IMG/VR virus record: IMGVR_UViG_3300017763_003471
Span: 1 to 64,000 of that record
DNA: 64,000 nt
Strand: one strand, 5' to 3'
Source of the DNA: an uncultured virus (IMG/VR IMGVR_UViG_3300017763_003471)
Taxonomy: Duplodnaviria; Heunggongvirae; Uroviricota; Caudoviricetes
The notes under the pieces were generated by a model. It worked only from the letters and a program-made list of their open reading frames with translations. It did not search any database and was not told the DNA's origin. Shown one piece after another: positions 1 to 64,000 of the stretch (its first letter is position 1; every line of letters begins with the position of its first letter). Made by a program: the position numbers and the translations under genes.

Positions 1-95
1 TCTAAATCGTGCTTAGATAGAAAGTTATTATACTGAGTAGTAGCAAACTGACTAGATTCACTAGAGATACGGTTGTGGATATTAGAAACAATCAT
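1..95 (-). CDS. hypothetical early protein, partial (runs off the window start)
   Basis: ATG at 95 with AAGGAG upstream and a sigma70 promoter at 125-153; frame open to the edge (MIVSNIHNRISSESSQF...). Confidence 0.5.
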   Translation of the reverse strand, partial: MIVSNIHNRISSESSQFATTQYNNFLSKHDL

Positions 96-124
96 AGGGG
101 AAACTCCTTAATTAAGATATACGT

Positions 125-153
125 AGTATACACGATTAGTTACGGTTTGTCAA
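125..153 (-). promoter_or_regulatory. sigma70-type early promoter
   Basis: TTGACA-17 nt-TATACT on minus strand, preceded by AAAAC. Confidence 0.8.
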
Positions 154-384
154 GTTTTGGCACCCTATAAGGAAACTATAAGTGAAAAATTTCTGCGTAT
201 TTTTTTGGGAAGTGGAACCAGAATAAAAAAGTAGGATCCCATATAGTAAATGAACTCAAAAAATGGTCTGCGACCAAACGCCACCTAAGGACCAAGCCAC
301 CTTCCGCTATATATACAAAAGTTCCGGAATTATTATTTTATTTTATTTACCAACGCCACCAGGCCAAACCTCGGGCACTATTGG

Positions 385-558
385 TTAGGGTTTTGCCTGT
401 GAACGTTTCCACTTACGATACCCACGTAACCACTCTGTCTGTGATGTCTTATTCTGCTCTAGTAGATAATCCATATCAGGGATAGATACTACAGTACCAT
501 CTGGTGCTATCCAGTGTCCCGTATCATTCTTTACCTTAGGCTGTTTCTTCTTCTGCAT
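385..558 (-). CDS. hypothetical phage protein
   Basis: ORF 385..600; probable start MQKKKQ at 558, overlapping the end of the upstream gene. Confidence 0.5.
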   Translation of the reverse strand: MQKKKQPKVKNDTGHWIAPDGTVVSIPDMDYLLEQNKTSQTEWLRGYRKWKRSQAKP

Positions 559-901
559 TCTTCCATTCATAATCATCTGTGCTCCAGTTATAGTCACCAT
601 AGTCTATACTGTCACTATCTTCATATGGTATGCATTCTGCAATCTTATTAGTTTCATATAGTTCTGCACTATAGTCTGTGTTCCAGTCTTGTGCATAGAC
701 TTCCACTTCATTACCATTGTGGAACCCTTCTCTGTATTGTATTCTCTCAATACCACCTTGCTCTAGCACGGCCTCTTGTGCTTCTTCTTTAGAGTTAGCA
801 ACAACATCATACTCTACCCATGAGACATACTGTTGTCTTACTCTGTACTTACTCTTACCTATATCCTTATGGATATCATCTTTGTTATACTCTGTCTTCA
901 T
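536..901 (-). CDS. acidic hypothetical phage protein
   Basis: 121-aa ORF coupled to neighbours. Confidence 0.7.
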   Translation of the reverse strand: MKTEYNKDDIHKDIGKSKYRVRQQYVSWVEYDVVANSKEEAQEAVLEQGGIERIQYREGFHNGNEVEVYAQDWNTDYSAELYETNKIAECIPYEDSDSIDYGDYNWSTDDYEWKNAEEETA

Positions 902-1116
902 CTAGCCTCCTTTATTATAGTTGCATTGTATAGACCGTTTATAGTATATACCAATTTATATCTATCGTAATACGTCTTAGGATCCCATGCTATGTTCTGT
1001 AGCTTCTGTTCCCACATAGCTTTATAGTTAGGGTCTATATCTTCGGGAAGGCGGTGTATGAACTGTTTCAATCTGTCCGCACGTTTCCACTGTGTATTAA
1101 AATCAAATGGTCCCAA
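898..1116 (-). CDS. hypothetical phage protein
   Basis: 72-aa ORF, TTG start with GGAGAG upstream, ATGA overlap downstream. Confidence 0.6.
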   Translation of the reverse strand: MGPFDFNTQWKRADRLKQFIHRLPEDIDPNYKAMWEQKLQNIAWDPKTYYDRYKLVYTINGLYNATIIKEAR

Positions 1117-1117
1117 T

Positions 1118-1291
1118 CTACTCTCCCTCTTGTGTAGCTAAACATCCTAACATCAAAAGGATTCCAGTAACGGAAAACATACCGAAACCAATCCAGTTAT
1201 CATTCATTGGGACACCGTTATAACCACCGTCGATACACCCAACACCTAATACTAAGCAGATAATACCGCTAATACCTAATACTGTACTCAT
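1118..1291 (-). CDS. small membrane protein (two hydrophobic segments)
   Basis: MSTVLGISGIICLVLGVG...WIGFGMFSVTGILLMLGCL; ATG at 1291 overlaps the upstream stop. Confidence 0.65.
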   Translation of the reverse strand: MSTVLGISGIICLVLGVGCIDGGYNGVPMNDNWIGFGMFSVTGILLMLGCLATQEGE

Positions 1292-1497
1292 TGATATTCG
1301 CTCCAAACTTCACTCCACATATCATCAACCAGACACTCTATTTCTGAATTATCCCAATTAACATAGTGGTTCTCATTGTTTAATTTAACTGAACTTGCAT
1401 ATGCTTCTGCAACATTCTCTGACTCTTTTATGATGTCAGCAACTTTATCTTCGAACTGTTCTTGGAGTTCCATTATCCATGCTCCGGTCTTACTCAT
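1288..1497 (-). CDS. acidic hypothetical phage protein
   Basis: 69-aa ORF in a coupled operon. Confidence 0.7.
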   Translation of the reverse strand: MSKTGAWIMELQEQFEDKVADIIKESENVAEAYASSVKLNNENHYVNWDNSEIECLVDDMWSEVWSEYQ

Positions 1498-1718
1498 TAT
1501 ATACTCACTTTCTGGCTTAAATAGGCGTCAGCCAACGCATTAAATTGTTCTAAATAATTGTCGATAGAATCACCATCGGCATCCATATAACAGTCAGCAT
1601 CAACATAGTTCCAGTTGACGTTACCGTTAGCCTTAAGGTTCTCAGGGTTAATAACCGCATCAGCAAAGGCTTGTTCTAGTGTTTTAACTGTCATATTTTC
1701 TCTCTCTTTCTTTATCAT
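1497..1718 (-). CDS. acidic hypothetical early protein
   Basis: 73-aa ORF (INPEN...VNWNYVDADC) directly behind a promoter. Confidence 0.7.
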   Translation of the reverse strand: MIKKERENMTVKTLEQAFADAVINPENLKANGNVNWNYVDADCYMDADGDSIDNYLEQFNALADAYLSQKVSI

Positions 1719-1726
1719 ATATTAAT

Positions 1727-1754
1727 AATATAACATGATTCTCGATATTGTCAA
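1727..1754 (-). promoter_or_regulatory. sigma70-type early promoter with GANTC in the spacer
   Basis: TTGACA-16 nt-TATATT, extended -10 TG, GANTC at 1737-1741. Confidence 0.8.
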
Positions 1755-1783
1755 GTTTTTTAATAAAGGTTTCCGGGAGGTTT

Positions 1784-1798
1784 GTTCATGTTTTGTTC
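1784..1798. promoter_or_regulatory. alphaproteobacterial-type LexA (SOS) box
   Basis: GTTC-ATGTTTT-GTTC matches GTTC-N7-GTTC, about 30 bp upstream of the -35 at 1749-1754. Confidence 0.55.
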
Positions 1799-1799
1799 T

Positions 1800-2115
1800 A
1801 GTATTGAGTTCCTGGAGAGGTGGAAAGAGTGCTATGCAAGACACCCTTTTCCGGTATTCTTGTATATTGTACGCCGGGCTACACGCAACTGTTCGTTCAA
1901 CGGTTCAACCCCCGGTAGTTTCACTTAAAGCATAGGGCCCTCTGCATAAATTGTCCCTGTAGCATACGGTTTCCCATAGAGGCCGATATAAGCTATCCGG
2001 TTTTATTTTAAGGACAAAAACCGGATTATGAAAAAGTAGTCCGCAATTCAGTTTATGAGTTTAAAGAGTTCAAAACTAGGGGCACCCCTAAAAAGTACTC
2101 TGGGTCATCTATCCG
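1800..2115 (-). ncRNA. putative structured non-coding RNA, family unknown
   Basis: Relatively GC-rich interval without a credible CDS; stems at 1822-1852, 1874-1915, 1936-1984, 1995-2026 and 2077-2090; G-U pairs and a GAAA loop read correctly on the minus strand. Confidence 0.35.
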
Positions 2116-2117
2116 AA

Positions 2118-2486
2118 TTAATTCAGATATAGAGGACCTGTCCATTGTATAGTGTAATCATCGTCAAAGATATTACCTCTAGCGGCATTTAAAGCAGGAG
2201 CCTGCCATCCAGCGGCTTTAAGGATATCACCCTTCGAAAAACACTTACTTCCTTTATTAAAGTCAGACTTAGCGATAAAGCCCCATACTGAACTTCCACT
2301 AATGACTTTGATATACTTTTGACCCTCTTTAAGGGTAATCTTTGAATTAAATTCAGCAATCATGTTCTTGTTAACTTCTGTTAACTCTTTCGTACCGTTA
2401 CGTGAAGTCCACTTGAAATAATCATCTTTGATTGCTTGGATTAAACTGTCTAATTGTTCTTGCATTGTTTCCCTCTCATTTCTCAT
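2118..2486 (-). CDS. conserved hypothetical phage protein
   Basis: KYIKV...SVWGFI...GDILKAAGWQAPALNAARGNIF...WTGPLYL, a recurrent small phage protein pattern. Confidence 0.8.
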   Translation of the reverse strand: MRNERETMQEQLDSLIQAIKDDYFKWTSRNGTKELTEVNKNMIAEFNSKITLKEGQKYIKVISGSSVWGFIAKSDFNKGSKCFSKGDILKAAGWQAPALNAARGNIFDDDYTIQWTGPLYLN

Positions 2487-2495
2487 TATGTATAT

Positions 2496-2524
2496 ACTAT
2501 AGCACTGATTCGCGGTTTTGTCAA
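2496..2524 (-). promoter_or_regulatory. sigma70-type early promoter with GANTC in the spacer
   Basis: TTGACA-17 nt-TATAGT; TGATTCG at 2506-2512. Confidence 0.8.
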
Positions 2525-2752
2525 GTTTTCAACACAATTAATAAACCGTTATAAGCAACGTAGAGAGACGGTTATGGTACGGTTAAGGATAGTATTAAAT
2601 CCTGGTGCGAATCACTCTGTATCGCACTCTATGGCGTCTTAAAGGGGGGTTTAGCCCATATGTTGCAGGAAAATAAAATAATTACCGTGGAAGGAGGGAC
2701 GTTGTTCCTAAAAGGAATGCTATAAATTAAATAAATTAATTAATTAATTGAA

Positions 2753-2935
2753 TTATTTCCACTTATCGTCTATAGGGGATTTAAACCATACCACAACCTT
2801 AGCTAGAGCGTTTTTAAACCTTTCCGGTATACTGTGCTTAACTGTGTAATTAGGGTGCAGTTCTGGGAAGTATCGCTTATAGTGTTTATTATAGTCTGGA
2901 TTGTGATTTAAATCGTCACTTGGAAGTATCTTCAT
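2753..2935 (-). CDS. hypothetical protein
   Basis: 60-aa ORF overlapping the upstream ORF. Confidence 0.45.
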   Translation of the reverse strand: MKILPSDDLNHNPDYNKHYKRYFPELHPNYTVKHSIPERFKNALAKVVVWFKSPIDDKWK

Positions 2936-3209
2936 TCTGTTTCTGTCTTTCTTCTTGCTTACTTATATCGTCACTATATGAAGTTCTGTTAGTAACGTAC
3001 TTATGTGTTATAATCCTGTCCCGGTCAGTGGTGTCACTATTCGCAGGCCCTAGGGTGTGTAAGTATCTGTATAAGAGTGGTAGTGAATGTGTAATCATTA
3101 AAACTTTTCCACTAAGATAAGCAGTATGTCGATAACCCTTTGATGTGTGAATATGCTCAAGTATGAATCTTCTGTATCTACTTGCGTCCCGTGTATAGGT
3201 TGTTTTCAT
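2916..3209 (-). CDS. basic hypothetical protein
   Basis: 97-aa ORF, ATG with GAG upstream. Confidence 0.45.
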   Translation of the reverse strand: MKTTYTRDASRYRRFILEHIHTSKGYRHTAYLSGKVLMITHSLPLLYRYLHTLGPANSDTTDRDRIITHKYVTNRTSYSDDISKQEERQKQNEDTSK

Positions 3210-3272
3210 AGTTTATCTCAGTTAAGTGGTTTAGTTCTGTTTGTTACTATATCCTCTATCGTTAATAGTCTG

Positions 3273-3482
3273 TTATGTGTATTTAACCAAAGTTAGGAAT
3301 TCTTTAAGAGTAATATCTTGACCAGTTCTTCTACGATATATTGAGTAAGCTAAAGCACGGTCATCTGTATCTAATATTGACATGGTACCTTGGTTCAGCG
3401 TGTATCTACCCCATAGTCTACTGTATTCTACTGTTATGGTACGGTTGAGGTATATTGGCTGTGTATCGGTAATCTTGCTCAT
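3273..3482 (-). CDS. hypothetical protein
   Basis: 69-aa ORF, ATG start. Confidence 0.45.
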   Translation of the reverse strand: MSKITDTQPIYLNRTITVEYSRLWGRYTLNQGTMSILDTDDRALAYSIYRRRTGQDITLKEFLTLVKYT

Positions 3483-3566
3483 ATTAATAAGTCAGTTGTT
3501 TATCAGCTCCAAAAAAATTTGCCGAAGAAGTCGCTTCGCTCCGGGCTACGCCCTTGCCTTTTTCTT

Positions 3567-3803
3567 TTAATCAAACTCTCGTAGATACTCTACTAGTTGT
3601 GCGATGTTCGAAATCTTCTCTAATCGGTCGTTGTTGAGTTCTATGTCTAGTTCGTCTTCTAGCGATACCATCATTTCTATTGCATCTAAACTGTCTATTC
3701 CTAGTTCTGAAAACTTGGTTCCCGCACTAATATGTTGTTCTGTTAGAGTTACCTCATGGTCTTTTAATGCTAGTTCTTTAAGTACTTTTAGTGTTTTACT
3801 CAT
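3567..3803 (-). CDS. acpP: acyl carrier protein
   Basis: 78 aa, acidic, LGIDSLDAIE phosphopantetheine-Ser motif, AAGGGA RBS. Confidence 0.85.
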   Translation of the reverse strand: MSKTLKVLKELALKDHEVTLTEQHISAGTKFSELGIDSLDAIEMMVSLEDELDIELNNDRLEKISNIAQLVEYLREFD

Positions 3804-3815
3804 AATCCCTTCTTG

Positions 3816-3847
3816 TATAAATACATTATGTACAGATATTATTTATC
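3816..3847. promoter_or_regulatory. face-to-face T4-type late promoters
   Basis: TATAAATA (+, 3816-3823) toward 3859 and GATAAATA (-, 3840-3847) toward the ACP. Confidence 0.55.
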
Positions 3848-3858
3848 AGGAGTTTCCT

Positions 3859-4458
3859 ATGGATCGCAGAGCAATAGCAAATAAAAGAATTAAATTACCC
3901 CTATTCGATAATATGGGTTCTATTACGGGTCCAGAAATTCATCTTTTTAGAGATTGTTTTCACACGGCAAGTTCGACTATGGCTTCTACTAGTGCATTAC
4001 GTTCACGTTCAGGTATGTATAAAGAACAAGATTCTTATATGCCAGCGGGTTATGACCAGCGTGATATCCAAACGTTCCAGCGTACTCGTTATGATGATCC
4101 AGACTATGAGCCTGTAGAAACAGATTTTAATTACTTAGATGAGAGATTTTTAAGACTTAAACCAGCAGTTGAAAGTTTAGAAAAGATATTAGGTGGTCCA
4201 GTATATCGTCTAAGATATGCAGTTATGGAGCCAAATGAGACTTTACCTTGGCATATAGACCAACCTGAATTAGATAGATTTGTATGTGTATTAAATGGTA
4301 TTCAGAGTTTTGAGATTAAAAAACGCAAAGCAGTAGTAAAAGAAATGCAAACTCCTGGAGATGTCTGGTACATTAATACTAATTGGGAACATCAAGTAGT
4401 CAATTCAGACCAAAAAAGACTTGCATTACTTGGCTGTTTCAGATATAATAATGAATAA
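3859..4458 (+). CDS. AspH-like 2OG-Fe(II) oxygenase
   Basis: ATG at 3859 after AGGAG; WHID...WEHQVVN...R (HxD...H triad plus Arg). Confidence 0.75.
   Translation: MDRRAIANKRIKLPLFDNMGSITGPEIHLFRDCFHTASSTMASTSALRSRSGMYKEQDSYMPAGYDQRDIQTFQRTRYDDPDYEPVETDFNYLDERFLRLKPAVESLEKILGGPVYRLRYAVMEPNETLPWHIDQPELDRFVCVLNGIQSFEIKKRKAVVKEMQTPGDVWYINTNWEHQVVNSDQKRLALLGCFRYNNE
4421..4449 (+). promoter_or_regulatory. sigma70-type promoter
   Basis: TTGCAT-17 nt-TATAAT upstream of 4469. Confidence 0.55.
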
Positions 4459-4468
4459 GGATTAAAAT

Positions 4469-5188
4469 ATGTTATATGCAAACGGATGCAGTTTCACTTA
4501 TGGAACTGGTCTAGCCCATAAAGACCGAGCATGGCCTTTTATTCTAGCTGATAAAATGAATATTGATGGAGTAGAGACTGAGGCTCAGCGTGGGGTATCG
4601 AATAATTATATTGTTCGTAATACTATTACTACTATAAGCGATAAATTAGTTAATAAAGAAACAGTTGATTTCGTTGCTATTGGTATGACCGCTCCTAATC
4701 GTAGAGAGCATTTTATTGAGAAAAAGAATTTATTAGTTCATAATATTCCATCGCATGAATATCATGGGAATATTAATTTAGATGAGCAAAACAACCGTGA
4801 TTTAGATTTATTTAATCAGTTGTATATGAAGCATTTCTGGTCACCAGTATATGATTTTCATTGTTATTTAATTCATTTAATGACACTCCAGAATTTCTTT
4901 ACTGCTAATAAGATACCTTATATAATATTTAATTCACTTAATTTAACACCTAATTTATTAGAGCCAACTAAGTTTACTGAGTTATGTGAGCAAAGTGATA
5001 TGGTTTCAGTTTATAAACAATTAGATATGAGTAAAATATATGAAGACCAAACGTTTTTTACTTATATGTATGAAAATAAAAAGTTCTTTCCTGTAGAAGG
5101 AGATGAACGATATATGCATCCAGATGAAGAGGCTCATGCCGAATGGGCAGAGATATTACATGTGGATATTAAAGGAAATAAATCATGA
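4469..5188 (+). CDS. SGNH/GDSL-like hydrolase or acyltransferase
   Basis: NGCSFTYG block I, GVSN, C-terminal YMHP. Confidence 0.7.
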   Translation: MLYANGCSFTYGTGLAHKDRAWPFILADKMNIDGVETEAQRGVSNNYIVRNTITTISDKLVNKETVDFVAIGMTAPNRREHFIEKKNLLVHNIPSHEYHGNINLDEQNNRDLDLFNQLYMKHFWSPVYDFHCYLIHLMTLQNFFTANKIPYIIFNSLNLTPNLLEPTKFTELCEQSDMVSVYKQLDMSKIYEDQTFFTYMYENKKFFPVEGDERYMHPDEEAHAEWAEILHVDIKGNKS

Positions 5189-5301
5189 TTAGAAAGATAA
5201 TTGATATAATTCTTTATCCTTGGACAGAGTTTAAAAGACGTAGAGAAATGAAAAAGAGATTAGAGGAATTAAAGAAGCGTGATCCGTTCATTTATAAATA
5301 G
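5185..5301 (+). CDS. 38-aa basic peptide beside the carbamoyltransferase (not in ORF track)
   Basis: AAAGGA RBS, ATGA overlap; MIRKIIDIILYPWTEFKRRREMKKRLEELKKRDPFIYK*. Confidence 0.7.
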   Translation: MIRKIIDIILYPWTEFKRRREMKKRLEELKKRDPFIYK

Positions 5302-5317
5302 GCGTGAACCCGTAATA

Positions 5318-6844
5318 ATGGGTATTAGTGGTGCCATAAATCATGACGCCGCAGTAGCTATTATTGATGAAGGCGAGATTAAATTCGCCGGGCATGCGGA
5401 ACGTTATTCTAAAAAGAAAAATGACCCTGATTTAAATGAGGCTCTATTAACAGATGCTATTCATTATGGGGGTAAGCCTGATTTAATTGCTTGGTATGAG
5501 AAACCAATGCTTAAAAAATTACGTCAATTACGTGCAGGTCAATGGAAATTAAGTTTAGATACGTCTGAATTACCGAGTCAATACTTAGAAAAGTTTCCAC
5601 AATTAAAACATATTCCAATTAAATATCAAAAGCATCATTATACTCATGCCGCTTCAGGTTATTTTACTTCACCGTATGATGAGGCTACGATAGTTGTTAT
5701 CGATTCAATAGGAGAATTCGAAACACTTACGTTCTGGAAGGGACATGGAATGAGATTAGAGAAAGTATATTCTCAGAGTTATCCAAGTTCAATAGGTTTA
5801 TTTTATTCAGCAATGACTCAACGTCTTGGATTAAAGCCTAACGAAGATGAATATATTTTAATGGGTATGGCCGCTTATGGTGATCCACACAGATTATATG
5901 AAGGTAAAGAATTAATTCAACATATATATGATGAGTTCGGTATTATTCATGAGTCTGGATTAGTTGGATATACTATGCAAAAGAATACCCTAATTAAATT
6001 TACACAGAATTTGCATCGTGGTTGTCGATGGTTCTTACCTGAATTAAAAGAGGAACAAGACTTATTCGACTTAGCCGCCGCAACGCAACATGTGTATGAA
6101 ATGATACTATCCGAAATATTAATTAAATCTAAAGCAATGTGTCACTCAGAGAATTTAGTTCTGATGGGTGGTTGTGCTTTAAATTGTAGTGCGAATAGTA
6201 TGATAAAAGATTATTTCAAGTCAGTATGGATTATGCCTAATCCTGGCGATGCTGGTAGTTGTATCGGTGTTGCTCAGAAATATTCACGTGAAAGAATTCA
6301 ATGGAAAAGCCCATATCTTGGACATGACATACCTGGAGAGTATCCTGTCGAAGATGTACTTAATGCTTTACTTCAAGGGTCTATTTGTGGTATAGCATCA
6401 GGTCGTGCAGAGTTCGGTCCACGTGCATTAGGTAATCGTAGTTTATGTGCAGATCCTAGAGGGAATGACATAAAAGATACTGTAAATGAAATAAAACGCA
6501 GACAACAGTTCAGACCGTTTGCGCCTATGATATTAGAAGAATACGTGAATGATTATTTCGATGGTCCTTCAGGTCCTTATATGCAGTTCATAGCTAAGTG
6601 TAAGCACCCAAAAGATTTTCCAGCAATTATTCATAAAGATGGAACTTCACGTGTCCAAACAGTTAACAAAGAACAACATGCAGGTCTACATGAATTATTA
6701 ACACGTTTTTATGATAAAACAGGTTGTCCTATGTTACTGAATACTTCACTGAATATCAAAGGTATGCCAATAGTCAATAACGAGCAAGATGCTAGGGATT
6801 TTGCGAATTATTACAAAACTTTGGTCTTTACAAGCAAGACGTAA
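5318..6844 (+). CDS. NodU/CmcH-family carbamoyltransferase
   Basis: HDAA, AERYS, HHYTHAAS, GGCALNC, PGDAG, EFGPRALGNRS, FRPFAP, HKDGTSRVQ, LNTSLN. Confidence 0.95.
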   Translation: MGISGAINHDAAVAIIDEGEIKFAGHAERYSKKKNDPDLNEALLTDAIHYGGKPDLIAWYEKPMLKKLRQLRAGQWKLSLDTSELPSQYLEKFPQLKHIPIKYQKHHYTHAASGYFTSPYDEATIVVIDSIGEFETLTFWKGHGMRLEKVYSQSYPSSIGLFYSAMTQRLGLKPNEDEYILMGMAAYGDPHRLYEGKELIQHIYDEFGIIHESGLVGYTMQKNTLIKFTQNLHRGCRWFLPELKEEQDLFDLAAATQHVYEMILSEILIKSKAMCHSENLVLMGGCALNCSANSMIKDYFKSVWIMPNPGDAGSCIGVAQKYSRERIQWKSPYLGHDIPGEYPVEDVLNALLQGSICGIASGRAEFGPRALGNRSLCADPRGNDIKDTVNEIKRRQQFRPFAPMILEEYVNDYFDGPSGPYMQFIAKCKHPKDFPAIIHKDGTSRVQTVNKEQHAGLHELLTRFYDKTGCPMLLNTSLNIKGMPIVNNEQDARDFANYYKTLVFTSKT

Positions 6845-6855
6845 TCTGCTATAAT
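6827..6855 (+). promoter_or_regulatory. sigma70-type promoter
   Basis: TTTACA-17 nt-TATAAT upstream of 6882. Confidence 0.65.
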
Positions 6856-6881
6856 ACTAGTATGAATTTGACAGGACAACA

Positions 6882-9659
6882 ATGGCTTACGATGGATTTT
6901 TTCTAACATATAAGAACGATAGAGAGACCAACGAAAGGTACGATAGAATAAAAGAAAAGTACCCTAATTTTCGTATGGTTAAAATCAATTTAGAAGATTG
7001 GAATGACCCTAAGTTAACGTCAGCAATCAAGAAAATTGGTACCGTTGCTAATACTAAACACTTCTGGGTTATTGATCCAGATGTCGAAGTCAATCCACAT
7101 TTTGATTATGACTTTCAGACCAATGAATGGGATGAAAATATAACTCATGTCTGGAATGCTGATGAAAGAAATTCATGGCGTTCAGTTGTTGGTGTCAAAT
7201 TATTTAAGACTAGCGAAGTATTAAAACAATCAGAAGAACATATCAAAGATGCTTATTATTTGACTGGAGAGTTCAAAGAGCATAATACCAAACAATTCGT
7301 AAAATATAAACCAACAACAGAAACATATGAAATATTTTATTGGGAAAAAGACTACGGTAAAGTTAATTTAAAAAGATTAAAACAACGCTTTCCTGAAATA
7401 AAAACAGTTACTGGCGATAATAATGTTGATGTGCATACTAAGTGCAGAGAAATGACTCGTACTGATTTTTATTATTTAATTCATCCTAATACAGAAATAT
7501 TTAATAAATTCGAATTTGATTATTCTTTTGCGTTTGGCTTAGATAAAGAGAAACAAAAAGTAGTTGTATGGCAGAAACAAAATCCAATAACTAATTTAAC
7601 ACGTGAATATCATGGACTAGGATTATTTCCTAAAGAAGGTCCTATGTTTAAAGAAAAAGATTACGAAATATTTAACTTTAAAAAGAAAGCAGTCTATGAA
7701 AAAGATGCTATGTGTAAAGATTTAGAGTTTCCTGTAATTAGAACAAAAGACATGCATGATTTAAGTCACGAAGTTGATACAGATATGTATTGGTTAATTC
7801 ATGATGATGTAGAAGAATTTGATATTAATTTCTATCCATTTATTTACGATAGAGATAAAATTCATAATTTTAAAGTTAATACATCAACTGGTATGCCTGT
7901 GCGTAACGGTGTACGACTTGTTCCTCATAAACCTGATGAAGAACAACAAAAAGATATTGATTTAATTGTAGGTAGATTAAAAGAAATAGAAATAGTTGAA
8001 GCAAGAACAGTTGAAGAAGCAGTTAAACTTGCAAAAGAATATACTTTCTGGATGGTCAATCCAGATTTAAAATTAATTAATCCAATGATTGATGATTTTT
8101 ATCCTGATTTATATAACTTGGGTCCAACACATATATGGAGACAACGTGCAAGAACAGGTAAAGATTTAGGTCATGGTGGATTAGCATTCAGTAATAAAGA
8201 TTATCATCCAGATAATGTAAATCTGCATGATAGTTATGGTATGAGAATACCAGATAAACATAATATTAAAAAGTATTTTACACGTGATCCTTTCAAAGCA
8301 TATAAGCAGTCAAAGGGTAGAGTGTTTTATTGGGTAATAGATACCGCGGTAGAGTTGTTAGATGATTTTCAATTTGATTACTATCCCGATATCTTTTCTA
8401 TCGAAAATGTATTTGCATTTAAAAGTGAAGAAGGCAAAGAGGCTGGAGTATATTTAGTTCATAGACCTCACTTAGATAAGTTTAAACTAACTGAGCAAGA
8501 CTTCTCATTCGATAGATTTAAAAATATTATCAGAGTTGATGAAGTTGCGAGTAGAGTTGTAGGACATCCTGCATTTTATTTCGATGAAGGTATGTATAAA
8601 GAACATGCCAAGTACTTTAACGACCATGAGAATATCGATGTAATTGATGCAAGTAAAGGTCTTGCAAAAGCATATATGAGAGCAACGAAGATGACCAAGT
8701 CAGGTTATTTTTGGGCTATCAATAATGATGTAGAATTAACAGAAGATTTCAGTAGAACATTCTATGTAGACAGACACCATAAATCACATTTTCATGTATG
8801 GCCTAAGTCTAATCCCTACACTGGTTACGTTCATCAATATGGTGGACTGAGCCTTATACCCACTGCCGCTCTAAAAGAATTGAAGCCGGATGATGATAAA
8901 ATTCGTAAGATGAATTTTAAGAATAAAAAGCCAGTCAAATCGAAGACGCCATCATCAGCCGATATACCCTTTGATGTAGTGTTTCTTTCCTATCGTGAAA
9001 AAGAAGCAGAAGAAAACTATGCTAAATTACTTTCACGTGTACCAAATGCAAAACGAGTTCACGGAGTTAAAGGTATCTTTAATGCTCATAAACGTGCGGC
9101 CGAAGTTGCAGATACGAAAATGTTTTATGTACTTGATGCAGATGCAATATTATTAGATGAATTTAAGTTCGAATACTTTCCTACAGTGTGGGACGAAGAT
9201 GCAGTTCATGTTTGGAAGTCTAAAAATCCTATCAATGGATTAATATATGGTTTCGGTGGACTTAAATTATTTCCAACACAATTATTACGTGATGCGAAAG
9301 ATTGGAACATTGACTTTACTACGTCAATTTCAGAAAAGTTTAAACCTATGCCTGTAGTTGCTAACTACACCGCATTTAATACTAACCCATACGACACCTG
9401 GAAGTCTGCTTTCAGAGAGTGTACTAAGTTGAGTTCAGGTATTATTCATAATCTCAAAGCAGATGAGGATAAAGAACGATTAGATACTTGGTGTACTGTA
9501 TCTGATGATAATGCAAAGTATGGTAAGTATTCAGTTGCAGGAGCAAACGCTGGCAGAAAGTTTGGTAGTGAGAACGCAGACAACCCAGAAAAACTAGGAT
9601 TAATCAATGACTATGATTGGTTAAATTCTCAATTTAAACAGGACTTTAACAATGAGTAA
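6882..9659 (+). CDS. multi-repeat glycosyltransferase (GT-A)-like protein
   Basis: About 7 repeats centred on FWVIDPD/YYLIHPN/YWLIHDD/FWMVNPD/YWVIDTA/FWAINND/FYVLDAD; last unit complete with DAD, YGFGGLKLFP, FNT..W..AFREC. Confidence 0.6.
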   Translation: MAYDGFFLTYKNDRETNERYDRIKEKYPNFRMVKINLEDWNDPKLTSAIKKIGTVANTKHFWVIDPDVEVNPHFDYDFQTNEWDENITHVWNADERNSWRSVVGVKLFKTSEVLKQSEEHIKDAYYLTGEFKEHNTKQFVKYKPTTETYEIFYWEKDYGKVNLKRLKQRFPEIKTVTGDNNVDVHTKCREMTRTDFYYLIHPNTEIFNKFEFDYSFAFGLDKEKQKVVVWQKQNPITNLTREYHGLGLFPKEGPMFKEKDYEIFNFKKKAVYEKDAMCKDLEFPVIRTKDMHDLSHEVDTDMYWLIHDDVEEFDINFYPFIYDRDKIHNFKVNTSTGMPVRNGVRLVPHKPDEEQQKDIDLIVGRLKEIEIVEARTVEEAVKLAKEYTFWMVNPDLKLINPMIDDFYPDLYNLGPTHIWRQRARTGKDLGHGGLAFSNKDYHPDNVNLHDSYGMRIPDKHNIKKYFTRDPFKAYKQSKGRVFYWVIDTAVELLDDFQFDYYPDIFSIENVFAFKSEEGKEAGVYLVHRPHLDKFKLTEQDFSFDRFKNIIRVDEVASRVVGHPAFYFDEGMYKEHAKYFNDHENIDVIDASKGLAKAYMRATKMTKSGYFWAINNDVELTEDFSRTFYVDRHHKSHFHVWPKSNPYTGYVHQYGGLSLIPTAALKELKPDDDKIRKMNFKNKKPVKSKTPSSADIPFDVVFLSYREKEAEENYAKLLSRVPNAKRVHGVKGIFNAHKRAAEVADTKMFYVLDADAILLDEFKFEYFPTVWDEDAVHVWKSKNPINGLIYGFGGLKLFPTQLLRDAKDWNIDFTTSISEKFKPMPVVANYTAFNTNPYDTWKSAFRECTKLSSGIIHNLKADEDKERLDTWCTVSDDNAKYGKYSVAGANAGRKFGSENADNPEKLGLINDYDWLNSQFKQDFNNE

Positions 9660-10596
9660 TATAAAAGAAAGAAGAAAGGCTAGGTTTGACAAAAGTAAAA
9701 TTACAAAGTCAGATGACCTTTACGACAGTAAAGATCCGTCAGTAGATATAAGTTCAGAAGAATTACCTGATATTCCTAAAAATGAAACTATTGAAATAAC
9801 AGAAAAGCCTAACAGAAAGACTAAAAGAAGGCGTGACTTACTTGTAAAAGAATACGACTATCAGAAAATGGCAGTTGAATATTCTTTAGAGAACGTAAGT
9901 CAGCAATTACATAATTATCGATGTGCAATGGAATTCTTAGCACACGTTAATTTAACAGACAATGATACTATTGTCGATAGATTTAAAGAAATAATATATA
10001 ACTATCCTAACGTAGATATGAGTACATTTGCAAATAAAGATAATGCAAAACTGTATAGTTGGATTGTACAACAAATGATTTACGTATATGGTCAGAAATA
10101 TATTGGTGTTGTTTATCTATTAGGAGGGGGTATGGGATTATTAGGTTCTATGCTCTTAGATACTAAGATGCGATTTGAGAATATTCGTTCATTCGATATT
10201 AATGGTACGTGTCAGTTCTTAGCAGATGAATTTCACAAAAAAGAATTATTGCAGGATTGGAAATTTAAATCAAATACGCAAGATTTGTTTGAGGTTAATT
10301 ATATAGAAAATGAGTTTCAAACACGTTTAGCTGATGGAAAATTATCTACTCCATACAATGAGATCCCAGGTACTATCATTAATTGCAGTGTAAGTTATCT
10401 AACCAATTTCCAGGATTGGTATGATATGATACCAGACACTAAAAGAGTGGTATTAGTTGGCGAAACAGGAGATGTCCCTAGACCTTTTCCTAGTTCACAA
10501 AATTTCAACTTAAGATTTCCAATGTCATACGAACAGTACAGTGGAGTGATTACAGTTGGATCGAAACAATTCTTTTTGAAAATGGGGCTTAAGTAA
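9652..10596 (+). CDS. class I SAM-dependent methyltransferase-like protein
   Basis: LLGGGMGLL...RSFDIN...IINCS; paralogous to the C-terminal domain of the next gene. Confidence 0.5.
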   Translation: MSNIKERRKARFDKSKITKSDDLYDSKDPSVDISSEELPDIPKNETIEITEKPNRKTKRRRDLLVKEYDYQKMAVEYSLENVSQQLHNYRCAMEFLAHVNLTDNDTIVDRFKEIIYNYPNVDMSTFANKDNAKLYSWIVQQMIYVYGQKYIGVVYLLGGGMGLLGSMLLDTKMRFENIRSFDINGTCQFLADEFHKKELLQDWKFKSNTQDLFEVNYIENEFQTRLADGKLSTPYNEIPGTIINCSVSYLTNFQDWYDMIPDTKRVVLVGETGDVPRPFPSSQNFNLRFPMSYEQYSGVITVGSKQFFLKMGLK

Positions 10597-12008
10597 TGAA
10601 GCCGTATGAAATTGCAGATAGATTAAATCTCCTTTATGGGAATAGTAGACCTATGCTATCTGAATTAGAAAGAGTTGTTAATACTGAGGAACTCAGTAGT
10701 ATATTTACTTTATGCTCTTACTTCTTAGGTAAGAAACATAGAGCGAATATGAATGCTCTAATGAATCTCGTTTATGAGAGACAAGTTTGTGATAACACAT
10801 TCGTCCTGTTTAAAGTGTTAGACAAAATATCTCAAAACGATGATTCATTGGACGCATTAAGAAACTTTATGGCATGTGAAACTATTGATAGAAAATCAAT
10901 GTATCTTGTGTTTAGAGTTTTGAATGGAATGTATCCAGACAATGCAGATACATTAGATGATTTAAAAAATACTATTTGTGCGGAAGGTGGTGAGTTTGAT
11001 AGAGACTTAGTATTTTTATTATTTAATGTACTAGAAAAAATAATAGATGATGAAGAAGGATTAGGTGCATTAAAAAATGTTTGTGGTAATCATAATTTTA
11101 TTAAATCACAAACAGAATTATTATTCAGAGTAATAATGAATATTGAATACCCTGATGATGAAATATTAAGTGCATTAAAAAATATTATTGCAGTTGATAC
11201 TGATCCAGACTTATATTTATTATTTAAAGTTATTCAGGGTTTTGATGAATCTAATGAAGATATTGCTAACGTAAAAAGTGCAACAATATTTAAAACAAAA
11301 GTATTTGAATTAGTTCACACTCTTACTGAAGGCAAGTATAGTATTCCTATGAATATGAAGAAAATGACTAAAAGATTTGAAGGTCAAGCGTTGACTGATG
11401 CATTTAGTAGAGGACAGTTACAGTCTAAACTGTGGTTAATTGACATTGTGAATAATTATGATATAAACTTAGGTAAGACTATTTACACTTGTGCAGGTTG
11501 GTATGGAGTTTTACCAGCATTATTGTTTGAAAGATGCAAGATTGAAGGTAATATCTATAGCTTTGATAGTGATCCTACTACAGATAATCCAGCAGATACA
11601 CTCAATAAAGAGTATATAATTGACAATATGAAGTTCAAATCATTCGTAAAAGATATAGCAGAATTGAAGTTTTCTGAGGAAACACTGCCAATAAAACATT
11701 ATAAATACAGTGATGCAGTTAAGTTCGAAGTCATGGATACAACACATACTATTGGTCATCCAACATGTGTAATCAATACAAGTTGCGAACATATTGCAGA
11801 GTTTGACAAATGGTGGAATGCTATTCCAAAGGGTACACTAGTGATATTACAGAATAATGATTTTATTGAACATGAAGATGAAACAGTTGTTAATACTAAA
11901 ACAGATGTTGATAGTTGGGCTAAAGAGTTGAAACTATCTAAAAATATATTCACTGGGACACTAGAATTGGAGCATTACAACCGGTATATGATTATCGGAG
12001 AGAAATAA
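10596..12008 (+). CDS. helical-repeat N-terminus plus methyltransferase-like domain
   Basis: Repeats VLFKVL/LVFRVL/LLFNVL/LLFRVI/LLFKVI; DAFSRGQLQSKLWL, CAGWYG, SFDSD, INTSCEH. Confidence 0.6.
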   Translation: MKPYEIADRLNLLYGNSRPMLSELERVVNTEELSSIFTLCSYFLGKKHRANMNALMNLVYERQVCDNTFVLFKVLDKISQNDDSLDALRNFMACETIDRKSMYLVFRVLNGMYPDNADTLDDLKNTICAEGGEFDRDLVFLLFNVLEKIIDDEEGLGALKNVCGNHNFIKSQTELLFRVIMNIEYPDDEILSALKNIIAVDTDPDLYLLFKVIQGFDESNEDIANVKSATIFKTKVFELVHTLTEGKYSIPMNMKKMTKRFEGQALTDAFSRGQLQSKLWLIDIVNNYDINLGKTIYTCAGWYGVLPALLFERCKIEGNIYSFDSDPTTDNPADTLNKEYIIDNMKFKSFVKDIAELKFSEETLPIKHYKYSDAVKFEVMDTTHTIGHPTCVINTSCEHIAEFDKWWNAIPKGTLVILQNNDFIEHEDETVVNTKTDVDSWAKELKLSKNIFTGTLELEHYNRYMIIGEK

Positions 12009-13304
12009 GTGAAAAATGCTCAAGTCAGAGGTTATATAGACAAAGAGAAAATAAAAGCAAGAGAGGCTTTTAAAGAATTGTTGAAGGAACACCAAAATGG
12101 CAAAGCCGATACAAGTAATTTTTGTGCGGCACCATTTGCACATATGTATGTTCACAGTAATGAAGGGCAAAGAGTTTGTTGTATGTCAACCGAGTACAAT
12201 GTAGTAGAAGATGATACTGAATTAGATTTAAAGAAACGTTGGAGTAATGATTATTACAAAGAGTTCAGAAAGAAATTCTTACGTAATGAACAACCAGATG
12301 TTTGTGTTAAATGTTATAACTTAGAAAGTGCAGGTGGTAGAAGTGATAGAATAAATTTCAATACTATGTACAGTACAAAGATTGAACCAAATATAGAAAC
12401 AGGTAATCAATGGAATGCACCAATAGATATTGACGTTAGACCAGGCAACTTATGTAATTTAAAATGTAGAATGTGCGGACCTATATCAAGTTCACAAATA
12501 GAAAAAGAAGTACAAGATAATCAAGAATTATTACGTCCTATTTTAGGTCATGGAAAGATAATAAGGTCAGATGTTTTAGCAAATGAGCATAATATAGAAT
12601 TTTTATTAGAAGCGGCAGACAAAGGAAATAGAATTAAGTTCTTAGGCGGAGAACCCACTATTATGCCAGAAGTTGATAAGTTCTTAGATATATTAATTGA
12701 TAAGAAATATCTTAATGTTCCATTACATTTTACTACAAACTGTACAAATAATAATAGAAGATTTGTTGATAAATTAGCAAAGTTTAATAACGTATCATTC
12801 AATTATAGTATTGATGGAACTGAATCAGTAGTTGAATATATCAGAACACCAGTTAAATTTAAAACGATAGACAAAACAATTAGATTATATCATGAAATAG
12901 CACAAAAACATCCACATGCGGTAAGTGAAATAAGTTTTACATGGCAAGCATATAATTTATTTAATTTGCTTGATACGATTAAGTGGGCACAAAGTATAGG
13001 TATAACTATGAGACCAGAGATTCTTAGAACACCAGAGTGGTCTTCAATAAGAAATATCCCAGTAGATATTCGTACTCCATACATTTATTCGTTAATAAAA
13101 GAGATTGAACCATGGGAGAACAGATATTCATATAGAGTTATTCCTGCATTATATCAAATGTTGAATGACAAGGAACAATATAATCCTATACATCTAGCAA
13201 GAGCAACAAAGAGATTTGATAAAGTAAGAAATCAACACATAAAAGATTACATACCAGAAATATATGAAATCATAAAAAAGGACTATGATGATTTACAAAT
13301 ATGA
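12009..13304 (+). CDS. radical SAM protein with N-terminal twitch/SPASM-like Cys domain (type A)
   Basis: FCAAPF..VCC..CVKC; CNLKCRMC; GGEP. Confidence 0.9.
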   Translation: MKNAQVRGYIDKEKIKAREAFKELLKEHQNGKADTSNFCAAPFAHMYVHSNEGQRVCCMSTEYNVVEDDTELDLKKRWSNDYYKEFRKKFLRNEQPDVCVKCYNLESAGGRSDRINFNTMYSTKIEPNIETGNQWNAPIDIDVRPGNLCNLKCRMCGPISSSQIEKEVQDNQELLRPILGHGKIIRSDVLANEHNIEFLLEAADKGNRIKFLGGEPTIMPEVDKFLDILIDKKYLNVPLHFTTNCTNNNRRFVDKLAKFNNVSFNYSIDGTESVVEYIRTPVKFKTIDKTIRLYHEIAQKHPHAVSEISFTWQAYNLFNLLDTIKWAQSIGITMRPEILRTPEWSSIRNIPVDIRTPYIYSLIKEIEPWENRYSYRVIPALYQMLNDKEQYNPIHLARATKRFDKVRNQHIKDYIPEIYEIIKKDYDDLQI

Positions 13305-14376
13305 TGAAGTAAGAGCAATACACTTGGAAATAACTGAAAAGTGTCAAGCCGCTTGTCCTATGTGCGATAGAAACGTACATGGTGGTAAAGATAATCCTAA
13401 TCTTGGTATGCATGAATTATCATTACAAGATATTCAGGAGATGATGCCTCCAGAGTTTGTAAAGCAGTTAGAAAGAATTTATATGTGTGGTAACTTTGGT
13501 GATCCTATTGTTGCTAAAGATACATTAGAAGTCATGCAATACTTTCGTTCACAGAAACGGGAGTTAACGCTGGGAATGAATACCAACGCTGGTGCGAAGA
13601 AACCAGAGTGGTGGAGAGAATTAGCAAAGACATTAGGTAACTGGAGTTATGTTAAGTTTGGATTTGATGGACTGAAAGATACAAATCATTTATATAGACA
13701 GAATGTTAATTGGGATATAGCGTGGGAAAATGCGGTAGCGTTTATTGAGGCAGGTGGTAAAGCACATTGGGATTACTTAATCTTTGAACACAATGAACAT
13801 CAAGTAGAAGAGGCTAGAGCATTGGCAGAGAAAACAGGCTTTAAAAAGTTCATACCTAAAAAGACAGGTCGTTTCTTTTCTACAATGAAACAAGTTAAGA
13901 AAGATGAACATCAAGCAAAGAATAGAAAAGGTGCTGAAACACAATTACTACAACAACCAAAGGAAGTTAAGTATCAGAATAAAGCACTAGATAAGATTAA
14001 AGAAATTACAAACAAGCATGGTTCATTAGAAAAGTATTTTGATAATGTACAAATCAGTTGTAAAGTTGCGGCTGAAAAGAATATGTATATTAGTGCAGAA
14101 GGATTAATTCTTCCATGTTGTTGGGTAGCTGGTAATATGTATAAGTGGTGGCAGAAGCCAGGAGAAAATCAAGTATGGGAACTTCTACAACAGTCAGGTG
14201 GTAAAGATGAATTTGATGCTAAGAGACATGGAATAGAATATGTATTAAACAATGAATACTTTTCTCATAGATTAGTAGATAGTTGGAAACAACCAAATGT
14301 ACATGCAGGGAAACCAATGGTATGTTCACAGAAATGTGGTAAAGAGTTCGATGCATTTGCGGAGCAGTTCAAGTAA
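13285..14376 (+). CDS. radical SAM protein with C-terminal twitch/SPASM domain (type B)
   Basis: CQAACPMC; GNFGDP; PCCW...CSQKCG. Confidence 0.9.
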   Translation: MMIYKYDEVRAIHLEITEKCQAACPMCDRNVHGGKDNPNLGMHELSLQDIQEMMPPEFVKQLERIYMCGNFGDPIVAKDTLEVMQYFRSQKRELTLGMNTNAGAKKPEWWRELAKTLGNWSYVKFGFDGLKDTNHLYRQNVNWDIAWENAVAFIEAGGKAHWDYLIFEHNEHQVEEARALAEKTGFKKFIPKKTGRFFSTMKQVKKDEHQAKNRKGAETQLLQQPKEVKYQNKALDKIKEITNKHGSLEKYFDNVQISCKVAAEKNMYISAEGLILPCCWVAGNMYKWWQKPGENQVWELLQQSGGKDEFDAKRHGIEYVLNNEYFSHRLVDSWKQPNVHAGKPMVCSQKCGKEFDAFAEQFK

Positions 14377-15446
14377 TGGCTGAATTAAAACTAAGATATA
14401 AAGCCAATGATTCGTATCATAGTCAATATGATAGATACGAACCTATAGTTGGTAATGATTATATCGTAGTTGATTGGATGATGGGTAATACCTGTAATTA
14501 TGCCTGTACTTATTGTGATGAGGAGTTTCATGATGGTTCAACTCCTTGGCCAGAAGTTGATGTAGTATTAGAGTTTACAAAAAGATTAACAGACCATTAC
14601 AGAAAGTATGCACCAGGTAAAAGAATACTATGGAACTTATTAGGTGGCGAACCAACAGTATGGCCTAAGTTCTCAGAGGTATTTCATAAAATGAAAGAAT
14701 ATGACTCAAGTTCCAGCGTGAGAATATTGACCAATGGTTCAAGAACCCTACGCTGGTGGGAGAAGAATGCAAATATATTTGATGAAGTTATTATAAGTTA
14801 TCATCCACAAAGTGCAGATTATAAACATGTAACAGATGTATCAAACATACTTATGGATAAGGGAACAATATGTTCTATTCAGTCAGCTATATATCCTCCG
14901 TTACTTGATAGATGTATTGAAGCGGCAAAGTATTACCATGAGAATTCTAAATGTATAACGCATAATTCAAAAGCATTACAAGAAACATTAGGCAGTAACA
15001 ATACGTTTGTATATCCAGAAGGTGCGTTTGAAATATTGCGTAGATATGATGGACAACCAAAGCATTGGCAAGATATAGAACAAAGTGATTCAAAAGAAGC
15101 AGTACATCTTGTAGCAAAAAGAAAGTTCCTTAGAAAAAGTATGGGTAAACAAATGCGTTATCTTAATACTAAGACAGGCAAATCAGTAGTATTCAATAAC
15201 CCAAATCATATTATGGAACAAGGACACAATACGTGGAAAGGCTGGAAGTGTATGATAGGAATTGAAGCATTAGTTGTTCAATTAAATGGAACTATAACAA
15301 GTGGTAACAGTTGTTTTACTAAACTAGTTCATGGACATATAAACAAACCAGATGAAATAGACTTTCCTACAGATGGATTAATATGCCCACAAACTTGGTG
15401 CAGTTGTGTATCGGACACAGAAGTAACGAAAATTAAGGTGAAATAA
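14376..15446 (+). CDS. radical SAM protein (type C)
   Basis: CNYACTYC; GGEPT; WKGWKC...CPQTWCSC. Confidence 0.9.
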   Translation: MAELKLRYKANDSYHSQYDRYEPIVGNDYIVVDWMMGNTCNYACTYCDEEFHDGSTPWPEVDVVLEFTKRLTDHYRKYAPGKRILWNLLGGEPTVWPKFSEVFHKMKEYDSSSSVRILTNGSRTLRWWEKNANIFDEVIISYHPQSADYKHVTDVSNILMDKGTICSIQSAIYPPLLDRCIEAAKYYHENSKCITHNSKALQETLGSNNTFVYPEGAFEILRRYDGQPKHWQDIEQSDSKEAVHLVAKRKFLRKSMGKQMRYLNTKTGKSVVFNNPNHIMEQGHNTWKGWKCMIGIEALVVQLNGTITSGNSCFTKLVHGHINKPDEIDFPTDGLICPQTWCSCVSDTEVTKIKVK

Positions 15447-15453
15447 ATACAGT

Positions 15454-17001
15454 ATGTCCAAGAAAAACAATCCAGAATTAGAGAAAAACTTAAACGAATT
15501 TGTTCGAAGAACAGGTGCACCTACAAAAACATTTTGTTTGTTACCGTGGGTTCATTTAAGTACAAGACCTAATGGACATATGCGTGTATGTTGTACGGCA
15601 AATGCAAGTTCAGTTGGTCCTACAAATGATAAAGAACACGGCGGAGAAGTAGGTGTTCTAAAAAATGCTGATGGTAAACCTTCAAACTTAAATCATAGTG
15701 ACTTGATGTCAAGTTGGAATAATGATTATATGAAGAATGTTAGAAAGCAAATGCTTAATAACGAAATGCCTCCTAGTTGTATGAAATGTTACAAAGAGGA
15801 AGATGCAGGTCATATGTCAAAAAGATATTGGGAAACAGAGTACTGGTCTCGTAGAGTTGATATGAAAGAGATACTTGATGAGACAACAGAAGACGGTGCA
15901 ATCCCTCCAAAGATTAGATACTTAGACTTGCGTTTAGGTTCTAAATGTAATCTTAAATGTATTATGTGTTCTCCTCATGACAGTTCAATGTGGGTTAAAG
16001 ATTGGATTAAATTACATCCACAGATTGAAAACGAATCATTAAAAGAAACTATGCAATGGGGTAACAAAGGTCAGATAGATGGTGCAACATATAACTGGCA
16101 TAAAAAGAATGATGCATTTTGGGATCAGTTGTATGACCAAATCCCACATATGAAACAGTTATACTTTGCTGGTGGGGAAGCTACAATCATTGAAGAACAT
16201 TATACTTTACTTGAAGAAGTTGTAGAAAGAGGATATGCTCCCGGTATTGAATTAAGATATAACTCAAATGGTTTAGAAATGCCACAACGTTTATTTGACT
16301 TGTGGAAACAATTCAAGCGTGTACGTTTCCATTATAGCGTAGACAGTATAGGTCTTATGAATGATTACATACGTTTTCCAAGTGAATGGGAACACACAGT
16401 AAGACAATTTCATTTATTAGATAACACAGGACCTAACGTAGAAGTTACAGTTGCTTGTGCAGTTCAGGCTCTTAACATATATTATCTTCCTGACTTTGTT
16501 AAGTGGAAGATTGAACAGAATTTTAAAAAGATTAACTTATGGCCACTAGGTGCAGGTATGATTAACTATCACTTTGTTTATCACCCACCTCATTTAAATG
16601 TTAAAGTTTTACCTAAGTGGTTCAAAGAAATGACAGTTGCAAAGTATGACAAGTTTATTGAGTGGCTTGATGCAAACTGGGAAAAATGTGATGGTGTCAC
16701 AAACTATGATGAATGGAAAAATGCAAACTACGGTATTAAAAGACTAAGAGGTATGCTTTCATTTATGAATAGTGGTGACTGGTCACGACAACGTATGCCA
16801 GAGTTTATTGAGTATATCAATAAGATGGACGGTATAAGAGATACAAATTTTAGAGATGTGTTTCCTGAGATGGCTCCTCTTTTAGATTGGACACCAGAAG
16901 ATGGTGAAGATTGGGACGGAGAGTTCGATGATAGATTACTAAAAGAGTTAGAAGATTCAGGGTTTCACGTTAATCAACAGGAGTTAGACATTGACAATTA
17001 A
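15454..17001 (+). CDS. radical SAM protein with N-terminal twitch domain (type A)
   Basis: FCLLPW..VCC..CMKC; CNLKCIMC; GGEA; late-type ATAAATA at 15443-15449. Confidence 0.9.
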   Translation: MSKKNNPELEKNLNEFVRRTGAPTKTFCLLPWVHLSTRPNGHMRVCCTANASSVGPTNDKEHGGEVGVLKNADGKPSNLNHSDLMSSWNNDYMKNVRKQMLNNEMPPSCMKCYKEEDAGHMSKRYWETEYWSRRVDMKEILDETTEDGAIPPKIRYLDLRLGSKCNLKCIMCSPHDSSMWVKDWIKLHPQIENESLKETMQWGNKGQIDGATYNWHKKNDAFWDQLYDQIPHMKQLYFAGGEATIIEEHYTLLEEVVERGYAPGIELRYNSNGLEMPQRLFDLWKQFKRVRFHYSVDSIGLMNDYIRFPSEWEHTVRQFHLLDNTGPNVEVTVACAVQALNIYYLPDFVKWKIEQNFKKINLWPLGAGMINYHFVYHPPHLNVKVLPKWFKEMTVAKYDKFIEWLDANWEKCDGVTNYDEWKNANYGIKRLRGMLSFMNSGDWSRQRMPEFIEYINKMDGIRDTNFRDVFPEMAPLLDWTPEDGEDWDGEFDDRLLKELEDSGFHVNQQELDIDN

Positions 17002-17797
17002 TTACCCAAACATAATCGAAGAAGTATTTAAAGATAGAAATAGTTATAGTTTTGATACTGTACCTAGTGCATTTATAGATGCAATATTCAATGAGCCTAA
17101 GTTTCCAGAGTCAGCAAGATTCAGAAAAGCTAAATGGATTTCACACGAGTCAGGCATCCCTTGGTTAGAGTTAGATGTTCCTGAGTTCGATTGGAAAGCA
17201 TGTTGGGGCGAAGCAATGGCAGTGTATAATGAAGCTATTCAACATAGAAAAAATGATTACGATGAAAGTAACCCAGATGATTATGGACACAGAGGCTGGC
17301 GTAGTTTAACATTACATGGTTTAGGTAAACATGTATCTCAGCATTGGGATAGTAAAGATGTTAAAGCCATGGGTTTTGATTTTAAAAGCGAAGAAGAAGT
17401 GAGAGAAGCATATCATTGGACAGAGATTGCAGACAAATGTCCTAAGACAGTAGAAATGATTAAGTCTATTCCAGGTTATATGTCATTCGATAGAGTTCGT
17501 TATATGTACTTAGAACCAGGCGGATACATTACTCCTCATAATGATTATGAACATAATAAGTTAGGACCATTGAATATATCATTAAACAATCCCGAGCATT
17601 GTTATTTTAAAATGATTGACGATAATGCATATGTTCCGTGGAAACCTGGTCGTATGATTAAGATGAATGTGGGACATCAACATGCAGTGATGAATGATAC
17701 AGATGAAGTAAGAGTTCATATGATTGTACACGGACAGTATGGTGGCAAAAGTTATGAAGATATTATGATAGACAGTTGGGAAAAAGTGAATGACTAA
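16991..17797 (+). CDS. AspH-like 2OG-Fe(II) oxygenase
   Basis: GWRSLTLHG; RYMYLEPGGYITPHND; HAVMN...RVHMI. Confidence 0.8.
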   Translation: MTINYPNIIEEVFKDRNSYSFDTVPSAFIDAIFNEPKFPESARFRKAKWISHESGIPWLELDVPEFDWKACWGEAMAVYNEAIQHRKNDYDESNPDDYGHRGWRSLTLHGLGKHVSQHWDSKDVKAMGFDFKSEEEVREAYHWTEIADKCPKTVEMIKSIPGYMSFDRVRYMYLEPGGYITPHNDYEHNKLGPLNISLNNPEHCYFKMIDDNAYVPWKPGRMIKMNVGHQHAVMNDTDEVRVHMIVHGQYGGKSYEDIMIDSWEKVND

Positions 17798-19391
17798 ACA
17801 CACAGACCATCAACGTTCAACCAATTTTAGCAAGAGAGTTAGATGTGCAGTATTAGATACATCTAAAACTATTGGTGATGACGAAATATCACAATACACT
17901 AGACAGATGACTTATAACTTTCTTAGAAACAATTACAGTCATTATAGACATAAGATTTACGAAGAGGATACAGTTGATAAGATACTAGCAGACTTAGCCA
18001 ATGATCCAGAAGAAAGTGATATTGTTCTTTTAGTAGTTCAAGCATACGGTAACATATTATATGATACGTGGCAACCACTGGAACATGGTTATAGTTTATT
18101 CAGAGAGTATTGCAATCATGATTGGTTAGCAGATGCTAAAGCAAATAAGTTTTTATTAATGGGACATATACTTGATGACCAACACAAAGATAGATGGTTT
18201 AGATTACATGAGCAATGTTTCGTTATCAATTATCCTATGTGGAAAGCAATGGGAAGACCTGCGTTTGGAGACTTTGGGGTTAAGCAACAGGAAGTTAGAC
18301 AGGCTGTGAGAAGTACAGAAAACTTTCATGACGGACATACGCCTAAGTATTTGTCACCGGGAACAGAACAAGAAACAATTAATCGTACAGGCTTTGGTTG
18401 GAATCTAATCAATGAGAGTTTAAAAGCAGGACTATCAGTATTAAACTTTGATGAGCAGGCTCGTAAGACTAAAACATATTTGTATCCAGAGATTAAAGAA
18501 GAACAAGAAGAATTCAAAAAGTTCTTTAGAGAAGATTGTGCTAACTTTAAAGCACACGAAAGTAATCTAGGTCAAACTAAAAAAGACTTCTTACAATATC
18601 AAGCCTATACAGTTCAACGCTCACCAGATGCCATATGGGTTATGAATACAGAGTCAGTAAATGATGTTATATTTGTTCCTAGAAAGTTTCCACTAAAGAA
18701 TATTTACAGTGTAGCCGCAGGATTTAAAACATTTGCATTCTTAAATAATTGGAACCCTAATACTGATGTAGAGAATGTAGGTCTACATTACTTTGATATA
18801 TCAGAGAACAGTTTAGAAGCAAGAAAATGGTTACACACTGAATGGGATCCGAGAGACTTTAATCAGTACTTAGATTATTTACACGATGAATGGTATAAGA
18901 CTGATAAAGCCCTGATATCAATTTATGAAGACTTTGATTTCATGTCACCTAATTGGGATAGTGAAAGAGAAAAAGCAAAAGAGGCATATCAAAAAAGCAT
19001 TCTAAGAATCTTTGATACAATGGAAGACTTCTATGAAATGCATGAGAAAGTTAAACATAATCCTAATATAACATACGGAGTAGCAGATTTATGTAGAGAC
19101 TATCAGCCTCTTGTAGATAGAATTCAACCACATGAAGAAGGATTTGATAGTGTGGTATGGAGTAGTAATTATATTACAACAAGATATACAACGTGGTTAC
19201 TATCATATGAAGAACGTAGAGATATCTACAAAGAAGTAGTAAAGAAAATGTGCGATAAAAACAAACATCTTAGATTGCATAGTGCAGATTGGGATGGTTC
19301 ACCAACTAGAGGAATGAAATTAGAAGAAATTAATCACGCATACGGATATCCGGAAGAGTTATTTTTAAAATGGCGAAGCAAGAGAAACTAA
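17790..19391 (+). CDS. hypothetical protein, possible transferase
   Basis: 533-aa coupled ORF; no confidently recognised motif. Confidence 0.7.
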   Translation: MTKHTDHQRSTNFSKRVRCAVLDTSKTIGDDEISQYTRQMTYNFLRNNYSHYRHKIYEEDTVDKILADLANDPEESDIVLLVVQAYGNILYDTWQPLEHGYSLFREYCNHDWLADAKANKFLLMGHILDDQHKDRWFRLHEQCFVINYPMWKAMGRPAFGDFGVKQQEVRQAVRSTENFHDGHTPKYLSPGTEQETINRTGFGWNLINESLKAGLSVLNFDEQARKTKTYLYPEIKEEQEEFKKFFREDCANFKAHESNLGQTKKDFLQYQAYTVQRSPDAIWVMNTESVNDVIFVPRKFPLKNIYSVAAGFKTFAFLNNWNPNTDVENVGLHYFDISENSLEARKWLHTEWDPRDFNQYLDYLHDEWYKTDKALISIYEDFDFMSPNWDSEREKAKEAYQKSILRIFDTMEDFYEMHEKVKHNPNITYGVADLCRDYQPLVDRIQPHEEGFDSVVWSSNYITTRYTTWLLSYEERRDIYKEVVKKMCDKNKHLRLHSADWDGSPTRGMKLEEINHAYGYPEELFLKWRSKRN

Positions 19392-20608
19392 GATATATAA
19401 AATTTGATGTAGGTGTGTTACACTTAGAGTTAACCTCACGATGTAATGCATTATGTCCTATGTGTGGAAGAACTACTGGTATGGATGGTGCAGTAGAAGG
19501 TGGTGAAGTAGTATTAAAGAAACGTGATGATGTACATTTACTTGATACAGATCCACAGTTGTTAACAAACATGATAGAAGAAATGAAACCGTTCTTACCT
19601 AATCATGTTTTTATCAATGGTAACTTTGGTGATCCAATTATGTATCCTCATCTATTAGAGATTATAAGAATGTACAAAGACGCTGGAGTTCCACAAGTAA
19701 CGCTGAGTACGAATGGTTCAGTACATAAACCAGAGTGGTGGATAGAGTTAGCAAGTATAATGAGAAAGCCTGATAAAGTTATTTTCGCAGTAGATGGGTT
19801 AGAGGATACTAATCATTTATATAGAGTGAATACAAACTTTAACAAGATAATGGAAAATGCACAGGCATTCATAGATGCTGGTGGACTAGCAAGATGGGAC
19901 TTTATTGCATTTGCACACAACGAACATCAAATTGAAGAAGCCAAAGCATTAGCAGATAAGATGGGCTTTGTTAAATTTAGATATAAGAAATCTAATCGCT
20001 ATGTAATACCTACACATTATGCAGGCGACAAAGAAGAAAAAGTAGAAACAAAAACAGAATTGAAATTTGTTGCGAAACAACACGTAGCCATGGAAAAGAA
20101 AAAAGCAAAAACTACAGAAGAAAAAGCAAAAGCAATGGCTACTATATTGAAGGCACCAGAGAAAACAGATAATGCAAATACAACAAACAACGTTGAAAAA
20201 GTGATTAAGAAACATAAGACATTTGATAATTATGTAAAAGCTACAGACATTGCTTGTCAGACTATGAGAGATAAAAGTATATTTGTAGATTACGAAGGTA
20301 AAGTTTGGCCTTGTTGTTGGCAAGGACATTACTACAGTAAAGTAGGACATGACATGGCAACACCTAGACGTATCGAAGACAATGCTATTATGAATAGAAA
20401 ATACGGAGAAGGATTTAATGACTTGTCAAAGCATAGCATTCATGATATACTAAACTCACCATACTTTTCAAATGATTTAGTAGATAGTTGGGAGATAAAC
20501 TCTCCTGACAGATTATGGATATGTGGCAAGACATGTGGAAAAGAATTAGATTTCAGAGGAAACGGAGAAAAGAACTTTGAGGATACGGAGATGAATGAAT
20601 ATGCCTGA
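19370..20608 (+). CDS. radical SAM protein (type B)
   Basis: CNALCPMC; GNFGDP; PCCW...CGKTCG; paralog of 13285..14376. Confidence 0.9.
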   Translation: MAKQEKLRYIKFDVGVLHLELTSRCNALCPMCGRTTGMDGAVEGGEVVLKKRDDVHLLDTDPQLLTNMIEEMKPFLPNHVFINGNFGDPIMYPHLLEIIRMYKDAGVPQVTLSTNGSVHKPEWWIELASIMRKPDKVIFAVDGLEDTNHLYRVNTNFNKIMENAQAFIDAGGLARWDFIAFAHNEHQIEEAKALADKMGFVKFRYKKSNRYVIPTHYAGDKEEKVETKTELKFVAKQHVAMEKKKAKTTEEKAKAMATILKAPEKTDNANTTNNVEKVIKKHKTFDNYVKATDIACQTMRDKSIFVDYEGKVWPCCWQGHYYSKVGHDMATPRRIEDNAIMNRKYGEGFNDLSKHSIHDILNSPYFSNDLVDSWEINSPDRLWICGKTCGKELDFRGNGEKNFEDTEMNEYA

Positions 20609-22022
20609 TACATTTTGCATATTACCTTGGATTAATATCTCAACACGTGCAAATGGAGATTTGCGTGTATGTTGTCATGCCAATCAAGGACCTACTCGAG
20701 GTATCTATAAGAAAGAAGATGGGACAAACTATAATCTTAAACAAGATAAGATTACTGATGCGATTAACTCTCCACTAGCAAAAGAAATTCGTAAAACAAT
20801 GTTAGATAACAAATGGCATGCAGAGTGTATTAGATGTTTACGTGAAGAAAAATCAGGTATGAAGTCCAGACGTATTAACGATGGCGAAAGATTTGCTCAA
20901 CATATAACATTTGAACAAGCGAAAGAACATACCTCAGAAGATGGTACAATAGATTTAAATCATATAAAACAAACTTACTATGATATTCGTTTAGGTAATT
21001 TCTGTAACTTAAAATGTCGTATGTGTTCTCCGATGGATAGTAGTTCTTGGTACGATGATTATGTTAAGATGTGGGGTACAAATAAGTTTAAAGATACACA
21101 TGGTATCGTAGAAATGTATAAGAATAACAAAGGTAGATTTGTATCAAACGATTACGATTGGGTTAAGAAGGATCACTTCTGGGAGAATTTAAAAGAAAAC
21201 GTAAAAGGAATGCAACATGTTTATCTAGTAGGTGGTGAACCTCTTATCATTGAAGAACATTATGATTTCTTAAAGTATTGTGTCGAAGTAGATAAAGCAA
21301 AAGAAATGACACTTGAATACAATACTAACTTAACTAACATTCAACCTAGAGCATTAGAGTTATGGAAACAATTTAAGCAAGTTCAGTTTGGTATATCAAT
21401 GGACGGAATAGGTGAGACATTAGAATATGTACGTAACCCACTTAAGTCAAAACTAATGGAAAAGAATTTAGTAAGACTAGATGAAGTTGGTTTAGAGAAA
21501 ATGAATTTCAGAGCCTGGATAGCATTTACTATTGGTGCCCTGAATGCTTTTCATTTTACAGATTTCTTAAAGTGGAAGATAGAACAAGACTTTGCAGTTA
21601 TATCTCCTATGCTAAAGAATAATCCTAAGCCATTTATTAATGCACACCCAATACATAAACCACATGAATTAGCAACAAGATTTCTACCATTAGAAGTAAA
21701 AGACCAAGTACGTGATAAATGGGAAGAATTTAGAACAGAGTTCAAAACAGAAATAGTAAATAATATTGACTATCATTCACTCGCTAAGAAAAATCCTATG
21801 GCAATGGGAATGATTAAGCCTGCAAACAAAGAGTGGGCTATAATGAAAATGGACCAATTACTTGATAATAATATTAAGTTTATGTATGATGAAGATTGGT
21901 TCACAGAAGAAAATAACAAGAAGTTCTGGCAATACAATGAGAAACTTGATGGAATCAGAAACGAAAACATGGAAAAACAATTACCAGAGTTGTATAACGC
22001 AATGAAGAAATATAAGGTATAA
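20595..22022 (+). CDS. radical SAM protein with N-terminal twitch domain (type A)
   Basis: FCILPW..VCC..CIRC; CNLKCRMC; GGEP. Confidence 0.9.
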   Translation: MNMPDTFCILPWINISTRANGDLRVCCHANQGPTRGIYKKEDGTNYNLKQDKITDAINSPLAKEIRKTMLDNKWHAECIRCLREEKSGMKSRRINDGERFAQHITFEQAKEHTSEDGTIDLNHIKQTYYDIRLGNFCNLKCRMCSPMDSSSWYDDYVKMWGTNKFKDTHGIVEMYKNNKGRFVSNDYDWVKKDHFWENLKENVKGMQHVYLVGGEPLIIEEHYDFLKYCVEVDKAKEMTLEYNTNLTNIQPRALELWKQFKQVQFGISMDGIGETLEYVRNPLKSKLMEKNLVRLDEVGLEKMNFRAWIAFTIGALNAFHFTDFLKWKIEQDFAVISPMLKNNPKPFINAHPIHKPHELATRFLPLEVKDQVRDKWEEFRTEFKTEIVNNIDYHSLAKKNPMAMGMIKPANKEWAIMKMDQLLDNNIKFMYDEDWFTEENNKKFWQYNEKLDGIRNENMEKQLPELYNAMKKYKV

Positions 22023-22023
22023 G

Positions 22024-23187
22024 ATGGAAATAGATAAGCAATCACTTAAATGGTCACAGTATGATTTTACTAAGATACCTTTTGATGATATTGTCAAAGT
22101 AGGACAACGTACTTTATTGTATAGAGATTTATTCTCAGTGTCTTGGTTACTAGGTCGTTTCTGTAATTATAAATGTAGTTACTGTTGGCCTTATGCTAGG
22201 TCAGATAGAAAAGACCATAGACCTACAGAATTGTGTTTAGCAACTATTGATGAGATAAAGAGGCAAGCACGTGATAATGGGTTTAATAGTTTTCATTTTA
22301 GTTTATCTGGTGGTGAGCCTACTTTCCATCCAGGATACTTGGACATCTTACAACATTTGGCTGATGATGTCGATAATTGTAATTACACTAGCGTTCATAT
22401 GACTAGTAATATCTCTCGTAAAAAAGATTGGTTTATAAAGTATGCTGAGATAGTAGGTAAAATGCATAGAGCAAGTATTACAGCCAGTTATCATAGAGAG
22501 TTTGCAAAGCCAGAAGAATTTGCAGACAAACTTTTATTATGTATGGAATATGATATACAAGTAACTATTAATATGGTTCTTGTTCCTGAAAGATTTGATG
22601 TTGATTGGGATAATGCATTATACTTTCATAACAGAGGTATTAATGTTACGTTAAAGCCTCAATCTGATCCTACTGCTTCTTTTGTTGTTAAAGGTTATAC
22701 AGATAAGCAATTAGAGATTATGCAGAATGGTATGCCACAACGTGCATACACAGATGATTTACAAAAGACAACAGGTAAAAAGATTATAAGACCTAAGCCA
22801 GCAAAGACTATGTGGAACCAAGACATAATGAATGGTGATGATAAAGGTGTCCCACCAATCATGCAAGTAGAGTTTGAAGATAGCAAAGGCAAGAAGTGGT
22901 ACATAGACCAAGCAGAAAGATTTAATGCTTTCAACTTTAATAAGTTCAAAGGTTGGGATTGTACTAGTGGCTTCAAAGGTGTTATCATAAGAGAACCAGA
23001 CGGAAGTATTAAACGTTCTTACAGTTGTGCAGATGAACCACTAGGATATATCGAAAGTGGATTTAAACTATTTGATAAGCCTAAGCCGTGTATTAGTGAA
23101 AGTTGTGTTTCAAGTGCAGATAGTAAGATACCAAAAAGGGCACCAGGTCACCAAGTAAGAATATATCCAAATGAAAAGATTAGATAA
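22024..23187 (+). CDS. radical SAM protein (type C)
   Basis: CNYKCSYC; GGEPT; FKGWDC...CISESCVS. Confidence 0.9.
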   Translation: MEIDKQSLKWSQYDFTKIPFDDIVKVGQRTLLYRDLFSVSWLLGRFCNYKCSYCWPYARSDRKDHRPTELCLATIDEIKRQARDNGFNSFHFSLSGGEPTFHPGYLDILQHLADDVDNCNYTSVHMTSNISRKKDWFIKYAEIVGKMHRASITASYHREFAKPEEFADKLLLCMEYDIQVTINMVLVPERFDVDWDNALYFHNRGINVTLKPQSDPTASFVVKGYTDKQLEIMQNGMPQRAYTDDLQKTTGKKIIRPKPAKTMWNQDIMNGDDKGVPPIMQVEFEDSKGKKWYIDQAERFNAFNFNKFKGWDCTSGFKGVIIREPDGSIKRSYSCADEPLGYIESGFKLFDKPKPCISESCVSSADSKIPKRAPGHQVRIYPNEKIR

Positions 23188-24091
23188 GATAGATTTATTT
23201 ACAGAACATTGTGAGAATAGAGAACAGGCTATTCGTAAAGCAAAAGCTATTGTAGATGAAGATGTTATTGAGGTAGGAAGTTCAGTTAATATCTTTAATG
23301 ACTCTTATGACTTTTCAATATTACATGACCAAATGGCATTCTTAGAACAATATGATGAGTGGATACATTCTAGTAAAAAGTTTAAGATAATGGGACTTGA
23401 TAAGTTTACTAATAGATTAGTTACTAACGGTATTACTGATGCATTTACCGACTTCTATGAGACTGCAAAATACTTACATGTACTCAGAGGCGAGTACACG
23501 TATCACAGGGACCTAGGGATACCTGTATTAGATACATATAAAGACATACCAATCAATTCATCTTTGATTATAAGTTATCCTTTTAGTGCTACTGGGAACG
23601 TACATTTTGACTGGGATAGAATAATAGAAACATGTAATAAAAGAAATGTTGCTATATTCATAGATTGTTGTTTGTTTGGTGTAGCAGAAGTACCTAGATT
23701 AGATTTAAATCATAAATGCATAACCCATGTAGCATTTAGTTTCAGTAAGACATTCGCTACTGGAGGATTGCGTACAGGTATGTTATATAAAAGAAATGTT
23801 GAACGTACCGCATTGCAATTACAAAATCAACACTTTTATACACAGATGGCTGGAATGAAAATACATTCAGAATTAATGAAAGAGTTCAGTCCTGATTATA
23901 TGTGTAATAAATATAGACAGAAACAAATCGAGTTAGCAAAGACATTAGAAATAGAACCAAGTGATAGTGTTATCTTTGGCATTAGTACAAAAGATAAAGA
24001 CAATCATTTTGAAAGAGACGGATATATTAATAGATTATGTTTGTCTTATGCTTTGCAAGAACACGACAAACATTACGAGGACTTTGAATGA
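23171..24091 (+). CDS. PLP-dependent fold-I (aminotransferase-like) enzyme
   Basis: SYPFSATG, IDCC, FSFSKTF...GLRTG (PLP Lys), C-terminal NRLC. Confidence 0.65.
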   Translation: MKRLDKIDLFTEHCENREQAIRKAKAIVDEDVIEVGSSVNIFNDSYDFSILHDQMAFLEQYDEWIHSSKKFKIMGLDKFTNRLVTNGITDAFTDFYETAKYLHVLRGEYTYHRDLGIPVLDTYKDIPINSSLIISYPFSATGNVHFDWDRIIETCNKRNVAIFIDCCLFGVAEVPRLDLNHKCITHVAFSFSKTFATGGLRTGMLYKRNVERTALQLQNQHFYTQMAGMKIHSELMKEFSPDYMCNKYRQKQIELAKTLEIEPSDSVIFGISTKDKDNHFERDGYINRLCLSYALQEHDKHYEDFE

Positions 24092-24777
24092 GTGTAGAAA
24101 AATTAGACATAGAATTCGATTACAAGAGACTTGTAGGAGAGTTCAAAGGACTTGACATTGAACAGAAACTTATTGATAATGAATATCAGATAGCAGTTCA
24201 ATGTAGAGAAGGTATTGAGGGTGAAAAGCAATTAACTGATAGTTGTGGCAGTTTGCTATACGATTGGGATAATTACTTTCCAGAACAAGATTACGAAAAC
24301 TCAGGACCTAAAGTACGTGATGTAGTACTAGAAGAAGATGTATTTAATCTAGTTTGTGATATATGGAAAGGTACATATATAGGCGAAGTAGTAAATGCAT
24401 TATACGAAGAATATGGAGTCCTGAGAGGTAGATTTATGATGTTAGGAATGAAAAAATGTTTAACATATCATAAAGACAACACACCAAGATTGCATATTCC
24501 TTTAGTAACTGATGATAAATGTTTTATGGTTATCGATGATAAAGTATGCAGAATACCATATGGTGGAGTATATAAAGTTGATACTACAAAAAGACACACC
24601 GCCATAAACGCAAGTAAGATATTAAGAACACATTTAGTATTTTGTTTACCTAAGCCAATAATAGATAAATCTAAACCTTTACCGTGGGAAATACCTACTG
24701 AGTTGGGTGGACCTAAAGGTGCAGAGCCTACAAGATTTGGTACATGGGAAAACAAAGGAAGGGAAATAGATTTTTAA
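24088..24777 (+). CDS. AspH-like 2OG-Fe(II) oxygenase
   Basis: RFM...YHKD..RLHIPL...HTAIN...RTHLV. Confidence 0.75.
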   Translation: MSVEKLDIEFDYKRLVGEFKGLDIEQKLIDNEYQIAVQCREGIEGEKQLTDSCGSLLYDWDNYFPEQDYENSGPKVRDVVLEEDVFNLVCDIWKGTYIGEVVNALYEEYGVLRGRFMMLGMKKCLTYHKDNTPRLHIPLVTDDKCFMVIDDKVCRIPYGGVYKVDTTKRHTAINASKILRTHLVFCLPKPIIDKSKPLPWEIPTELGGPKGAEPTRFGTWENKGREIDF

Positions 24778-25235
24778 TGACTGATTTAATAACAGGTTCA
24801 GACCATAGAGGTTATGAATTAAAATGTGCAATAGAGAAACATCTTGTTCCTATTGACAAAGATATAACAAGCGATATAGTAACATATTTAGATTGTGGTT
24901 GCTATGATAGTAAAGCAAAAGTAGATTATCCAGATGTAGTAAAGAGTTTGGCTTTAGAAATGAAGTCAGTTTTTGATAGAGGGATTTTAGTATGTGGTTC
25001 TGGGTTTGGTGTAGCAATAGCGGCCAATCGATATCCACATATTCGTGCAGTAACAGTTCGCACTCCTAAAGAAGCAGAAATGGCAAGACTACATAATGAT
25101 GCAAACGTATTATGTTTAGGTGCAGATTTTACTTCTACAAAAGATGCATTAAAAATTGTTGATAAGTTTTTAACTACCAAATTTGAAGGTGGTAGACATA
25201 AAGATAGAGTTGCTAAACTGACATCGATGCTTTAA
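24777..25235 (+). CDS. rpiB: ribose-5-phosphate isomerase B
   Basis: GSDHRG, VDYPD, CGSGFG, ARLHNDANVLCLG, FEGGRH; start at 24777 (TAATG overlap). Confidence 0.92.
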   Translation: MTDLITGSDHRGYELKCAIEKHLVPIDKDITSDIVTYLDCGCYDSKAKVDYPDVVKSLALEMKSVFDRGILVCGSGFGVAIAANRYPHIRAVTVRTPKEAEMARLHNDANVLCLGADFTSTKDALKIVDKFLTTKFEGGRHKDRVAKLTSML

Positions 25236-26082
25236 TAAAAGGCTGAGGGTCGTAACCAATCAATTCAAAATCTTCTATTTTAAAATCATCTATAGACTCA
25301 ACAGTTCTATTAATTTTTAGTTTAGGAAAATGTTCTGCTTGTCTTTCTAATTGCTCTTTGACTGCATCAAAGTGATCCTCATATACGTGACAGTCACCAA
25401 AGATATGATTAAAATCACCAACACCTAACTTACAAACATGTGCAATCATATAAGTTAATAATGAATATGATGCAATGTTAAATGGAACTCCTAAAAATAA
25501 ATCTGCACTACGTTGATACATGTTACAAGATAATTTTCTATCATTAGATACATAGAATTGTGACATAGTATGACATGGTGGTAAAGCCATCATATCTACA
25601 TCCCTTGGATTCCATGCATTAAGAATATGTCTACGTGATTGTGGATTCTCTTTAATAGTTTTTATAATTTCAGCTATCTGGTCAACACCGTTAGAATTTC
25701 TCCATTGAACACCATACACTGGTCCTAAGTTCTTTACTGTATCAGTGTTAGTAAAGCCTAATTCTTTACCTTGCTTGTCAGCATTGTCAGTCCAAATAGT
25801 TCTCTTACCAATTAAATTCTCTCGTTTATCACCGTAATGAATTTCTGCTAGTCTACGTTCATCACTAGACCCTTCTAAGAACCAAAGTAATTCACTTAGT
25901 ATTGCTTTGAAGTTTACTTTTTTAGTTGTTAATAAAGGTAGACCAGCTTCAAGTTGAAAGTTTAAATGTGCATAAAATATACTACGAGTTCCTGTACCAG
26001 TTCGTTCTTGGTCTCGCTTCTCGCCTGTATCCATTACATGTTGTAGTAAGGAAAGGTATTCCTCTTCTTCCCAATTAGCCAT
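25213..26082 (-). CDS. thyA: thymidylate synthase
   Basis: RTGTGT, PLLTTK, ELLWF, LGPVYGVQWR, MALPPCH, YQRSAD..LGVPFN, GDCHVY. Confidence 0.97.
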   Translation of the reverse strand: MANWEEEEYLSLLQHVMDTGEKRDQERTGTGTRSIFYAHLNFQLEAGLPLLTTKKVNFKAILSELLWFLEGSSDERRLAEIHYGDKRENLIGKRTIWTDNADKQGKELGFTNTDTVKNLGPVYGVQWRNSNGVDQIAEIIKTIKENPQSRRHILNAWNPRDVDMMALPPCHTMSQFYVSNDRKLSCNMYQRSADLFLGVPFNIASYSLLTYMIAHVCKLGVGDFNHIFGDCHVYEDHFDAVKEQLERQAEHFPKLKINRTVESIDDFKIEDFELIGYDPQPFIKASMSV

Positions 26083-26090
26083 TTACTATC

Positions 26091-26612
26091 CTATTTTCTA
26101 TCCCATATCTCAAATGTACAATGAGGTTCTGGGTATGGGTTTACGTATTTGGTTGCTTTAGTCTTTTTGAATTCTTTTAGATATTCCATAATATCTACTG
26201 TAGTGTCTACTGAAAATGCACCTTCAATTCTAGTTAAAAATATTTTATCACAAAACTTATAACCATCATCATAAAGTTTTTTACCACCTATAATGTATAT
26301 GTCTTTAGTTCCATGTCTTGATTGAATTGCAGTAATGATACTTTCAAGTGAATATTGATTGTGGTCATATAAATCATGAGCACCTGGAAAGTCTTCCATA
26401 TGTTTAGAAGTTATTACGTAATTGAGTCTGTCTTTTAATGGGGCTATTTTTCCTAAACTCTTCCAAGTATTAGAGCCCATGACAACTACATTATCAGTTG
26501 TCCAACCTGCGAACCATTTTAAATCTAGTTTGATTTTTGCCCAAGGTAAATCGTTTTTGTAACCGATGCCACCGTATTCGTCGGCGGCTAAAATCATATT
26601 AATCGCCATCAT
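26091..26612 (-). CDS. folA: dihydrofolate reductase
   Basis: GIGYKNDLPW, DLKWF, VVMGSNTW, PLKDR, IIGG. Confidence 0.92.
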   Translation of the reverse strand: MMAINMILAADEYGGIGYKNDLPWAKIKLDLKWFAGWTTDNVVVMGSNTWKSLGKIAPLKDRLNYVITSKHMEDFPGAHDLYDHNQYSLESIITAIQSRHGTKDIYIIGGKKLYDDGYKFCDKIFLTRIEGAFSVDTTVDIMEYLKEFKKTKATKYVNPYPEPHCTFEIWDRK

Positions 26613-26943
26613 CCTTCTCCTGCTTTTTCTTAGCTTCCTTTTCTAAGTACTCTTTAAAATGATTATTTAGTATCTTTTTTACGTTCATTACTACGTTCTG
26701 CCTAATGGCAGGCATATCAATAAACACTTGGATATCTTCTATGGCATCGAATTGCTCTACAAGTTTATCCCAACTAAAGTCATTTGCAACAGGTAGTGGA
26801 TTTACTAGTTCATCGCCTTTTAAAACGACTTGCTGACCGTTTGCTAATTTTACACTGATACTTTTAACGAATGCAGAAGGAATGCTTACTGGAAAGATTT
26901 CTTCCATTACCCTATCAAATTCTCCTTCTCTATCAAATTCCAT
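26599..26943 (-). CDS. hypothetical phage protein
   Basis: 114-aa coupled ORF. Confidence 0.7.
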   Translation of the reverse strand: MEFDREGEFDRVMEEIFPVSIPSAFVKSISVKLANGQQVVLKGDELVNPLPVANDFSWDKLVEQFDAIEDIQVFIDMPAIRQNVVMNVKKILNNHFKEYLEKEAKKKQEKDDGD

Positions 26944-27212
26944 TACGATAGTTCGTCCTTATCTTTCATCGAATCTATGTGTTCGATTGCGGCTAAGATT
27001 ACTGCACCTGCTTTTACCAAGTTATCCTTATAATCTTCCGCTGATGGTGGAGTAAGCATAGTGGCTCTCCGTGTATTCTGAACAAGATAATAAGATGCTA
27101 TAGCAACCCAATCATTGGGTGTGTTCTTAATATCTAATTCTGAACCGGGCATATCTGTATGCTTTTCACGTTCACGTGTAATTGCATCTAATATTTCACT
27201 ACGCCTACTCAT
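26943..27212 (-). CDS. hypothetical protein, possibly MazG-like helical fold
   Basis: Start MSRRSE at 27212; ITREREKH...LVKAGAVILAAIE resembles small MazG-like phage proteins. Confidence 0.5.
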   Translation of the reverse strand: MSRRSEILDAITREREKHTDMPGSELDIKNTPNDWVAIASYYLVQNTRRATMLTPPSAEDYKDNLVKAGAVILAAIEHIDSMKDKDELS

Positions 27213-27216
27213 AGTT

Positions 27217-27858
27217 TTATACCTCTGCTGAGGTTGTTTTCGCCGACATAGCTTCCTTAGTAGTACCTTTCGGTCTACCTCTACCACGTTTCGGTTCTTC
27301 TGCCGCCTTTTGTGCTAGAGTTGGATCATACTTAACCGCTTCATTTCTTTTCTTTACAGCCTCGTCCTCTAATAGAACAGCCTGTTGTAAAAGATTTTGT
27401 GCGATTGCTTTATTATCCATTTCACTATTAAGTGCTACTTGTTCGTCAATTCTCTGACCTGGCATTTCGCCTACGTCAGGTGACGGTTCAACTGCTCCCT
27501 CTTTGATATTATCCATTTCTGTAAGAATATCTGCTAGTGGGATTTGTTGTGATGGCGTTGGTTGCATAATCACTGCATCTACTGGTACTTTTTTTAAGTG
27601 ACCACTAGAGTGTAGAGATTGTAACATTGTTTCCCCATTCCAAAATGTTTTACGTTGAAGTGCCTCATGCAAATGATTTGCAGATTGACCTTCAGGCGAT
27701 GTAATTGCCGCCATAAAATCATCATGAAATTTATCTTGCAACATGTCTGAGTAAACTACTAGAGCATGTTCCTTGTCTTCTGGTATTTGCATAAAGACTA
27801 CACTTAGGCGTTGACCCGTGCCTTTATGTCTACCGATATGTTTAGTAATAGTTGCCAT
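27217..27858 (-). CDS. conserved phage protein with C-terminal AT-hook
   Basis: 213 aa; PKRGRGRPKG near the C-terminus. Confidence 0.7.
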   Translation of the reverse strand: MATITKHIGRHKGTGQRLSVVFMQIPEDKEHALVVYSDMLQDKFHDDFMAAITSPEGQSANHLHEALQRKTFWNGETMLQSLHSSGHLKKVPVDAVIMQPTPSQQIPLADILTEMDNIKEGAVEPSPDVGEMPGQRIDEQVALNSEMDNKAIAQNLLQQAVLLEDEAVKKRNEAVKYDPTLAQKAAEEPKRGRGRPKGTTKEAMSAKTTSAEV

Positions 27859-27860
27859 AA

Positions 27861-28145
27861 TTAACTATCCGTTCCTTCTGTAGTTTCAGCAGGCTTTTCG
27901 CCAGCCGCCTCACCAGCCGCGTCTGCCGCCGCCTTTTGTTGTGCTTGGACATGGTCAACGAATGCCTTTACTTTATTAGCGATTGCTCCAACTGATGATA
28001 ATTCCGCGGCTTGAAAAGCGCCACGTTTTGATGCTAGGTCAATAATATTGTAAATATTAACCAAGTCATTTACTGTAACCGTCGGCGCCTCTGCTGGTGC
28101 TTCTGCACTTGCTGGAGCCTCCGATTGTTTATTTGCTTCTGTCAT
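27861..28145 (-). CDS. conserved hypothetical phage protein
   Basis: DL..IIDLASKRGAFQAAELSSVG core with low-complexity flanks; AAGGAG RBS. Confidence 0.75.
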   Translation of the reverse strand: MTEANKQSEAPASAEAPAEAPTVTVNDLVNIYNIIDLASKRGAFQAAELSSVGAIANKVKAFVDHVQAQQKAAADAAGEAAGEKPAETTEGTDS

Positions 28146-28212
28146 TGTGTATACTCCTTTGACATTAGTTTAGTTTATTATATATAATAGAATAACTTAT
28201 TATTCAACTACT

Positions 28213-28241
28213 ATTATAACAAAATGAGGGAGTGAAGTCAA
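28213..28241 (-). promoter_or_regulatory. sigma70-type promoter
   Basis: TTGACT-17 nt-TATAAT. Confidence 0.8.
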
Positions 28242-28256
28242 GCCTTTATTTGATTA

Positions 28257-28799
28257 TTATGCTACTAAATTAACATATTCTTCTGGCCAATCTAAATAAT
28301 TTAACCAAATATGGTGTTTTATCTTTAGTGTAAAGTTCTTTTGAGACATTAGATTATAGAAGTTTGGTTTAATTGGTGTCCTAACTGGCTTAATATCAGT
28401 ACGGGATCCCTTTGCTAGATTACATTTCTTACATGCAGATACCATATTCTCCCAACCAGACTTACCACCTTTTGACCTAGGGATAACATGATCCAGTGTA
28501 AGTTCTTTCGGAGAGAATGCATCTAAACAATATTGACAAGTATAATGGTCACGTATGAATACGTTCCTACGTGAGAAATTTATACCTTCTCTATCCTGTT
28601 GTACGTATTCACGTACGGCTATTACACTTGGAACTTTCATAGTATGATTAGGACTATGTACTTCCCAATCATCATGCCATTCAACTATATTAATCTTATC
28701 AAGCCAGATAAGTTTAATACTTTCTTGCCATGTTAGAGTAGAAAGAGGTGAGAGTCCAAGAGGTTTGTAGTCCGCATTCAATAGTAATGTATCGCTCAT
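28257..28799 (-). CDS. HNH endonuclease
   Basis: LLLNADYKPL; RNVFIRDHYTCQYC; TLDHVIPRSKGG..WENMVSACKKCN..KG. Confidence 0.92.
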   Translation of the reverse strand: MSDTLLLNADYKPLGLSPLSTLTWQESIKLIWLDKINIVEWHDDWEVHSPNHTMKVPSVIAVREYVQQDREGINFSRRNVFIRDHYTCQYCLDAFSPKELTLDHVIPRSKGGKSGWENMVSACKKCNLAKGSRTDIKPVRTPIKPNFYNLMSQKNFTLKIKHHIWLNYLDWPEEYVNLVA

Positions 28800-28823
28800 T
28801 AATGATATTTAGTCTCTTATGAT

Positions 28824-28844
28824 TAGGGAGTTTTGCACTCCCTA
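28824..28844 (-). terminator. hairpin downstream of the vWA gene
   Basis: TAGGGAGT-GCAAA-ACTCCCTA; no clear U-tract. Confidence 0.45.
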
Positions 28845-28848
28845 CTAT

Positions 28849-30192
28849 TTATGCGGCTTTGTGATAGTAGGCGTGTTCGCCGAATGGTGGGATAATTTGG
28901 TCACTACCATGAATAACAAATAGTGTATCACAATAGTTTGGGTTACCCCAACTACCAAATGGATACCCATCAGTAAACATTACAAACTTATCAGGAATGA
29001 TATCGTTGTTTTCCATGAAAGTAAAGTTACAATCAAAATCAGTACCACCACCGCCTTTGATTTCGTAATCTTTAATCTCATCAGCATTCATTGGTGTGAA
29101 TTCTTTGAAAGAATATTCGTTGACCTCAGTATCGAAAGTCCAAACTCTAAGTCTAAAGTCCTGAAACTGTTGCATGATGCCTCCAACTTCACCCATGAAG
29201 TCGGCTAACATTTTATTGTCAATAGAACCTGAAACATCAAGACCAATACCTAAGTCAATCATAGTATCATTGTTTTGACCTGGAAGATAAACACCCATTG
29301 ACCTAGATTTTCTTGATTGTTTCATCCATGTAAAATCTGATTTAAGTAAACTTAGAATAGATGTATTAAGTAACTGTCTCCAATCCATCTTAGGTTCTGT
29401 CATAGATTTGACAAGTCTTTTAATATCACCAGGCATATTACCAGCACCAGCAGTTTGAGCCGCTTGAACAACAGCCTGTTTCATTTGGTCTTTAAGTTGT
29501 TTTGCCTCTTCCTTAGAAATCTTGATTGGTGCTTTACGTCCTGTAGGATCGTTTTCACCAGTACCACCTGTTGAGTCATTACCATTACCCATGATATGTT
29601 GGTCAAGTGTTTCTTTATCTTGACCTTGACCTGTAGTTTTTAGATACTGATAAATCTCCTCAGTGTACTTACCATGATACTTAGGATCAAATAATGCAGA
29701 CTTTGGCATAACACCAATTCTACTTTCAACACAACCTTGATTAACTTTATAGTCAGCGGCTATGTTCCAAAGTTTAGCATCACGATCCTTCTCATCGAAA
29801 TCAAATAGACGACCACCTTCACCACAATGGTCATAAACACAGTGAAGAACCTCATGACCTACTACAAAGTCAATCTCTTCCGGTGTTAGAGTTCTGAAAA
29901 AATCACAGTTATAATAAAAATGTTTGCCGTCAACTGCGGCTGTTGGACACCATTCTGCCTCAACTAATTTTAATCTTGTAGCAAGTGTACCAAAGAACGG
30001 ATGTTTGATAAGCATTCTAACTCTACCAGCAACAATCATTTCTTTGACTTCCCTATCAGTATAGTCAAATACTACGGGTTCTGCTGAGTTCTCATCAATT
30101 TCGATACCTGCATCTTTTAATGCACCATCTACAATATCGTCAATAGATTTTTGTTCTTGTACTTGCATATTTGAGTTACCTTTGTTTTTCAT
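28849..30192 (-). CDS. metallopeptidase-like plus vWA-like domain protein (DUF2201 type), MoxR partner
   Basis: PTAAVDG, HEVLH, WNIAAD, DVSGS MIDAS, GGGGTDF, FTDG. Confidence 0.88.
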   Translation of the reverse strand: MKNKGNSNMQVQEQKSIDDIVDGALKDAGIEIDENSAEPVVFDYTDREVKEMIVAGRVRMLIKHPFFGTLATRLKLVEAEWCPTAAVDGKHFYYNCDFFRTLTPEEIDFVVGHEVLHCVYDHCGEGGRLFDFDEKDRDAKLWNIAADYKVNQGCVESRIGVMPKSALFDPKYHGKYTEEIYQYLKTTGQGQDKETLDQHIMGNGNDSTGGTGENDPTGRKAPIKISKEEAKQLKDQMKQAVVQAAQTAGAGNMPGDIKRLVKSMTEPKMDWRQLLNTSILSLLKSDFTWMKQSRKSRSMGVYLPGQNNDTMIDLGIGLDVSGSIDNKMLADFMGEVGGIMQQFQDFRLRVWTFDTEVNEYSFKEFTPMNADEIKDYEIKGGGGTDFDCNFTFMENNDIIPDKFVMFTDGYPFGSWGNPNYCDTLFVIHGSDQIIPPFGEHAYYHKAA

Positions 30193-30234
30193 TATGTATA
30201 CATAATAACACGATTCTTGATATTGTCAAGTTTT
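30179..30234 (-). repeat. 56-bp promoter/leader duplication, copy 1
   Basis: Identical to 37892-37947 except 2 nt; TTGACA-16-TATTAT with GANTC. Confidence 0.9.
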
Positions 30235-31382
30235 CAACTAACTAAAATACTAGCATTTGTACCGCCAAAACCGAAGGAATTACACAATACAGACGTTATT
30301 TCTGCACTAGTTGACTTATTGTATATCTTTGGACTATATCCTTCTTCAACCTCTTCTACGTTCACCGTAGGCGGTATAATAGCATGTTTTAGAGACATTA
30401 TAGACATAGCTAACTCTACAGAACCAGCGGCTCCCATACAATGTCCTAGTTGAGATTTGTTCGCAGTAATCGGCACTTCTTGTAATCCTAGTCTATTAAT
30501 AGCATCTAATTCAGCATAATCTCCCATAGGAGTAGATGTACCGTGTACATTAATAAGACTAGGTATTCTGCCTTTTAGAGCCTCTGCCATACATTTCTGC
30601 ACTTCTTCTCCGTTAGGGTGAGGTGCGACAGTTTGATATGCATCATTGTTTACTGCATAACCATCTATCTGACAGATTGTTTTATTTGTTTTATTTTTAC
30701 TTAATAAGAATATTGCACCACCCTCACTTAATACTAAACCGTCACGTTTTGTATCATAAGGTCTTGATGCTTTTTCTGGTGTATCATTGAATTTAGTTGT
30801 CAATGCTCTTAATTTACCCATCTGTTTGAATGCATCAGGGTGTATTGTTACGTCTACTGAGCCTGCTAAAGCATGGTCTATCATTCCCATTTCAATCATC
30901 ATAGCCGCCCATATTACACTATAAACACCTGTACTACATGCGGTTAATGTCATTGCACTAGCACCAGTTAAACCATATTTCATGTTTATATTGTGTGCAA
31001 TCATATCAGGACAGTAATGATAAATGTTATCTGCATTGTCCTTATTTGCTTTTAGTATTTCTAAGTACATTGAAAAGCCTGGTGATACAATAACACCTGT
31101 TCTGCTTTTATCTATAATATCTAAATCTATCTTACTTGCTAATGCTAAAGCCCATTGATTAGATTCTGGAAGTCTATCACGTTCTGACTCAGTTATGATA
31201 GGATAATCTTCTGCATTAAAATGAAACTCGCCCGCTACTTTGCTTCGTGTATATCTACTTTCGTTTGGGTCAAACTTAGTAATAGGTCCGTATGCTACTT
31301 TGTTTTCTGTTACGCCCTTCCATGTTTGCTCTAAATCACCGAAAGGTGTAAAGCAAGACAAGTCGTTAATATATACGGTCAT
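30234..31382 (-). CDS. fabF: beta-ketoacyl-ACP synthase II
   Basis: TACSTG (Cys), SRPYD..RDG..EGG, NVHGTST, KSQLGHCMGAAG, NSFGFGGTN. Confidence 0.92.
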   Translation of the reverse strand: MTVYINDLSCFTPFGDLEQTWKGVTENKVAYGPITKFDPNESRYTRSKVAGEFHFNAEDYPIITESERDRLPESNQWALALASKIDLDIIDKSRTGVIVSPGFSMYLEILKANKDNADNIYHYCPDMIAHNINMKYGLTGASAMTLTACSTGVYSVIWAAMMIEMGMIDHALAGSVDVTIHPDAFKQMGKLRALTTKFNDTPEKASRPYDTKRDGLVLSEGGAIFLLSKNKTNKTICQIDGYAVNNDAYQTVAPHPNGEEVQKCMAEALKGRIPSLINVHGTSTPMGDYAELDAINRLGLQEVPITANKSQLGHCMGAAGSVELAMSIMSLKHAIIPPTVNVEEVEEGYSPKIYNKSTSAEITSVLCNSFGFGGTNASILVS

Positions 31383-32142
31383 GTTTTAAATCCGTTGCTA
31401 TGAAATATTTAATTACTAACCCGGTTGGGTCAAACTGATACCATTTTTCTTGTGTGGTATAACTTAAACTATTGTTATGATGATTGTTGTGCCAACCTTC
31501 TCCGAATGTAAACAATGCAAGTAACCAACTATTTTTACTATCGTCTCCTGTATCATGGTCTGCTTTACCAAATATGTGTAGCAAATGTACTATACCAAAT
31601 GTACCTACCCAGAATTGATATACACCTGTGATACCTAATACATAACCTGGTAAGATTGGATCAATTAAGAATAGTACAATCATTGCAACTGTTATAATTT
31701 GAAAATAATATCGTTGCATAAATCTTACTTGCGGATCCATATACAAGTCTTTAAAAATTCTTCTTTCTTTAGGGAAGTCTTCATAGAATCCCATTAAGTT
31801 TTCCCACCATGATTTTTCTCTTGGTGAATGAATATCCATGCCTTCTACATCTGCATATTTGTGATGCAATCTATGTCCACCTATAGTAGGAAGTGGTTTA
31901 CCTGGAAAGCCTAATGCACCCCACCAAAGAAGAAGTACTTGTCTTTTCCTTCCTGTCTGATAACTTCTGTGTGCCCAATATCTATGCCAACCAGCAAAGC
32001 CGCCTACCATAGTTGTTATACACCCCCATGCAAATGAATACCAAAAATACTCTGGCGCTGATATGATACTGTAAATTAATACAATATGCAATACAATCCA
32101 TAGTATTCTCATTTTCCAACCATATGTTATTTTATCTAGCAT
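31366..32142 (-). CDS. membrane fatty acid desaturase (delta-9-like)
   Basis: His boxes HRYWAH, HRLHH, GEGWHNNHH. Confidence 0.9.
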   Translation of the reverse strand: MLDKITYGWKMRILWIVLHIVLIYSIISAPEYFWYSFAWGCITTMVGGFAGWHRYWAHRSYQTGRKRQVLLLWWGALGFPGKPLPTIGGHRLHHKYADVEGMDIHSPREKSWWENLMGFYEDFPKERRIFKDLYMDPQVRFMQRYYFQIITVAMIVLFLIDPILPGYVLGITGVYQFWVGTFGIVHLLHIFGKADHDTGDDSKNSWLLALFTFGEGWHNNHHNNSLSYTTQEKWYQFDPTGLVIKYFIATDLKHDRIY

Positions 32143-32746
32143 ATTCTATCCTCTCACCTGTACGAAAGTTTCTCCAATTAAATCTCCAAACATCTTGCTT
32201 AATACCATACAATGGGAAATCTTTATGTAATAGAGATAACTTATCTTCATGTGGCCAAACTACATAAGCAAATCTCCATATCTTATGCATCGTACCACTT
32301 CTATCTTCACTGTGGTCTTCTGATGCAGTAGTTACTACACAATCAGTTGCACCTTGTTCTACAGCCCAATCAGCCATGAAAGGAACAAGTCTAGCAAATC
32401 CAAACTCATGATACATTCTTCTACTATTTTGTCTATCGTCTGCCATGTTTCTCCATTCAGGAAGTGTTGCTAATCTATAATTTATCATATAACATTTATC
32501 ATGTACATGAGGCAAATAATGTGCGCCTGCCATTGATACTATTTCATCCTTATGATAAACAAACCACCAATTCTCTTGCTTACCCCATTTACCAAACTTC
32601 AATGCTTTTAAACTTGCATTATTTAGAATACCTACCTTGTCACATTTCTGACAGAATTCTTCTAGGTCTGACTTTAATGTGCTATCGTATTCTACTACTT
32701 TGAATTCATAATTATCTGCACCAGTAAAAGTTTCTAATACTTTCAT
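32132..32746 (-). CDS. GNAT-like acyltransferase (putative)
   Basis: WWFVYHKDEIVSMAG...RLATLPEWR resembles GNAT strands and motif A; start at 32746 (TAATG overlap). Confidence 0.45.
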   Translation of the reverse strand: MKVLETFTGADNYEFKVVEYDSTLKSDLEEFCQKCDKVGILNNASLKALKFGKWGKQENWWFVYHKDEIVSMAGAHYLPHVHDKCYMINYRLATLPEWRNMADDRQNSRRMYHEFGFARLVPFMADWAVEQGATDCVVTTASEDHSEDRSGTMHKIWRFAYVVWPHEDKLSLLHKDFPLYGIKQDVWRFNWRNFRTGERIEYAR

Positions 32747-32916
32747 TACCACCAGCCCATCAAATGACCGTTACCTAATATAATCATTACACATGTAGCA
32801 ATGTGTAGTAGTACCCAAAAAGTTCTTATGATTAACATTTGTTTGTCATAAGGTTTTGTCTTATCATCTGAATAAGAACCTAAAGCATACTGCCATATTT
32901 TTAATAAACTTCTCAT
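32746..32916 (-). CDS. 56-aa membrane protein (not in ORF track)
   Basis: MRSLLKIWQYALGSYSDDKTKPYDKQMLIIRTFWVLLHIATCVMIILGNGHLMGWW*; coupled on both sides. Confidence 0.75.
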   Translation of the reverse strand: MRSLLKIWQYALGSYSDDKTKPYDKQMLIIRTFWVLLHIATCVMIILGNGHLMGWW

Positions 32917-33638
32917 CTTCTAGCCAACAATGCTGGTATATAATATCTGCCAGCCCAATCTGTTAAATCTTCGTGTGACATATCTAATCTACTCGCATAC
33001 TTATGATGTATGTCATGGCAACCTTCGCCCATCATCCATATGTTTGCAAAGCCAGTTAGTTTACTAGGACCACCATCTTTGTGAGCCGCATAGTTCAACC
33101 AAGTTAATGCTATCCACATGTGAGTAAAATTAAATGCTTGCCATACAACTAACCAAGGTGTTATGATAAAATGTATTAATGTAAACAATGCATATAGTTT
33201 CCAGTAATATCTATTAACAAAAACTACATCACGTTTTCTTAACAAGAAACGTAAACTAATATAATCTTCTGGTGACTTATACTGACCTAACCACATTTTA
33301 AACAATCCTAACTCTGCTGGATTGTGTGTATCTTTTTCTTTATCTGAATTCTTATGATGATTTAAATGTGAGTAAACATATTGTATAGGACTACCATTAG
33401 CACTCATAACAATACCATATAACATTGCTAAACGTCCTAGTCTATGTGGAACAAACTGGTCGTGACATAACCATCTATGATATGCAATTTGTGATAATGC
33501 ATTTGTAACACAACCATACAAAGTAAAAGCAAGAGCAAGTTGCCATGAACCACCCATATAGAAGTAAGCAGGTATTCCAATTACGGATACTGCTAACATA
33601 AAAAATACTTTCAATGTTACTCTATTTTGGTATGTCAT
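32913..33638 (-). CDS. membrane fatty acid desaturase
   Basis: His boxes HRWLCH, HLNHH, GEGCHDIHH. Confidence 0.88.
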   Translation of the reverse strand: MTYQNRVTLKVFFMLAVSVIGIPAYFYMGGSWQLALAFTLYGCVTNALSQIAYHRWLCHDQFVPHRLGRLAMLYGIVMSANGSPIQYVYSHLNHHKNSDKEKDTHNPAELGLFKMWLGQYKSPEDYISLRFLLRKRDVVFVNRYYWKLYALFTLIHFIITPWLVVWQAFNFTHMWIALTWLNYAAHKDGGPSKLTGFANIWMMGEGCHDIHHKYASRLDMSHEDLTDWAGRYYIPALLARR

Positions 33639-35314
33639 TATTTCTTTAATGCTTCCTCTAATACTTCCTCATGGCTCTTTCCGTTAAACAGAAACTTTCT
33701 ATGCCAATCATATGCATGTGGAGCCATTTCTCCTTGTGCCTCACTTAATTTTCTGCAATATTCAAACATGATATCTGCTTTATTCATTAATTCTTTTTTA
33801 GTATTTAGTTCAACTGTATCATCGAAATGCCCCATGGCAGTTGCTACAGTCATCCACATATAGTCTGGATATAAACTATTTCCTATTTGATTATAAGGGT
33901 TTTTGTATTCTTTCCATATGGCTTCTTTATGATTATGTTTCTTACCATACTCTTTTTGTTTCTTCCAAAAGTTAGTATCTTCTCTATTCGTAAGTGTATA
34001 ATGATATGCAATAAAGTCTGCAACATGGTCTTCTAAACCGTTCATACTCTTATTGTATGCATGTATACTTCCTGCTGATATAATTTCATCATCTTCTTGT
34101 TGTCGATTTACGAATCTATCTAATAATTGTATACCCCATTGTGATATGTACATTGCATTGCCTTCCATTGGTTCAATAAATGAATGACTCATTCCTATAC
34201 TTAACACATTTTTATTCCATGGTGTGACCATACGTCCTGCTTTCCATGAAATATGTTTTGGTGGTTTGATAAACTCATAACCTTCCCAATACTTTTTAAA
34301 CTTTTCCATTGCATCTTCTGGAGATATCTCAGTTCTATCAAAGATATATCCTGAACCCATTCTATTATATAATGAGATAATAAAGTTCCAACCTTCATCT
34401 TGTGCATATGTTTGTGTGTAAGGTCTAAACTCGTTATAAACATCTTTATATTTTAATGGACCAACTACTGCATCCTGTGTATGAATAAAGTCATAATCAT
34501 GCCATTCATTATTCATTCCACCTACTAATACTTTATGTAAACCTGAACAATCGACAAACAAATCGGCTTCGTGTTCTGTGCCATCTTCTAATAATAGTTT
34601 AGTAATATAACCGTCCTCATCTTTGATGATTTCTTTTACATCACCTATGATATGCTGAACACCTTTAGGTAAAGCAACTTTGTCTCTAATAAGTTCTGGA
34701 AATCTATTTGCATCTAAATGAAATGAGTATGACTGCCAGTCTCCGAGTAAAGGATTGTCATTCATATCAAATGGTGCCTTATTACCGTCCATCAGATAAT
34801 GTTGTTCATGCGTATCTTGTGAGGATTCTTTAGGATTTCTTTTACCCTCACGTACTAATTGTAACCAATAGTCATTCCATTTATCATCTACTCCTGCCTC
34901 GCCTTTAGAGTTAGTAAAATAATCATCAGTTGTTAATTGATTATAAAAACTAGATGTTAGATGTTTTTCTGGCAATGTAAATGAAAATGAATAGTATTGT
35001 ACATCTTCTTTTGGTGCGTTCCAATGGTCTGTAACATGGTGTCGTTTGCCTGGTGAACTCCAACCAACAAACTTATTGCCTAATTTATAAATTGAATTTG
35101 TATAACTCATCCAATCTCTTTCCTCAAGTCCTAAAGTTTCTAGTAAATCATTTACTTGAGGAACTACACTCTCTCCTACACCTATAATAGGAATAGTATC
35201 ACTCTCAATTATTTTAACATCTAACCAAGGGTGTTTATTTTTCATGTAACCTGCAGTGAACCAACCGTTTATTCCACCGCCAACGATTACAAGTTTGTTT
35301 AATTTAGTTTTCAT
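33638..35314 (-). CDS. tryptophan-halogenase-family flavoprotein
   Basis: IVGGGINGW, IGVGES, YKLG (catalytic-Lys position), HLDA, DLFVDCSG, FIEPMEG; WxWxIP replaced by WNFIIS. Confidence 0.85.
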   Translation of the reverse strand: MKTKLNKLVIVGGGINGWFTAGYMKNKHPWLDVKIIESDTIPIIGVGESVVPQVNDLLETLGLEERDWMSYTNSIYKLGNKFVGWSSPGKRHHVTDHWNAPKEDVQYYSFSFTLPEKHLTSSFYNQLTTDDYFTNSKGEAGVDDKWNDYWLQLVREGKRNPKESSQDTHEQHYLMDGNKAPFDMNDNPLLGDWQSYSFHLDANRFPELIRDKVALPKGVQHIIGDVKEIIKDEDGYITKLLLEDGTEHEADLFVDCSGLHKVLVGGMNNEWHDYDFIHTQDAVVGPLKYKDVYNEFRPYTQTYAQDEGWNFIISLYNRMGSGYIFDRTEISPEDAMEKFKKYWEGYEFIKPPKHISWKAGRMVTPWNKNVLSIGMSHSFIEPMEGNAMYISQWGIQLLDRFVNRQQEDDEIISAGSIHAYNKSMNGLEDHVADFIAYHYTLTNREDTNFWKKQKEYGKKHNHKEAIWKEYKNPYNQIGNSLYPDYMWMTVATAMGHFDDTVELNTKKELMNKADIMFEYCRKLSEAQGEMAPHAYDWHRKFLFNGKSHEEVLEEALKK

Positions 35315-35316
35315 AT

Positions 35317-36681
35317 CTACTCCACAAATTGTTCTTTGACAACATGTCTTTGAACTTTTCCCATAGGATTTCTAGGTAATGGGTTTTTAGTAACAATAAT
35401 TTCTTTAGGTATCTCGTACTGAAATAGTTTGTCTTTAACAAAGTCCATCAATTCAAGACTATTTATCTCGCTATCCGTACTGACTACTGCAACTATTTCT
35501 TTCTCTCCTAGACCTCTGTCACGATATGTTACACAAACTTCGTTAACATTATCATGTGGTAAAAACATATTCTCTACTCTAACAGGAGATACATTATAAC
35601 TATTAACTTTGATTAAATCAGTTTTACGTGATTTATAAAATAAAAGATTATGCTGAGTTTCTAATACATCACCAGTACACCAATAGCCATCTTTGTCTAT
35701 AGGTGTTTCTTGATTCAAGTATCCTTCTGTAACACAATCACCTTTAATCCAAGCAACACCATATCTATCTAATTTAAAATCATAGTTATCAGTAATATGA
35801 ATCTGTAAAGGATATGGATCATCTGGAGTTGCTAAGTGTGTAAACATTGGTACATGAGTTTCAGTACAACCATATAAGTTTCTTAATGCAGGTGCTCCTT
35901 TATCAAATAGTTCTTGTAGCATTTCTTTAGGACAAACTGTACTACCGAAACCTAACTCACGCCAATGAGATAAGTCTGCCTCTTTCCATCCTCTTGTTTT
36001 AGATAATGCTAACATCATAGCAGGAACAATAATACCTATAGTAGGTTTGTATTCTTTACATATTTGTATGTAACGTCTAGCATTAAACATTTCACAAATT
36101 ACTGTACACCCTTTCATTAGACCTGGAAGTGTATAAAGATACAGACCACCAATAGTCCAAGGAGGAAGTTGTGAAAGTATTACATCGTCACTTGTTAAAG
36201 TTTGTATTAGTATGTTTTGTATTGAACCTTGAATGCAAGCCATTCTAGTATGTGGGACCGCCTTAGGCTCTCCTGTAGTACCGCTAGTAAATATAACGGT
36301 ATACAAATCATCTGCACCTTTGGCAAACATTAAGCCTTTATTATGTGGCTCTAGTTTTGATGCATCGTCCTCACTTAGAATTATATGATTTGGGTGACTT
36401 GCATTCTTTATACGTTCAACTATCTCATCAGATAAATTGGGAAACGTTGGCATGAATGTTACTCCTAAGGCATCACACGCCAGCACCATTCTTACATAAT
36501 GATATTCTTTTTCACTCGCAAATAATACTCGCTCACCAGGTCTGATGGCTGTAGATAATGTAGCAGATAGTTTCTCCACACTATCAACTAATTCGCTATA
36601 TGTGTATTTCTTATCATGGCATATCAGGGCAGTTTTACTGCCGTGGATCTTTGCCTGTGCTTTAATTGTTTCCCAAATCAT
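35317..36681 (-). CDS. AMP-binding acyl-CoA/acyl-ACP ligase
   Basis: FTSGTTGEPKAV, YGCTE, TGD, R.TDLIK, LPRNPMGKV. Confidence 0.92.
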   Translation of the reverse strand: MIWETIKAQAKIHGSKTALICHDKKYTYSELVDSVEKLSATLSTAIRPGERVLFASEKEYHYVRMVLACDALGVTFMPTFPNLSDEIVERIKNASHPNHIILSEDDASKLEPHNKGLMFAKGADDLYTVIFTSGTTGEPKAVPHTRMACIQGSIQNILIQTLTSDDVILSQLPPWTIGGLYLYTLPGLMKGCTVICEMFNARRYIQICKEYKPTIGIIVPAMMLALSKTRGWKEADLSHWRELGFGSTVCPKEMLQELFDKGAPALRNLYGCTETHVPMFTHLATPDDPYPLQIHITDNYDFKLDRYGVAWIKGDCVTEGYLNQETPIDKDGYWCTGDVLETQHNLLFYKSRKTDLIKVNSYNVSPVRVENMFLPHDNVNEVCVTYRDRGLGEKEIVAVVSTDSEINSLELMDFVKDKLFQYEIPKEIIVTKNPLPRNPMGKVQRHVVKEQFVE

Positions 36682-36686
36682 ATCTA

Positions 36687-36726
36687 ATTATAACAAAAAA
36701 AAGGAGAGAAGTCAAGACCTCTCTCC
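36687..36726 (-). terminator. intrinsic terminator overlapping a sigma70 promoter
   Basis: GGAGAGAGGTC-TT-GACTTCTCTCC-T8 with embedded TTGACT-17-TATAAT; 5 nt between the -10 and the ATG at 36681. Confidence 0.85.
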
Positions 36727-36753
36727 CTTGGAAACGCAATAAAGTGTCTGCTC

Positions 36754-37905
36754 TTATGCGTTATGAGCCTCGATAATTAACTTACCGTATTTCTTAAAGA
36801 ACTCCTCGATACAAGGAACCTTCCTAGGCTCTAGTGGAAGTTTGTAAACTTTTAGTGCAGTTCTACCACCTAGAACAATCATTTCAGTTTCAAAGTTATC
36901 CATCATGAACCTGAAAAAGTTATCAGCCATTTTGTATAACTCGTCCATTTTGCCTTTGTTCTTTTCGGCATGTTCTTTTAACTCGTAACAAAGTGATGCA
37001 GTTAAAGAAAACATAGCTGAGATTTCCTTAGCTTCCCTAGATACCGTTTTCACCTTACCATTTAAGATATCAGTTGGATTAGGGAGTTTACCTGAAATCG
37101 CTCTGTGAGCCATAAACTTAGTAGCAACACCATCACCGACAGTACCTGCAATCAAGTCATGAAGTTTACTATCATCAATAGTCTCGTCCTTAGTAGGCAT
37201 CAACTGTGATGTAAATGTCCAAGACCTTGGAGTTGCGAAAGCCCTTGATGCAGTTTTAGGGTCAAAGTTAAACAAGTCCATCTTGTTAGATGTTAAGTAA
37301 CCTACAACATCAGAATGGATTTTGTTTTCAAGAGCCCAAGTCTGCCAATCTTCAAAGTCAACACCCATTTCTAAGTGTACAAATCTGTTAGCAAGTGGAG
37401 AAGGCATTCTATAAGCAACACCTCTATCTGATTCTCTGTTACCAGCGGCAACGATTAGAACATTATCAGGAAGTGTATAAGAACCTAACCTTCTATTAAG
37501 AATAAGTTGATAAGCCGCCGCTTGTACTGATTGCGGTGCTTGGTTCATTTCATCTAAAAACAATACAATGTTTTCAAACTGGTCAGCAAGTTCTTGACTT
37601 GGTAAATCAGCAGGAGGAGCCCACATCATTTGACCTGTCTTTTCATTGTAATAAGGGATACCTCTTAAATCAGTAGGTTCCATAAGAGCAAGTCTAAGGT
37701 CAATCATATAACCTGACCTTTCTTGCGTAATAGTATCAACTATTTCAGATTTACCGACACCCGGAGGGCCCCATATAAACACTGGTCTTTGCCTATTAAA
37801 AGCATAGTTGATTTCAGCTTTAATGTCGCTAGGTCTTACGATCCTAACATCCATATCATTCATTGAAACTTGTGCAGACATATTTTCATTTCCTTTGTTT
37901 TTCAT
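36754..37905 (-). CDS. MoxR-like AAA+ ATPase
   Basis: GPPGVGKS, DLRGIP, LFLDEMN, AAGNR, PLANRF; SD-led start probably 37881. Confidence 0.92.
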   Translation of the reverse strand: MKNKGNENMSAQVSMNDMDVRIVRPSDIKAEINYAFNRQRPVFIWGPPGVGKSEIVDTITQERSGYMIDLRLALMEPTDLRGIPYYNEKTGQMMWAPPADLPSQELADQFENIVLFLDEMNQAPQSVQAAAYQLILNRRLGSYTLPDNVLIVAAGNRESDRGVAYRMPSPLANRFVHLEMGVDFEDWQTWALENKIHSDVVGYLTSNKMDLFNFDPKTASRAFATPRSWTFTSQLMPTKDETIDDSKLHDLIAGTVGDGVATKFMAHRAISGKLPNPTDILNGKVKTVSREAKEISAMFSLTASLCYELKEHAEKNKGKMDELYKMADNFFRFMMDNFETEMIVLGGRTALKVYKLPLEPRKVPCIEEFFKKYGKLIIEAHNA

Positions 37906-37947
37906 TATGTATACATAATAACACGATTCTTGATTCTGTCAAGTTTT
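37892..37947 (-). repeat. 56-bp promoter/leader duplication, copy 2
   Basis: Matches 30179-30234; TTGACA-16-TATTAT with two GANTC. Confidence 0.9.
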
Positions 37948-37983
37948 TGGACCTAATTAATTATCCAATAAAATCAACTATTT

Positions 37984-38364
37984 TTAATCTAATTTGGAAA
38001 TAATGTACTTTTGTTCAACCCAGTCTTGTAATCCAAGCAGTGATATTTCAGCCGCAATAGCTTCCTCATACACTCTAAGACGTTGATTCGTTAGTATATA
38101 TGGACTTTTTAAGTATCTATCAAGCACTAGAATCATCTTACCCGATTGCTCAAGTTTGATAAAATCTCCGTCTTTATTGGTTTGTTTGATTACGTACTCT
38201 TTGAAATGGGATTTTAATATATTAGCACCGAATGATGTTAATCTAAAGTTTTTATTGTTTTCAGAGGAACTAATGAAAATATCGTTGAGGCGGAATTCTT
38301 TGCGGCCTGCTTTTCGACCTTTGGTATGTGCATTAAGATACTTTATCAGTTCATCTTTTAACAC
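37984..38364 (-). CDS. hypothetical phage protein
   Basis: 126-aa ORF, GTG start overlapping the upstream stop. Confidence 0.7.
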   Translation of the reverse strand: MLKDELIKYLNAHTKGRKAGRKEFRLNDIFISSSENNKNFRLTSFGANILKSHFKEYVIKQTNKDGDFIKLEQSGKMILVLDRYLKSPYILTNQRLRVYEEAIAAEISLLGLQDWVEQKYIISKLD

Positions 38365-38654
38365 TAGTCTAACTCTAGTTTCTCGCCTTTGGTCAAAACA
38401 TAAACTTCAAAGTCTTCACAACGGAATAAGCTATTTAATCTTTGTGCCAGGTTGATAGCATGTCCTGGATTAGAGAACGATACTTTCTTATACTTTGGTC
38501 CTGGGAAATTTACTAATGAATTTAAACTACGTAGGTTGATTGCTATTCCTTTGTGAAAAACCGCATACACGGCTTCTGCTTTAAGGACTTGCTCACTTCG
38601 GTAGGTTTTATTATCCGTATGCTCAAGTAGAATAGTTGGTTTAGGTCTTGCCAT
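38364..38654 (-). CDS. conserved jumbo-phage protein
   Basis: MARPKPTILL...PGPKYKKVSFSNPGHAINLAQRLN; late-type GATAAATA at 38682-38689. Confidence 0.8.
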   Translation of the reverse strand: MARPKPTILLEHTDNKTYRSEQVLKAEAVYAVFHKGIAINLRSLNSLVNFPGPKYKKVSFSNPGHAINLAQRLNSLFRCEDFEVYVLTKGEKLELD

Positions 38655-38725
38655 ATGAATTCCTTGTTATTTTACTACTTGTATTTATCTAAATTTAATG
38701 ATAAATGTTCGTAGTTAACTTATAT

Positions 38726-39997
38726 TTATCTTGCTTTGTTTCTTTGGTCAAGCCATGACTGTAATTGAGCCGGATCCTTTTCATTAAGTATAAAACTAAA
38801 TTCAAGTTCTTCATACCCTGTAAATTCATCACCACGTTTTACTTTAATTGTCATTGTGTCACCAGGAAATGCATGTAATCCTGCTTCGATGATATTCATA
38901 GGTCCGTATACTTCTTTACCATTAATCTCTAAAAAGATGTCACCTTGTTGTACTCCGGCTTCCCATATGGGACTATCTTCATCTATGCCTTCTAAATCAA
39001 CATACATCATCTTTCTATCTTTACGAGGTAAGTCTAGTATCTCTTTATCTTTTAATTCATCATATGTCCATATCTTAAATGAAAATGGTAATTCAGCATA
39101 AGGAACCCATGATACAGGTTCTTCTTCTGTCCAATTGTCTAATATGTAATTAAGAGACCTTTGTGAAATTTCTGATTGTACTGCTAATCCTACACCATCC
39201 CATCCAGGTGTTTGTCTTCCTGGAGATAGAATACTAAGTATAACACCAGCTACTTTTCCGTCCATAGTTAATACTGGACCACCACTGTTACCTTGATTGA
39301 CAACTGCATCTACTTGTAGATGTAATGTATATGGACCTGTACCAAATCTGTTTGTATAACTAATGCTACCTACTGTCGCAGTATAAGGTAAAGACATTCC
39401 ATGACCAATAACTACTATTGGATCACCTTCAGTTATATCTAATCTTGAATCTTTGATAAACTCTAGTGCTTCCCAAGGTTCATCATCTACCTTTTCTACT
39501 CTCAGAACCGCAATATCGGCTACTGGATCAAAGCCTACAATCTCTGCTTCATACGGCCACCATTCTGTAGCAGTATTAATTTCTAACTTAATATTGAGTG
39601 GTAATGCTATTTTTCTTTCTATTACGTGAAAGTTTGTTACAATATATCCATGTGTATCTGTTACTTTAGCAAAGAAACCTGTCCCTTGACCACCTAGATT
39701 GTTAACAAAGGCATCATCGCCCGGTACCATTTTTACTTGTACAACTTGCTTATAACTCTCATGGATAACATGCTTGATATCACGTTCGCCATCAAATCCT
39801 TTACCATTGAATACCCAACCATTCAAATCATATATAAAATTACCAGGACCTTCGCCGACGTTTTCAAATGTCCAACCGATGCCCTCATGTATCTTCTCTT
39901 GTATTTCTCTTACATATGAGTTAGCCACAAATGATAATATCACTGCAACTGAGATAATCCCTGTCCACTTCAACGCCTTCTTAATCATACGAATCAT
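38726..39997 (-). CDS. HtrA/DegP-like serine protease with PDZ domain and N-terminal anchor
   Basis: TNFHV, DIAVL, QVDAVVNQGNSGGP triad; C-terminal AGVQQGDIFLEING. Confidence 0.9.
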   Translation of the reverse strand: MIRMIKKALKWTGIISVAVILSFVANSYVREIQEKIHEGIGWTFENVGEGPGNFIYDLNGWVFNGKGFDGERDIKHVIHESYKQVVQVKMVPGDDAFVNNLGGQGTGFFAKVTDTHGYIVTNFHVIERKIALPLNIKLEINTATEWWPYEAEIVGFDPVADIAVLRVEKVDDEPWEALEFIKDSRLDITEGDPIVVIGHGMSLPYTATVGSISYTNRFGTGPYTLHLQVDAVVNQGNSGGPVLTMDGKVAGVILSILSPGRQTPGWDGVGLAVQSEISQRSLNYILDNWTEEEPVSWVPYAELPFSFKIWTYDELKDKEILDLPRKDRKMMYVDLEGIDEDSPIWEAGVQQGDIFLEINGKEVYGPMNIIEAGLHAFPGDTMTIKVKRGDEFTGYEELEFSFILNEKDPAQLQSWLDQRNKAR

Positions 39998-40010
39998 TCA
40001 GATTCTCCTT

Positions 40011-40199
40011 TTATGATTGGAATTTGCCTCCGTCGAGTACCTGGTCCTTGTCTTTATCACTTTCTTTTAGTTCAAGTAGTAAAGTTGCTAGTTCATTTTC
40101 AATGCCTTTTGCCTGTTCGATTGACAAACGGATACTTGTGTCGCCTCTTAAATTTGCTCGATTTATGATAGCGATTAAATCCTTTAAATTTTTATACAT
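40011..40199 (-). CDS. hypothetical phage protein
   Basis: 62 aa, coupled, ends LDGGKF. Confidence 0.7.
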   Translation of the reverse strand: MYKNLKDLIAIINRANLRGDTSIRLSIEQAKGIENELATLLLELKESDKDKDQVLDGGKFQS

Positions 40200-40693
40200 T
40201 AATCTTGTTTACTAGCTTTTAGTACCTCTGCTTCAAGTTCTGTCTTAGTCTTGAATGGACCGACGAATTCATAATTATCCAATGTTTCTAATTTGACACA
40301 ATACGTATTACGCCAAACGCCACTAAAATGTAGGCCATAATAGCCAGCGGCATAATATGTTTTGCTTGTATCACTCTTTGTGTAAACAGGTATTTGTTTT
40401 CCAGATTTCTCTTCCATACCTGAGTTACAAGCCTTGTGTTTGCACGGATAACCATTAACTTCGTCAAGTGCCTTTCCGTATTCTACACTGTCTATTTTAT
40501 TGACAAGTTTCGGTGTTAAGATGGCCTTACCATACTTTGTTGTGAGAGCATCAAGGTCTAGGTAGTCAACACCTTTACTCCTCATGATTACTTCAAAGTT
40601 AGAAGTACTATCTTCTTTTCTGATAGTGCCGAGTTTAACTCCAGCATCTTCCAGTATCCAAAACTTGTCTTTTATAATTTCTGTTGTATACAT
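40199..40693 (-). CDS. conserved hypothetical phage protein
   Basis: KFWIL...PVYTKS..SKTYYAAGYY...GPFKT; late-type GATAAATA at 40740-40747. Confidence 0.75.
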   Translation of the reverse strand: MYTTEIIKDKFWILEDAGVKLGTIRKEDSTSNFEVIMRSKGVDYLDLDALTTKYGKAILTPKLVNKIDSVEYGKALDEVNGYPCKHKACNSGMEEKSGKQIPVYTKSDTSKTYYAAGYYGLHFSGVWRNTYCVKLETLDNYEFVGPFKTKTELEAEVLKASKQD

Positions 40694-40803
40694 TTAATAC
40701 CCATTGAAACCATTTGCACGAATTAACTTCGTACAAATGTATTTATCCTTTCTTGTCGGTCTTTTCCACGGTGTCAAAAAAGTTACGTAATGTAAATTTG
40801 ACA

Positions 40804-41778
40804 CTAAGACTTTTCAATTATTTGACGTTCAAACTCACGCAAACGTTTAAACACACTCATTAACTCAATAAGAGTAGGCCATGCTTTAAATAGATATTGA
40901 AGTGAACCTTCTACTCTACCGAATGCACGAATAATCTGTTGCATGACACCTAATGTCACAACCCCTGCCACAATCGCAGGTGCTAAGAACACATAGGCAC
41001 TTAATACGTTTGCTTGTAGATATGTAATACGACCTACATTAAAATACAAATAACGCAAATAAGATTTAAAATGAATTGCCCGAACGCCTTCAAACAGTTC
41101 ATTAATTGTTTTCGGTCTAACGTTACCATCATCTTCTGCAATAACTAATATCTTTCGATATGCGGCTTCTTTCTTTTGTAAGTCATATTCAACTCCTACT
41201 AGACGTAGCAACCAACCTAACCCAATTAAGAATAAAGTACCACCTACTGACCAAACAATAGCACCTGTAATCAATCCGTATTGCCAATCCCCAAAGAAGA
41301 AGATAGGAATACCTACTGATAAACCAAATAGAATAGGAACAAACTGTACTAGAACCATAATTGATTCAATGAAACTTGTACCTAATCCTTCCATGATACG
41401 TGAAAATTTAATCGTATCTTCTTGCACCCTTTGTGCGGCACCTTCAATAGTTCTTGCTTTATCATATACACTATGATACCAATCTACCATTGCAGTACGC
41501 CATCTAAATAAAAAGTGTGCAGTAAAGAAACTCACTGCTACTGCAATAGCAACATATATCATTGCTAGATATATAAAAGTTCCTAAACTAGCCCAATACT
41601 CACCAATAGTGATAGCATTGGGTGTTGCTAAGGCTTTTTGAATCATATCATAAAACTGACCAAACCATTCGTTAATCTTAACATCAATCTCAACTTGTAT
41701 CCAGAGTGATGATAGGATTAATGCTGACCCTAACCAAGACCATAAGGCCCATTCTTTCTGTGTAAAAAATCTAAACAT
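40804..41778 (-). CDS. sbmA: SbmA/BacA-family peptide transporter
   Basis: INEWFGQFYDMIQKAL, FRWRTAM, IEGAAQRVQEDT, EAAYRK, RAFGRVEGSLQYL..W..LIELMSVFKRL. Confidence 0.9.
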   Translation of the reverse strand: MFRFFTQKEWALWSWLGSALILSSLWIQVEIDVKINEWFGQFYDMIQKALATPNAITIGEYWASLGTFIYLAMIYVAIAVAVSFFTAHFLFRWRTAMVDWYHSVYDKARTIEGAAQRVQEDTIKFSRIMEGLGTSFIESIMVLVQFVPILFGLSVGIPIFFFGDWQYGLITGAIVWSVGGTLFLIGLGWLLRLVGVEYDLQKKEAAYRKILVIAEDDGNVRPKTINELFEGVRAIHFKSYLRYLYFNVGRITYLQANVLSAYVFLAPAIVAGVVTLGVMQQIIRAFGRVEGSLQYLFKAWPTLIELMSVFKRLREFERQIIEKS

Positions 41779-41788
41779 ATGTAACTCC

Positions 41789-42865
41789 TTATTCTACCTT
41801 TACCTTTATATTATTATTCTTATAATAATTTAAGATAAAGTCCTTACATTCTTCTTGGGTACTATCAAATTTCATTCCAGAATCTTTTATTACCCTTATA
41901 TTATCTTGTTGCCAGCTATGTACTAAGTCTGACTTTATGTTAAACCCTGTCACTTTTTCAACAATATTAAAAGGGTCTTCGCTAAAACCAAATAACCATT
42001 CTGTTGCGTTAATAAAGTTTTGTAGTCTATTTAGTTTCCATTCAAATACGCCACCAAAGTCTTTATCAGTTCTTTTATGTAGTCTAAATTCTGATACTTT
42101 TATATCTGAATGAGTTCCCATAAATGTATCAACTATATCTTCAAAAGAACCGTCAATGTCTTCGTTGTTATAAAATTTATTTTTATTTCTAAGTGCTTGT
42201 TCTAATTGCCAATGATAGTATATGCCTGTTCCTGAGTCATATCTCTTTTTAAACCATTCAAACATTTTATCACCTAATCTCTCTTTGACTCTATCTTGTT
42301 CAAAATTATCCATGGCTTTAAGATGTCTTCTCAAAAACATTCTAACTGAAACTATTCCACTTTGTGTAGCAGGATACATCCATAAACTTTTCATTCCTTC
42401 AAACTGTTCATAATCTCTTTTAGCATAATGTGTTCTTACAATTAATGAGGCTGTACATCTATGCTCTCTAGCAATTTTAATCTTATCTACATGTTTAGGA
42501 AAACGTAACACCCGTGTTGCATCGCCATTAAGATGGTCTAAATGTCTTTTAATATCAAATCTAAAATAATCCCATAATTTAATATTCATTCCCCAAGTGC
42601 TTATGCTATGTAAATCTGTATCATAATGACCTTTTAAAAGAAAAGGTTCTGAATAGTCATAGATATGAGGTGTAGCATACTGACTTCCTATGCTATCTTT
42701 TATTTCGTAATTTGTTAGTGTGGGTTTTTCAAATGGTGCACCAGCTTTATCGGCAATTAGTTCTGTAAGATATTCACCACCACAGCCACCAGAGTAATCT
42801 AAATGATATAGGTTACTCCAATCAGTACCATTTAATGTTAGCCTATCCTGCACAATAAGTCCCAT
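41789..42865 (-). CDS. hypothetical protein, possible sulfotransferase-like fold
   Basis: 358-aa ORF; DYSGGCGGEYL loop is only suggestive. Confidence 0.6.
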   Translation of the reverse strand: MGLIVQDRLTLNGTDWSNLYHLDYSGGCGGEYLTELIADKAGAPFEKPTLTNYEIKDSIGSQYATPHIYDYSEPFLLKGHYDTDLHSISTWGMNIKLWDYFRFDIKRHLDHLNGDATRVLRFPKHVDKIKIAREHRCTASLIVRTHYAKRDYEQFEGMKSLWMYPATQSGIVSVRMFLRRHLKAMDNFEQDRVKERLGDKMFEWFKKRYDSGTGIYYHWQLEQALRNKNKFYNNEDIDGSFEDIVDTFMGTHSDIKVSEFRLHKRTDKDFGGVFEWKLNRLQNFINATEWLFGFSEDPFNIVEKVTGFNIKSDLVHSWQQDNIRVIKDSGMKFDSTQEECKDFILNYYKNNNIKVKVE

Positions 42866-43548
42866 GTGTCTGCATAGTCTTCAACTTGATAACTCTGACC
42901 ATTTTCTAGTTTCTTTACTGCTTCTGAAATGTCATAATCATTTCCGCCTTCCATAGTCTTATCACCTACAAAGATGATATTATCTGACTCATTAAAGTCA
43001 TTAATGATTTGTTGTTTTCCCTTACCTATAGGCATAATATCTAAACCAGTTTCACCAGCGACCTGGGCTACTACATTCTCGTTTCTAAAATTTTCATTGA
43101 ATTCTTTTGCTATAATCCATCGTTCTTTTGTTTCGGTATCATACTTAACATATTCTTCTCTTTGTTTAGTATCAGCACCTCTACCAATTATACTAAAGTT
43201 TAGTAAGCCTGGTCTTGCATCAAAATGTGTACCAGTTCTTAATGGAAATTTACTTTCATCAAGTTGCCTTTGCAGAAATATCTTTGGAACAGGAGGCAAC
43301 ACCCAATCATTATTATAGATGTTATTACCTTTTTCCCAAACTGAATTACCACTACAGTTATAAACTTTGATAACTGAGTTAAATAATGGTTGTCCGATTT
43401 GTTCAATAGTCTTAGGAGCATCACTACCCGTTGCAAGATAAACATTGTTTTCTTCTACAAACTCATTAAAGAAGTTTAAGAAGCCAGTGTCTATCTTACC
43501 TCTACTAGGTGTAAGTGTTCCGTCTACGTCAAATATGTAATGTTTCAT
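42838..43548 (-). CDS. HAD-IIB phosphomannomutase-like enzyme
   Basis: FDVDGTLTPSR, TGSD, R.G.LNFS, GDKTMEGGNDY. Confidence 0.85.
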   Translation of the reverse strand: MKHYIFDVDGTLTPSRGKIDTGFLNFFNEFVEENNVYLATGSDAPKTIEQIGQPLFNSVIKVYNCSGNSVWEKGNNIYNNDWVLPPVPKIFLQRQLDESKFPLRTGTHFDARPGLLNFSIIGRGADTKQREEYVKYDTETKERWIIAKEFNENFRNENVVAQVAGETGLDIMPIGKGKQQIINDFNESDNIIFVGDKTMEGGNDYDISEAVKKLENGQSYQVEDYADTWDLLCRIG

Positions 43549-44546
43549 TGATGTGGATATGCTTTGTTTAAGATAGCCGCCATTTCATCAGGCGCCTTTG
43601 ATAAATTTTGTAAGTCCCATTCGCCACACCATTTTAGAAAGTTAATGCCTACACCTGCTACTTTCTTAGGTTGACTTGCATCTGCAATAGTCTGAACGAA
43701 ATCTACTTTTAATTCTGTTGGTTGTGCAGTTAGATTGATAAGTTTCTCGTTACGTTCATAGTCTTCACGTACTGTATGTTCAACACCGTTATGGTCTGTC
43801 CACTTTTGTAACATGAAGTTATTCCAATTGAATCCACCTGTTTCTTTGTCTTCAAATGCTTCAACCATTCCTGTTTTGTTACGAGATCCTTTCTTACGCA
43901 CACCTGGATATGCACTAAAGATATTATCACTTGTATCACCACGAATACATTTCTCAAACAGTAACCACTCAGGGTCTGGAGCAGGGAGAAGTTCTTTAGT
44001 CTTTTTGTCTTTCATTGGTGTCATGTTCTTATCATCTTTAAAGAACCCTTCTTTAGTAATGATACGATTTTGTACACCATCATAAATCTTTACATTGTCT
44101 TGTATTAGTTGCATGTAATCGCTATCACTTGATACAATAATATGTTCATCATCTGGATGTGATTCAATAAACAAAGCAATCATATCATCTGCTTCTGCTT
44201 GTTTATTGTGCAACATAGTTACATTAGTTTTATTATTTAAGAATTCAACCATGCTATCATATGCATCAAACATGATTTGATTTTCTTCTTGTTCACGTAC
44301 TGACAAAGCCTCACGTGCAATCTTACGATTTGCTTTATAAGGTTCATAAAAGTCTTTACGCCAACTACGTCCTTCTAAACAAAATACTGCATGGTCGGCA
44401 TTGAACTTGTTATAACACATTTTGACACTACTCATCATAATGTGAAAAGCCATACCGATTTTCATATCGACATTCGCACCACGCATTGCTACGTGTTTTG
44501 CTCTATGATACATGTTGAAACTATCAACAAGAATAAATGTAGCCAT
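43545..44546 (-). CDS. rnh: T4 RNase H-like 5'-3' nuclease
   Basis: LVDS, SWRK..Y..YKANR, EADD, SSDSD, RGDTSDNI. Confidence 0.88.
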   Translation of the reverse strand: MATFILVDSFNMYHRAKHVAMRGANVDMKIGMAFHIMMSSVKMCYNKFNADHAVFCLEGRSWRKDFYEPYKANRKIAREALSVREQEENQIMFDAYDSMVEFLNNKTNVTMLHNKQAEADDMIALFIESHPDDEHIIVSSDSDYMQLIQDNVKIYDGVQNRIITKEGFFKDDKNMTPMKDKKTKELLPAPDPEWLLFEKCIRGDTSDNIFSAYPGVRKKGSRNKTGMVEAFEDKETGGFNWNNFMLQKWTDHNGVEHTVREDYERNEKLINLTAQPTELKVDFVQTIADASQPKKVAGVGINFLKWCGEWDLQNLSKAPDEMAAILNKAYPHQ

Positions 44547-44576
44547 TAATTGATCCTCTTAGTTATATACAGTATT

Positions 44577-44605
44577 AGAATAGCACAGGTTGTTCAGTTT
44601 GTCAA
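44577..44605 (-). promoter_or_regulatory. sigma70-type promoter
   Basis: TTGACA-17 nt-TATTCT. Confidence 0.7.
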
Positions 44606-45066
44606 GAGTATTCGGCAGTATCATCACCGGTTTTTAGTCGTTGAATGATTACACCATCTTTGCTCTTAGTATCAGCAGTTTTTGTTGTACCTTCTTCGTC
44701 TTCAAGGCCTTCCATTACAATGTTTTTACATAAGTCATTGAACCAACTATCTACAATAGCATCGTTGTCTTTTCCTTCGTAACCATTGTCTGCAAGATAC
44801 TCTACAAAGTCTTCGTTAAAGTCAATCTCAAAGAAGCCTGAACCAGGTTTATTCAGTTCAAGTTCCATCTTTAGTACTTTAACCCAAGGTTCACCTTTTA
44901 AAGTTGCTACTTTCTTATCATGGTCATTATTTGTAATATGACCGTATTTTAAATCGACACCAGCTAACGCAATATCACGTTCTTTTTCATCTTTTATCAA
45001 TCTAGCTTGGTCTCTGGCAGTTTCTTCTTCTGACTTAAACCAAGTCTTTGGTTTCATTATATCCAT
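44602..45066 (-). CDS. conserved hypothetical phage protein
   Basis: ATLKGEPWV...GFFEIDFN..FV..L...GY...IVDSWF. Confidence 0.75.
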   Translation of the reverse strand: MDIMKPKTWFKSEEETARDQARLIKDEKERDIALAGVDLKYGHITNNDHDKKVATLKGEPWVKVLKMELELNKPGSGFFEIDFNEDFVEYLADNGYEGKDNDAIVDSWFNDLCKNIVMEGLEDEEGTTKTADTKSKDGVIIQRLKTGDDTAEYS

Positions 45067-45070
45067 GTTG

Positions 45071-45409
45071 TTATCCTTTCAATTCAGGCACAGCCTTTAA
45101 TAATTCGTCAATACCTCCCTCAATATAAATCATATTATTATATCCATTATTTTTGAGATACTTAGTAACTTGTTCTGCCTTAGTGCTATCCTGACATAAC
45201 ATCAAACACACGATATGTGTCGGTGCCATTTCAATTTGGTCAGGTATTTCGTACATTGAAATGTTAAACGTTTGTTTAACTGTACCTGCACTTTGACGTT
45301 CCTCTGTATCTCTGATATCTACAAGAATATAATCTTGTTTTTCATACCATTCATCAACGAATTCTTTAACTGTAATACCTAATGCATCATCATTTGTTTT
45401 ATAAAACAT
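45071..45409 (-). CDS. single-domain rhodanese-like protein
   Basis: LVDIRD..E, LCQDSTKA Cys loop, GYNN..YIEGG. Confidence 0.75.
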   Translation of the reverse strand: MFYKTNDDALGITVKEFVDEWYEKQDYILVDIRDTEERQSAGTVKQTFNISMYEIPDQIEMAPTHIVCLMLCQDSTKAEQVTKYLKNNGYNNMIYIEGGIDELLKAVPELKG

Positions 45410-45412
45410 CTG

Positions 45413-46561
45413 CTAACATCCTTCATTTATTTCAGCTTCTAGTGAATCAGCATCTTCATACTGTACACCGTTCCACCCTACATGTTCCCATGGAACTTTC
45501 TTGTCACCAAAGTGACCATAAACACAATTTTCACTGTACTTATAAAAATTAAATAAATCAAATCTATCAATAATACCTTTAGGTGTCAAGTCGATATTAT
45601 CTCTAATAAACCTTTGAATACTACGATTGTGTCCATTACTATCTACATAAATGCTAGTAGGTTCTTTTACACCAATAGCATATGATAATTGTATCTGACA
45701 CCAATCTGCCATGTTATCTGCTACTACGTTCTTAGCTAACCAACGTGCCATATAAGCCGCTGACCTATCTACTTTCGTAGGATCTTTTCCACTAAAAGCA
45801 CCCCCACCGTGAGGAGCAAAACCACCATAGGTATCCACAATAATTTTTCTTCCTGTAAGTCCTGTATCACCGTCAGGCCCACCGATTTCAAATTTTCCTG
45901 TAGGGTTGTAATGTTTGACTGTATCATTGTCAACTAAATCTCCTAATACTTCGTGTACAATGTTCGATAGAGGCATTCTGATAGAATGTTCGTATTGAGG
46001 ACTATGTTGTGACGAGACCACCACTTGGTCTACACGTTTTACCTTGCCACCTTCATATTGTAAACTTACCTGAGACTTTGAGTCAGGTTGTATGTACTCA
46101 TATCCTTCTTCTACTCTTAAACGTTTCAATGCTTTTAGTAGTTCATGTGCATAATGTATCGGAGCAGGCATCATACTTGATGTTTCATTTGATGCATAAC
46201 CAAACATAAGTCCTTGGTCACCAGCACCGAAATCATCAGTACCTAATCCAATGTCACCACTCTGTGCATGAATTTCATTATAGATTTTTAGTTTATCCCA
46301 ATGAAATCCTACTTGTTCATATCCGATTTCTTTAACTTTGTTACGAACAATCTCTTTTATTTCATCATCGCTCACATTAAAGTTTTTTACTTCGCCCGCC
46401 AACGTAACATGGTTGGTAGTTACAAGTGTCTCAATGGCTACACGTGTTGTTTCATCACCTGCTTTAAGTCCAGCATCAACTAGTGCATCACTAATTTGGT
46501 CTGCTACTTTGTCAGGATGTCCACAACTAACACTTTCGCTTGTAAAAATATAGTTATTCAT
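45413..46561 (-). CDS. metK: S-adenosylmethionine synthetase
   Basis: FTSESV..GHPDK, GAGDQG, GGPDGDTGLTGRKIIVDTYGG, GGGAFSGKDPTKVDRS. Confidence 0.97.
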   Translation of the reverse strand: MNNYIFTSESVSCGHPDKVADQISDALVDAGLKAGDETTRVAIETLVTTNHVTLAGEVKNFNVSDDEIKEIVRNKVKEIGYEQVGFHWDKLKIYNEIHAQSGDIGLGTDDFGAGDQGLMFGYASNETSSMMPAPIHYAHELLKALKRLRVEEGYEYIQPDSKSQVSLQYEGGKVKRVDQVVVSSQHSPQYEHSIRMPLSNIVHEVLGDLVDNDTVKHYNPTGKFEIGGPDGDTGLTGRKIIVDTYGGFAPHGGGAFSGKDPTKVDRSAAYMARWLAKNVVADNMADWCQIQLSYAIGVKEPTSIYVDSNGHNRSIQRFIRDNIDLTPKGIIDRFDLFNFYKYSENCVYGHFGDKKVPWEHVGWNGVQYEDADSLEAEINEGC

Positions 46562-46685
46562 ATTAACTCCTTCTGTCTAGTATCCGGCTTTACGAATACG
46601 TTGTTCAATTCCTTCGACTTCATTCTCATAAGTCTTATCTTCCTCATGCCTAGATGCGGTACCATCGTCATGTTGCATATCATAT

Positions 46686-47582
46686 CTAGGTTCCCCAGGC
46701 ATTCCCGAAAAGGCTGATGTGTAATCTTGGCGTGAACCGCCACCCTTTCTCCATGCAAAGTTCTGCCACATCTTTGATTGTAAGATTATATTCTTCACTT
46801 CTACCACCCAAAGGCATAAGGTATACAGGGCATTCAATACCCACTGCACGATACTCTTTGACGGCTCTATCAGCATCATCAACATCTGTACTATCAGAAA
46901 CAACAAACTTAAAATACATACTAGACCCAGGAACGTTACTGTAATCACTAGCGATATCAGGTTTGATAGCAGTGTCCCAAGGTTCTCCCGAAACTGGGAG
47001 TTTTGGAGAGCAACTAAATGTTGTTTTAAATCTTGCCCTAGTTGAGAGATATTCTTTAAACTCTGGGTATAAACTTTGTGTAGTGTTTGTTTCAAATGTA
47101 ACATTTTTTAAGTCTTGCATCCTTTCGTGTTCAAACAAGTCGATGTACAATCGTTGCCATGCTAACAATGGTTCACCGCCTGTCATAATTAAATGAACGT
47201 CTTGTCCGTTATCTTGAACCCATTTACCATTAGGTGTTAAACTTAATAAATGTTCAACAACTTCATCCACAGTTCTTTGCATATTGAATTTTTTAAATTC
47301 AGGATAGATACTTGCGTATGTATCACAGCCTGTGTGTATGATTGGTAAATCTTCAAATTCTTTTGTTGTTTCGTGTACTCCTTTATCAATTAAATCTTTT
47401 ACTTCGTCATTGTAACGATTGCCCATTTTGTGTTTTTCATCACGCATTGGTTCACTTCTATCTAAACCAAAGTTCATGCATCGAAAGTTACAACCAAAAG
47501 TACGTAAAAATACACTAGGTACTCCTACATATTTGCCTTCACCTTGTACAGAATAGAATGCTTCTGAATATCTCAGTTTCAT
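46686..47582 (-). CDS. queE: 7-carboxy-7-deazaguanine synthase (radical SAM)
   Basis: FYSVQGEG, FLRTFGCNFRC...GCDT, TGGEPL, ETN, SPKL, PRLH. Confidence 0.9.
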   Translation of the reverse strand: MKLRYSEAFYSVQGEGKYVGVPSVFLRTFGCNFRCMNFGLDRSEPMRDEKHKMGNRYNDEVKDLIDKGVHETTKEFEDLPIIHTGCDTYASIYPEFKKFNMQRTVDEVVEHLLSLTPNGKWVQDNGQDVHLIMTGGEPLLAWQRLYIDLFEHERMQDLKNVTFETNTTQSLYPEFKEYLSTRARFKTTFSCSPKLPVSGEPWDTAIKPDIASDYSNVPGSSMYFKFVVSDSTDVDDADRAVKEYRAVGIECPVYLMPLGGRSEEYNLTIKDVAELCMEKGWRFTPRLHISLFGNAWGT

Positions 47583-47583
47583 T

Positions 47584-48261
47584 CTATTTGTGCCCTTTCA
47601 TACTAAGCATTAGATTATAAAACTCTTGCTTAAGATTTGAATCCTCTCTAAATTTGCCTAACATAATTGCCGTAGTCATATCGCTTTCGTGTTCTTTAAC
47701 ACCTCTATGTGTCATACAATGATGTTCTGCTTTAACAACAACTGCAACGTTTGGAGTCTTAGAATACTGTACAAGTTTCTCCGCAATTTGTGTTGTCATT
47801 TCTTCTTGAATTTGAGGTCTTTCTGCAATGTGATGAACAAGTCTATTAAACTTAGATAGTCCAATAACTTCTTCTTCTGGAAAGATACCTACCCAACATC
47901 TACCTACAATATTTTGAAAGTGATGGGCACAAGTACTACGAATAGTAATTGGACCTGTCGTATACAAGTTGTTATATCCCATATTAGGAAAACTTGTTAC
48001 TCTTGGTTCTGGTACATAACGCCCACCAAATGTTTCATGTAAAAACATTTTAGCTACACGTTTTGCGGTTTCTTGTGTGTTGTGGTCGTTCTCTGTATCG
48101 ATAACTAAACTTTCTAATACTTGTTGCATTGAAGTTTGTACTTCGTTTTGAAGTGATTCCATTTCACCCGGTTCGATGAAATCGGCTATATTATCGTTAC
48201 TATGAAACTTGCCTTTAGCAGATTTGATCCGCTCTCTGATTATTTCGGAAGTCTTTTTCAT
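47584..48261 (-). CDS. folE: GTP cyclohydrolase I
   Basis: ETAKRVAKM, STCAHH, GLSKFNR, RPQIQE, AEHHCMTHRG. Confidence 0.95.
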   Translation of the reverse strand: MKKTSEIIRERIKSAKGKFHSNDNIADFIEPGEMESLQNEVQTSMQQVLESLVIDTENDHNTQETAKRVAKMFLHETFGGRYVPEPRVTSFPNMGYNNLYTTGPITIRSTCAHHFQNIVGRCWVGIFPEEEVIGLSKFNRLVHHIAERPQIQEEMTTQIAEKLVQYSKTPNVAVVVKAEHHCMTHRGVKEHESDMTTAIMLGKFREDSNLKQEFYNLMLSMKGHK

Positions 48262-48328
48262 TTATACTATGTTCCTTATATTTTAGTTGTATACTGTATG
48301 GTGGTAAACCCACCCATATACAGTTATT

Positions 48329-48357
48329 ATTATACATGAGTGGGAGTTTAATGTCAA
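48329..48357 (-). promoter_or_regulatory. sigma70-type promoter of folE-queE-metK
   Basis: TTGACA-17 nt-TATAAT, followed by a leader hairpin at 48293-48324. Confidence 0.85.
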
Positions 48358-49436
48358 TCATTAATTTCGTTATATTTATGCAATTCAGTAACTAAGTCAT
48401 TTACTGAATAAAAGTTACGTACATTCTCAATTTCTTTATTCATAGATTCGCTCATATCTGAGTTCTTATTCATTAAGATACGAATATGCGTTTTAATCTG
48501 TTCTATATTCTCTTTTACTGCATCTAAACTAGTTGTCCATTCACTAGGATATTTAAACGTATCTGACCACATTTCTGTATAAGATAGTCTGTCTGGTACT
48601 AATGGTATAGCACCAACTACAAGTCCTTCAAATACAGATATACCCAAAGTCTCTTGTAAGTTGGCACTAAAAACCATTTTCGCCTTACCAAGCATTGTGT
48701 GGTATTCTTCCTTAGATAGATTAAGTTCTTGACACTTTACCCAATTATACTCAGGCATTTGCTCTGAGAGATAGTCAAAAACTTCTGGTTGCTTTTCAGG
48801 CGCTAACCTGTGAGGAAATAATATCATGTCCTCTTTCGCCATACCTTTATAGTTTGCTAAATCGCTTTCTATATATTCCATAGGCCAACCCACTTGTCGA
48901 ATAGAGTGAAGGAGTTGCCGGTCGATATCCCTATCGTCCTCAAAAAATGTCTGGGTAAACATGTCAATATGAAATTTAGTTGCAAAGTAGTTATCATCGA
49001 AACATTCATACATTGACATTTCAGCATTTCGGACCCATGGTTGGTTCCCTATCAATCTTCCTAGAAAGTCTTGAGGGTCATACGAACCTGCATGCCACAT
49101 ACCCCCAATCCGGATTTTCACCCCAAGTAATTCAGCCATATATTTTAACTGTATTACTGTAGGGTTCCAGGCATCAGCATACAAAAAGTAATCACCATCT
49201 TTGATTTTGCCTTCGCAAAACATTTGAGATATTTTTGTTATCTGTGCCGCCTTGTAGATGTTTGTACCACCAAAGTTCAGAAAAGCACCGGGTGTAGTGG
49301 CTTCGGGAATGCCTGCCCTAGGGCCGTCTATCACCGTCACATTCAAACCGTTGCTTCCAAGAACTTTTGGGAAATGTGTCTTCCATTGCTTAGTGTAGCG
49401 GGATTCAACACTTTCCAAATCTACAAGATATATCAT
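48354..49436 (-). CDS. GT-B glycosyltransferase
   Basis: WHAGSYD, FPHRLAPEKQP, QETLGISVFE (E-x7-E), PDRLSYTE. Confidence 0.8.
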   Translation of the reverse strand: MIYLVDLESVESRYTKQWKTHFPKVLGSNGLNVTVIDGPRAGIPEATTPGAFLNFGGTNIYKAAQITKISQMFCEGKIKDGDYFLYADAWNPTVIQLKYMAELLGVKIRIGGMWHAGSYDPQDFLGRLIGNQPWVRNAEMSMYECFDDNYFATKFHIDMFTQTFFEDDRDIDRQLLHSIRQVGWPMEYIESDLANYKGMAKEDMILFPHRLAPEKQPEVFDYLSEQMPEYNWVKCQELNLSKEEYHTMLGKAKMVFSANLQETLGISVFEGLVVGAIPLVPDRLSYTEMWSDTFKYPSEWTTSLDAVKENIEQIKTHIRILMNKNSDMSESMNKEIENVRNFYSVNDLVTELHKYNEIND

Positions 49437-49864
49437 TCAATTTCCTTTAGTAGTTCTTTAAACCATTCTTCTGAACCTTCAGTGCCACAATCACATTCTA
49501 TAATATTTTTAATACGTGTTGCACCTAGTTCATCTAGTTTACTGTTTATTTTATTACCTGCTCCACAAAAAGTCTGATGTGAACTATCACCTAATGCACA
49601 AACAGAATATGTAAGATTTTTAAATTGACTAGTTGAGTTCTCTAACCAATCCCAAAACTCGTCACCATTATGAGGCAAATCACCATCACCTGTAGTTGAT
49701 GTAACCACAACTGCAAGTTTCATTTCTTGTAGTTTATCAGCAGTTACATCGTTGAGTTCAACTAAGTTGACCTCATGATTTCTTTTCTTAGCAATCACTT
49801 CAAAATTATCTGCAACGTCTTCTGCATTACCAGTCATTGAAGCCCATAAAATATTAATTAACAT
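49433..49864 (-). CDS. flavodoxin (MioC/CysJ-like short chain)
   Basis: ASMTGNAE, TSTTGDGDLP, ALGDSSHQTFCGAG. Confidence 0.9.
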   Translation of the reverse strand: MLINILWASMTGNAEDVADNFEVIAKKRNHEVNLVELNDVTADKLQEMKLAVVVTSTTGDGDLPHNGDEFWDWLENSTSQFKNLTYSVCALGDSSHQTFCGAGNKINSKLDELGATRIKNIIECDCGTEGSEEWFKELLKEIE

Positions 49865-49865
49865 A

Positions 49866-50432
49866 CTACTCCTTTAAGATACTATAAACATTGTATCCCT
49901 TAGATTTTAGTTTAGCAGAACCACCTAAGAAAGTCAAGTCCATTATACTTCCTATTCCTATTGTTTCTGCACCCATACGTGTAATCAATGACGTTACTGC
50001 TTCCAGTGTTCCACCGGTTGCAATAACATCATCAAGTACTAGAACACGGTCGCCTTCTAACACTGAATCAGTTTGTAGGTGTAGTTCGTCCGTACCGTAT
50101 TCAAGTTCGTATTCTGTAAAAATTGTTGGTCCTGGTAACTTGCCTTTTTTTCTAGCCATAGCAAATGGCCTATTCATATCTGCACTTAAGTATCCTGCTA
50201 AAGGAAACCCACGTGCTTCTAATCCTACGATTCGAGTGTAATTATAAGCTACTTGAGTAGCATACATCCAATCTTTTATAAGTGTCATGCATTTAGATAA
50301 ACCATCTTGGTGATTAAAAATACTTGCCATGTCTTGATACATGATGCCAGGTTTAGGATGGTCCGGAACTACCCGAACCATTGCTTGTATATCTTCTGCT
50401 AGAGAATTTTTATAATCAAGTTCCATATTCAA
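49866..50432 (-). CDS. apt: adenine phosphoribosyltransferase
   Basis: PDHPKPGI, GLEARGF, ARKKGKLP, YELEYG, LDDVIATGGT. Confidence 0.93.
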   Translation of the reverse strand: MNMELDYKNSLAEDIQAMVRVVPDHPKPGIMYQDMASIFNHQDGLSKCMTLIKDWMYATQVAYNYTRIVGLEARGFPLAGYLSADMNRPFAMARKKGKLPGPTIFTEYELEYGTDELHLQTDSVLEGDRVLVLDDVIATGGTLEAVTSLITRMGAETIGIGSIMDLTFLGGSAKLKSKGYNVYSILKE

Positions 50433-50868
50433 TCAAAGCCCCATTTTCTCCATCTTCGGATACTTCAATTTTAACACTACGACCGGGATACTTATCTGCA
50501 ATCTTATCAAACAAATCATCACTCATCATTTCACATGACTTGTAATCTAGTTCTAAAGTCTTCTCTGCATATAGTTTCTCTAGCCAACGTTTGAATTGAA
50601 TAAACTCAATATCCCTGTCGTTGTGTGTAACTGTAATTGCTACACGAAAATGAAAGATATGTCTATGAGGATATCCTAGAAAACTAACATCATACTCATC
50701 GCCAGTTGCTAACGCAGGGTCATCAAGTGCCGCTGGATACTTGTGTATACCTTCTTTCTGAAATGTAACCCAAATCCATCTTGTTGCATTTTGTTTTTGT
50801 TTTTTAATATCATCTTCCATATTAGCCTTTCTACTTTCGTTTAGCATGTAGTTATAGTAACTACCCAT
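50416..50868 (-). CDS. QueD-like T-fold protein with LxxxHRHxF motif (DpdL-like)
   Basis: EGIHKYP, FLGYPHRHIFHF, HNDRDIEF, SCEM, VSEDGENG; lacks the QueD CxxxHGH motif. Confidence 0.75.
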   Translation of the reverse strand: MGSYYNYMLNESRKANMEDDIKKQKQNATRWIWVTFQKEGIHKYPAALDDPALATGDEYDVSFLGYPHRHIFHFRVAITVTHNDRDIEFIQFKRWLEKLYAEKTLELDYKSCEMMSDDLFDKIADKYPGRSVKIEVSEDGENGALIEYGT

Positions 50869-51064
50869 TTAACTGTGACCCTAATTCATTTTCTAGGGAT
50901 ACAATTTCTTCTTTTAATTTCAATTTTTCAACCTTTTTGCCTTGAACGTCTTGATACTTATTATAATCTTTTTTAATCTGATTGTCAAGTGCCCTGTGGA
51001 CCGCTCTGAGTTTTTCAAGTCTGTGTGCTTTCTTTTTAGCGAATGCTCTTTGTCCTGATGCCAT
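50861..51064 (-). CDS. small coiled-coil protein (YdcH/DUF465-like)
   Basis: GGAGG RBS, ATG at 51064; LEKLRAVHRALDNQI...KLKLKEEI. Confidence 0.6.
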   Translation of the reverse strand: MASGQRAFAKKKAHRLEKLRAVHRALDNQIKKDYNKYQDVQGKKVEKLKLKEEIVSLENELGSQLNG

Positions 51065-51092
51065 TTTGTCCTCCTTAGTTAAAAATGTTGGA

Positions 51093-51119
51093 TTATAGGG
51101 GAACAATGCTCCCCTATAA
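51093..51119. terminator. hairpin downstream of the NCS2 permease
   Basis: TTATAGGGGA-N7-TCCCCTATAA inverted repeat. Confidence 0.5.
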
Positions 51120-51128
51120 ATACTTATC

Positions 51129-52421
51129 TTATTGTACTACAAAATAGAGTACTGATACTGCCGCAATAGCAAGAGAACCCATATTAAGTTCACTATGTCT
51201 ACCACTTGCCGCTTTGATTACTACATGAGCAATAAAGCCTAAAGCAATACCATAAGCAATATTAAATGTTAGTGGCATGATAATTGCCGCCAATACTGCT
51301 GGTGCATATTCACTTACATCATCCCAATTAATATCTTTAAGATTACGTAAGAAATACGTAGCGATAAAGACTAACGCAGGTGCAGTTGCATATGCTGGAA
51401 TGCTTTGTGCCAATGGTGCTAACACCAAACACAATGCAAACAAGATTGCTACGACAACCGCAGTTAATCCTGTCTTACCACCTTCTTTAATACCAGCACC
51501 ACTTTCAATATATGAAGTTGTGTTACTAGTACCTGCTAAAGCACCAATAGTTGTTGCAGTTGAATCTGCTAGAAGGGCTCTGTCGATACCTTCTACTTCT
51601 CCCTTCTTATTCACTTTCCCTGTAAGGTTGGCAACACTTGTAAGTGTACCTGCCGTATCAAAGAAATCAACAAATAAGAATGCAAATGCTACACCGATGA
51701 AACCGGCTGTTGCAATCAAACTAAAGTCTAATGTAAATGCATGTGCTGGACTTGGAACTGCACCAACTACACCATTAAGGTCAGCGATACCTGTGATCCA
51801 AGCAATCACACTTACGGCTAAGATACCAATAATAATTGAACCTGGTACTCCTCGCTTATCTAAGATTGCCATTAATGCAAAACCTAGACCTGCAAGTAAT
51901 ACTGGCCAACTAGAAATGTCTCCTAGTCCAACTAGTGTTGCTGGATTATCAACAACGACACCTGCATTCTTAAGACCGATAATAGCTAAGAACAGACCAA
52001 TACCTGCTCCTATACCTAGCTTCATGCCTTTCGGGATACTATTAATAATATACCTTCGTGCTGGTGTCATACTCAAACCAAGAAACACAACACCTGCGAT
52101 AAACACAGCCGCTAATGCTTGTTGATATGTGTAACCCATACCAAAAATAACACCGAATGCAAAGAAGGCATTCAGTCCCATTCCTGGAGCAAGTGCTACA
52201 GGCCAATTAGCCCATAGTCCCATGATTAAGGTACCCACTACCGCCGCAATAATTGTAGCGGTGAATACTGCACCAAAATCCATTCCAGTACCTTCGGTTG
52301 ACAAAATCGCAGGGTTTACGACTGTGATATATGCCATAGTAAGGAATGTCGCAAGACCGGCCATAACTTCCGTTCTGACGGTCGTATTCTTTTTAGATAA
52401 TCCAAAAAGTTTTTCTAACAT
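51129..52421 (-). CDS. NCS2/AzgA-type purine permease
   Basis: RTEVMAGLATFLTMAYI, LAPGMGLNAFF, DFFDTAGT, TSYIESGAGI..GG.TGL. Confidence 0.93.
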   Translation of the reverse strand: MLEKLFGLSKKNTTVRTEVMAGLATFLTMAYITVVNPAILSTEGTGMDFGAVFTATIIAAVVGTLIMGLWANWPVALAPGMGLNAFFAFGVIFGMGYTYQQALAAVFIAGVVFLGLSMTPARRYIINSIPKGMKLGIGAGIGLFLAIIGLKNAGVVVDNPATLVGLGDISSWPVLLAGLGFALMAILDKRGVPGSIIIGILAVSVIAWITGIADLNGVVGAVPSPAHAFTLDFSLIATAGFIGVAFAFLFVDFFDTAGTLTSVANLTGKVNKKGEVEGIDRALLADSTATTIGALAGTSNTTSYIESGAGIKEGGKTGLTAVVVAILFALCLVLAPLAQSIPAYATAPALVFIATYFLRNLKDINWDDVSEYAPAVLAAIIMPLTFNIAYGIALGFIAHVVIKAASGRHSELNMGSLAIAAVSVLYFVVQ

Positions 52422-52442
52422 AGTTAGTTCCTCCTTTTATCG

Positions 52443-53984
52443 TTAACCAAATAAGTCTGATACTGTATCAGGTGTTTCGTATTCTTTACGTTTACCTTTT
52501 ACGGCTTCTACAAATTCATCTGTCTTAACGTTTGCTTCCTCAAACTCCATAAAGTCTGGAGTTGTCGAAATGTTTTGAACACGTGATCCTTCACACTTAC
52601 GTAAAAATGCTTTAAAATCACTTAACATGTCCATTGGTTTATCTGATACAAAAAGTTCTTCAACAAACTTTGCAAAGTACAATACTGTATCAGGTACAAC
52701 ATCACTTAACACATTAGTTTTACCTAAATTCATGTTGTGAATATCAATCTTGTCACGTAACATTTCATATTCGTGGTCGAATCTACGTAATGCATCTTGC
52801 ATACCTCGAATATGATACTCCGTATTATGTGCTTGAATTAATATATAGGATAGACTATCCCAACTTGATTTTGCTTCCTTCTTGTTCCTATTCAACATAC
52901 CTGGTTGCATGTAGTTGATATCACGCATATTAAGTCGTGAACCAATAGCACCTTCATACATCCAAGGTTGATCCGGATTAGAAATATCTTGTCTCCAGTT
53001 CAACTTTTTAGTTTTATAAGACCAAGCACCTCCGCTCAAGTCAGGATAATCGTATGCCAAACCTTTAGATGCAGTTATATAGGGAGAGGCCGCATCAAAA
53101 GATATTGTGATATTTGGATTAACATGCTCTCTTAGTTGTCTTTGAATGGCTGTTAAGAAACAACCCCATGGGAGAACGCTAATGCCTAGAACGTGTATCC
53201 AAACATCGTCACCTGCTAACATGCCATCATCACGCATTGTGATTAATCGCCTTAGCAGAAGTTCTGCATCACCGGCATGGTCACCAGCCATAGCCCAACC
53301 TTCAAATGCTCTATCGCCATAGACTTTAGGATCATTGAATTGTTTGACTGCCTGATACCATTTCTCACTAGTATCCCAATTAGCACCATGTAGTGTATTG
53401 AGAAACTTAGTTTTACCCGGGATACGGTTATCAATAAAAAATTTGTGATTGAATATTGTTTTCTCTAAACATTCATCAGCAGATTTTAAACCTGTTTTAT
53501 CACGATACTGTGGAAGATAACCCCACATAGGAATATCAAGTGTCATACTATAATCACAGTATTCTTCTAACCATGTCATAATACCACATCTTGTCTTTTG
53601 CCAATCTGCACCATTTTCAAACTGAGACCAGTCAAGTTTCCAAGCACCACTACCAATCTGATAGCCTCCTGAATCTCCTACTAGTACTGTGTTTTCTCTG
53701 TTACGATTGACAACCATTCCATCATCGATTTTAGAACCTTCTAAATCAAGATTGGCATGACCTGCCGAATAAAGACCATGAGAATAATGCACATAGCCTT
53801 TATCTTTGTCCAGTATATTTAATCCGTCTAAGCCGTGTTCGAAACCTTTTGGAATACGTTCTGGTGGGAACATATCTGTTTTGTCCGCATAATGTTGAGA
53901 GATTTTACGAACATAGAAATTCGAAATAGCCGGCAAGAAGATTGCATAACCGGAACTTAGATTATTTCTACCTAAGTCAATCAC
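52443..53984 (-). CDS. TGT-fold transglycosylase (DpdA-like)
   Basis: GDSGGYQI, MTLDIP, IHVLG, ISFDAAS, HN near the C-terminus; no canonical bacterial TGT zinc-site Cys cluster; deazaguanine neighbourhood. Confidence 0.7.
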   Translation of the reverse strand: MIDLGRNNLSSGYAIFLPAISNFYVRKISQHYADKTDMFPPERIPKGFEHGLDGLNILDKDKGYVHYSHGLYSAGHANLDLEGSKIDDGMVVNRNRENTVLVGDSGGYQIGSGAWKLDWSQFENGADWQKTRCGIMTWLEEYCDYSMTLDIPMWGYLPQYRDKTGLKSADECLEKTIFNHKFFIDNRIPGKTKFLNTLHGANWDTSEKWYQAVKQFNDPKVYGDRAFEGWAMAGDHAGDAELLLRRLITMRDDGMLAGDDVWIHVLGISVLPWGCFLTAIQRQLREHVNPNITISFDAASPYITASKGLAYDYPDLSGGAWSYKTKKLNWRQDISNPDQPWMYEGAIGSRLNMRDINYMQPGMLNRNKKEAKSSWDSLSYILIQAHNTEYHIRGMQDALRRFDHEYEMLRDKIDIHNMNLGKTNVLSDVVPDTVLYFAKFVEELFVSDKPMDMLSDFKAFLRKCEGSRVQNISTTPDFMEFEEANVKTDEFVEAVKGKRKEYETPDTVSDLFG

Positions 53985-53987
53985 TTT

Positions 53988-54743
53988 CTAGTTACCTGAT
54001 TTAGCTGGTAAGATGTATTCGTAGAGTCCAATGCCACTGTCTACTTGTATCATCATTGCACCTTGGTCTGAAATTTTAACACTCATCGTGCTAGTATCAC
54101 CAAGTTTCAAGATTGTTAATACAGTTGATAGAGGGAAACTCCAACCAGTGTTTAGTTCACCGTTTACATTCTGTGCGAATGGAAGTTCTACTCTGTCAGT
54201 TGAACGGTCACCGATAAAGAATTTCAGTACACCGTCTACTGTCTTAACAGTAAATAGTGGATCATAGGCTCCTAGAATACCTGAAAAGTATTGTAAGTCC
54301 TTGATTGCTTTTTGTGTTGGCATAACTTCAACGTCCCATTTAGCACCTTTGAAGTTTGCAGTTTTGATTTGTGCATCTACCAGTTCACTTACGATTACAC
54401 GATAAGTTGATTCCATTGCACCTGGAATTGAAAACGATAGTTGAGTAGGAACCATTTCACCATTACGTTCTTCATGTCCTACTTCGACACCAGCTTTCAC
54501 TGTTTTACCTTGATTATCTTCTCCCTCGTAATTAAGATAACCACTTAGTACGCCTAGTCTACCAAGACCAAACTTACCTTTAAACTCTGCTACTGGTGTA
54601 TGTAGTTTACCCCTTAACACCACTGTTCTATCATCATCCATAGCATCAATCGTTGTACCAGTATCATCTGTAGTGACCTTAGCCGCTTGAATAATACCTA
54701 ACGAATGCGTATGTTTAACGATATCTTTTAATATATCTTGCAT
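53988..54743 (-). CDS. gp45-like sliding clamp
   Basis: 251 aa beta-rich, ends YEYILPAK, near the DNA polymerase; AAGGAG RBS. Confidence 0.65.
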   Translation of the reverse strand: MQDILKDIVKHTHSLGIIQAAKVTTDDTGTTIDAMDDDRTVVLRGKLHTPVAEFKGKFGLGRLGVLSGYLNYEGEDNQGKTVKAGVEVGHEERNGEMVPTQLSFSIPGAMESTYRVIVSELVDAQIKTANFKGAKWDVEVMPTQKAIKDLQYFSGILGAYDPLFTVKTVDGVLKFFIGDRSTDRVELPFAQNVNGELNTGWSFPLSTVLTILKLGDTSTMSVKISDQGAMMIQVDSGIGLYEYILPAKSGN

Positions 54744-54774
54744 GTTATTAGTTCTCCTTATGGTTTAATATACT

Positions 54775-54803
54775 ATATTAACACTAATCAATACCAATGT
54801 CAA
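54775..54803 (-). promoter_or_regulatory. sigma70-type promoter
   Basis: TTGACA-17 nt-TAATAT upstream of the clamp and DpdA-like genes. Confidence 0.65.
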
Positions 54804-55329
54804 TACTCTTTTTAACTTTTCCTGCTACTGGATTATCTACCCAATGTATTTGATTAGGAGGCATAAAACCCCATATAAACCAAGCATTCCCAAAAGTAGG
54901 TGATCCTTTTCCAGTAAAATCTATCCTATAGTTATACACAAGTGCAGACATTCCCTTGTCCATAAACATCTTCCCTCGCTTCGCACCCTGAAAACTTGTA
55001 ACAGGAAGTAATAATGCAAAGGGTTTTTCTAAAGAATAGCAGTGTTCTAAAAACTGGTCTTTCTTACTATACGGTGGATTTGTTATAATGCCATCAAAGA
55101 CATCACTCCGTGTACAATCAAAGAAATCCCTAGAGCCAGAAGGCACAATAGAATAACCGAATTTTCGAAATCCCGACACAATGCTACCACTTCTTTCACT
55201 AGTCGCTTCATAATAAGTTTTCTCCTTATCCAAGTATTTGAGTAAAGGCATAACTTGGTCTTCTGGAGTGTAACATTCATCAGAAGACTCATTAGTTGCT
55301 CTACGATTTATTAGTTCAGTGTATGACAT
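54784..55329 (-). CDS. small phage amino (N6-adenine-type) methyltransferase
   Basis: DECYTP, DFF, ITNPPYS, PFALLLP. Confidence 0.7.
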   Translation of the reverse strand: MSYTELINRRATNESSDECYTPEDQVMPLLKYLDKEKTYYEATSERSGSIVSGFRKFGYSIVPSGSRDFFDCTRSDVFDGIITNPPYSKKDQFLEHCYSLEKPFALLLPVTSFQGAKRGKMFMDKGMSALVYNYRIDFTGKGSPTFGNAWFIWGFMPPNQIHWVDNPVAGKVKKSIDIGID

Positions 55330-56111
55330 TACCTTGACATCCTGTTAACATTAACAATCTTTTTTGCTCTTTCTAATACAGGTGCAATAAAGTCTCTTAC
55401 CATTTCTTCATTGGCAAAGTCATTAAAGTGTGTTTCATCACAAAGTATTTTTTCTTCACCATACTTTTCTGCGTAATAATCGTGTGCATTCTTACCATTA
55501 AAATCTACATACAGTGAATCACCCAACATTGATTTAAAGCCTGGATGAACAAAAAAGTCCCAAGACTTATGCCATGTTACAACTTTTATATTCAATAGTT
55601 TACATAGTTTGATTGCTTGATATACATCTAACATACCCCAAAATTCTAATGACATATTGCTTACAGCCATTTGTTCTTGTGTTTCTTTCCAATACATAAA
55701 AGCCTTCTTAGTTTTTGCAAACCAGTCTTCTTCCATATCTTGCGTTAATGCTCTCATAAATTCATACATAGATGCTGAATCTCTATACACATCATCTTCG
55801 ATAACAGACATATCACTTACTTCTTCTATTCTTTTATAAGGTTGACTAAGACATTTAAAGTTCAACTGTGACCTATTGTTTACTAACTCCATTAATAAAA
55901 TATCAATGTCATGTTTTTCTTTTAAGTACACAATCTTATTTAGGTAAAGTTCTGTACCTTTGCTTGAACAAGCAGAATTAAAAAACTTTATATTAGTTGT
56001 GTATTGATTTAGCCATTCTTCGAAAGGCAATGCTAAATTGTTTTCTTTAGTTTCATAATTATGATGTCTGCCTACACTATAACTAGACCCGACTATTCCT
56101 ACTTTACACAT
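55329..56111 (-). CDS. SGNH-like protein
   Basis: IVGSSYS block I; DETHFN (DxxH). Confidence 0.6.
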   Translation of the reverse strand: MCKVGIVGSSYSVGRHHNYETKENNLALPFEEWLNQYTTNIKFFNSACSSKGTELYLNKIVYLKEKHDIDILLMELVNNRSQLNFKCLSQPYKRIEEVSDMSVIEDDVYRDSASMYEFMRALTQDMEEDWFAKTKKAFMYWKETQEQMAVSNMSLEFWGMLDVYQAIKLCKLLNIKVVTWHKSWDFFVHPGFKSMLGDSLYVDFNGKNAHDYYAEKYGEEKILCDETHFNDFANEEMVRDFIAPVLERAKKIVNVNRMSR

Positions 56112-58901
56112 TTAAAACTCAAATAGATTTGTAAATTGTTCAGATGCATCAGCATCACTTAGGTCCCACTTAAGAACACCAATAAGATTATCTAGTTTCT
56201 TATCAATGATTGTTGCTTCCATTAACTCATCATCAAAAGGAAGTTCTTGAAACCATTCAGGGATACGTTTTTCATCAATTGGATATGCAACACTTGTCAT
56301 TTTTAACGCATTAGGTTTTAGTTTACATACAATAGTTTTCATACCATCAACAATCTCAATAGAGTATTTGTCTGCATGAAGTTCACGTAATGTATTCCAA
56401 TTCAAAGCCGCACTGACATGACCTGGCAAATGAATTTTATCTTTCTTATTATCTTCGCCTTCTAGTTTGAAATCTTTGCCTTGTTGCTTTGCAATCTTTT
56501 TTACTTTATTTCTATACATAGTAAGATTGTTAACACGTTTAGGAGTACCCTTTTCCCAACCAGGCTTTGCTCTGAATTCTTTTTTAAACTCTTTAACCAT
56601 TTCGATTACGTCTTGTTCCGTTCCGTCTGTTAAAATTTTAACAAGAACATCACTCAAAAAGTTCTGCATATAATCAGGAGTATCACTACGTTTCAAGTCG
56701 AGACCCATAGCTTTTACTTTACCAGGTTTACCATCTACGTCTTTTCTTACACCCTCATCATCAAAAATAAGCATTGCATAACGTTTCTTCTTAATAAAGA
56801 TACCCATACTTGCACAGTTCTCTCGACCTGCCGCAATAATTTCACCTTGCTTACGTGGAGAATTAAAGAAGTCTTTCATAAAGTCAGGGAAACTTGCATT
56901 GACTTGATTTGCAATCTCATCATACAGTTCAATAACTTTTTCTCTAGTCCATTCAATCTTACCTTCATCAATGTCTTCCTTGTAAACAGGATACATAGAA
57001 TAATAGATACTATCTGTATCGCCATAGATGATGGACTCGCCTTTGTAGTCATAAGTACCAGCAATTACTTCATTAGTTTTAGCACCCATATGTCTTGTGA
57101 TACAACGACCAGATAGAGTTGTACTCTGACCAATACGTTTATCATAGAAACGACACCCTGGATTTAGAATCGCACCATACAAACTATTCAAGTTAATCTT
57201 TTTAACTAGTTGTCGTTTATCCCAGAACGCAATCTTTTCTTTATCACCTTCTTCAATAGCTTTCTTCTTGTTCGTTTGTAGTATCTTACGTTCAGCATAC
57301 CAACGTTCTAATAAACTAGGAATGATACCTTGTACGTCTTGTTTAAGAACAGTGCCATTGGCAGTAATAGCCCATTGCAAGTCGCTATGAAATACTAAGT
57401 TATGTATCTCTGCACCAGTCATGTCTGCTACTTCGCCTGACTCTAATTTAAGATTAATCTTTTCTGTCTTATCTTTTTCATTGACTAGTCTGAATTCTTC
57501 TGCACTAAACGTATCTTCCCAAGCCTGAGCCGCACCGAAACCTTTACTACCATTTCGTCTACCATGTGCAATTCTATCACCAATCATCTTCTCTGTTAGA
57601 GTTGGCTCAAGTTGTGCAACAATAGTTTCTGGAGACATATTCAATGCACGAATGATTGAAGGATAAAGTGAATTGATATCAATACCTGATACCCATCGTT
57701 GAATACCTGTCTTTGGATTTGCCACAAAAGCACCTGCGGCTTTTTGTTTCTCTGCTTCTTCTAGTTCTGCATCAGTTGGTTCGATATCATCTTCTCCCCA
57801 ATCTTTAGCTTTTCTATCAGGCACGACCATATCTCTACGATGTGCCTCATTAATAATCGCTTGTTCTGTAACTGCAACTGCACCCATAGTTGTTTTGATA
57901 TTAACTGTGTTGTCGTGTGCAATCTCATTTGCTAAGTCAATGAATTGTAATTTTTTATCTAAGTTGCCTAGTAGTGCAACGTCTTGTCTGTTATATTCAA
58001 TGTACTTGTAAAAATCTCTGTTGTATAATTGGTCAAGAGTTCCATCATATGGAACTTTGTTTTCACCAAGTTCATACTCACCAATAGCATCAAGTGAATA
58101 TGAATGCATTTCATGATATGTATACTTACGATAAAGTTCAAGATAGTCTAAGTGAATACGACCTGACAAGTCATATGTGATTTGTTCTCTACCATACTTA
58201 ACTACCCGTCTTTCGTGTGGAAGTAAATCCCACAAACAAAGTTTACGTGTATGTGATTTACTCATCATACGAGTAATACGTCTAACTGTATATGGGATAT
58301 CAAAACCTTCTGAGTTCCAGCCTGATAAAACATCTGCATCATCAATCAATGCAATGAAGTCATTTAACATATCTACTTCGTCAAGATATAAAAATGTATC
58401 ATCGAATTGTTTACAGATTCGTTCTGCTTCCTCTAGACCTTCTCCTTCTTGCATATGCTTAGGAGGGATAGCAAACGTAACTAGTTTATCTAACCACTGT
58501 AGATAAACAGTAATTGCAGTGATAGGCATAAAGGGATCCTCTGGAGGAGCAAATCCCTTATCTGCATCAAAGTCTACCTCGATATCAAAAAACGCAACAT
58601 GTAGCTTTGGAGAATCTACACCGTTGTAGTTCTCACTTAAACATCTTACTTCTGGTTTGATATCGCTTTCGTATAGTGATTTACCTGAGTTTATTCTTCG
58701 CTCTTTGTGTAAATCTTTTAATCGTTTGCATTTAATCTCACGTACTTTGTCACCATGAATACTAGTGTGTTGTCCTCTAGGATCTTTGACATAAAATGTA
58801 CGCCATGCAGGGAAGTCGTTATAGACACGTTTTCCATTGACACGTTCTATGACTTGAACAATGTCTTTATCTCTGTTGTAATAGGCGTCTACATAACTCA
58901 T
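56112..58901 (-). CDS. family B DNA polymerase (gp43-like)
   Basis: FDIE, WNSEGFDIPY, DINSLYPS, KKINLNSLYG, YGDTDS, KKKRY; no intein seen. Confidence 0.97.
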   Translation of the reverse strand: MSYVDAYYNRDKDIVQVIERVNGKRVYNDFPAWRTFYVKDPRGQHTSIHGDKVREIKCKRLKDLHKERRINSGKSLYESDIKPEVRCLSENYNGVDSPKLHVAFFDIEVDFDADKGFAPPEDPFMPITAITVYLQWLDKLVTFAIPPKHMQEGEGLEEAERICKQFDDTFLYLDEVDMLNDFIALIDDADVLSGWNSEGFDIPYTVRRITRMMSKSHTRKLCLWDLLPHERRVVKYGREQITYDLSGRIHLDYLELYRKYTYHEMHSYSLDAIGEYELGENKVPYDGTLDQLYNRDFYKYIEYNRQDVALLGNLDKKLQFIDLANEIAHDNTVNIKTTMGAVAVTEQAIINEAHRRDMVVPDRKAKDWGEDDIEPTDAELEEAEKQKAAGAFVANPKTGIQRWVSGIDINSLYPSIIRALNMSPETIVAQLEPTLTEKMIGDRIAHGRRNGSKGFGAAQAWEDTFSAEEFRLVNEKDKTEKINLKLESGEVADMTGAEIHNLVFHSDLQWAITANGTVLKQDVQGIIPSLLERWYAERKILQTNKKKAIEEGDKEKIAFWDKRQLVKKINLNSLYGAILNPGCRFYDKRIGQSTTLSGRCITRHMGAKTNEVIAGTYDYKGESIIYGDTDSIYYSMYPVYKEDIDEGKIEWTREKVIELYDEIANQVNASFPDFMKDFFNSPRKQGEIIAAGRENCASMGIFIKKKRYAMLIFDDEGVRKDVDGKPGKVKAMGLDLKRSDTPDYMQNFLSDVLVKILTDGTEQDVIEMVKEFKKEFRAKPGWEKGTPKRVNNLTMYRNKVKKIAKQQGKDFKLEGEDNKKDKIHLPGHVSAALNWNTLRELHADKYSIEIVDGMKTIVCKLKPNALKMTSVAYPIDEKRIPEWFQELPFDDELMEATIIDKKLDNLIGVLKWDLSDADASEQFTNLFEF

Positions 58902-59162
58902 TTATAGGGTACGTCCTACAGTCTCTAACACTTCCTCAACATCAGCAAAGTCTTGTTTTGCTTCTGTTAGTTTTGCCTTATGTGCTAGGCTAATCGCTTT
59001 ATTTAGAACACCTGGTTTGATATCAAACTCATCAGCGATTGCTTTAACTGTATCACGTAGACCACCTTTTAGGTCGTCAACTTCTTGTAGTACTGAGCAT
59101 CCCTCATCTACTAATTGCTTTAACTTAGCTTTGTCTTCTGTACTTAATGTATCTATTGACAT
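58902..59162 (-). CDS. small dsDNA-binding protein (T4 DsbA/GapR-like)
   Basis: KLKQLVDEG...LRDTVKAIADEFDIKPGVLNKAI; AAGGAGGTGA RBS. Confidence 0.6.
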   Translation of the reverse strand: MSIDTLSTEDKAKLKQLVDEGCSVLQEVDDLKGGLRDTVKAIADEFDIKPGVLNKAISLAHKAKLTEAKQDFADVEEVLETVGRTL

Positions 59163-59180
59163 ATAGTCACCTCCTTAGGT

Positions 59181-59244
59181 TAAAAAAGAGTGTCCCATTT
59201 CTGAAACACTCTTTAATAATACATTAAGTGACTACGAAAGTCAA
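59181..59244 (-). terminator. terminator hairpin overlapping the start site of a sigma70 promoter
   Basis: TTGACT-17-TATTAT (59216-59244), then AAAGAGTGTTTCA-GAAA-TGGGACACTCTTT-TTT. Confidence 0.7.
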
Positions 59245-59258
59245 TAGTTATTTTGAAA

Positions 59259-61139
59259 TTATTCTTTATTTCCGCCTGTCATTGCACTGACAAACTTTGC
59301 ACCTGGACTTGCCTTAATCGCTTTTTTGATAACTTTTCCACCAATGGCTCTTGCCGCCGCACCCGCTAATGGGGCTAATGGAGCCAATTCATTTACTTTC
59401 TGTGCAAGTGCATCAATCTTTACAAAGTCTGAGTCAGTTAGGTCTGACATTTTCTTTGGATTAGATTTTAGTTTGATGTTCTTACCACCAACTGAGATAG
59501 AGTCACCAGCTTTCTTACCTTGCTTAGCCGCTTTATCTAGTTCTTTGTAGAATTCATTGTACTCTGACATTGCAATTCTAGCCGAATTGTTAACAATTCT
59601 GTCTGCTACATCGTCTGCATTGAATACTTTTACTTTAGACTTTTTGATTTGTCCACCAGTTAAATCTGATGCCTTATTTTGTATACCAGCACCAACGGCT
59701 TTTGCTACTTTACCGATAATTCCACCAGCCGCTTGAGCAGGACCAGATTTACCTATAGCTTTTGCAGTATCAATACCTTTCTTAGCCATGTCAGCGCCTT
59801 GTTTAACTTTACCAGCTACTTGACCTACTTTCTTTGCTACGTTCATAGCAGTATCTAGTTTGCCTTCTTTCATAGAACCTAAGGCAAAGTCTGCAATCTT
59901 AAGCATACCAGCTTTAGTTTTTAGCATGTTGTCAATTTTTTCTCTGTTAGCATCGTTTACTTTATCATAAACTTGTGTAACAGCCGATGCAGTAAATAAA
60001 TCTACTTTCATCTGACCATCATCAAATTTAACAGGCATGTTTTGTTTGTCTGCTACAATTTTCTTTAGAGTATCCATTGCACCTTCTTCAATCATTGCTG
60101 ATTCTTCTACTGCCAAATTTGCATCGATACCAGCAGTTGATTTCATTCCCCAATGTTCAGCCGCCTTTTTAGCCGCTCCGTATGAAGAAGTCGCATGACA
60201 TTCGTGTTTGCCTTTATCAGCATGTACACAAATGTATGGTTTTTCATCTGCTTCTGAAACTGATTCATTTGCATGACCAAGTTCTTCCATTCTCTTAGCA
60301 ACCATAGGTCTAACATCTTTGTTACCTTCGTCTTGTGCAACGTACATATCATCTAATAGTTCATCATCAAAAACAAATCCCATAATCATGTCACTTGTTT
60401 CTTCACTCGCTGGACGAGGTTTAGACATAAACTCATTATATTTTGCAACAGCCTCAGAATATTCTTCTTCTGGTTGACCATCATATTTCATTAAGCCACC
60501 AATCATAGTGCCTTCTTTAATACCCATTGCTTTTGCTTGGTCTTCAAGTTCTGCTTTTCTACGCATTAATTCTTTTTTAAGTTCTTCGTTTTTACTTGTG
60601 TCAGGGTCCATCTGAATATCTTGTAATGCTTTACGTTTAGCCATATAATCTTCTTTATTTTTAAGAGCAGTTGAAGATTCTTCGATACTTTCTTCTGTAT
60701 CATCAGGCTTATTCGCCATTACCGCATCATAGTCTGCCATTTCTTCATCGTTTGGCATTTCTTCTGCATCTGGTGTTTCCATATCCATACCTGGTTGTTC
60801 TGGAGCCACATCCATATCTGGTTGTTCTGGAGACATGTCCATATCACTTGGTGCTTCAGGATCCATTGCTGGAACTTCAGGAGCCATTGCAGGAAGACTT
60901 TCACCACCACCTAAATCTAGTGTGTGCATTCTAGCCGCTAGACTATCTGACATACGTTCATATGCTTCGTATGATTTATTATGTTGGCTTGAAAATGTCT
61001 GTGCAATATCATGTATTGCATCACGGGCATTCTTGCCACCTTCTAATTCTGTTTTGAGTTGTTCCGTACCACGGTTTAAGTAATCTTCAAACTCATCGTT
61101 ATTGATTACAAAACTCTCGGTTAATTGTGTAAGTTTCAT
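59259..61139 (-). CDS. mosaic low-complexity protein, putative head-internal polyprotein
   Basis: MKLTQLTE|S start and repeated hydrophobic-X-E|small sites between modules. Confidence 0.65.
   Translation of the reverse strand: MKLTQLTESFVINNDEFEDYLNRGTEQLKTELEGGKNARDAIHDIAQTFSSQHNKSYEAYERMSDSLAARMHTLDLGGGESLPAMAPEVPAMDPEAPSDMDMSPEQPDMDVAPEQPGMDMETPDAEEMPNDEEMADYDAVMANKPDDTEESIEESSTALKNKEDYMAKRKALQDIQMDPDTSKNEELKKELMRRKAELEDQAKAMGIKEGTMIGGLMKYDGQPEEEYSEAVAKYNEFMSKPRPASEETSDMIMGFVFDDELLDDMYVAQDEGNKDVRPMVAKRMEELGHANESVSEADEKPYICVHADKGKHECHATSSYGAAKKAAEHWGMKSTAGIDANLAVEESAMIEEGAMDTLKKIVADKQNMPVKFDDGQMKVDLFTASAVTQVYDKVNDANREKIDNMLKTKAGMLKIADFALGSMKEGKLDTAMNVAKKVGQVAGKVKQGADMAKKGIDTAKAIGKSGPAQAAGGIIGKVAKAVGAGIQNKASDLTGGQIKKSKVKVFNADDVADRIVNNSARIAMSEYNEFYKELDKAAKQGKKAGDSISVGGKNIKLKSNPKKMSDLTDSDFVKIDALAQKVNELAPLAPLAGAAARAIGGKVIKKAIKASPGAKFVSAMTGGNKE
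60775..60897 (-). repeat. intragenic tandem repeats (27-bp and 21-bp units)
   Basis: Encode PEQP(D/G)MD twice and PAM(A/D)PE twice. Confidence 0.75.
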
Positions 61140-61375
61140 TATTTTGCTCTCTTAATCATTGGACTCTTGACAGGCTTATTATAAACTAAGTTACCTACAT
61201 CGGCAGAAAAACCCATCTTATAGTTCTCTTGTTTCTTTTTATTCTTAGGTGTTAGATACCCAAAAGGATCTACTGCCTTTCTGGCATCTTTAGCCTTCGT
61301 TCCCGGTGTCATTGGAAATGCCACACTAGCGAAACTACCACTAAAATTTTCACCTAATAATTCGTTTATTTTCAT
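61139..61375 (-). CDS. small putative head protein
   Basis: MKINELLGE|N start; late-type GATAAATA at 61381-61388. Confidence 0.6.
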   Translation of the reverse strand: MKINELLGENFSGSFASVAFPMTPGTKAKDARKAVDPFGYLTPKNKKKQENYKMGFSADVGNLVYNKPVKSPMIKRAK

Positions 61376-61399
61376 AATACTATTTATCAAATTAATTAA

Positions 61400-62722
61400 T
61401 TATTTTAAATTTACTAGTTCATTGAAGTGAGGGAAATGCTCTGAATATGAGATTTTTCTTCTATCCTCTAGCATTTTAAACTGTTTTTGAGCAAGTAACT
61501 TAGTCTTTTCTGGTACTTCACTCGCTACTAAGTCTTTCATTGTATTCATTAATCCAATATATCTTTGTTTTTTATAAAAATTACCAGACATATTCTTAAA
61601 ATACTCTATTTGTTCTTGTACTGTATCTGCATGATGAGGCTCTAATGAATCTATCGCTAAATGCTCTGGATTATCTACCCAATTTTGATGCATTAATATT
61701 GTCTTATCATAATCATATTTGTTTATCTTGTCATTAAGATATACTAAGAAGTCTTTAAAATAAGGAAGACTTAAACTGTTATGGGCACAACCAAATCCCA
61801 ATACTAAATTATCTATTTCTTTTGATTTCTCAAAGAATAAATCTAAATTCTCGTCCCATTTAGCAAAGTCTAATCCCCACCTAATTAACTCACTCTGTCT
61901 ATGTAATGCTTCACCCGATAGTTGCATTTCATAACGTATATTTGGTGTTCGATTTACTAGTTCAATAAATTTATCAAATTTCTTTTTAGGAAAGTTTAAA
62001 TTAGTTGTAACTGTAATTACTACTATCTGTCCTTCCCTATGTGTGTCGTTAATATTCATCATAAAGTTTTCAATAAATCTAAACATATGGTCAGTAAAGA
62101 ATGGCTCACCACCTAGCAAACTAAAATTAACATGACCTTGACCTACAAGTTTCTTATCCCAATATCCGTTTAATATCTCTAGTGTCTTATCAAACATTGC
62201 ATCATCTGTATCTGGAAATCTTTGACCTAATTCTTTCTGCCAACGAGTACTAGAACCTCCCCAACAATAAACACATGCCATATTACATTTGTTTGTTAGT
62301 TCTATTTCAATGAATTTAAAGTTATCATGTTCCATCATATCTCTATGGAACTGTTTTGCTAAATTAGGGTGATTACCTGCTTTTTGATATTGTCTTTTTA
62401 AACGATAATCAAAATTCTTATTATATTCAGTTCTTACACTACTGCCACCAGCATCTTCTGTTCGCCAACAACCTACGCAATCAGGACTACGTGTACCTCC
62501 ACTTAAGTCGTACTTTCTTTTTTGAAGTATAGGGTGATTGAATAAGAAATCTTCTGTAAGTGTATTGTAATCAAACGTAAGTTCTTCCATTTGTTTGTTA
62601 GTGTATTGAGTTTTACAACACCACTTAACAGTTCTTTGAGGTAAGGATATAATAATGTCGTTCCAGTTTTTGAAACACATCGTATTATATAAATTATGAA
62701 GATTTGGATTTATTTCATTCAT
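61400..62722 (-). CDS. radical SAM protein with N-terminal twitch domain (type A-like)
   Basis: MC..W...WCCK...CVGCW; CNMACVYC; GGEPF. Confidence 0.88.
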   Translation of the reverse strand: MNEINPNLHNLYNTMCFKNWNDIIISLPQRTVKWCCKTQYTNKQMEELTFDYNTLTEDFLFNHPILQKRKYDLSGGTRSPDCVGCWRTEDAGGSSVRTEYNKNFDYRLKRQYQKAGNHPNLAKQFHRDMMEHDNFKFIEIELTNKCNMACVYCWGGSSTRWQKELGQRFPDTDDAMFDKTLEILNGYWDKKLVGQGHVNFSLLGGEPFFTDHMFRFIENFMMNINDTHREGQIVVITVTTNLNFPKKKFDKFIELVNRTPNIRYEMQLSGEALHRQSELIRWGLDFAKWDENLDLFFEKSKEIDNLVLGFGCAHNSLSLPYFKDFLVYLNDKINKYDYDKTILMHQNWVDNPEHLAIDSLEPHHADTVQEQIEYFKNMSGNFYKKQRYIGLMNTMKDLVASEVPEKTKLLAQKQFKMLEDRRKISYSEHFPHFNELVNLK

Positions 62723-64000
62723 TTTTTCTTTGTACGCAGTAGCTTCTTAGGTTTCCCATCTTTATCTACATCATTACCAAACTTTTTAGCTTGTTTAGTA
62801 ATTTCGTTGGGACCTACGTCAACTGTGGTATTTATGCCAGGTATAACTCTACCTACGCCAGCCGCTTCTTTAACATCTTTTATACTGAATACTTTCTTAA
62901 TTGCTTGTACTGTATTTGCAGTAGTTGTTGTGTGATGTTTAATTGCGATACCACCAGCTGATTGCCATGCATCGACATTCTTACCAAAATCATCAATTAA
63001 CAAGTTCGGACTACCGTCTTGTTTCTTTGCATATTTTGATTTATTATGGTCAATGATAACTTGCTCTGGTTTAAAGAAGTTTAAATGTTTTCTCACCCAC
63101 TCTCTTTTGCCAGGATCTACGTTAGGATCATTTGCTAGAGGGGAACTCAATATTTTGTATTTGCCTTTTACAGCCTTAATTGTTTGTAGCAAATCTTTGT
63201 AACCTGCTAATGTTGGCAAGTCTTCCCAGAAGTTTGGAGTACTAACAATCTTCTTTAATGCTTTGCCTATATCTTTCTTTGGTATATCTCTGTATGACTT
63301 AACGCCAACTAGTCTAGCCCATTCATTGAAGAAATCAACTAACACACCGTCCATATCAACATATACATCTGGTGTAGATGTCTCTGCTTCTGTTGTCGTT
63401 GTTGGCTTTGTACTTTTCTTATTCTTAAAACTATCGTACTTATTTTTTGCCCAATTATATGCCGCACCTGTTGATGTAACTCCACCTGCTATCTTAGGTG
63501 CAGGGTCATTTCTCAGAAACTTCGCTACATGAGGTGCCGCCATTCTGGCGCCATGTGCTATTGCTTGTCCAACAGGAACTATCCATTCATCTGTCTTATC
63601 TTTATCTAAACCTTTTTCTATTGCTCCCATGTAATCAGGTATCTTTGTCTTAACCCATGGGCCTCTGTGCATAAATCTTGCACTCATCATAACATTTACA
63701 CCACGTAATTCTTCTGGATCAAATATCATTACTTGATATTGTCTCTTTTCATTATCAACACCTACTACTTCTACATTCATTTCATCATACTTCTTACCTT
63801 TGTAAGTAATACCATGTCCTGTCATAAATCTAGCAACCGCTTCGAATAGTGCATTTTCTCTAACTGGAACTTTGCTTAGTAGTTGTTCTTTGCTTAGTTT
63901 ATAGTTAGATTTCATCCACTCATCTTTTAAATCAGCAATCATCTTACCAAGATTAGGACCAGCTACATAACCTCTTGCTAGTAAGTCTTTACCATTGATT
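62719..64000 (-). CDS. 5'-partial fusion: CCA/poly(A) nucleotidyltransferase C-terminus plus NT5C-like HAD phosphatase
   Basis: Frame open from 63999: INGKDLLARGYVAGPNLGKMIADLKDEW (CCA-enzyme tail); VYVDMDGVLVDF, ILSSP, K..W, LLIDD (NT5C). Confidence 0.75.
   Translation of the reverse strand, partial: INGKDLLARGYVAGPNLGKMIADLKDEWMKSNYKLSKEQLLSKVPVRENALFEAVARFMTGHGITYKGKKYDEMNVEVVGVDNEKRQYQVMIFDPEELRGVNVMMSARFMHRGPWVKTKIPDYMGAIEKGLDKDKTDEWIVPVGQAIAHGARMAAPHVAKFLRNDPAPKIAGGVTSTGAAYNWAKNKYDSFKNKKSTKPTTTTEAETSTPDVYVDMDGVLVDFFNEWARLVGVKSYRDIPKKDIGKALKKIVSTPNFWEDLPTLAGYKDLLQTIKAVKGKYKILSSPLANDPNVDPGKREWVRKHLNFFKPEQVIIDHNKSKYAKKQDGSPNLLIDDFGKNVDAWQSAGGIAIKHHTTTTANTVQAIKKVFSIKDVKEAAGVGRVIPGINTTVDVGPNEITKQAKKFGNDVDKDGKPKKLLRTKKK

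Follow-up and report, generated by a model that had tools for sequence, protein, structure and literature searches.

What would a marine jumbo phage gain from a compact set of genes whose predicted products activate, extend, desaturate, transfer and halogenate acyl groups? The stretch of DNA analysed here, hereafter the window, comprises 64,000 nucleotides (positions 1 to 64,000 of the IMG/VR virus record IMGVR_UViG_3300017763_003471) and is crowded with auxiliary metabolic genes (AMGs), including thyA and those for DHFR, SAM synthetase, flavodoxin and permeases. A complete, near-identical genome of 342.6 kb (99.977 % identity to the window over 21.7 kb) is also available. The family-B DNA polymerase of the phage shares 42–48 % identity with its counterparts in Atu_ph07, Phosso and Rak2-like jumbo phages, which, together with the virus record, upholds the phage origin proposed earlier. 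We argue, with a probability of roughly 0.55, that the genes in question encode a pathway, linked to a carrier protein, whose product is an acyl amide or ester bearing a halogen.

Organization and expression of the cassette

Seven open reading frames lie on the minus strand (36681..30234), exactly where a sequence-only reading of the same DNA had placed them, and adjoin one another with overlaps of 1–17 nt or a 2-nt gap. They encode an ANL-superfamily adenylate-forming ligase, a flavin-dependent halogenase, a first desaturase-like protein (Des1), a small hydrophobic protein, a GNAT-fold protein (X206), a second desaturase (Des2) and a FabF-like β-ketoacyl synthase (KS), and both the tight coupling and the gene content described in that reading hold. 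The promoter that it had claimed for the cassette is also present, as a sigma-70-type site at 36715..36687 on the minus strand (TTGACT-17-TATAAT with an extended −10 TG, 11/12 matches). Its −35 hexamer falls within the loop and 3′ arm of a terminator-like hairpin (36729..36700, minus strand; 13-bp stem and T-run) that ends the upstream AAA-ATPase gene, and this composite recurs in related loci, where six (L007, L008 and L014–L017) of 16 distinct intergenic sequences retain it. Since promoter-like sites across the region show no overall excess (54 found versus 50.7 expected in shuffles), the case for the promoter rests on the quality, position and conservation in relatives of this single site. 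The ATG of the ligase gene begins 5 nt 3′ of the −10 element and, hence, the cassette mRNA may be leaderless; RNA-library contigs ending at 36680, 36674 and 36668 give a weak hint of a transcript start there. However, the RNA libraries hold only short, patchy contigs of the cassette, for which DNA carry-over is possible, and this counts against our reading. The next near-consensus promoter (30202..30229, minus strand; TTGACA-16-TATTAT with TG) belongs to the DUF2201 gene downstream and thereby sets the 3′ boundary of the unit. Bounded by two near-consensus promoters and an upstream terminator hairpin, the seven genes form one unit, in support of a common pathway, although it also weighs against that reading that unrelated genes are often packed tightly in phage genomes.

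A conserved four-gene core

A lack of co-occurrence of these genes elsewhere had been fixed beforehand as the refuting check, and the outcome does not refute the reading: the cassette was found, in constant order, in 30 distinct viral contigs with identities down to 40–60 % at the amino-acid level, always in a slot between a MoxR-like ATPase and a DUF2201 gene. The ligase, halogenase and X206 are present in 30/30 contigs and the KS in 29/30, the exception being a contig that stops short of the gene. Desaturases are missing from 14 contigs, single in five and paired in the others, which makes them optional tailoring enzymes. The conserved core, which the sequence-only reading had not singled out, is therefore ligase, halogenase, GNAT-fold protein and ketosynthase. 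Every cassette gene is under purifying selection, with dN/dS values (0.058–0.220) comparable to those of the flanking core genes (0.064–0.183). The 56-aa hydrophobic protein (32916..32746, minus strand; phrog_1679, E 2.3e-09), earlier counted as a cassette member, is instead a sporadic phage gene found in only three of 26 related loci (L007, L015 and L016) and is probably not part of the pathway. The literature searched yielded no description of such a phage cassette, in keeping with the earlier claim of novelty, and the GenBank phages have no relative of X206 and no comparable ligase or KS.

An alternative that we consider unlikely is that these are independent AMGs by which the phage remodels the membrane lipids of its host, with the ligase (as acyl-ACP synthetase) and the KS sustaining or redirecting host fatty-acid synthesis, the desaturases adjusting fluidity, and the halogenase and X206 being unrelated genes that merely share the slot. 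The richness of the window in AMGs is consistent with this, as is phage PA5oct, in which the same ATPase–DUF2201 slot is occupied by a homing endonuclease and by small genes unrelated to the cassette; the content of that slot likewise counts against a single pathway. Yet, the four core genes never part company in the 30 contigs even though the desaturases come and go.

Ligase, ketosynthase and the question of the carrier

The ligase (36681..35317, minus strand; 454 aa) matches Pfam AMP-binding (E 7.5e-49) and AMP-binding_C but falls under every NCBIfam cut-off (best, 206.8 bits versus 476), its best PDB matches being 4-coumarate-CoA ligase (E 5.8e-29), FadD13 and MenE. The adenylation motifs are kept in all 16 distinct homologues, with the lysine of the first (TSGTTGEPK) replaced by serine in five.

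The KS (31382..30234, minus strand; 382 aa) has both the N- and C-terminal ketoacyl-synt domains of Pfam (E 1e-26 each) and aligns with FabF structures (E 2e-52), at approximately 30 % identity to FabFs. Its Cys-His-His triad, which implies decarboxylative condensation, and its SFGFGG motif are kept in 16/16 homologues. It reaches none of the NCBIfam FabF cut-offs (249.6 bits against TIGR03150 fabF, cut-off 493.75), its matches in GenBank phages are only ~30 % identical, and it is the only KS of the complete genome (a single PF00109 match). Judged by these values, the KS was not copied from a FabF of the host, and it does not resemble a gene captured recently, which speaks against the lipid-remodelling alternative.

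An acyl carrier protein (ACP), which the sequence-only reading had named as part of the jamABCD logic, is not encoded inside the cassette, and nor is a thioesterase, reductase or acceptor-making enzyme, all of which counts against the proposed pathway; the absence of an ACP and of FabD also suits independent lipid AMGs. However, the complete genome encodes three ACPs and one AcpS (TIGR00516, 85.7 bits versus 59.8), along with two ANL enzymes, and an ACP is also encoded in eight of nine other cassette-bearing contig fragments. Within the window, ACP1 (3567..3803, minus strand; 78 aa), with a DSL motif and scores of 47.2 bits against PF00550 and 47.3 bits, under the cut-off, against NCBIfam acyl_carrier, is one of the three phage ACPs and a candidate carrier, located 26 kb from the cassette. 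Since the three ACPs of the complete genome lie 27–160 kb from the cassette, beside other clusters, the assignment of any of them to it is a guess. The complete genome also encodes neither FabD (PF00698) nor a flavin reductase of PF01613, a further point against the pathway, so that malonyl-ACP and FADH2 must come from host enzymes. An FNR-like protein and a flavodoxin are encoded elsewhere in the phage genome.

Two optional desaturases

Des2 (32142..31366, minus strand; 258 aa) is an SCD-like membrane desaturase of the Delta-9 acyl-CoA desaturase family (FA_desaturase PF00487, 42.7 bits versus a cut-off of 29.7), aligning over nearly its full length with the mouse and human SCD1 structures (E 1.1e-19 and 1.8e-18, respectively). 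Its nearest cellular relatives, named in their source as acyl-CoA or stearoyl-CoA desaturases, are 31–41 % identical. Des1 (33638..32913, minus strand; 241 aa), a desaturase-like integral-membrane di-iron protein, matches no Pfam family and is a full-length paralogue of Des2 (26 % identity, E 9e-18) with aligned His boxes (HRWLCH, HLNHH, HDIHH and NYAAH) that forms a separate deep clade in the tree. Phage lipid desaturases are a recognized AMG class, as in the cited account of cyanophage membrane fatty-acid desaturases (PMC5776448), and a FA_desaturase-domain protein of Pelagibacter phage Mosig is 24 % identical to Des2; both are in line with lipid remodelling. But Des1 and Des2 form deep lineages made up solely of phage proteins, which fall apart from the 41 cellular SCD-like sequences in the tree, and, on a distinction drawn from description, differ from the cyanophage enzymes in being short (241 and 258 aa) and in belonging to a biosynthetic operon.

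X206, a GNAT-fold protein linked to adenylating enzymes

X206 (32752..32132, minus strand; 206 aa as called from a GTG, with alignment suggesting a start at the ATG at 32746) belongs to no Pfam, NCBIfam or PHROG family. Its AlphaFold2 model (pLDDT 90.1, lowest confidence in the loop of residues 97–116) retrieves GNATs in Foldseek at probability 1.0, with VIA as a structural neighbour (Z 11.6), and thus the predicted fold is that of a GNAT, as the sequence-only reading had proposed. A profile search gathered 141 cluster representatives, which form a new, virus-only family, one distant member of which passes Pfam Acetyltransf_1 (25.2 bits, cut-off 20.7). Three independent associations tie the family to adenylating enzymes, i.e. 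the operon itself, a natural fusion (P0119, among the 141 representatives) in which an ANL domain (E 9.4e-16) is followed by an X206 domain, and a second adjacent pair in this phage's own genome, where a paralogue (G000:73742-74290) adjoins a short ANL enzyme (74265-74975). Both the fusion and the second pair also speak against a collection of independent lipid AMGs. Adjacency is, however, the sole link of the KS or halogenase to the ligase–X206 pair, which counts against a single pathway.

The top structural neighbours of X206 are N-acyltransferases, including FeeM (Z 10.0). In carrier-protein-dependent GNAT acyltransferases and N-acyl amino acid synthases, here SbzI and FeeM, a GNAT fold serves for amide formation with an acyl group that an adenylating enzyme has provided on a carrier; SbzI is the precedent for a GNAT with such a donor (PMC11685415). 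Neither has a detectable sequence relationship to X206, which sits in its virus-only family. X206 also lacks the canonical Q/RxxGxG/A CoA-binding loop, and this counts against its acting as proposed.

That lack favours another role for X206, as a GNAT-like decarboxylase or priming enzyme that prepares the starter for the KS, with the ligase and halogenase making and tailoring a small polyketide-type acid. The GNAT loading domains of some polyketide synthases decarboxylate malonyl-ACP, the X206 gene always sits just upstream of the KS gene (with Des2 between them in the window's own group), and every close family member keeps His82, Thr96 and Arg93. Nevertheless, we regard priming as improbable: across the wide family only N44, R93 and Q186 are invariant, the fusion and second pair connect X206 to adenylating enzymes rather than to a KS, the second X206–ANL locus has no KS, and the top structural neighbours are N-acyltransferases.

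Many of the nearest structural neighbours are protein N-acetyltransferases such as PAT, NatA and RimI, and X206 is the fastest-evolving core gene (40–58 % identity between groups), a pace that would suit an enzyme whose partner varies. In a phage-directed lipidation, X206 might place the tailored acyl chain on a protein of the virion or host, or on another macromolecule such as part of the cell envelope, rather than release a free metabolite; this we consider quite improbable, for there is no identifiable target, the halogenase would have no obvious role, and the fold match is no more specific than for GNATs at large.

The halogenase and its bearing on known pathways

The halogenase (35314..33638, minus strand; 558 aa) is a member of the Trp_halogenase family (PF04820, E 4.8e-88; phrog_2928) and the only halogenase in the complete genome. 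GxGxxG, the lysine of YKLGNKF and EPME are invariant in 17/17 homologues. However, WxWxIP reads W-x-F-x-I-[S/P/T] in 17/17 distinct homologues, which counts against the proposed pathway; the earlier statement that the catalytic motifs of the cassette are largely intact is therefore right for all but this one. PyrH, PrnA and Thal (E ~1e-55) and VirX1 (3.6e-49) are among its PDB matches, whereas the 30 matches with E<=1e-5 include no CmlS, PltA or other enzyme of the carrier or enolate type. By sequence, it belongs to the free-substrate Trp/indole-halogenase branch, again a point against the proposed pathway. As far as the cited description of the groups extends, its signature stretches resemble the indole-halogenase group, in which the Trp-binding motifs are missing (PMC8269204). 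Like VirX1, other 'tryptophan halogenase' genes in marine cyanophages and pelagiphages share its Pfam and PHROG families, and relatives occur in 58 GenBank phage records; however, these viral flavin-dependent halogenases are only 28–30 % identical to it and their genes adjoin 2OG-Fe(II) oxygenases, not a ligase, GNAT or KS.

A parallel for ligase, carrier and halogenase acting together is the dichloroacetyl sub-cluster of chloramphenicol biosynthesis, in which, as the cited accounts present it, CmlK (AMP-ligase), CmlM (putative ACP), CmlJ and the flavin halogenase CmlS are thought to act on an enolizable thioester prior to transfer to an amine (PMC4249514, PMC8407142). But that sub-cluster is bacterial and has no KS, GNAT or desaturase, whereas the phage cassette is viral and has both KS and GNAT; furthermore, the phage halogenase scores only 26.5 bits against the NCBIfam CmlS model (cut-off 900).

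The sequence-only reading had invoked the logic of cyanobacterial jamABCD. In the portions of those reports drawn on here, JamA, JamB and JamC combine a ligase, a membrane desaturase/acetylenase and an ACP (bioRxiv 10.1101/291195; PMC10088813), and JamD carries out terminal bromination of alkynes (PMC12645471), all on one acyl unit. The likeness is one of enzyme class and holds only loosely, as the central players of the jamABCD logic are an ACP encoded in the cluster and a desaturase/acetylenase. A route of this kind, in which the ligase would load an ACP with a short fatty acid, a desaturase would convert this into a terminal alkene or alkyne, and the halogenase would act on it before the KS and GNAT pass it on, would fit the phage-encoded ACPs and AcpS, yet it is the least probable of the alternatives weighed here. 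The halogenase is always present, including in the many contigs that have only one desaturase or none, and so its substrate cannot depend on a desaturase. Moreover, the operon has no ACP, no PKS or NRPS follows it, the genome has a single KS, the halogenase is closest to the Trp/indole type, and the phage core has a GNAT-fold protein as well as a FabF-like KS that stands alone. Alkyne formation by the cassette has no specific support. In sum, the original observation of the locus is confirmed and its interpretation partly supported.

A proposed pathway and its possible roles

In the carrier-linked pathway that we favour, with the substrate, carrier, acceptor, halide and order of steps that we infer, the promoter of the operon would drive it while the phage infects its host, leading to a tailored halogenated acyl compound. 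The ligase would first adenylate a carboxylic acid and load the resulting acyl group onto a thiol carrier. This would most likely be a phage ACP that the phage AcpS has converted to its holo form, with CoA as the alternative; JamABC (bioRxiv 10.1101/291195; PMC10088813) and CmlK/CmlM/CmlS (PMC4249514, PMC8407142) are, on the parts cited, the precedents for ligase and ACP operating with a desaturase and with a flavin halogenase on an enolizable thioester, respectively. The KS, with host-supplied malonyl-ACP, would then yield a β-ketoacyl thioester, the chain of which one or two SCD-like desaturases may unsaturate in some lineages. X206 would next join the acyl group to an acceptor through an amine, giving an amide, or through a hydroxyl, giving an ester. 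Finally, the halogenase would act on an electron-rich position, by homology most likely in an aromatic part, indole-like or other, that plausibly belongs to the acceptor, or alternatively on the enolizable C2 of the β-keto thioester. For the phage, the product may serve as a signal, as an antibiotic, or as a modification of the membrane or virion.

Organization and expression signals of the cassette

With a probability that we put at about 0.55, the seven minus-strand genes that occupy positions 36681..30234 of the window constitute a pathway in which a ligase would feed a ketosynthase, optional desaturases would modify the chain, a GNAT-fold protein would carry out transfer and a halogenase would complete the product. 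These limits agree exactly with those drawn in the sequence-only reading. The first gene (36681..35317) encodes a 454-aa ANL ligase with Pfam AMP-binding (PF00501, E 7.5e-49) and AMP-binding_C (PF13193) domains, and is followed by genes for a 558-aa halogenase (35314..33638; Trp_halogenase, E 4.8e-88), a 241-aa desaturase without a Pfam family (Des1, 33638..32913), a 56-aa protein (32916..32746; phrog_1679), the 206-aa GNAT-fold protein X206 (32752..32132), which has no family in Pfam, NCBIfam or PHROGs, a 258-aa desaturase (Des2, 32142..31366; FA_desaturase, 42.7 bits against a cut-off of 29.7) and a 382-aa ketosynthase (KS, 31382..30234) with N- and C-terminal ketoacyl-synt domains (PF00109 and PF02801). 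The junctions between genes are overlaps of 1–17 nt or a gap of 2 nt. Just downstream of the DUF2201 gene that follows the cassette, an HNH endonuclease gene (28257-28799, minus strand, E 2.5e-15) lies between conserved phage genes.

The promoter that had been proposed for the cassette was recovered as a near-consensus site on the minus strand at 36715..36687 (TTGACT-17-TATAAT with an extended -10 TG, 11/12 matches), and the next comparable minus-strand promoter (30229..30202) stands at the start of the DUF2201 gene. Promoter-like sites are no more frequent in the region (54) than in shuffled sequence (50.7), so that the case depends on how good this single site is, on where it lies and on its conservation. 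It overlaps a minus-strand terminator hairpin (36729..36700, 13 bp plus a T-run) that closes the preceding AAA-ATPase gene. In the resulting composite element (36687-36729), the -35 hexamer is formed by bases of the upstream hairpin, in its loop and 3' arm, an arrangement that is kept in the related viral loci L007, L008 and L014-L017. The start codon lies 5–9 nt after the -10 at the loci with this element, which suggests, as judged from sequence, a leaderless first gene; in the window, the ligase ATG at 36681 is 5 nt after the hexamer. In four runs made from RNA libraries (of which X15 and X16 share a sample, and X18 seems to duplicate X17), short contigs match segments of the ligase, halogenase, Des1, X206/Des2 and flanks at no less than 99% identity; coverage of the cassette is patchy, with some bins empty. 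Three of these contigs end at 36680, 36674 and 36668, adjoining the ligase ATG, and would fit a leaderless transcript that the predicted promoter initiates. This is a weak hint only, because the contigs give neither strand nor level and DNA carry-over is possible; they prove neither transcription nor any gap in it.

Distribution and conservation of the cassette

The window represents the first 64 kb of a 138.6-kb IMG/VR record that is an estimated 38% complete, and a complete record of 342,607 bp with direct terminal repeats (G001) is 99.977% identical to it over 21.7 kb around the cassette. The family-B DNA polymerase shares 42-48% identity with its counterparts in Sinorhizobium phage Phosso, Agrobacterium phage Atu_ph07 and Rak2-like jumbo phages. 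Near-identical DNA occurs in 14 metagenome runs, marine or viral, that come from several studies; the cassette had no blastn match among GenBank phages and was found in no cultured phage in searches of that collection.

A halogenase-based scan identified 26 viral loci with the cassette and an X206-based scan four more contigs, and gene counts made with tblastn show the core genes together and in the same order in all of these, in line with the co-occurrence on which the sequence-only reading had staked its proposal. Ligase, halogenase and X206 are present in 30/30 contigs and KS in 29/30, the sole miss (L015) ending before the KS gene; the order of genes is constant, and the slot always falls between a MoxR-like ATPase gene and the DUF2201 gene. 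The remaining genes are optional. There are 10 loci with two desaturases and 14 with none, and the truncated L015 has at least one, while a single desaturase is of a third type in four loci and of a fourth type, placed after KS, in L021; the 56-aa gene was found in 3/26 loci. Compared with three relatives, all cassette genes have dN/dS values of 0.058-0.220, like the flanking genes. The cassette evolves faster than its flanks, and X206 is the fastest of all (40-58% identity between groups). Set in a genome that is dense with metabolic genes, the cassette might be regarded as a collection of independent AMGs for lipid remodelling, in which case it would be a richer but ordinary AMG island; beside a core of constant composition and order, we consider this unlikely, and retain the reading of a single pathway.

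A functional link between the cassette and the flanking ATPase and DUF2201 genes was considered and rejected, because this pair is conserved as neighbours in cultured jumbo phages with other genes in between. In phage PA5oct, what lies between the two genes is a homing endonuclease and three small ORFs, and the different content there indicates that the slot is variable. A conserved protein of ~268 aa that belongs to no Pfam family is encoded downstream of KS in several relatives (L028:13559-14365, L023:13440-14252, L024:13559-14359, L031:13577-14377 and L022:15982-16803). In relatives that have no desaturase it comes directly after KS; in L022, with its two desaturases, another gene, of 332 aa, stands in between. 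The window's 138-kb record does not encode this protein, which may be an alternative tailoring enzyme.

The halogenase

The halogenase matches Pfam Trp_halogenase (PF04820) over residues 7-497 with 296.4 bits (cut-off 21), belongs with phrog_2928 (E 5.1e-92), and aligns with PyrH, PrnA and Thal (E ~1e-55) as well as with VirX1 (E 3.6e-49), a viral flavin halogenase from cyanophage Syn10 according to a review of flavin-dependent halogenases (FDHs) (PMC8407142). The GxGxxG motif reads GGGINGW, the Lys of YKLGNKF aligns with PrnA FKAAIKF, and the Glu of FIEPMEG aligns with FLEPLES; the GxGxxG, the catalytic Lys (named K79 in PMC8407142) and the Glu of EPME are invariant in 17/17 distinct phage homologues. 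The claim that catalytic motifs are largely intact thus stands for these residues, as it does for the KS triad and the desaturase His boxes; it does not stand for WxWxIP, which is GWNFIIS in the window and W-x-F-x-I-[S/P/T] in 17/17 homologues. This change does not exclude activity, since the review's account of the motif has it, or its variants, missing from a number of FDHs, some of them active (PMC8407142).

As to substrate class, the 30 PDB matches of the protein at E<=1e-5 include neither CmlS nor PltA nor any other halogenase of the carrier or enolate type, and the CmlS-type equivalog NF033113 (halo_ClmS) scores 26.5 bits against a cut-off of 900, all of it from the N-terminal flavin motif. 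When aligned to PrnA and PyrH with HMMER, the protein is covered up to about residue 455. By eye, a stretch of the YYHG type is missing, and the sequence is more like the indole-halogenase rows (SVVPQV, YSFSF) of a table in PMC8269204, i.e. BrvH, VirX1 and Xcc enzymes, rather than those of the true Trp halogenases. Viral flavin halogenases are common in marine cyanophages and pelagiphages and are 28-30% identical to the one in the window; their neighbours, however, are 2OG oxygenases, whereas the window halogenase shares an operon with genes that include the ligase and KS. A search of genome contigs for bacterial counterparts with the halogenase alignment returned one locus, in a Marinicaulis MAG (30% identity). 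Among the phages, the L016 ligase is 94% identical to that of the window and neighbouring genes are 93-97% identical, yet the L016 halogenase (L016:10001-11695, compared with 33638-35314 of the window) shares only 64% identity with its window counterpart and 96% with the L014 one: a halogenase allele swap inside an otherwise collinear cassette.

X206 and its family

The 'GNAT-like' label given to X206 proved right, as the fold emerges from a structural model and two structure scans. An AlphaFold model (AF2; 18-sequence alignment as input) reached pLDDT 90.1 and pTM 0.87. Foldseek gave 182 PDB matches to it at E<=0.001, with GNAT acetyltransferases at the top (probability 1.0), and a Foldseek-independent VIA-align scan matched it to GNATs with Z 11.6 and rmsd 3.2 over 151 residues. 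Sequence searches are less telling: the window protein has no Pfam match, its matches to the PDB are at chance level, and neither it nor 12 distant relatives match PHROGs. Yet the L022 orthologue has a sub-threshold match to Acetyltransf_7 (E 0.0042), and the distant relative P0019 passes Acetyltransf_1 (25.2 vs 20.7 bits). GNATs bind the acyl-CoA pyrophosphate through a loop with the motif Q/RxxGxG/A; in X206, the sequence WRNMA and then an insertion make up the loop that comes after strand 4 (pLDDT 73-74).

The N-acyl amino acid synthase FeeM is a structural match to the model (Z 10.0). Acyl transfer onto a macromolecule, i.e. lipidation, is another use to which such a fold could be put, and one that we hold to be very improbable. 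LuxI-type acyl-homoserine-lactone synthases and the PKS-loading GNAT decarboxylase do not appear among the top 50 structural matches; absence from that set does not amount to exclusion, and both identities were considered for the modelled protein. That X206 is a priming decarboxylase for a small polyketide, working ahead of the KS, is improbable.

Transfer of an acyl group by X206, as the proposed pathway has it, is to be seen alongside three independent observations that tie the protein to adenylating enzymes. X206 shares the cassette operon with the ANL ligase; in the fusion protein P0119, an X206 domain comes after an ANL domain (E 9.4e-16); and a paralogue elsewhere in the genome (coordinates G000:73742-74290 of the window's own genome; profile E 3.6e-11, 23% identity) has a short ANL enzyme (G000:74265-74975) as its immediate downstream neighbour. 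A predicted complex of ligase and X206 scored 0.00, which speaks neither for nor against binding. The paralogue opens a second possible pathway locus, outside the window (G000:73742-80197, plus strand; L003:9742-16197), in which the X206 paralogue (182 aa) and the ANL enzyme (236 aa) precede seven further co-directional ORFs without family and a PP-loop/QueC-like ATPase (195 aa).

An exhaustive profile search found 141 cluster representatives of the X206 family, 71 of them at E<=1e-10. All ten representatives that were looked up come from metagenomes and none bears a functional name; the nearest ESM-Atlas clusters are viral (Uroviricota), and 28/30 have no Pfam family. The profile was not found in the Marinicaulis MAG or in 401 sampled genomes of the same bacterial phylum, nor was the family found in GenBank phages. 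The distant members P0018 and P0014 have no match in viral contigs, and P0014 has none in metagenome contigs. In the metagenome proteins P0066 and P0085, the family's domain is fused to an N-terminal domain of ~235 aa and of no recognized kind, a shorter piece of which precedes the X206 domain in P0089.

Ligase, ketosynthase and desaturases

By the customary names of the ANL adenylation motifs, the ligase has NLYGCTE, TGD, the hinge Asp and the C-terminal GK, all kept in 16/16 distinct homologues; TSGTTGEPK is kept as TSGT-x-G-x-P, its lysine being replaced by serine in 5/16. Among proteins of solved structure, it is best matched by 4-coumarate-CoA ligase, feruloyl-CoA synthetase, FadD13 and MenE, and it rises above no NCBIfam cut-off. 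FAALs are marked by a FAAL-specific insertion and loss of the CoA pocket, and a protein of 454 aa is presumably short for one. KS aligns end to end with FabF structures (E 2e-52), and its Cys-His-His triad (Cys of TACSTG, His of VHGTST and of LGHCMG), which is that of decarboxylating condensing enzymes, aligns with FabF 4jga and is kept in 16/16 homologues. It scores below the FabF equivalogs (TIGR03150, 249.6 vs 493.75 bits; PRK07314, 254.9 vs 387), and is a KS of the FabF/FabB superfamily that cannot be filed as FabF.

Phage-encoded desaturases are already on record (PMC5776448). Des2 matches mouse and human SCD1 structures at full length (E 1.1e-19, residues 4-256), and its HRYWAH, HRLHH, HNNHH and HLLH align with the three His boxes and fourth-helix His of SCD1. 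Des1, which has no Pfam or PDB match of its own, is a paralogue (26% identity to Des2, E 9e-18) and carries HRWLCH, HLNHH, HDIHH and NYAAH. The boxes are kept within the orthologues of each desaturase clade; box 1 of the divergent single desaturase of L021 is HIYLAH. In a quick tree, 41 cellular SCD-like desaturases fall on one side of a branch with SH-aLRT 99, and the phage enzymes form four deep lineages outside them, the placement of which is unsure because the branches are long.

Carrier proteins and the proposed pathway

The complete genome encodes three ACPs, one of them (ACP1) at 3567-3803 of the window, one AcpS (TIGR00516, 85.7 vs 59.8 bits), one KS, one halogenase, two ANL enzymes, a flavodoxin and an FNR-like reductase, and neither FabD nor a PF01613 flavin reductase was found in it. 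An ACP is encoded in 8/9 other cassette-bearing contig fragments and is in no case adjacent to the cassette. NifU and two IscA-like Fe-S assembly proteins adjoin ACP2; other phage products are a full PutA of 948 aa, which combines proline dehydrogenase and aldehyde dehydrogenase, a plastocyanin/azurin-like copper protein and a ClpB-like chaperone (for the PutA, copper protein, Fe-S and ClpB-like group, G000 133169-136015, 81081-81545, 71206-71586, 84687-86055 and 101934-104150). A large plus-strand cluster at 3567-25235, with ACP1 divergent upstream, looks like another biosynthetic island: it encodes a cupin-like protein, DUF6071, a carbamoyltransferase, a 925-aa protein with a weak GT2 match, seven radical-SAM proteins (three with SPASM), two Asp/Asn beta-hydroxylase-like proteins, an aminotransferase-like protein and RpiB. 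At 40804-41778 (minus strand, E 1.7e-138), the phage has a full-length gene for an inner-membrane transporter of the SbmA/BacA family.

The sequence-only reading had likened the cassette to the jamaicamide starter cassette (JamA ligase, JamB desaturase, JamC ACP, JamD halogenase), and thus to an alkyne or haloalkyne route. A Jam-type cassette has a dedicated ACP beside ligase and desaturase, and its desaturase is obligatory, whereas the phage cassette has neither feature: 30234-36681 holds no PP-binding domain, the ACPs being elsewhere in the genome, and 14/30 cassette contigs have no desaturase and five a single one. Although ligase, desaturase and halogenase are shared, this route is the least probable of the readings weighed here, because the halogenase is universal, the desaturases are dispensable, the operon has no ACP and no PKS follows.

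In the pathway that we favour, the ligase would activate a carboxylic acid and load it onto a thiol carrier, KS would add one malonyl-derived C2 unit, the optional desaturases would tailor the chain, and X206 would move the acyl group onto an amine or hydroxyl. The halogenase would act on an electron-rich site, by homology aromatic or indolic and plausibly on the acceptor; the beta-keto methylene produced by KS would be a chemically attractive alternative. Around the observed anatomy, conservation, fold and family links, we infer the substrates, the carrier, the order of steps, the halide and the biological role. Precedents are the enolate chemistry proposed for CmlS together with the ligase CmlK and the putative ACP CmlM (PMC8407142 and PMC4249514) and carrier-dependent GNAT amide formation by SbzI (from the account in PMC11685415).

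Implications for phage biology

Literature searches found no paper that describes this combination of enzymes in a phage. Viral flavin halogenases and phage desaturases are known; what would be new is a virus-borne ACP-type acyl-tailoring pathway around a new GNAT-fold family. Tentatively, abundant marine jumbo phages may use ligase, KS, X206, halogenase, ACPs and AcpS to make their own halogenated lipo-amide or ester during infection. If true, a lytic virus would here be seen for the first time to have a native, carrier-protein-dependent pathway to a halogenated secondary metabolite, and orphan viral flavin halogenases would gain their first genomic context pointing toward a native role, while swaps of halogenase allele and desaturase type between phages would diversify the product. 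The cassette offers three handles: a genomic context for viral and orphan 'tryptophan halogenases', a new virus-only GNAT-fold family that is tied by fusion to adenylating enzymes, and a compact gene set of ~6.4 kb that, with ACP and AcpS, is directly expressible and assayable. The auxiliary genes of phages mostly code for single enzymes that enhance the metabolism of the host; a conserved operon of four enzymes plus optional tailoring, kept under purifying selection across a widespread marine jumbo clade, would mean that there are viruses with small natural-product pathways of their own.
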